Source: Paecilomyces variotii
Taxonomy: Eukaryota
DNA: 52,678 nucleotides
Assembly: GCA_004022145.1 (NCBI GenBank)
Contig: RCNU01000012.1
Direction: 5' to 3' (one strand)
The notes beneath the pieces were generated by a model that worked only from the letters and a program-made list of their open reading frames with translations, did no database searches and had not been told where the DNA came from. The translations under genes were made by a program, and so were the position numbers. The first letter of the stretch is position 1; each line of letters begins with the position of its first letter. Positions 1 to 52,678 of this stretch are shown here, piece by piece.

Positions 1-579
1 TGTGGCTGACAGCGGGATCTCCAAGCCACACCGCGGCACATCCCGCTGTCAACTGTAGATATGGTAGTTACTACTTAGCGCTTGTAATCAGCCCTCAGTT
101 GAACGTCGGCTCTGAACGCCAATAAGTGAAGAAAATGGAAGTATCCCATTCATAGACCATTCATTCCTACATATGTCACTACATGGTACCGGGAATTGGA
201 GGAACTTGTGTGAATAGACCCGTTCAACCCCGCAATAGCTGCTTGTGCCGGAATGAATACATAAACCATGATTGTCAGACGTAGAATCGTTCTTTCTCTG
301 CAAAGCAGCTGGCCATTGATGTCCGCACCTGCAGTTTGTATTCATATCCTGCGGATACTTTGTTCCCGAGTTCTCAAGGACGGTGTGCTACAGAGCGCCT
401 GGCTGATAGCCTTACTTACGGGCTGAACCTTCCTCGTGGATTCGATCTAGCATGGTGATCTCCATAGCAAAGCCGTAATGTTAAATAGAGTAGTCAATCT
501 TCCTTACTCGAGAATCTCTTCAAGTTCTTTATGGCACACAAACATCCACAGAGAGAGCAACAGCAACAGCAGAAATAAC

Positions 580-985
580 ATGTTGTTCCTTTTATTCATT
601 TTTACTGGGTCGGCGGCCCCCACGCCGACGGCCCACAATGCCACGGCGACACGCTCAAAATCGGCTACCTCCGAATCCGTGTCCGCCTCGGCGGGCGGTG
701 CGTCATTCCAGTACTGGGGGTAAGTACTCTTCCTTCCCTAACTTATGGGCATTGATAAATATTTATTAATATATGATTAGCTCTGCGTCTCTGTACACGA
801 GGCACGTATTCGCCTCTGCTGGGGCGATCATCGTCCTAGCGATCGGCCTCGCCGTAGCATGGCGATTGTATGTACTTGATTCTTCACTTCTCCAGTATTG
901 GTACTGATTGATTGTTTCTAGGGCGGGCTTGCCCCCAATCAGCCAGTGGAACTTGTGGTACTTAATTGCCCTTCGATGTTGGTGA
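580..985 (+). CDS. Small membrane protein, copy 1 of a tandem pair (3 exons: 580-719, 781-867, 922-985; ~96 aa)
   Basis: ATG at 580 followed by a hydrophobic leader (MLFLLFIFTGSAAP) and a Ser/Thr/Ala-rich stretch. GTAAGT..TAG (720-780) and GTATGT..CTGAT..TAG (868-921) introns splice in frame to a TM helix (HVFASAGAIIVLAIGLAVAWR). Exon structure is corroborated by the adjacent paralogue. The 3' end is uncertain because a third intron may start at 958. Confidence 0.6.
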
Positions 986-1104
986 CACAAAATTTAAATA
1001 CTTTGGGTACGCTCCCCTCCCTGATAGACACACACGCACAGATATACCCGTATAGAGAACGAGAAAGAGAAAGAGAAAGAAACCACTAACAGTAACAGGA
1101 AAAC

Positions 1105-1721
1105 ATATTGCTCTTTCTTCTCCTAGCCACTCCATCGGGCGCTATGCCTACAGCGCCAAAGTGTCCACCTCTGCGTCTCCAGGAGACGCGACGATTTCAT
1201 ATTTTTGGGTAAGTTACTCTTCCTTCCTTCCCTAGATTATAAGCATTAATAAATATTAACTAATATATAATCAGGCCGACAAACAAATCTGTCGCTCATA
1301 TCTTCGCATTCGCGGCAAGCCTAGTAATAATGTTAGTAGGCGCAGCAGTGGCGTTCCGAATGTATGTACTCCGTACTTGATTCTTCACTTCTCAAGTACC
1401 GGTACTGATTGATTGTTTCTAGGATGCGCTTGCCCCTAATCAGCTATGAGAACGTGTGGTACTTAATTGCCCTAAGCTGCTTTATATATCCAGTACTAGT
1501 ACTAACTAGGGTTTCTTAGGGCGAGTGTGCGGAGCGTCGGTCGTTGTTGTCGTGGTTGTCTTTGTCGTTGGCGGGGCGGGGGGGCGGGGGGGAAGAAGGA
1601 GGAGACGGGGGGGGACAATCCGGGGACGGGGGGGGCAGAATCCGGGGGAGCCGACGGGGGGGCCGGCGGGGGGGGGGGGATAATGGGGGGGACGAGGATG
1701 GGGGGGCGCAATAGGGGGTAG
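1105..1721 (+). pseudogene. Small membrane protein, copy 2 of the tandem pair; start codon reads ATA (probable RIP hit). Exons 1105-1208, 1275-1361, 1423-1458, probably 1520-1721
   Basis: Same intron phases and near-identical introns as copy 1. Exon 2 has the same 87-nt length and encodes HIFAFAASLVIMLVGAAVAFR. ACATGTTG in copy 1 corresponds to ACATATTG here. A putative third intron 1459-1519 (CTAAC branch) joins in frame to a Cys cluster and Gly-rich tail (RCCRGCLCRWRGGG...). It could still initiate at the in-frame ATG 1144. Confidence 0.5.
1570..1718 (+). repeat. G-rich low-complexity tract with many G runs
   Basis: More than 10 runs of 4 or more G within ~150 bp. Confidence 0.85.
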
Positions 1722-1847
1722 TAGTTAGGTATTATTAATATTATTTATCGGAAGTCGACTAGACGACTCGACCAAAAAGGAGAACTCCTCAGAGGTCTGG
1801 TCCTAGCTGGATCTAACACATTATTCAATTCGCATGTTTTATTGCAC

Positions 1848-2504
1848 CTATAGTCTTTTCTCCAAGTTGATAGAACAGTAATCATAAGCCATAATATCCC
1901 AGGCCCTCTGGTTTCTCTCAAGATCAAGAATCTCCGTAGTATCACGTTGATTTCTTCTTCGCTGACAGCAGATACAGCCTTCTCTGCAATGCATAAATAG
2001 CCCAGGTTTCCTCGACGATTCTCTCTCCCGGTAACAACACCCACAATCATATGCACAACAGCCACCTATGGCTTTACACGCGCGCTGAACTTCTTCTTGT
2101 GTATATGACACGTACCCATTCTGGTATAAATCAAATTCTCGGATGTAAGAGCCTTTGGGTTTGTTAAATAGATGCGAATGGTACTTTTGATTTAGAAACC
2201 ACCATCTTTTGTTATAACTCGCCATCTTCGCTTTATGGCCCTCCAGTTCATTTTTCTCTTCTTCTGTTAGGTCCCCATTGAATTTTTGCCTTTTTTCGAG
2301 TTCGAGCCTCTTTTGGTCGGTTCCAATCTCATATTGAATCATGGCCATCCTTGCAATTTCATTATCCAATTGCCGATTAATCCACTTCTTTTGCGGGCCT
2401 TTGGACCGATAGAAGATCTCGAATATCTTGGCTGTATTTTGTACCTTTACGGCGCTCTCGACACAGCCATGATCAAGGAGGTATTGTTCGATTCTTGCAA
2501 ACAT
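1848..2504 (-). CDS. Hypothetical 218-aa protein with a coiled-coil-like N half and a C-terminal Cys cluster
   Basis: Single-exon ORF. The motif CKAIGGCCAYDCGCCYRER...HCREGCICC resembles a recurrent uncharacterised Eurotiales family (CxxxGGCCxxxCGCC...HCxxxCxCC). Confidence 0.8.
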   Translation of the reverse strand: MFARIEQYLLDHGCVESAVKVQNTAKIFEIFYRSKGPQKKWINRQLDNEIARMAMIQYEIGTDQKRLELEKRQKFNGDLTEEEKNELEGHKAKMASYNKRWWFLNQKYHSHLFNKPKGSYIREFDLYQNGYVSYTQEEVQRACKAIGGCCAYDCGCCYRERESSRKPGLFMHCREGCICCQRRRNQRDTTEILDLERNQRAWDIMAYDYCSINLEKRL

Positions 2505-3082
2505 TTCGCGCGACGTCGGAGACGGTCACGATAGGTAGGCTATACGTGGGATACGAGGGGTCAAGGTATCTGCAAGGACGGCAATCGTTCGCAGCGGGCA
2601 ATACGGAAGATTAGAGGCAACCGAAATCTGTATTGAAGAATGAAAACAAAGAACCCACAATGAGGAATTCTTTGGAGGATGAGACAAGTGCGGGAAGAAG
2701 TGGAAGAAAGGGAAGAATAAATATTCGGTGCAGGCAGCAGTTCTCGTCACATATGTGGCCTAATCCGACTTGAAAATTGGAATTTCGTTGACGACACGAT
2801 GATTTCTGTGGTCTTGATGTAAGTATTTTTCAGTATATGCCATAGACATCCAGGTCAACGCGTCATAGCAGACATATTGTCTATGTGATATCTTGTCCGT
2901 TCAGGCGCGTATATAAGAATTTGCACACTAAAGGTATCCATTAAGATCCATTCTCTATCTCTCTTGCAAGTCCTGGTAAATTCATATGGGGAAGAAGGAA
3001 GGGTCTACTTCTAAGTAGCTGCATCTAATTGTTCAATAGTGTGTATGTATGCAGGAAATATATCCATGTACCTCATAGATTA

Positions 3083-3591
3083 CTACGAATAGGGCTGATA
3101 TGCGGGTTGGTGCCTTAGAACGCAGGCAGTCGAGCGTGGCTCAGCCACTAGTGGCGCAGCTAACCGCCGCCACAGAAGACTTGAAGCAAAAGGAAAAAAC
3201 GATACAAATGAGACAAACCCAGGAATAAATGCAAACATATCAAACATAAGGAAACAGCACAGATTGAGCAAGTACACAGTAATAGTAGTGCTGATGACGT
3301 CCTGGGTTGTGAAAGTCATATTAACATCAGCCCTAAGATCATTCGACAGGCAATATTCAGTGTCTTACCTTACCTCAATGGGCCGAAGCTCCGTTGCCAA
3401 CGCTACGCTGGACAGTCTAAAAAAGAGGGGTTAAGGTTTTCCATCCTTTCCCGGGATCGGATACAGTAGTCCCATGTGACCTATATCTTGCCAGTTTAGT
3501 CCCCCAGACACTAGAACTGCATACTAATCATACTAATCATACTGTACAGAAATGTGGAGAACAAGAAAAGAAGTTGTTCGCGGATGACCAT
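3083..3591 (-). CDS. Candidate small hydrophobic protein, 4 exons (3591-3543, 3480-3465, 3416-3374, 3301-3083; ~108 aa)
   Basis: Three GT..AG introns of 62, 48 and 72 nt, with plausible branch sites, join into one open frame with two hydrophobic segments. No homology recognised. Confidence 0.25.
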
Positions 3592-5069
3592 ACTGCTAAA
3601 TCTGCTATGGAGGCGTAGGACTTCTTGCGTTCCTTTGCCTTGGTCTCGGTTCGTCTGAACCACCTGATTCCAGACCCTCAGAAAGCTCTCGAAAAGAGGA
3701 AGCAACTATGCCTTATGCCGTGACCTATTGCCATTAAATGCAGGTACAGAGACTCCTGTGAGTCGTGACTCTCTCTAATCATAGCCCACGAGAACATTTG
3801 GGAAAACCCCGGGGGAAAAAGATTGATGAGTGGCTGGTCGTTTGTCATAAGCCGAGGAAGTCAGACTGCTGACGGCCAGTGAGATGGATGATCTTGATTC
3901 GTTGGTCCCTGTGCTCATTCCATCATTGATCTATTCCATCACTAGATCCAGCGGCATCCAGAGCGTGCGCACAGCGGTGTTTTCTTGCATTCTGTGAGAT
4001 TAATGACGAGGAAATATTTATCGTCAGAAATTTCTTGAGCTCAACTACTAAAACATGAGGAATCCGTGAGCTTTGCCGATTGTGCTGTGATACTCCAGTC
4101 AGCGATGCATCATTATATGGCGCTGATTTGACGCCCGGTCATCCGTCGGACAACGCTCCTAAAGAGACTAATGCCCGCCTGGGATTCGCCTTTTACCCCG
4201 GATCTTCCAGCAGCCGCTTCGACAACGACAATGGTCTCGATGCTGGTAGAATCCTCTAAGCACGATGCTTAATTGGGCTGATCTGTCCCCGCCTTTATTC
4301 TCTTTTTGCACCTCCTACTTTTTGGCCACCAATGAATCTCCGACGGTGCTGCAAGTCAAGTGAGCGCCGACGCCACTTCTAAATGATGGCCTCGCAACCT
4401 TTTACGGAACATAACCATGTTGCGCGGGGTTCCTGTTGGTTGTCTTCCAGCTCCATAACATGGTCTCCAATCACCTGTGGGGACCCGGATCTGGGGGTTG
4501 TGATCTGCTGCATTGTTTCCTTTTGTTGCAGCTATCCCCGGTCCATACTCCGAGGTATACTACTACTAGAACGGCTTAACTCTCTGGCTATATCTGCGGC
4601 TCGAGGTGCAATTTTCGGCCACTGCCCTATGTATCTGTCCGTTACGACTTGTGGAATCCACCTGGTCATCATGGACTGTGCAAGGGAGTAGCGCGCCAAC
4701 GCCTAGGGACTGGATAAAGCTAGCAGCCGACTCAATTGGATTGGTTGATCAGAGACATTGTCACCCTCGAGCATCTTGGCATGGATCCTACCAGTCTACG
4801 GTCTGACGTACCGCGGCTCTAGCCAACTTGGATTCGTGAGTTTTGGCCTCTATAATGCATGTGACGCTAGTTCAGCACAGTTCTGGAAGTCTCTGATCGG
4901 CAGTTGGGTATTCAGCTCGCTCTTATAAAGAGTTTGATATCCCCAGTTGTACAGTTATCCGACGCTGACCACTCGTTACTTCATCAACCGAGTCTGTCGT
5001 TTCAAGAGCAACCGGTGTACCCGTCGTCCGTTCCATATTATCATAGACAATTGGCAAGTCAAGAGGAAA

Positions 5070-5836
5070 ATGCAGTTCTCCTATACCTTCATTGCTCTCG
5101 TGGCCGCCGGTCTCGCCAGTGCTCAGTTACCCAACGTGCCGTCCTGCTCCGTAAGACAGCCACCCACCATAACCCTGTTCCGTATCTAACAATCTGTTCA
5201 GCTCAATTGTTTTGTGACGGCTCTCACTACCGATGGCTGCTCAGGCCTGACTGATTTCAATTGCCACTGCCAAAAGACGCAGCTTGTCAGTCAGATCACG
5301 CCCTGTGTCCAGAAGGCTTGTGACGTCGCCGACCAGTCCTGTACGTTATGTACCCTAGTCAGCTCTATAACTAATGCTAACAGTGAAGGATAGCTGTGTC
5401 TAGTGTTGTGGTCTCTCAGTGCTCTGCTGCTGGTCATCCTGTCTCAATTCCTAACCCTGGTGCGGCGTCTTCGACCGGGACTGCCACCACCACTACTACT
5501 GCGGCTGCAACAACCACCTCGGCTGCCTCTCCTACTAGCAGCTCCTCCAGCTCTAGCAGCAGCAGCAGCAGCTCGAGTGCTGCTACCACTTCCACCGCCA
5601 CTGTCACCCCTACGCCTTCGTCTTCTGGCTCATTTGCGACCACGTCCACCCCAGTAGGCTCTTCCATCTCATCAGCTAGTGGGATTGGAGCAACTACTTC
5701 TGCTGGCGCCTCTACTTCTGCTGGCTCATCCACTGCTTCTGCCTCTGCATCACAGTACACCGGCGCTGCTTCTAATGTCAAAGGCAACATGGCCGGTGCC
5801 GCTGCTGTTGCTGCTGTTGCGGCTTACATCTTGTAG
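5070..5836 (+). CDS. GPI-anchored CFEM-domain cell-surface protein (exons 5070-5150, 5202-5340, 5394-5836)
   Basis: Signal peptide MQFSYTFIALVAAGLASAQ. Eight-Cys CFEM: PSCSLNCFVTALTTDGCSGLTDFNCHCQKTQLVSQITPCVQKACDVADQSSVSSVVVSQC. Ser/Thr-rich stalk and C-terminal GPI signal (YTGAASNVKGNMAGAAAVAAVAAYIL). Canonical introns with CTAAC branch points. Confidence 0.95.
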
Positions 5837-6664
5837 TTCTAGTCCTGATGTGACTATACAGGTTGCTGAACGGCTGTTTCTACCTTGCGATAGGTGACGT
5901 GTCTTTGATCTCGGAATCACGAAGATGAGGCACTCTCGTGGCAAGTTAAAGTCTTTTCGCTCAACCTGTTAAATAGCACAATTAGTTTCCATTTCTGGAT
6001 GTAAAAAAAATTTGTTGACTTCATGTGTCTGTCTGTCTATGTCCTCCTCACTGTATCGCTCCTTTCAGCTATGGTGTAAGTTACATTTGTACTGTACATA
6101 CCAACCGTGACATACTGTGAGGAAACAATTTATGCTAATGTAATAACCCTCCAGGCGTGATCCATTGAGCTTTCCATTATAATGTCGGTAATCTTAGCCA
6201 AGGCACTTGATCGTACCAATTCGTTTTCTAGCCACTACATGTACCACTTTCGAAAGTCTAAACAAGTATAAACACAACGCAGTGACATTAAGCATGAGTC
6301 ACGAAGAGAGAGAGGGAACATGCCAAGCCAAACTGCGCTGAATGAGATCCAATACCGAAATAGGTCACATTTACTCTCCATCATACCCAAGTCTAGGCTG
6401 ACGTTTTGAAACCCGACAAGACAATTTTAGCGACGGTCTATCTAGTTACTCGCTTGTCAGTGAAAGCCTCGAGTTGCTAGTGCGCGCGCGACATTTTTAG
6501 TTGAGAGAAAGCGGACACTAATCTCTTTACGTTCCCCGACTCTTTCAAGGCAACAATGTCTCCTTTAGTGGAATATTTGCCGTCGTCCACTAGATTAGGA
6601 TACTTAAACACCAGATGGCCCTGTCATAAGCACTGTTCAATACGGAGTCGCGGATCTGTACAAG

Positions 6665-9600
6665 ATGGGGATCCCTGAGGCACTTCAGCCCCAGGTGTTG
6701 TTGCCGCAGCATCCTTCCGTCCTTGTCAGCCATTTTCACTCGCTTGTCAACGACAATCCTTCTTTGGCGAATATCAATGCGATCAATGACAGTCTTCTTA
6801 ATCTGATACATAGAGAAGCAATTTCCCCTTCCGCATACCGTGTTTGGCTTCCGATTGCTTTGCGACATTCATCACACTTCCTGCCTGCGGCACTGCGTGA
6901 CACCGTTTCTGCAGGCGTGCGCAAATCTGCGATTCGCGTCCTCCGCAGTCTGTTTCATAACCCACGCTGGAAAGTCCAAGGTTGGGACCATCTTGGTGGA
7001 GCTGCGGGAATTAGAGATGTCCTCGACACACTTCCAATTGCCGAAGTGAAGCAATTTGTCGGAGTAATCGCCGGTTACAGCTATTGTTCCAGCAGGGAGC
7101 AGGCTGCAGCATGTTTCGAGGAGTTGTTAGCTTTGGTGGAGAGATCCGAGGATTCGAGTCGCAGATCGCTATCTAAATATATGCGACCATTGCGTGCACA
7201 TTGCAGTCGTCAAAATGTGATTGAGCTATTGGCGTCATCGCCACCAGATCTTGGGCACTTCTTGATTCGCCTTGCCCCGTTGCATACGGATATCCTCCGA
7301 CAGGCGGTGACTGGGACAATCCATATGCCTCTAGAGGTGCGCTTGGAGATTATAATTGTGTGCAACGATGTCCTGATGGGCTCAAAGAACGACTATGTGC
7401 CGAGATACGCCACAGGCAAAGAGTTTCAGTCAGACTTCTCACCGGGGTTTGCATTTAGTATGGACCTCTTGCACGTGTTGGTAACTGAATCTGAGATAAA
7501 GGCAAGAATCAGCGCACATCAGATTCATAAGTGGATTCAATCTACATTGCGTCTTGCCATTGTCAGAAAGCTGCCGCTTGAACACGTCCTGATATTTGTG
7601 AGAGGAAGTTTACCACTATATCGTTCCAAATGCCCCGATTGGCTTATCAACGATATCCCACGAGAGATCATTCGATGGTGGTCTATTGCAAAGGTGGGGA
7701 GCTCTGGAGACTCCGGGTCTAATTCGATCATGGAAAAGGTCCAGCGGAGACACGAACCACGACCGACGGTAGCTCACCAAGAGATACTAAAAAAGTTAGT
7801 GGTCGAAGAAGTGTTGCAGCAAAAAGACGACAAGCTTGACGTGCAGCGGCGCCGGTATGACTTTACGAGAACAGTGGTTGGCCTTCTCTCACTAGTGGGT
7901 AGAGAATGCAGGATTGAGCTTCTTTGGTTGATTTGCAAGCATTCTCCCTTTCTCAATTTCGATATAAGGACAGTAACCCCTTCAGAACGAGAAGTGCAGC
8001 TCGTGCCGGTCTGGGATTATGCTGTTCTACAGAAGCTGCCACCTGGAGATGCGAAGTACTTGTTCAGTCGATCCCTGAGTATCTACCACTGCGATGAGTT
8101 TCTACCCAGTCCTGGTGAGGTGGGACGAGAGCCATGGTCTCTATCATGGAAAGAGCAATGCTTTCTCTGGGCAGACGCAGAGATAGCAACCGCTCAAACA
8201 ATTGATGATCTTGTGATGACCCAGAAATTGATCAACGAGATGAAACAGAAATCAATGCGTCAAAGGGATCACTCAGAACGGCTGGTATGGGCGGAAACAG
8301 CGATACAGGTTGCCGCCAGGACGAAGTCCTTGGAGATTTTCTGCGACATTGTTGACTGGAGCAAGCGCTTTCTACGAGACCCGCTCGTGTTTCCCGGCAT
8401 TATGAATCAAATTCTCTCCAATGGTGGCCGCATTCTCTCCTGTCAGAACGATAAGAAAACCATGAAGGTAGAATCAAAAGCCGACCTTGTGGTCCTTGCA
8501 CAAAAAGCAAACGGACTTCTAATGGATTTACTCAAGACAATATTGCTCTGGCTTCGGGAGCCTGGGGTTCGGCCAAACATGAGAGCAATGAAAACGGTAA
8601 GTAACAAAGTGTTCACCCTCTTATCCAGCACTGTCAACGGTCGCATGGAAGCAGTGAGACAATACACAAAAGGCGATCTCGCCACCGAGTCTGGGTCGGT
8701 GGATATATTGCTCGGGTCACTAGTACCAATCGTCATCGATTACGAGCGTGAAGGCAATTCAGAAGAATACATGGATGTCCTTTGGAGTGGCACGGAAGGA
8801 GTGCTGAGAAATGTCGAATGCCCAGAGAGCCCAAGTTCCGCAGAACTTGCATTTATGGATCGAATCGCACGCAAAAGAGATGAATTTTGGCAGCAGAAAC
8901 GGGTTAATCGCAACCCAGATATTCTTACTTTGGACCAGGGGTTGCCTAAAGGCCTTGCAGTTCAAAATTTAGTTCCTGGTACTACATGGCTTTCCCACAT
9001 CCTGGAACGTCAAAACGAAGCACCTTATGTGTCTTCTAGGGCCAACGAGGTTATTTTCGCACCGGTGGATATCCTCATGGCTGTACCACCAGACGGCGCT
9101 AGACCTGATGGAAAGTTCGTGGATCGGCTTGCAGTTTTGATCCGCGCTTACATGGGACGTGGTAAGAAGCTAGAGAAGGAGAAGCGTATTATGAAAATCT
9201 GGGAGTACTATTCCACGATCCTTCAATCGCGTCTACTGAACCTCAGACTGTTCCAAAATTGGTTGGCCGACCTAGCTCGGAACTCCGGTATGGAAGGGGC
9301 AGCCAACAGAATCCAACCAGACATATCTTTAACATTGAGTATACCTGCCGTATCGGAAATGTTAGTCGAATGGGATCCCTTAGGGGGACTACAGGACGAT
9401 AGCGAGATGTTAACTGGAGAGAATGAGAGCCGTTCACCGCATTCTGGCACCATCCTGAACTCCAGAACTTCATATTTCTTTACCTCCGGCAAGCTGAGAC
9501 TTGGGCCGGAAGCTAAAAAGGAAAACCTGCTTTCAATCTGGAAACTGAGGCGCCAATCCCTGAAAGAGGTGCCTACAGAGTGCTCTACAGCCACTCGTGA

Positions 9601-18909: not shown

Positions 18910-21190
18910 CTACAAACCCAAATTCAGACTCTCCCAGTCCCATATGCGACCTAAATCGCCAAAATCAAAATTCACCAAATCGCCAAAGTCCGCCATGTCG
19001 GGAGTCGGCATTTGATCGATATCAAAATATGGGAATTCTCCGACAGGATCCCCTGCATCTTCACCGCTGGATGAAGTCATGCTGAGATTAGGTGGACTTT
19101 GGAGAGACTTTATTTGGGATTTGGAATCAGTGGTGGATGAAGATCGAAAGGTTTTTTCCTCATGAGATGATAGAGGAAGTTTCATGACTAGCCTGCGAAG
19201 GACCACGTTGCAAGTCGAAGCTAATTTCGTGAACCGCGCGAGCCACTCCATCATGTTGATAGCTGAGCCTATAGATTCGATCACTTTGTCTCGATGGAAT
19301 AGAGATCGGCTTTTGTCATGTATGATGGCGGAACAGAGGAAAGCTGCTGCATCGAAAATCATGAAGACGACAAAATGGAAGTTTGGTGTATCGGGGAATA
19401 TACACTTAAATAGGCCCTCTGAAGCGTCCATTAGTTTGAGGGAATAGGAGATGGCTCTTTCCTGGGTATTTCTCTCGTCAGGAGAAGCGGACTTCAAGTT
19501 CTTTGTAAGGGACCATTTTATAGGCGTAAGCATGATCATGTAACCTGAAATATGTAGGTGGTAGCGCTGAAGAGCAACATAGGGATGTTCCTCATCAAAG
19601 CGCTTATCCGGAGCCGCGATGTCGAAAGCAGGCGGGAAGGAGGAGAACCACTTTTCAGTCTCATACTGGATAGCATCTGCGTGAGATGAAGAAAGGGTAC
19701 CACCTGCAAGGCCAGGCATTTTGCATAGAGCTTGACCCAGTTGGCATTCCAGCACAATATGTGCTATCGGGGAGGGCAGATCAGAGTCGGCACCAGAAGT
19801 CTCTAATCGCATGCTGGGTATTTCAATGGAGCAGCAATTGCTATTCATGATGAGCGGTCGCGATAGTAAAGTCGACATTTGCCTTGAGGAATCGTAAGCA
19901 ATCAGAACAAAGCGCAAAGACTAGAATCCGTACCAATCCCAAGAATATAAAAGACACCAAACTCGCCGTCTCATTTCGCGTTCAAACTCTGTCATTGGTA
20001 CTTTTGATGAGCTTTTATGCAGACCTTAAGACGAGGTTAGTATCCCAGAACTATCCCAAATATCATAAAAAACCAGCTCAGAACCCTTCATACCTATTTC
20101 CTGGGCTTCATGGATAGCTGCAGCCAAAGTATGCCACGATTCAATGAACATAGCATCATTTTTGTACCAAAATGCCGTAAGAAACAACTGTTGCACCTGC
20201 GTCAAGCCCCCTTTGCCGGTAGGGATACTATGACTTAATTGTCGCGCGACGCGATGATAGCGCTCGCTGATGGTTTGAACCCTCTCACCCAGCTCCAGTT
20301 CTAGTCTTTTCCTCTCTTCTGTCTTCAAGAATTGAAGAGAACACGCACACACGCGCAGCACAAGACATGTGAATTCTGGAGAAACGCTTCCGCCGCTGGT
20401 TCGGACTTCCCACCAACGAGAATATCCATCTGAAAATGTTGGCGGATACAGACAGTAATAATGGTAATTTGCATCGTTTAGAAAGTTCTGTACCAGCGTG
20501 TCTTTAACAGTTTAGTCAGAAATCCTCCATATCTATAACCGTAGTTCCGTGATCTCATACCTATATACGGTTTCGGAGGCAGAGTACGCAAAGCACTCTC
20601 CATCTCAGCAGATAGAGCATCATGCCAGTCATCTGAAGTCGAACTGGTCTGTTGAATGTCAGTAACATCTCTATCCCTGTTTCAAGGAGAACATACATCA
20701 GCATACATCCCCGCTACATGCAAGCTCTGCGAGTCAGGTAGATATCCCAGAACTCTGAGATCTCCTTCTCCTGCGACTGCCGATATCCCAGGAGAATCGG
20801 CCTGGGCCGAATCCTCATCCACATCTTGCCGATTTCTAGACGGACTATATATACGCATCAGTGAATATACGTATTACTTAGCAATTTATCATACATGATA
20901 TACTAACCTCTCGCGATCACCCACTCCATAAGAAACCCTGCCCGTTTTCTTCGGGACGAATCGACAGAGATGAGAGATCCGTCTCATCCGGCAGTGATTG
21001 CAGGGCCATTCGCGACTACACTGTGAGAACCATCAGATCCTAAATTTCTTATAGAATATCCATCCATACGAGAAGAAAATGAAAAAGGAAAATGAAATAT
21101 ACGCTACGTTACCTTTTGCTTTCTCCGCTGACATTCCGTGCATGCTGCAGGACGAATGGCTTTTGCGGTACGGCTTGTTCGCTTTTCCAT
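18910..21190 (-). CDS. Zn(II)2Cys6 transcription factor with a fungal-specific middle homology region (7 exons)
   Basis: ATG at 21190, then ACTECQRRKQK|CSREWPCNHCRMRRISHLC. MHR motifs LPPKPYIDTLVQNF, SWHTLAAAIHEAQEIGLH and EREMRRRVWCLLYSWDWQMSTLLSRP. Six canonical introns. Acidic C-terminal tail. Confidence 0.93.
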
Positions 21191-22474
21191 TCTAGGCTGT
21201 TATCATGGATGAAAGAGGTCTGGGAAAACAAACATACGAGACCATATCCCAAAAAAGAATAAATTCATGTATAAATGAGATGATGTTGAAGAGGGAAATG
21301 ATTCGACATTGCGAGCTGCACGTGATAGGATACTGTCACGTGATGTTACGGAAAAGCAGCTCCGGATGATTTCCATTTCTGGATTCTTAGACTGCGAGTG
21401 GTAGATACAGTGTGGAGGAACACATGGAACGATTAGTTTTAAATCTACTGCAACTTCTGGAGATCTAATGAATATGATGAAATGAGATTAGTTGGGGCAA
21501 ATATGTGAAGATCTAGGATTACAGAAGCAAAGATTCTGAGAAAGTATATAAAAAGGAGATAATCTCTAGATTGCTTAGAGAACTAATTAACACTAAAATT
21601 TACCAGCTATTTATATCTAACAATTCTATCTAAATGCCTTAGCTATTCTGAGCTAAACTAAATATCTAATTAAACTAATCTATAATTCTTCTCCTATCTT
21701 TATTAATTTTATATAGATTAATATAGATAGTATCTTATTATAGCTGCTATTTAATTTATATAGATAATATAATAGTAAAATTTAGTAAGTTTATAGCTTA
21801 CCCTTTATAAGAGCTATAAGATTTAATATACCCCTTTAAGCTATAAATAATTTTCTAAAATAGAAGTATTAAAATTATATAAGATCTCCTAAAAATAATA
21901 GTATTAAATTATTCCTTAGCTTAATACTTATTATTACTAAATATTCTCTAGTATAATATTTAGTACTTTAATAAATGTTTTAAACTTAATCTAATTAAGT
22001 GCTTTAATAAATCTATTAGCAATCTAGTCTTTAATATTAATATATATAAGCTTAAACTGCCTATTAAATATAGCTTTATATATCTAGTAGTGCTTAACAT
22101 TAATATATTTAATTTAGGCATAAAACTAGAAGTTATAAGCTAGTTTTATAGCAAATTAACTATTTATATAGATTCTTATTAGCTTTATATTAATAAATTT
22201 AAGGTCTATAAGTAAATAAAATAGCTAAATAGCTTTTTTTATAATAGTAATAATAATATTATATTTTACTTTATATATTAATAAGCTTATTATAGCTTAA
22301 AGCTTAAATACTTATATAATTAGAATATTAGTAAATATATAGACTAATTTAGTTATAGACCTCTTAGTATTAAGGTCTCTAATATAATCTATATCTATAT
22401 ATTTAAAGATCTTGCCTAGCCTTTTAAGGGGATTATTTAAATTATCTCCCTATATAGTAATAATATAGTTAAGC

Positions 22475-22633
22475 TAATAGTAAACCTAGAGTTCTAAAGC
22501 TAGAGATAACTCTAGAGGGGAAGAAGTTATCCTTCTATTCCTAAGAACTGCTCTTACTAAATATATAAGGATAACTAAGTATCTGCTATCTTATGCTGAC
22601 TAATATGCTAAGCCTAGGTATAGATTTATATTA
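22475..22633 (-). repeat. 3' LTR of gypsy A (159 bp)
   Basis: Direct repeat of 44593-44751. Confidence 0.9.
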
Positions 22634-23883
22634 AGGTACCCTCTTTCTTTTAAAGCAGATATCTTTACTTTGCTTACTATATCTCTACTAATATATATTA
22701 TATATCTATTATTACTTAATCTAGCGCTATCTTAACTTTAAGTAAAAGTATAATATTTAATATAAATAAAAAGGTAAATATTAATATTACTTACTCTATT
22801 TTATTTACTATAGATAGTAAACTATATATTTATATCTAGATATTAAGAATATATCTCTAATACTATACTTTTACTACCTTAATATTATTAATAATATTTA
22901 GAAGCTCTGCTAACTATCCTATAGGAATAAATATTAATACTAGTATTTAAAATAAGGTTAGATAAGTATACTATTAAAGCAGTTTATATTTTATATTATT
23001 ATTCCTATTAGTATCTGTATATTATTTAAAGCTATTAATACTCTCTAGGTATTTGCTATTATTTAAATACTCCTAGTATTACTTACTATTACTATTCTTA
23101 TCTTAATATTACTTATTATTACTATTCTTATTATTCTGCTTTTTAATATTTTCTATATTCTTATTACTCTTAGTATTATTATTTTTAATATTAATAATCC
23201 CTTATAATAATAGCTATATATATTTAGTCTATAGTATTAGCTACTCTTAGCTCTTTTTTTATTTTTATATCTTAGGCAGTATATTAATATAGATATTATA
23301 GTTCTTTATCTTTTATTTTAGCTTATACTACTATAAATCTCTTTAATAGGCAATATATAGTCTATTTAATACTACTATTAGAGGTATATATATTAATACT
23401 AGAATATCTATATATATAAACTAGGGAATAAATATAGAACTAAATAAGAAGATAAAGTTTTAAGCTATATATTATTCTAAGCTTAATAGCTAAGTTCTTA
23501 TATATTAATATAATAATCTATAGAGAGTATAATATATACTATAAACTAAAAAAAAGATTATATTATTTCCTATTAATTAGACTATTAAATTAGCTAAGAT
23601 TCTAATATAATATATATATCCTTAGGCTATAAAGTTATATAGCTATTTAGTAGCGCGCTTAGCTAGTAATATAGTTTTAATAATAATATAGACCTATATA
23701 TTATATAGCTTAATATATTCTAATAAATAGCTATAAGTAATTAAGTCCTAAAGTATATTTACTAGTTTCTATATATTAAATATATCTATATCTAAGTGCT
23801 CTAGTATAGGGTTTAGCTCTTTACCTAGCCTATTACTATATTACTAGACCTTTAAAATAATAATACTCTTTATTATAGAGGAG

Positions 23884-24003
23884 TAAAATAATATTAGTAT
23901 TAAATAGAATAATATATTTATATTAATAAAATAATATTAGTATTAAATAGAGTAATATAGTTATATTAATAAAATAATACTAGTATTAAGTAAAGTAATA
24001 TAG
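23884..24003. repeat. 43-bp tandem repeat, ~3 copies, in the 3' region of gypsy A
   Basis: Unit taaaataatattagtattaaatagaataatatatttatattaa starts at 23884, 23927 and 23970. Confidence 0.8.
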
Positions 24004-25518
24004 TAGGTAAATTTTAAATAATAATATATTATATATTATAGTATTAATACAGTAATATAATTATATATATTAATTATATAATAAAATATATAAGAACTAA
24101 ATATCTACTAGAGAGACTAAATATAATATTTTTAAAGGGACTATTCTTTAAGCAATATATTTAAATAATACTTAGGTTATTATTAAAAGGTTATTTAAGT
24201 CTCTATTTATACTTATTTAAGCTATTAATTATAACTTACTATTGCTTATTTCCTATATTATTTCCTTAATATAATTAGGCCTAAATATTTATTATATTCT
24301 TTTACTAGGTTTAATACCTTACTAAGATCTTCTAGATAATACTAAATATTATACTAAGGTTTATATTTAATCTATTAAACAAGGTATTTAATAATATTTT
24401 TACTATAGATCTTTTTAATATAATAATCTAGTAATATATTAATTTTATAATGCCTTATACTATTATTATTTATATTAACCCTTATTAAAGAGATATTATT
24501 TATTAGGATAAAATATTTAAACAGATTATTAGTATAATATAGCTCTAGATAAGTAACTAAGAATATATTATAGTATTACTAGTGCGCAGAGATATTTAAT
24601 TAATAGGCTAATTATTTAATCTTATACTTTATTATTAGTAGTCTTATATATTAAGCAAATAGCTTCTATTTAAGGATTGCTATATTAAATACTTTATATC
24701 CTCTATATAGATAAAGTAAAACTTTATCTCCTAGTATAAAGTAAATGGCTTTATAATATTTATTATATATCTTCTTTATATTTATAGCCGCGAGCTAAAT
24801 AGTATTATATGCTTTAAAATATATTATAAAGTCCTATATCTTCTAAATTTAGCTATATAGATTAGTAGTATTTCTAAGCATAATATTATATATAAGCTTA
24901 TATAATATTTTTAAGGTAGTTACTAATAGGCTAGTATTAAATATAGCTTATATTAGCAATAATATTTTAGGCTAATAGCTTATATTATTAAGTGCGGCTA
25001 TATAATAATAGAGTATTATCTTAGCTATTTAGTTAATCCTTTTAAACTATTTATTAGTCTAAGAATAATAGGCGGTTAAATAAAGCAGTCTTATATTTAA
25101 TCCTTTAAAAAATCCTAACTATAGTTTTAATAAGAATTTAAAATTATAGTTAGATAAGATTACTAATAATATACCCTAGTCTCTTAGAGTTAATTATTTA
25201 AAGAATATTATAGCCTATTCTTTAGCTATCTATAAGTCTCTGCCTGTAATAAATATAACCTATTTAATAAACTTATATATTACTATAAAGACCTAATTAA
25301 ACTACTTAATATCTAGTAGACCTATAATAAAGTCTATAGTAATTATATAGAATAATATATTAAAAGTTAGAATTAGTTAGTAATTACTATATAGGGCATA
25401 ATATTATATTCTATTTAACTAGTATCTATAATAATATATAATATATGCCTTAACTTATCTTATTAGTCTATAAATAATAAAGTAATAAAGTACTACTATT
25501 ATTTAATACTATCTTAAA

Positions 25519-28500
25519 TATTAAGATATAGGCTTAAGGAGCAGGTTAAAATAAATAGAATAAAGTAGTTAATATTAGGACTAGCTATAAGATCTCTATC
25601 TAGCTAATTTAAACTAGAACGAGCTATTATAAGCAGGCTTAGTAAATAAGATATAGCTTAAGAAGCTTAAATTTAAATTAAGCTATATGCTAAAGATATC
25701 TTTATAAGATTATATAACTTCTTATATAATCTCTTATACTAGCATTATAATAATATTCTCTTTCTTAAGATTAAGCTTTATTAAGATTATTCTTAGGCTT
25801 TAGCTTATTTAAATAGTAGTAATAGAAGTTTATAATAATTTTTTAAATATATTATAGGTAATATATAGGCTCTTTAGTTAAATTATTATAACCTAACTAT
25901 TTAATAATATATTATAGTTAAAGGCCTTTATATTTATAGTATTTCTATTAGGAGTCTAGGATATTTTTAATAACTTATTTTTTAAGGCTATTAATTTTAA
26001 TAGGCAATAATAAAGGTTATTTTTATCTAGATATAGAGTCTTTAGCAATAAGGTAAAGTAAGCTAATATTAAATATAGAATAGATATATATTAAGACAGG
26101 CAGATTAAGCTAATAGGTATATAGGCTAATAATCTTAATAATATAAAATAGGCTAAGATTCTTTTAATTAAGTTTCTTTTAAAGATGCTAAATATAAATA
26201 TTCTAGGTATTTAATTAAATAGACTATCTTATATAATAGCAGTAAGTTAAGATTTAGTAATAATTAGTTTATTCTTTATAATAGGCTTAGATAGTATAAA
26301 TCTAGGTATAAATATAATTTATAATATCTTATATCTTTTTAATAAAGGCTTTAATATCTCTAATAATAGGCTAGTTTATAAGCTAAATAGGCTTAAATCC
26401 TATATATAGATAAAACTTATAATTAGTAAAGAAGAGTAATATTTTAATAGTCTTAAAATAATAGGAGTTTAATATAAACTTAGCTAAAGATAGCTAGTTA
26501 ATCTAATTATCTTATAAATAACTAATATAAGCATATAGGTATTATTTTAAAATAATATTTATTCTTTTAATCTAACTATTAATCTTAGAATAATAAGTAA
26601 TAAATAATAGGTTTATAATATCTAAGTATTAGGTTAAGTATTTCTAGAAAGCAGTAATAAATTAAGGGCCTTAATTAAATATTATAGTCTTTAATAGCCT
26701 ATAAAGCTTCTATATATAATAAATATATAATTATATTATTTCTTTAATATTATAAATAGCCTAGTAAGAAATAAAATACCTTATCTTTATAAATTAGTTT
26801 ATAGTAACTAATATAATATTATAACCTTAATAAGATATAAGTCTAGTAATAAAATCTATTAAGATATCTTACTAAAAGTATTTAAAAATAAAGAGCTAGT
26901 ATAAAACTCCTTAGCAGCCTTTATTTAAGAGTATAATATAATAATAAATATAATAATTCTAGGTCTAATAATTTATATATTAATATATATTTAGCTAATA
27001 ATACTCTTATAAGATTAGGTTATAAAGCTTATATTTTCTAAGGTATTTAAGTATATACTTATTATAATATTCTTATAATAAGTAGGCTCTTAGCTTATTA
27101 TAATTAAGAATATATAAATAGTCTTTATAGTATAAATATCTTTCTCTTTACTAATAATTAGCTAATATAATCTTAGGATAATAATTAGCTTTATAATCTA
27201 AGGCTTATAAGATAGACTATATTAAATTATTAAATAGATAAGCTATATTTAATAAGTCTTTAATATTAAGTAAATATTTTAGTTTATTAAGTATAGCGGG
27301 GGAATTTAATTAATCTTATTTAATAAGCTAGGCTACTTTTTTAATAGGCTAAATAGTCTTTTTAATAGACTAAATTATCTCCTTAATAGGTTAAATAATC
27401 TTAATAAACTAATTAGGTAATAGAGTAGACTAAATAGGTTCTCTAAGCTAAATAAGTTAATTTCTTAAAATAAGTTAAGTAAGTATTCTTATAAATTTAA
27501 TAAGATTTCTAATCTTTTAAACTATTAAATTAGCAAAGTAAATATATTTTATTATTTAACTCTTAGTAATAGCTTCTAGTTTTAAAGATCTTTAAATCTA
27601 TAGGTTAAGGTTCTCCTTCTTTAGGACTATCTAGCTCTAATACTATAGCTATTTATTCCCTTTTTTAAGGAGATTTTTTAACCTCCTAATTAGAATATTA
27701 GGCTTTACTTTTTATTTTTTAGGTTAATATATAATTTAGAAGTTAAACTAAGATAAGAACTTAAACTAATAGGCCTATTATTAGTTTAATAGTTTAGTTA
27801 ATATAAAATATTCTAGATTATAATAGTTTATAATAACTTTAATTAATAATAGTATATTTTTAAGCTTAAAGTATTATTCTTTAAAATAGTAAATAATTAT
27901 TAGTAGCTCTTTATTATAAATCTTATAATTATATTTTATAATAAAAAGCTTCTTTAAGAAAAATATAATAAGATATAGGATTTCTTTATTATTATATTAG
28001 GATATAACTCTAGCTAATATATAATTAGATAAATTAGTTTTAACTATAATCTTATAGGTCTAGTTAAATAGCTTTAAGATTAAGGCTTAAATAAATACTT
28101 CTTTTAAGGCTTTAAAACTAGACTAATAGGTAATTATCTAATTAAAGAAAACTTTTTTTTAGATTAAGTTTATAAATAATATAATTATTTTAAAAAAGTT
28201 ATAAATAAACTAATAATAAAAGTTACTAAACCTAATAAAGGCTTATATATTAATTATATAAGTTAGGGTCCTCTATTTAATAATTATTTTTATCTTATCT
28301 AAATTTATTTTAATATAATCTTAGCTAATAATAATGCTTAAGAACTTAATCTTAAAGATAATAAACTTATACTTCTAGATCTTTATATATAGGCTTATTT
28401 TATATAGCTTTTATAAGATAATATAGATATATTAGATATATTTAGAATAAGTTATATTATATACTAAGATATTATTAAGGTATATAATATAAAAGATATT

Positions 28501-31422
28501 AAGGTAATCTTATAGGATATTATTAATAAATTATTAAAATATTGCTAGTACTCTTATTAAGCTAAATAATATTACTAATAATTTAAATAGGCTAAGTTAA
28601 GTATAAAAAGTAGTTAGGTATTCTTATCTCTTTTTAATATAAAGATTATTAAATATAGAAATAATATTAATCTTTATAAAATACTTTATTCTTTTTAAAT
28701 TATTTAGAGTCTTCTTAATTAAGAGTAGAGAATATTAATCTTTAATAATTATTATATTTAGGGCTTAATAATCTATATAGATCTATATCCCTCTACTAAG
28801 CTTCTTAATAAATAGAATTAAAGATATAGCGGGCAATAAGCTTAGGCAGATAAATCTCTTTCTTAGGTTTTTTTTAATTTATTCTTTTAAAATCTTTAAT
28901 TTATCTTAAGATATAATATATAGGGATTTAAAAAAAAGTAACTTCCTTTTTAATAACTTAATATTATAATTATAAAAATAATATAATAATAGGCGCTTAG
29001 CCTCTTTAAGAGAAAAGATATTAATATAATTCTTAAACTCTTTAGATAATAAATAGGCAGAGTCTTTTTCTTAGATTTATTTAATCTTTAAAGCAGTATT
29101 TAGGTCCTTTAAGATAATTATAAATATTTAAATATTTTTTTAAGTATAGATAAAATAGGCAGCTAAAGAAATAAAGGCTATATTTCTTTTTTTTAATCTT
29201 CTAAGTCTTAAGGACAGGTATTAAGGTAAAGCTTTTAGGGGAATATTATATAAGGCGGGTATTTTAATTAGCTTTAGGAATATATTATAATTCTTTTAAT
29301 AATAATTATTATTAAAGGCAATATTATAGATAGTAAATTATAGGTGCGAGTTATAATACTTTAACTAGAAAAATCTTAAAATAATAGAGTAGTGTATTAA
29401 TTAGATAATATAAAACTTAGCATTTTTTTTAAAATAATCCTTAATTCTTATATTTATCTAGATATAATATATAATCTTCTTATCCTCTAGTTCTCTTCTA
29501 TTAAATATATATAAAATAATTAAACTCTTTAAGAGAATAGGCTCTAACTTCTAGTCTTTAGCCTATTCTTAGTATATAAATTCTTATCCTTTAGCTCTAA
29601 TATTAAGTAGGGCATAAATTAGTAAATAAATCTTTTTTTTCTTTTTTTCTAATATTATAAATAATATTATTAATTTTAATTATTATAGGTATTCTTTAAG
29701 GTTAATTTTATAAACAGCAGCGGCAGAAATTTAAATAATATATAATTCTTAAGCCTAGCCGCGACTTATTCTAGGCTTACTCTTTTTATTAAAAACTAGC
29801 TAAGAGATAGACTATATAAGTCTAAGAACTAAATTGCCTAGGGAGTTTAGAGATAAGATTTATATATAGCTATAATCTAGATCTTCTAGCAGTTATTTAA
29901 ATATAGGCAGTTTTTAATATAATATTTTAAGGAGCTATAATAGAAATAAGCACTAATTTTATAATATAATAAGCTATATCCTTTTTTATCTAAATATTTA
30001 GAAGTACTTAAGTTTATTAGGTTATATAGCTATGCTAGGGCTAATTTACTCTTTTATATAAGGCTTTTCTAAAGCTAATTATTATATCTTATAGCTAAGG
30101 CAAGACTTAAAACAGATAAAGAGGACTAAGTATATTAAATAGATTTTAAAATAATAATATAAGTCTTTATAGTAAAAGGCTAGTTTATAATATATTAATA
30201 ATAATAATTCTTAAAATCTTATAAGAATTTAGCAAATTAATAATACTTATAACTTAGGGGCTAATTATATAATAATATTTCTTAGAGTTTTTAATTAATA
30301 GCTTATTTAAGCAGGGTAAATAATATTTTTTTAAATATTTCTTTTTTTAGCACTAGGTACTAGAACTTAATAAAAAAGATTTTAAATTCTTTATTAGTTT
30401 AATAGAGATTAAATAATTTACTATATATATTATTTATATAATTAAGATTATTAAATATATACTCTAAGATATTTAGAATCTCTTAATAATTGCTAAGAGT
30501 ATAAGTCTTATCTCTAATATATAGCAATACTTAGATATAAGGCGCATCTTTTAAATAATTAATTATATAGGCTATATAGCTCTAGGGGGTTAAGAATTAG
30601 TCTTAATTAATTATTATCTTCTCCTAGATTTAGGCTATAAAGCGCTAAAGGTTCTTTTAGTTATCTTTAAACTTATTAAAGTTAAGGAATCTCTCTAAAA
30701 GTCTAGGGGTAGAGGAAGATATAATAATAGATATTTTAAATATTTTTACTAGAGCAGCTATAGGCCTTTTAATACTAGACTTAAGTTTAAATATAAATAA
30801 AGGTATATTTATAGTAAGTATAATTATATAGCAGGCTTAATCTCTTTTAAAAATAGCCTAAATATATTATTATTCTTTTTCTTAAAGCTAAGTCTTCTAA
30901 TATTGCTAAATAGCCTTAAGTTTAATAACTTCTTATTTAAGTCTCTATTAAACAGCAGCAAATTCTTATTAAAGCTCTTAAAAATATACCTTAGCCTAAT
31001 AATTTATCTTATTTATAACAGTTTTAGCTTTACTAATATATTTATATACTAGGTAATAATAATTATATTATTCCGGCCTATAGCTAGTAATAATATACTT
31101 AATAAACTCTTCTAAAGTTATTAGTAAGAATAAAGGAATTAAGGCAAATATTATTAATAATATTAATTCTTAGGTAAGAGCTATATAGTATTAAAATATA
31201 GGCTCAGGGAGTAGGTTAGAATAAATAGAATAAGGTAGTTAATACTAGGATTAGCTATAGAATCTCTATCTAGCTAATTTAAACTAAAATAGGCTATTAT
31301 AAATAGGCTTAGTAAATAAAATATAGCTTAAAGAGCTTAAATTTAGATTAAGCTATACGCTAAAGATATCTTCGCGAGATTATATAACTCCTTATATAAT
31401 CCCCTATGCTAGCACTGTAATA
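25519..31422 (-). mobile_element. Ty3/gypsy (chromovirus-type) retrotransposon Y, copy 1 (5.9 kb)
   Basis: 234-bp LTRs at 25519-25752 and 31189-31422. TSD TTAAA/CTAAA (one transition). Minus-strand RT relic (MPFGL..APATFQ..YLDD-like, YLNN at 28471-28482). Chromodomain-like relic at ~25860-25960. Pyrimidine tract (minus-strand PPT) next to the left LTR. Confidence 0.92.
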
Positions 31423-34348
31423 CTAAATGCTTAATATTATTATATACTATATAGAAGATATCTTTTAGCACTATAGTTAATAGATAAAGCCTTTCTATTT
31501 TATTTATATCTATTATATAGAGAAGTTCTTTATATAAGATAAAGAATAGCATAAAGGTATTCTTATCTTATTAATTATTATAAGTCCGAAGTATAGTAAT
31601 AATTCTAGACTAATAAAGATCTACTTAATAGCCCTATAGTAACTATTACTTAAAATCTTCAGATAGCTTTAATAGAGTTATACTATATAATAGTTATTTA
31701 GTAGTATTGCCTATATAAGCTAAGCTAAAGAATACTTTATAATCTAGCTTTACTTTATCTAGTATATTATTAAGAGATAATAACTTAAACAATATATTTG
31801 CTATAATATTATATTTACCTACCTTATATTATAATTTAATTCTAAACTGCTAAATATATTAAGATACTTATACTAAATATAGATTTAACTTATTTATAGA
31901 TAATATTATTAATATAATTTATATTGCTATTACTAAGATAATACTATAATCTATAAATATTATAATTAGGTCTTGCACTATCTTAATAATATATTATATT
32001 TTATATAATACTTATATAAAATAGGTAATTTCTATTTTAATAGGCTAATAATTTTTCTCTAGTAAAATCTTTACTTAATTAGTCTATTAACTTATAAATA
32101 ATACTAGTTATATATAATAATATTTAGGTGCTGCTTTAACTAAAGAGGTAATTTTTAAGAGATATTTACTATTCTTAAAGTCTTTATCCCTAATATAATA
32201 TAATATAGCGGAAAACCCTATTATAAACATATTAAGGTTAATATAGAATTAATATTATAGAGTATAATAAACTAGAAATAATAGGTTAGTAAAATATTTC
32301 TATATCTAACAATATATATTTAATTCTGCTATTATTAGTATTATTAGAGATATATAAGTAATAAGTTACTACTATTTTATCTTTATACTATCTATAAGAA
32401 GAGACTATAATAATAATATTTTATAACTTTCTAAAGGCTCTACTATTATAATATATTTAGGGTAATAGTAATATATTTATCTTATAAGCTCTAGATATAT
32501 CTTTAATTATTTTAATATTACTAAGAAAGGAAGCTATATTATAGCTTTAAGCTTCTCTTCTATTAATAAGAGTCTTAGACTATTAATATATTAGCTAAGT
32601 AAATAAATACTAGGGTAACTAATATAGGACTTATTAGGGTTAATACTAATATTTAATATTTTAAGGTATCTAAACAGTATATAGAGATACTTAATATATT
32701 TATTCTCTAAATTAAATGCAGTTATAAGGTTATTAATATATACCTAGATAAAGTCCTAGAGATTATATAACTTTATATTTATTTATTACTAAATATATAT
32801 TACTGCATTCTTAAAGCCTATAACTATAATATTAAAGACTTCTTAGCCTTTATATATAATAATTATAAAAAATCTCCTATTACTTAGCTTAATATACTAT
32901 TAATAGAAGAACTAAATTATATTAAATATAGAGATATATAGCTTCTTAGTAATAAATACAAAAATATAGTTTTATAAAGGAATTAGATATATATTAGATT
33001 CTATAATCTTATTTAAACTATAGATATTAATAATTACTCTTAGCTTCTTTATTATTTTATTATTTTTTATAATATTATATTAAATAATAAAAACTAAGTA
33101 ATTAATAAGAGTATAATTTATTGCCTACTATATTTAGTTTTATATATATAGCTTATTAAACTCTTTATTAATAACTTCCTAGTCTTTAAGGCTTAATATA
33201 TATACCTTTCTATATTATACGGCCTCTTTCTCCTAGTCCTTAGTAACTTTTATTATTATCTATTTATTTTTAAGAATATTAATAAAACCTCTATTACGCT
33301 ATATATTATATTATATAATAACCTTTTAGAAATAAGTATAAATAAATAGTTTAATACTATATACTATAATACTATTTAGGAGTTTCTATTTATAAAGGCT
33401 TAATTTAGTTTATACTAGTAGTATTTAAGGTTTAATTACTAGTAGTATAGAGGCTAATATTTTTATATTTAGCTCAGCTAAAAATATATTAATATAGTTA
33501 AAGTTATAGAATAACTCTAAATAAATCTTTTTTAAAATAGTCTATTCTTATAATATAGAGTTATTAATTTAAATAAATAAAAAGTTTATATCTATAATAT
33601 ATGCTATAAGACTAATTATTATCTACTTATACCTAGGCTTAAATAAAAAATCTTAATCTGAAGGTAAGTCTTTAGCTATATATATTAGTATATAAGCTAA
33701 AAATTTAGGCAGGATTATAAATCTAGCAGCAGTATATATAGAATAAGGTTAAAGATATTATTTAAGTATTACCTTAATAAATATAATTATATTATCTATT
33801 CTTAGCTGGCATTTTATAAAGTTTAAGACTATGCCTAATAATATAATAATATTACTGCTAATAAATATATTTATCTATAATTTATTAATAATATATATTT
33901 CTATATAAACTTATAGTATAATCTTCTTATCTCTAACTATAGCTAGAAAGTCTATAGATATATTAATATACTTACTAGATTCTTAGACTGCAGTGCTAAT
34001 TCCTTATACTTATATAAATTTATTAAGCTATTTAATTATTATATATAGTAGGTATTCTTATAGAAACTTTTAATCTATTAGAGTTATATTATATTCTATG
34101 TTTAATATAAGATTAATACTATTTATAAATCCTATAAACCTAATAATAACTATTATATATTATTACTTTCTAAAACTTTTATTTAATATTTTACCTATAT
34201 ATCGCGGGACCTTAATTATATATATATTACTTAGTTCAGGTATATCTATAGTATATTATATAAGATATATATAGGCGCTTATTATGCCTATAACCGCATT
34301 AAATATAGATTAAGATTATATCTATTTAGTTACTCTATAGAAGTTAAT

Positions 34349-37300
34349 TATTATAAACTAGGGCTACGATACTCGATTTAAACCTGCTAAGACCTAGAAT
34401 AAATAACCTAGGATAGATAATAAAGGATAATAAGATAACTAGATCTATATATAATAGTTAAATTAGCTAGTTATAAATAGAGCCGTTAAGACTAAGTTAT
34501 TTAGATAACCTAGTAAAACTAATAGATAGATAAATAACTCTTAAAGGAATAAAAGTTAGATAGATTAGCAATTTATTCTAATTACTATTAAACTTAACCT
34601 TTAACTCTACTATATATAGATAGCTACTCGCCTATATCTCTATTTCTTATCTTATATTCTGTTTAACTAGTCCGACTAATTACCTCTAATAAAGAGCTTT
34701 CTTACTTTAGTTCTTTATAGTTTAAATTACTTAATTAATAGTATATTAAGAAGAGAAGAGATATTAAGAAGTAATACTAGAGATTAGTATAGAGAATCTA
34801 AATATAGCCTAGAGCTTAGCACTTAACTTAAACCAGTAAATATTACTAATCCTAAGTAATTAGAATTAGTAAGTAATATTAGCTCTAATTAGCCTAAACT
34901 AGCAACTATTATAGGCCTAAGAAATCTAATAAATTTAAGAAATATTATAGACCCTAGGATTTAATAAGAATTAAATACTATTAGTACCAGACCTATTACC
35001 TTACTAGGTTTTTAGTATTAAATTAATAATATAGCAATAGGAGCTCTATAAAACGTAACTTAGGGACTATTAAAAAGAATAAGTATAGCTATAGTTATAG
35101 AGCTAATAAAATAAATAAATGCGGCTTTTAAATCTGGGTCTATTATTAAACTGTTTAAACCTTATTAATACTAAGCTAAGGATCTAGATACTTACTATTA
35201 TTAGTGCCGCTATATAGACTAATACTTTACCTATAATATATTAATATTTTAAACTAAAGTAAGTAAGATAAATTATGCTGCTGTATTGCTTTTAAATAAT
35301 TATAGAATAGTTTAAAGTTATAGACTCTTTACTTTAGCTATAACTTTATAGCAGAGATTTTAATAATAATTATTAGATTATCTTAAGGATTTATAATATT
35401 AACCTTAGATAGCTGCTATATAATTCTAAAGGTTAAAATAATAGTTAAAATAGACCGCTTAAGAATTTTATAATAAATTTAAGCTTTGCAAAGCTAAATT
35501 AGCCCTAAAGGATAATATTTAAAGCTAAATCTTCTTCTTTATATTATAAGAAAATATATAAAACTAGTTATTTAAGTATATATATATTCTAACTAATCTA
35601 ACCTAATTAACTTCTAAAGCTATAGTTATTAAATAGAGTCTTAAAAACTTTATAAAATCTTAATTAAAGAACTTTAAGAAAAAGGAACAATTTTAACCTT
35701 ATATAAAGGAAAAGGATTAATTCTATTTATATGCACAGGATAAGTAGAAGAATAAATTATCTTAGTTAATATCTATAAAGACCTATTTAAAACATAAAAT
35801 AAGAAAGTTTAAATCCTTAAAGGAGTAAGAATAATTAATAAAAGAAAGCTAATACTTTAATTATAAGAAGAATAAATATATTAATAAATAATATCTTAAT
35901 AAAACAGAGAAGGACTCTAAACCCCTTAAAGATAAAGGTATTAGGCTTAATATACTCTAGCGCCTTAAAGGCGCAGAGCTAGAGTTTATAACTTTAATAG
36001 ATATACTAATTAAGGGTTATACTGTAAAAATAAATACGCTTCTTAATTTCTAAGTATATGCTAATTTTATTAATTATAACTTTTTACTATACTATAGATA
36101 TAAGAGATTTCTCTAAAAGCTAGTCGGATATACTTTATAGATAGGAGACTAAATAATGCTAATTTATAACTACTTCTCAGTTATTATTAAGGTAAAGGAC
36201 TTAGAGAGGAAGATAGAATAATATAAGATTAATTTTCAGATTATTTTTATATAGGAACCTAATATAGTTAGGAAAAATTAGAATATAATCTTAGGATTAC
36301 TATAGTTATACTATAATAATCTTATTATAAATTAGAAATGCCTGACTTAGAGATATTAGTAAAAGGCTTTACTCTAAGTTAAGATCTAAACCCTATAAGC
36401 ATTTGTAGAGATAGCGCAGAATTAATTAATCTATTATATATAAGAGAAATATATTAAAACAGATATAGAAGAAATTTAACTTCCCCTATATTATATATAA
36501 TTCTAAGATATCTTCTTAAAAAAAGGAGCTAAAATATTACCCCTGCTAGAAGATATTAAGACTTATATAATTAATCTAATTAATAGTAAGTTGCTGCTAT
36601 AAGGGCCTTTATACCTATACTTTACTAAAGAACTAAATATACTATAAAGGTATTTAAAAGATATATAATAATAAGGTTAGATCTAGGCTTTAACTAGCCT
36701 AGCTAAATTACTAATTATTTTTATCCCTAAAAAAGATAATAAATTATACTTATATATTAATTATTAAGGATTAAATATTAGAATAATTAAGAATTACTAT
36801 TTACTGCTAAGAATAGATAAGATGCTAAATTAATTAGTAGGTGTAAGATTTTTTATAAAACTTAACCTCTAAGAAGCCTATTATAGAATCTATATATAGA
36901 GAGGAGATAAATAGAAGATAATATTTAGAACTAGATATAGCTATTTTAAATATCTTATTATACTGTTTAGATTATATAATACTTTAGCTATATTTTAAGC
37001 CTATATTAATATAGCGCTAAGGGGCCTATTAAATATCTGCTATATTATATATTTAGATAATATTCTAATCTTCTTAATAGATAAGAAAAAATATAAATAG
37101 TATATCTCTAAAATGCTAAAGAGACTCTATAAATATAATTTATATATAAAGCTAAGTAAATACAAATTCTATAAGAAAGAAGTTTCTTTCTTTAAATTTA
37201 TTATAAGATATAATAGGATTAAGATAAATCTCTCTAGGATTAAAATAATTTATAATTAGCCTATGCTAAAGACCTTTTATAATATTTAAATCTTTCTAGA

Positions 37301-40300
37301 ATTTATAAGTTTTTTTAAGAGATTTATCTATAATTACTCTTCTATTATAATACTATTAATAGACTTACTTAAAGATAGTAAAAATAATAAGAAAATAAGC
37401 CTATTAAAATAGATATCTGAAGTATAGAAAATATTTAAAGATTTAAAAACTGTATTTATTAAACTGCTAGTATTATAGTATTATAATCTAGAGAAGCTAA
37501 TTATAGTAGCTATAAATGCCTTAAGATTTACTTTAGCTATTATTTTACTATAACTTATAAATAAAGTAATAGAGTAGTAATATTTAGTTATATACTTCTT
37601 AAGGAAATTTACTAAAATTAAATATTAATATAAAGTATATAATTAGAAACTATTAGTAATAGTTAAAGCTTTTAAATACTAAAGATATTATTTAAATAAT
37701 AATAAATACCCTGCTCGGGTATAGACTAACTATATAAACTTATACTACTTCTTTATAATAAAGACTTTAAATAATAAATAAGCAAGATAAGTAGAGTTAC
37801 TAGCAGGCTATAACTTTTATATTAAATATAAGCCGGGTTATTTAAATATAGCTAATATATTATCTTAAAGACTAGATTATAAACTCTTAAAAGAAAAGCA
37901 GAAGATTAAACTACTATCTATCCTATAGAAGAAACTAAAATTATATATTTTAAATAAAGAAGATAGCACAGATAATTATAAATACTTATTATTAAGATTA
38001 TTAGTATTAAAGATTATTAATAGGGAGATAATCTAAGATTCTCTAAAGCCTAATCTTCTAAAGTTGCTTAAGTAGCTCTAATAGAAAAATGCTTTTATAT
38101 TAAAGAAAATTAGTAATTTAGAGACTAATTAATTTAGAAGCTTTAAATAGACTATAGATAATAAGAGTCTACTATAGAAATAAGATTAGATTTATATTTT
38201 AGATAAATATTTACTAAAGTAAGAATTGCTATAAATTTATTATAATAATCTATATACTAGCTACTAAGAAGTTAGAACTATAGAAAAACTATTTAAATAA
38301 AAATTCTACTAGCTAGGTATACAGAATAATATATAGAAATATATAAAAACCTATAATATCTATAAAAAGAATAGAATTCCTAAATATAAGCTATATAGGC
38401 AGTTAAGCTTACTATTAATAGCAGAAAGATCCTAGTAAAGTATATTAATAGACTTTATTATTAGACTGCTATTATTAACTTAATAAGGAGTTAAATATAA
38501 TATAATCCTAATAGTTATAGACTGATACTCTAAGATAGCTCTATATATCTTAACTTAAGAAATAATTATAGTAGAAGATCTGGCTAATCTAATAATAAAA
38601 AGGGTATATTACTAGTTTAATCCTCTAATATTAATTATTTCTAATCGGGGATTAGTATTTACTAGTAAATACTAGACTAAGCTTTATTAGTATATATAAA
38701 TTACTTAATTAATAAGTACTGCTTTTTATTTACAGATAGATAAATAGATAGAGCGCTAGAATTAGACCTTAAAATATTATCTAAGGGTATATATAAATTA
38801 TTGTTAAGATAATTAGGTATTATTATTAAATATAGTAGAGTATATCTATAATAATATAAAGTATTCTACTACTAGATATTTGCTATTTAAGGCCTTCTAT
38901 AGTTTTAATCCTAATAGCTAGAATAAATATAATATAAGAATAAGGTTAAATATTCCCGCTATTAAGGAATAACTTAAAAAATTATTAGATATTAAGGTAA
39001 AGTTAGAGAAGTACTTGCAATATATTATTAAGGTATAAGTAAAGTACTATAATAAGAAATATATACTTAAGTTATATAAGATAGGGGATTAAGTTCTTCT
39101 ATTAATAAAGAATTTATAAACTAATTAACTAAATAAGAAGTTAGACTATTAATTTTCTAGACTCTATAAAGTAATAAAGATAATTAGAAAATAAGTATAT
39201 TAATTACAACTGCTAAAGAGCCTAGGTAGAATATATCTAATATTCTATATATTCTTACTAGAACCCTATAATTAATAAGAAGGAATAGAATCTAAATAGC
39301 TAGATCTAGTTTTTATAGATAGAGAATAAGAATAAGAGATAGAAGAAATCTTTAGCAAATAGACCTTTTATAAAAAGAAACAGTTCTTAATAAAATAGAA
39401 AGAATATCCTTTATATAAAAACTTATAGCAGATATTAGAAGATCTTATATATATAACTAAAGCTTTAGAAAAGTATTATAGTAAAAATCTTAGTAAGGCT
39501 TTTAATAAGAATAAGCCGTTAAAGTAAAAATAAGGTAAAAAAGAGCTAAGAATTAAAAAGTAAAGCAAGATAAATAAGTAATAATACTTTTTCTCCTATT
39601 AGGTTTTTTAACTATTATTAAATATATTATTATATATATTATTCTTTCTTTAATTTTCTTATAAGGTTTAGAAATTTTAAAAAAGATATAGAAGAAAGGA
39701 ATTTTAATAAGAATAATTTAATTTAACTAGGCTAGCCCTAGCTAATAATTTAAATATAGGCCTATAAAATTATCTTACTTAGCTATTTTATTACTATAAA
39801 ACCCCTTAATAATATTTTTCTCTTCCTTGTTAGAGAATAGAGGCAGTCTCTATAACTAGGTAAGTATATTTACTATATATAAGATATTGCGGTTTAATAA
39901 ATAGATTATTTAATATAACTTCTAAAAGAGATATAATAATTTTAATTTAAAATATAATAGGATTAATAAAATAATAATAGCACTAAGCTAATATCTAGCA
40001 GTCTTAGATATAGATTTTTATATATATACCTTTATAGAGGAAATATATATATTTATAGCCTTATTAAAAGACTCTAAATTACCTAAGAGATAAGCCTCTT
40101 AGCTAAGACTCTAAATATAAGTTAACTTAGCCTTATATATTAGTAGTATAAGAATATATAGCTTGCGAAGGCTCTTATAATAAAGATATTTTATATTAAT
40201 ATAAGAATAGATATACTATTACTTTAAATCTTATATTAAGGCCTTTAAATAGTAAAGATATATCTTCTATAAGATAGGAGGAAAATCTTTAGTTAAACCC

Positions 40301-41785
40301 TTTAGGCTAAAAGAATCTATAATAGGGTTTATCTTAGAAGTAATAGAATAATCTATTACTATATTAGTATTAGTAATAATAATTAATATTATTATCTTAA
40401 TAAGAGCTAGATTAATTTAAAGAGGAGATATTTTAATAATAGCCTTAACTTTAAGAATAAGAGTTATAATAATATTTTAGGTTCCCTAGGTCTTTATACT
40501 AAAGATCTTCTTTATCTTTAACTTCTTTTATAGTTTTTTAGCTAGCTAAATAAAAGTTTCCTCTGCTATAAATATAATAAGAATAATATTATTATAACTA
40601 TATTTTAACCTCTAAAGAGAACGCAATAGACTAGTCTATACCTTCTTATATATAGGAAGAATTATATTACTAAATATAAACTAATCCCTGTGCATTTTAA
40701 ATAAGAGATACTTCTTTATTAGAGGGTCTTTTATAGATAACCCTAGTAGAAATACTTTACTACTACTATTAACGGCAGTAAATAAAGTAATTTATAAAAA
40801 AGGAGTTATTAGTTCTAATATTATATTAATAGTTAGAGATATAAAAGAGAGAGATAACTCCTTAAGCTATTTATTATCTATATTAAGCTAGTAACTAAAT
40901 AAATAATCTTTAGTTAGCAGCTATAATAGCTTAGAGCTAGCTATAAGAATATTATTAAAAGAGCCTAAAATAAATAAAATATGCTTAAAGTACTTAAGAA
41001 GCATTGCTATATTAATTAATACTATTATATAAACCTAAAAAGTTATAACTTATATTAAGTGCACGCGCAGGACCTATAAAGAAAATAACTTAAAAATTCT
41101 ATTTTTAATATGCCTATATAATAGTTAGCTATTTCTATATTTAAACTATTAAAAATAGCATTAAATAAGCTACAGAAATAAAAAAAGAATAGCTTAATAT
41201 ATAGATAGGAGAATAAGAGTTAGTTAGCGAAGAATAGAAATACTCCTAATCTCCTAGGTAAAAATATTAAAATAAAGCTAATATTAGATAAATTTATATA
41301 ATAAGTATATCTTAATAGTAACTTATTACTATTATTATAGTTATACTTAAATATTTAGACTTATATAATAAACTTTATATAGCTTAAGATAAGCCTTTTA
41401 ATAGAGGGAAATACTATTATAAACTAGGGCTATAATACTTAATCTAGACCTGCTAAGACCTAGGATAAATAACCTAAAATAGATAATAAAGGATAATAAG
41501 ATAACTAGATTTATATATAATAGTTAAATTAGTTAGTTATAAATAGAGCTATTAAGACTAGGTTATTTAAATAACCTAGTAGAACTAATAGATAGATAAA
41601 TAACCTCTAAAGAAATAGAAGTTAAATAGATTAGCAATTTATTCTAATTATTACTAAACTTAACCTTTAACTTTATTATATATAGATAGCTACTCGCCTA
41701 TATCTCTACCTCTTATCTTATATTCTATTTAACTAGTCCGACTAGTTACCTCTGATAAAGAGCTTTCTTACCCTAGCTCTTTATA
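34349..41785 (+). mobile_element. Ty3/gypsy (chromovirus-type) retrotransposon Z (7.4 kb)
   Basis: 371-bp LTRs at 34349-34719 and 41415-41785, TSD TTAAT on both sides and PPT AGAGGGAAA before the 3' LTR. RT YLDN (YLDD) at 37050-37061, RNase H at ~37500-37900, integrase at ~38240-38900, chromodomain relic (EIEEI..FLIK*KEYP..NL*) at ~39330-39430. Confidence 0.93.
40080..40320 (-). pseudogene. RIP-destroyed antisense accessory ORF of gypsy Z with an inferred six-Cys zinc cluster
   Basis: The frame reads KIYLYYLKALI*DLK**YIYSYINIKYLYYKSLRKLYILILL. Reverting TAT to TGT gives C-x2-C-x11-C-x8-C-x2-C-x6-C (40260-40156) followed by a VPVPP-like stretch. The reconstruction is inferred and the ORF limits are unknown. 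Confidence 0.5.
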
Positions 41786-44592
41786 TTAATCTTATATAGA
41801 TAATTATATAGACAGTTACTAGAAGTAAAGAAGTTATAGTAAAGCCTATATTTATATTATATAAAAATATTAGCATTAATATAATTTATATTAGTAGACT
41901 AATATTTAAAGCTATTTTTAATATATTTAGGGTTTACAGCTTTATTAAAACTCTAGTTTTAAAAATCCTGCTCTTCTTAATTAAGAAAATCTTTATAAGC
42001 TTAATAATTTTTACCGTTATTATTCTAGTTAGTATAATATATACTCTAATAAAAGCCTTCCTAAAAGTTATTACTATTTTTATATTATTTATGCGCTAGA
42101 TTACTATTATAGTCTATATTACCTATATTATAATAATACTTATAATATACCTTTACTAGTTATAAAATATTATATCCTATAGATATTTCTATAAAGATAT
42201 TGCCTTCTTAATAAGACTCCTATTATTAATATCCTTATTAATAATTTAGGTTAGTATATAATTATTATAGGAATATCTATTAAGGCTACGCCTATAGTAT
42301 TTATTATAGTATTTATTACCTCTATTAATACTAATAGCTCTATATCTATAATATTTATAGTCTTTACTAGTATTAATAGTTTTATATTTATAGTATTTGC
42401 TGCTGCTGCTAGTATCTATACCTATTTATATTTCTCTATATATTATTATTAGCTTACTGCCTTAAGTCTATAGAATATTTTATTTTAGGGTTAGAAGAAA
42501 ACTATTACTAATTACTAAATATATAATTGCTAGAGCTTAATTATTATTATTATTAACTTTTAGCTATTTACTACTACTTTATAGCTTATTTCTACTAAAT
42601 TATATATACTCCTTTTAATTCTAGTATAAAATCTCCTAAGGATATATTCTTAGTTAAGATTTATATATTCTATTTAAGGTTAGAATCTAATTTATTCTAT
42701 ACTAGAAGAATCTAGCTATATATTAAACTAGTGCTAAATACTTATATTAAGTATATAACTAACTAGATAAACCCCTGCAGGGTCTTACTCTCTTAGATAT
42801 TAAATATATTATAGAATAGCTAACTAAGCTTTTATATTACTATAGTAATATTCTTCTTAAATTATTTTAATAATAGTAGTATTTAGCCTTACTCTATAAA
42901 TAGCTACCTAAGTAAATTTTTCTTAAATTAAATTAGTTCGGCTATAAATTATTATAATATAACTTCTCTTAGTAATATATATATATATATCCTAATTATA
43001 AGCTCGCCCTTATCTATTACTATATTCTTAATTTAATTAATAAATACTAAGATATTTTTATAATATATATAACTACCTAATATTATAACAGGGCTATTCT
43101 TAATATAGTTATTATCCTTTAGATTAGGGAAAAAATATCTAAGATTATCTTGCCTTTAATTATCCCGCGTGCTATTTCTTAAGAATATACTATTCTTAGA
43201 TATTCTTTAGCATTAATCTTAGCTTTTACCTTTACTCTAGACCTAATTATCTTAATTTAAGAGGCGGCTTATAAATTAGCAGTTTTACTCTATAGATGCT
43301 TTATTCTATTCTATTATTTCTTTTATTATTTATATTATTATTAAGTTAGAGTTTAAAGGATAATAAGTTAAATTTATTATTATATTATTTATTACAGTAT
43401 TTATAATATTATTGCTATTAAATACTTCTATTATATATTAAAACCTAAGTGCTCTTATTCTATTTATTAGGGGTTTATACTTAAATAATAATAACTTATA
43501 TCTTAGGGTTAATAATTCCCGCAATATTAATTATAAGATAGTACTTATTAATAGGTTTAATACTAATTATTATAGTAATAGTATTAATAATAATATTAAT
43601 CTATTAATATTATCTTAGCTATCTTATTACTATAGAGAAGTATTAAATAATAATAATTAACACTCTAGTTCTTAAGAGCTAATAATACTTAGGGCTTATA
43701 AGATATATATTTATACCTACTATATTCTTCCTAATAATTATATTAGCTTATTATAGGTTTCTCTAGGTATTTCTCTTTACTAATATAGAAATATAGAGGA
43801 TTTAGCTAATATTATAGTTAGGCATAAAAAGTCTTTTATTATATAATTAAGGGCTAATTAATTAATAACCTAATTATATAGATATAGAAACTTTTATATA
43901 TATCTTTTCCTAATATATAGAGAGAGATAGTCTACTAATATAAATAAAGATAACCTAAGCTTAGCTAAATTTATCTTAGTATTCTTATAAAATAATACTA
44001 TAAAGTTAATTAGATTAATTATTTTATAATTAAACTAGTTCCTCTAAAATAACTTTACCTAGTAAAAGGCAGTAATTTAATAAGCTAGTTTAATTATAAT
44101 AAATATTAAAGAGACCTTTTAAATAGCTTCTATTATTAATACTTAGTAAGATAGTATATTTAATATATATCTTAATGCAGCTACTATTAATAAAGATAAT
44201 AATATAATAATAAGAATATAATAATAAAATAATAAGAATAAAAAAAAAACTAATAAAAACTAATAAAAGTATTTAATATTATCTTTAGTAAAGATTTAAT
44301 AATAAATTCTATACTAGCAAACTGCTAGTAAGAGCAACTACTTACATAGTTCTAATAGAAAATATAGCTAAGATAATAATATAAATAAGGGGTAATTAAG
44401 TATAATAATTAATAAATAAGGGATAATAAAATATAATAATTAATAGAGCTAGTTAATGCTAATCGCAGAGACTTATAATAAGTCCTATACTAATAAAGAA
44501 TAAGATATAAAATAATATAAAAACTTAAGATAATATATAAATATTAAAATTAATAGCAGGAGGCCCTAGATTAATAGCAATATACTATTATT

Positions 44593-44751
44593 TAATAGTA
44601 AACCTGGGGTTTTAAAGCTAGAGATAACTCTAGAGGGGAAGAAGTTATCCTTTTATTCTTAAGAACTACTCTTGCTAAATACATAAGAATAACTAAGCAT
44701 CTGCTATTTTATGCTAACTAATATACTAAGCCTAGGTATAGATTTATATTA
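44593..44751 (-). repeat. 5' LTR of gypsy A (159 bp)
   Basis: Direct repeat of 22475-22633, followed by TSD TAAGC. Confidence 0.9.
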
Positions 44752-46223
44752 TAAGCATTTTATACATATAGTATATAATCTATATTATTTCTTACTTATA
44801 CTCTAATAATAGGTTAGAGCTATATCTTAATAGCTTAATTAAGGTAAATACTAAATTAGGGTATATAATTAGTATTAGATATAGAAGAGATTTAATTTAT
44901 ACTTAATATCTTTTTTAAATATATAGGTTAGTATTATAGTTAATAAAAGCTTTAATAAACTTAGCTTCTTCTTCTATTAGAGTCTTTAAGATCTTTATTA
45001 AATCTCTATTATAGATGTTTAATATTCTCTATAAATATACTTTCTAACTTAAATTAATTTTATAATATTTAATATTTTAATTAATCTTTATACCTAAATA
45101 GTATATAATTTTACCTAGGCTTATTATATTAAATAATTACCCTAGGGCTAATTTAGCTTTAATTATAGCTAATTTTAATAGATTTATTATAATTATATTA
45201 TTAATATAAATTATTAAGATTAGTCTATTTTCTCTAATAAATAAATACTTATCTAATTTAATAAGTTTTAAACCGATCTTTTTAATGCTTAATTTAAATA
45301 TTAAATATTATAAGTAAGCGGCTTACTTTAATCTATATAGAAAATATAACAGCTAGCAGATTTAATCTATATTATTTTTAAATCCTTTAGGCTAAACTAT
45401 ATAAATAGTTTTACCCTTAGAAAATCTATTATTTAAGAATACTAAGATAATATTTAGCTAAATAATATATAGATTAAAATTAGCTATTAATATTAGGATA
45501 ACCTTTATTATAGCTAGTCTTATAGTTAGAGTAAAGATTTAATTAAAATTAACTCTAAGAATCTAGGTAAAGCCTTATATTATTTATTTAGCCTTAAACT
45601 TTTAAATTTTATTATTTGCGCTAATCTTAACCTTATATATTTATCTTTTATTAATTGCCTTTCTACTTAGAGAAAGAGAAGTAAAGATTTAAATCTAGTT
45701 AGTATTAAATTACTTAACTTCCTTTTTTATAGCTTTATATTAGTAATCTGCCTTAAATTATTTTATAGCCTATTTATATAATAAAGATTTAATTAATCTT
45801 TTATAGCTACTATACTCTACTATATAAAAAAAGCCTTATTTAATTAATATTATAATTATAGGCTTATAATAAAAATAGTTACTAATAATTAATTATAAGA
45901 TAAATCCTTTAATTAAAATATTAATTAACTAGCTAATATTAGCTTTATAATTCTTTTTTACTATATTATTATTACTACTACTACTATTATTAAAATCTAA
46001 TTATAGCTTTTTATTAAGAGGAGATTAATAAGCTTTATAATTATTATTAGGGCTGCTATAAAATTTAAAATTAAACTCTTTCTCCTAAATAATATTATAA
46101 GCTTTTTTAATCTTTTATATAGAGAATATCTAGATAATATATTATTAAAGTATTCTCTTATAACTAATAAGATAGTATTTAATTATTTTAAGATTTATTT
46201 TAATAATCTTTTTATAAGTATAA

Positions 46224-49200
46224 TATTAAGATATAGGCTCGGGGAGTAAGTTAGAATAAATAGAATAAAGTAGTTAATACTAGGACTAGCTACAGAATCT
46301 CTATCTAGCTAATTTAGACTAGAATAGGCTATTATAGGTAGGCTTAATAAATAAGATATAGCTTAAAAAGCTTAAATTCAGATTAAGCTATATGCTAAAG
46401 ATATCTTTATAAGATTATATAATTTTTTATATAATTCCCTATACTAGCACTATAATAGTACTCCCCTTTTTAAGATTAAGCTCTATTAAGATTATTCTTA
46501 AGCTTTAGCTTATTTAAATAATAATAATAGAAATTTATAATAATTTTTTAGGTATATTATAAATAATATATAGGCTCTTTAATTAAGTTATTATAATCTA
46601 ACTATTTAATAATATATTATAGTTAAGAGCTTTTATATCTATAGTATTTCTATTAAGAGTTTAAGATATTTTTAATAACTTATTCCTTAAGGCTATTAAT
46701 TTTAATAGGCAATAATAAAGATTATTTTTATTTAAGTATAGGATTTTTAATAATAAAGTAAAGTAGGCTAATATTAAATATAAAATAAACATATATTAAG
46801 ATAAGTAAGTTAAGCTAATAGATATAGGCTAATAATCTTAATAATATAAAATAGGCTAAGATTCTTCTAATTAAATTTTTTTTAAGAGTATTAAATATAA
46901 ATATTTTAAGTATTTAATTAAACAGACTATTTTATATAATAATAATAAGCTAAGATTTAATAGCAGTTAGTCTACTCTTTATAATAGGCTTAGATAATAT
47001 AAATCTAGATATAGATATAATTTATAATATCTTATATTTTTTTAATAAAAGTTTTAGTATCTCTAATAATAGGCTAGTTTATAAGCTAAATAGGCTTAAA
47101 TCTTATATATAGATAAAACCTATAATTAATAAAAAAGGGCAATACTTTAATAGTCTTAGAATAATAAGAGTTTAATATAAACTTAGCTAAAGATAGCTAA
47201 TTAACCTAATTATTTTATAAATAGCTAATATAAGCGCATAAATATTATTTTAAGATAATATTTATTCTTTTAATCTAATTATTAATCTTAAGATAATAAA
47301 TAGTAAATAATAAGTTTATAATATCTAAATATTAGATTAAGTATTTTTAGAAAGCAGTAATAAATTAAAAGCTTTAATTAGATATTATAGTCTTTAGTAA
47401 CCTATAAAGCTTTTATATATAATAGATATATAATTATATTACTCCTTTAATATTATAAATAGCCTAATAAAAAATAAAATATCTTATCTTTATAAGTTAG
47501 TCTATAATAACTAATATAATATTATAATCTTAGTAAGATATAAATTTAATAATAAAATCTATTAAGATATCTTACTAAAAGTATTTAGAGATAAAGAGCT
47601 AGTATAAGACTTCTTAGCAGCCTTTATTTAAGAATATAATATAGTAGTAGATATAGCAATTCTAGATTTAATAATTTATATATTAATATATATTTAGCTA
47701 ATAATATTTTTATAAAATTAGGTTATAAAGCTTATATTTTCTAAGGTATTTAAATATATATTTATTATAATATTCTTATAATAAGTAGGCTTTTAGCTTA
47801 TTATAATTAAGAATATATAAATAATCTCTATAATATAGGTATTTTTCTCTTTATTAATAATTAGCTAATATAATCTTAAGATAATAATTAGCTTTATAAT
47901 CTAAGGCTTATAAGATAAATTATATTAAGTTATTAAATAAATAAGCTATATCTAGTAAGTCTTTAATATTAAACAGATATTTTAGTTTATTAAGTATAAT
48001 AAGAAAATTTAATTAATCTTATTTAATAAGCTAAGCTATTTTTTTAATAGGCTAAATAATCTCTTTAATAAATTAAATTATCTCTTTAATAAATTAAATA
48101 ATTTTAATAGATTAATTAGGCAGTAAAATAGATTAAATAGATTCTTTAAGCTAAATAGATTAATTTTTTAAAATAAATTAAGCAGATATTTCTATAAGTT
48201 TAATAAGATTTTTAACCTCTTAAACTATTAGATTAATAAAATAAATATACCTTATTATTTAATTTTTAATAATAGCTTTTAGTTTTAGAGATCTCTAAAT
48301 CTATAGATTAAGATTCTCCTTCTTTAAGACTATCTAGCTCTAATACTATAGCTATTTATCCCTCTTTTTAAAAAAATCTTCTAACCTCCTAGTTAAAATA
48401 TTAGGCTTTATTTTTTATTTTTTAGATTAGTATATAATTTAGAAGTTAAACTAAGATAAAAACTTAAACTAATAGGCCTATTGCTAGTTTAATAGCTTAA
48501 TTAATATAAAATATTTTAGATTATAATAATTTATAATAATTTTAATTAATAATAATATACTTTTAAGCTTAGAGTATTATTTTTTAAAGCAGTAAATAAT
48601 TATTAATAGCTCTTTATTATAAATCTTATAATTATACTCTATAATAAAAAGCTTTTTTAAAAAAAATATAATAAGATATAGGATTCCTTTATTATTATAT
48701 TAGGATATAACTCTAGCTAATATATAGTTAAATAAGTTAGTTTTAACTATAATCTTATAGGTCTAGTTAAATAGCTTTAAGATTAAGGCTTAAATAAATA
48801 TTTCTTTTAGGGCTTTAAAATTAGACTAATAAATAATTATTTAATTAAAAAGAATTCTCTTTTAGGTTAAGTTTATAAGCAATATAATTATCTTAAAAAA
48901 GTTATAAATAAATTAATAATAAAAGTTACTAAACCTAATAAAGACTTATATATTAATTATATAAGTTAGGGTCCTTTATTTAGCAATTATTTTTACCTTA
49001 TTTAAATTTATCTTAATATAGTCTTAGCTAATAATAATATTTAAGAATTTAGTCTTAGAGATAATAAACTTATACTTCTAGATCTTTATATATAGGCCTA
49101 TTTTATATAGCTTTTATAAAATAGTGCAGATATATTAAATATATTTAAAATAGGTTATGCTATATATTAAGATATTATTAAGATATATAGTATAAAAGAT

Positions 49201-52678: not shown

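Follow-up and report, generated by a model that had tools for sequence, protein, structure and literature searches.

Near one end of a 52,678-nt stretch of DNA from Paecilomyces variotii (contig RCNU01000012.1, assembly GCA_004022145.1; hereafter the window), two small genes lie in tandem and raise an unusual question, namely how introns can be more alike than the exon that separates them. Across the two introns 100 of 115 compared positions are identical between the copies, whereas in the intervening exon only 34 of 87 are (Fisher P = 8.6e-13). The contrast had been pointed out in an initial description made from the letters of the window (the sequence-only reading), which attributed it to introns homogenized by gene conversion or serving as recombination anchors, and to exon variants maintained by balancing or diversifying selection. 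The contrast itself is confirmed here; the two halves of the proposed explanation fared differently, and are taken up below alongside the alternatives.

Organization of the Locus

The two units are arranged head-to-tail on the plus strand, to which all coordinates given here refer, at approximately 535-972 (copy 1) and 1028-1473 (copy 2). They share the same three-exon layout, and their conserved blocks are spaced 494-501 nt apart on one strand, identifying them as linked paralogues. For its first 21 kb the window consists of ordinary fungal nuclear DNA with a GC content of 0.38-0.51; the remainder is a block of 19% GC. Both introns carry canonical short fungal intron signals (GTAAGT ... TAG/CAG in intron 1 and GTATGT ... 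CTGAT ... TAG in intron 2), and both are in phase 2 in copy 1 and in copy 2, in line with the common phases noted previously.

Copy 1 is preceded by a CA/AG-rich leader (540-579) homologous to 1065-1104 upstream of copy 2 (28 matches, 8 mismatches, and 8 gap columns). Its exon 1 (580-719) begins with a start codon, specifies a hydrophobic N-terminus and a Ser/Thr/Ala-rich stretch, and ends in phase 2; used as an open-frame query, it has 96% identity to P0001, a 96-aa 'hypothetical protein DTO212C5_8212 [Paecilomyces variotii]'. Intron 1 (720-780; 61 nt, GTAAGT ... CTAAC ... TAG) is followed by exon 2 (781-867; 87 nt), which encodes a predicted transmembrane helix (Kyte-Doolittle values above 1.6 in windows starting at residues 53-64). 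Intron 2 (868-921; 54 nt, GTATGT ... CTGAT ... TAG) leads into exon 3 (922-985), which retains homology to copy 2 up to 972 and terminates at a TGA stop codon (983-985). Joining 580-719, 781-867, and 922-985 yields P0001 except for two residues, with the same C-terminal end. The earlier view of the locus as two copies of a small membrane-protein gene with predicted introns is therefore matched in copy 1 by an annotated gene model, although agreement of the exon/intron borders with an existing gene prediction is no proof of expression. Searches with P0001 returned a single annotated protein for this gene, from one strain's annotation. In sequencing run X15, which is labeled 'RNA', the region lies under one unspliced 13.8-kb contig that is DNA-like in its behavior, and among the runs compared no splice joint came up within either unit.

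The predicted product of copy 1 is best read as a protein of about 96 aa whose hydrophobic N-terminus is followed by a short Ser/Thr-rich stretch, then by a single transmembrane helix, and finally by a tail that is short and aromatic. AlphaFold2, given P0001 alone, returned a low-confidence helix-coil-helix arrangement (mean pLDDT 61) with helices at residues 2-9, 40-76, and 84-95.

In copy 2, exon 1 (1105-1208) also ends in phase 2, and has ATA (1105-1107) at the position of copy 1's ATG, the first in-frame ATG being at 1144-1146; relative to copy 1 it has lost a net 37 nt by deletion, for which an insertion of 1 nt compensates. Intron 1 (1209-1274; 66 nt) and intron 2 (1362-1422; 61 nt, 7 of them inserted after GTAT) flank an exon 2 (1275-1361) that is again 87 nt long and encodes a predicted transmembrane helix, its third positions being rich in A (GC3 0.46 vs 0.68 in copy 1). 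In a read-through model, exon 3 would extend over 1423-1519 to a TAG stop codon (1517-1519) and would add a second hydrophobic stretch. The spliced frame of copy 2 is open over 98 codons (P = 0.009 for stop-free shuffles). A single two-helix gene in which copy 1 is spliced into exon 1 of copy 2 was also considered, and was rejected on hand reading since the frames are incompatible.

A Mosaic of Old and Young Segments

Divergence between the copies is distributed very unevenly. Intron 1 (720-780 vs 1209-1274) aligns with 52 matches and 9 mismatches, 7 of which are transitions, and a 5-nt length difference. Intron 2 (868-921 vs 1362-1422) is identical at 51/54 positions, with substitutions at 893, 898, and 899 and the 7-nt insertion in copy 2, when gaps are placed by MAFFT, and at 48/54 under another placement. 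These values reproduce the roughly nine substitutions in 61 nt counted earlier for intron 1 and, with the MAFFT gap placement, the three in 54 nt plus one insertion counted for intron 2. Exon 2 (781-867 vs 1275-1361) has equal length in both copies and aligns without gaps; its 34 identical positions exceed those of shuffled sequences (mean 21.5, sd 3.9, P = 0.0016), and the two peptides, identical at 10 of 30 residues, both present a hydrophobic helix with the common residues H-x-F-A ... G-x-A-V-A-x-R, as had been described. Beyond intron 2 similarity is again high. A 36-nt segment (922-957 vs 1423-1458) is 27/36 identical and, consistent with the original count, all six of its changed codons are non-synonymous; the following 15 nt (958-972 vs 1459-1473) are identical at every position and are coding in the annotated frame of P0001 (W-Y-L-I-A-L), copy 1 reading on to its stop codon at 983-985. 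The longest identical run between the copies is 26 nt (P = 0.0036 under random scatter of mismatches), and a 23-mer is shared between 900-922 and 1401-1423. Within the window, the three conserved pieces are found at these two sites only.

The differences in exon 2 have the structure of coding divergence. Matches number 13/29 at first, 18/29 at second, and 3/28 at third codon positions (positions 1 and 2 combined, 31/58, vs position 3, 3/28; Fisher P = 1.3e-4), and by the Nei-Gojobori method pS is 0.96, which is saturated, and pN 0.47. The codon-position contrast, the saturated pS, and the open frame of copy 2 together imply that both versions of exon 2 have encoded a helix for a long time, and a pN so far below pS indicates purifying constraint on that helix rather than positive selection. 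RIP yields only C>T and G>A changes; with 29 transversions among the 53 exon 2 differences, the other 24 being transitions, RIP was not their maker. On this evidence the divergence of exon 2 is taken to be old coding divergence, and a product of neither RIP nor recent hypermutation.

Neighboring segments differ sharply in apparent age. The first 13 codons of exon 1 have a dS of 1.08, whereas the 17 alignable codons of exon 3 have a pS of 0.09, with nine non-synonymous changes and one synonymous change, too few for a test of selection. The introns, different at 15 of 115 positions, fall below the synonymous divergence of both exon 1 and exon 2. The locus is a mosaic in which exons 1 and 2 are old, whereas intron 1 and the stretch formed by intron 2 plus exon 3 are young.

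Variation Between Strains

Over 350-1613 (1264 nt) the window can be compared with another strain through contigs from run X13, whose haplotype recurs in X15, and 14 sites differ. Of these, eight are packed into 56 nt of copy 2 (1382-1437), in intron 2 and exon 3, and a ninth lies at 1491, delimiting a hot spot of nine sites (1382-1491); clustering of this degree was not reached by chance (P < 1e-5, 100000 permutations). At 1400, 1424, 1425, 1427, and 1437 the other strain's copy 2 has the letter of copy 1, and at 1382, 1387, and 1428 the copy 1 letter is found only in the copy 2 of the window. Such a pattern points to a mosaic built by recent short-tract exchange that is still ongoing. Copy 1 cannot have been the sole donor, because three of the eight sites have moved away from it and 1491 lies outside the homology between the copies; the tract 1382-1491 requires a further source, either a third paralogue or a haplotype that is old and divergent.

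Exon 1 of copy 1 differs between strains at 635, 657, 705, and 709 (two non-synonymous and two synonymous changes), and between the window and the X13 and X15 haplotypes neither transmembrane exon has a substitution. The sole change to a transmembrane exon in these runs is a possible frameshifting +G after 800 in exon 2 of copy 1, in X15. Together with an exon 2 pN of 0.47 against a pS of 0.96, this invariance speaks against the balancing or diversifying selection that the sequence-only reading had invoked. Directly observed are the alternation of old with young segments, the coding signature of exon 2, and the clustering of strain differences; the process behind them has to be reconstructed.

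Recurrent Short-Tract Conversion as the Preferred Explanation

The explanation that we consider most likely, with a probability of about 0.55, is that an orphan membrane-protein gene was duplicated in tandem long ago and that gene conversion has since acted recurrently, in short tracts, between the two paralogues. The locus would then derive from an old tandem duplicate of a gene restricted to P. variotii, with a fragment of a third unit lying between the copies. The divergence of exons 1 and 2 would reach very far back, a helix of the same type having been encoded throughout, and two short patches would have been re-synchronized repeatedly by short-tract non-allelic gene conversion, a process that would continue within the species. 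One patch would correspond to intron 1 and the other to the last ~17 nt of exon 2, intron 2, and the sequence on to 15 nt past the 36-nt segment. The patches would end at exon borders since the exons are presumably too unlike to pair, and selection keeping the two proteins different may also have contributed.

Homogenization of the introns by conversion or exchange is the part of the original proposal that stands best, given an exon 2 pS of 0.96, introns that differ by 6-15%, an exon 3 pS of 0.09, and the cluster of strain differences. Counting against conversion is the geometry it would require. Islands of 61 and ~120 nt would be unusually small and sharp, with borders at or near splice sites, and those of the intron 1 island coincide with both of its splice sites.

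Traces of Further Units and the Search for Relatives

The spacer between the copies contains a candidate relic of another unit. Positions 991-1022 resemble the junction between exon 1 and intron 1 in each of the two copies (local alignment P = 0.0025 and 0.0020). The peptide preceding the GT is K-F-K-Y-F-G, compared with S-F-Q-Y-W-G in copy 1 and R-F-H-I-F-G in copy 2; it ends in phase 2 and is followed by GTACGC and a CT-rich intron start. At another locus, an X15 contig contains a relative (92%) of 972-1022, after which comes sequence resembling the 3' end of intron 1. These are best described as traces suggesting that part of a third unit survives in the spacer. Elsewhere in the window, the flanks of the pair included, no third full unit stood clearly above shuffled sequence, bar an intron-2-like piece at 1489-1524.

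Protein searches did not extend the family. With P0001 as query, Pfam returned no family at E <= 1; HMMER against 1.84 billion representative proteins recovered P0001 itself and two unrelated low-complexity matches, and a word-based search of 5.8 billion proteins recovered only P0001 itself among 32 candidates. The two unrelated HMMER matches, P0002 and P0003, owe their scores to low-complexity or hydrophobic stretches. An Atlas search gave no usable match for the protein, and metagenome scans gave 596 pattern matches with P0001, none of which was confirmed, and no match to an exact 21-mer of intron 2. Nothing in these results, nor in a copy 2 devoid of the homologous ATG, points to the role in allorecognition, receptor evasion, or a killer/antidote system that had been suggested for the family. 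The sequence-only reading had also named an outcome that would weigh against it, namely exons invariant across strains and no further family members. Exon 2 indeed lacks substitutions across the strains compared and no annotated family was found, whereas the exchange appears recurrent and traces of a third unit are present.

The traces of further units are most relevant to a scheme, close to the idea of the sequence-only reading, in which exons, rather than introns, are the segments that moved. The unit would have been recently duplicated or homogenized, and exons 1 and 2 of one copy subsequently replaced from a diverged member of a larger, unseen family, with breakpoints in the conserved introns, which would act as anchors for shuffling of the transmembrane exon. 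Both the relic at 991-1022 and the relative of 972-1022 at another locus are compatible with such a family, the strain tract 1382-1491 calls for a donor other than copy 1, and old segments alternate with young ones, the changeovers lying at or close to splice sites, as would be left by exchange anchored in introns. Yet the conserved blocks have no further copy in 52.7 kb, neither of the two large protein searches yielded a related protein, the transmembrane exons carry no substitution between the window and X13/X15, and the likeness of introns that persists among otherwise diverged members would itself still need explaining. We regard this scheme as unlikely.

A more elaborate version would posit a hidden family of orphan mini-genes, in which recombination is anchored in the conserved introns, identity is confined to patches too short to attract RIP, and cassettes of transmembrane exon and tail are swapped between loci and strains, perhaps being joined to a shared 3' exon. 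We think this quite improbable. Were it true, a larger exon-shuffling family would be of wider interest, as a small modular diversification system for a membrane protein.

Possible Constraint on the Introns

Low divergence of the introns could alternatively reflect purifying selection on something within them, such as a small RNA or an element that acts in splicing or regulation, while the exons drifted. Conservation of intron 1 does begin and end at its splice sites, and the 23-mer at 900-922 and 1401-1423 is not only identical between the copies but also without a reported strain difference in the runs that cover it. Against this, intron 2 of copy 2 differs between strains at 1382, 1387, and 1400, or 3 of its 61 sites, which is about ten times the local background; variation of this order within a species argues that the intron is not under tight constraint.

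RNA features likewise speak against function. Searches of Rfam gave no match to a conserved block at E <= 5 in positions 1-3000, where three sub-threshold, chance-level matches fell outside these blocks, and none at the gathering score in the whole window. Predicted folds of the intron blocks on both strands were no better than shuffles in six of six cases (z-scores -0.87 to +0.28); the three folds of intron 1 ranged from -0.27 to -0.05, the latter value being that of copy 1, and intron 2, which was folded only jointly with exon 3, spanned -0.87 to +0.28. Introns of 54-66 nt are, moreover, too short for a snoRNA, and a function of intron sequence would leave the synonymous likeness of exon 3 (pS 0.09) unexplained. 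Intron function is accordingly given a slender chance; the variation of intron 2 within the species, the absence of an Rfam match, and folds close to those of shuffles favor conversion over a function residing in the intron sequence.

Decay, a Shared 3' Exon, and RIP as Less Likely Alternatives

Conversion of the kind preferred here need not have acted on working genes. In one alternative the locus is decaying or non-functional, neither unit works, and a few conversion events occurred by chance with no selection involved. Copy 2 has ATA in place of the homologous start codon, the +G in run X15 would disrupt exon 2 of copy 1, and the gene is called in one strain's annotation only; the cDNA-type metatranscriptome runs X17 and X19 are without a contig over 554-1726, although this is absent cover and not evidence. 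The genes may, in consequence of the lost start and the +G, be dispensable or in decay at present. Full non-functionality is quite unlikely, since the contrast between second and third codon positions and the 98-codon frame of copy 2 signify long coding constraint in both lineages.

The 3' end of copy 2 permits a different gene model, with a third intron at 1459-1519 (GTACTT donor, TACTAAC branch site, TAG acceptor) in place of the read-through exon. This interval is related to intron 2, with 36 matches in 61 alignment columns and none of 500 shuffles as good. There is some support, then, for a third intron that would link the 36-nt exon to a G-rich tract beginning at 1520. Extended to both copies, the model would make the two units variable cassettes that share a common 3' exon from 1520, in the manner of clustered variable exons, the identical 15-mer acting as splice donor in each. 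GT opens this 15-mer in copy 1 and copy 2 alike, the well-formed intron end (TACTAAC ... TAG) lies downstream of copy 2, and joining either donor to 1520 leaves a frame open on hand reading. Nevertheless, the GTACTT donor is weak, lacking G at +5; the G-rich tract is open in all three plus-strand frames, so that openness is no evidence; its G runs differ in length between strains; and the annotated model ends at 983-985. A shared 3' exon is very unlikely on balance.

That the duplicate is recent, its GC-rich exons having been struck by RIP and its AT-rich introns left alone, is refuted as the main cause by the transversions in exon 2 and by third positions matching at 3/28 with many C/A changes, even though RIP is active in P. 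variotii (PMC6300479), a 31-kb RIP-type block lies in the window, and CpA>TpA-type changes account for 8 of the 27 differences that the conserved blocks show, the ATG>ATA change being of this type too. RIP may have contributed a few added changes of this sort, and it has shaped the AT-rich block of the window. For P. variotii, active RIP and an absence of recent duplications are reported, and RIP is taken to suppress duplicates (PMC6300479).

Relation to Known Systems

A literature search limited to gene conversion in P. variotii turned up nothing on such a case. The nearest parallel is provided by the primate X-linked L/M opsins, which are likewise tandem paralogues with exon divergence significantly above that of the flanking introns. 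In gibbons, one study describes L/M opsin introns that are homogenized by conversion while the exons are kept apart (PMC3213168), and Teshima and Innan treat the pattern theoretically in their 'peak of divergence' model (PMC3924837); in these sources it is ascribed to recurrent intron conversion combined with a barrier at the exons. The opsins differ from the present genes in having introns of kilobases and exons only a few per cent different, at known tuning sites. Here the islands measure 61 and ~120 nt and enclose an exon whose synonymous sites are saturated, the gene product is an orphan, and selection on the exons is no more than a possibility.

Introner-like elements of fungi are near-identical introns multiplied across genes. 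The present introns resemble them in being near-identical, of spliceosomal type, and present more than once in the genome of a fungus. Unlike introner-like elements, they occupy homologous positions and phases of paralogues, both of the two matches being of this kind and none lying elsewhere in 52.7 kb; and whereas introner-like elements are longer and stably structured, these are ordinary introns of 54-66 nt with no stable fold.

The wtf meiotic-driver genes of Schizosaccharomyces pombe are small spliced membrane-protein genes reshaped by non-allelic conversion. Both sets of genes are lineage-restricted, small, and intron-bearing, encode membrane proteins, and show mosaic exchange between copies. 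The P. variotii pair differs in having no sequence similarity to wtf, one predicted transmembrane helix rather than several, and no sign of two transcripts, drive, or toxicity.

If recurrent conversion is the correct explanation, the process is thus one already known, and the locus is a new example that differs from earlier ones in scale and degree. It would be a very compact natural case of introns younger than the exon between them, in a fungus with active RIP, and would imply that paralogues can still exchange patches of 60-120 nt, which urges caution in dating duplicates from their introns. The pair also offers a tractable setting in which to ask whether tiny lineage-restricted membrane proteins function.

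Strain Variation in Copy 1 and Its Flanks

Across 350–1613, the haplotype of sequencing runs X13 and X15 differs from the window at 14 sites, four of which lie within 75 nt (635–709) of exon 1 of copy 1, the first of the two tandem units of the small orphan membrane-protein gene. Two of these four differences are non-synonymous and two synonymous, and the segment constitutes a second small hot spot of strain differences. At 705 and 709, the two of the four sites that were compared, hand alignment revealed no shift toward copy 2. A separate observation concerns the transmembrane exon of copy 1 (781–867), where a single X15 contig (depth 88) carries an extra G after 800 that is absent from X13. 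Such an insertion would shift the reading frame of copy 1; it marks a broken allele if real, and otherwise an error of assembly.

Upstream of copy 1, the cDNA-type run X17 contributes a contig of 360 nt that spans 350–549 and extends past 350; at its other end it stops in a fold-back artefact approximately 30 nt before the copy 1 ATG; some transcript or DNA therefore spans the upstream region, not the units themselves. A G-rich tract with runs of 7–12 G occupies 1560–1720, in which all three plus-strand frames stay open, as does one minus-strand frame, which is Pro-rich. In run X15 an additional G follows 1577 and one contig jumps over 1606–1718, indicating that either the length of the tract differs between strains or the tract is difficult to assemble. 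The short segment at 1749–1826 is a dispersed repeat, probably a mobile-element end or MITE; all four runs contain contigs, dozens in total, that match this piece alone, over only 50–75 nt, before continuing into dissimilar sequence.

Neighboring Genes and the Low-GC Block

The neighborhood is made up of unnamed genes, with no Pfam match for either the Cys-rich ORF of 218 aa (1848–2504, minus strand) or the uninterrupted ORF of 1655 aa (6665–11632, plus strand). Between them, plus-strand ORF pieces at 4947–5836 resemble one spliced candidate gene. Its start looks like a signal peptide and is followed by a segment containing Cys, a long region rich in Ser/Thr/Ala and finally a hydrophobic C-terminus, a layout that we read as that of a putative GPI-type wall protein; the last piece (5396–5836), the one scanned, had no Pfam match.

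From 21500 to 52678, GC content falls to 17–22%. A mitochondrial origin for this block was rejected because no RNA gene within it reached the Rfam gathering score. Its dinucleotide indices (TpA/ApT ~1.4; (CpA+TpG)/(ApC+GpT) ~0.2) are typical of repeat-induced point mutation, and a low-GC block of 31 kb is consistent with the description of the P. variotii genome as bipartite.
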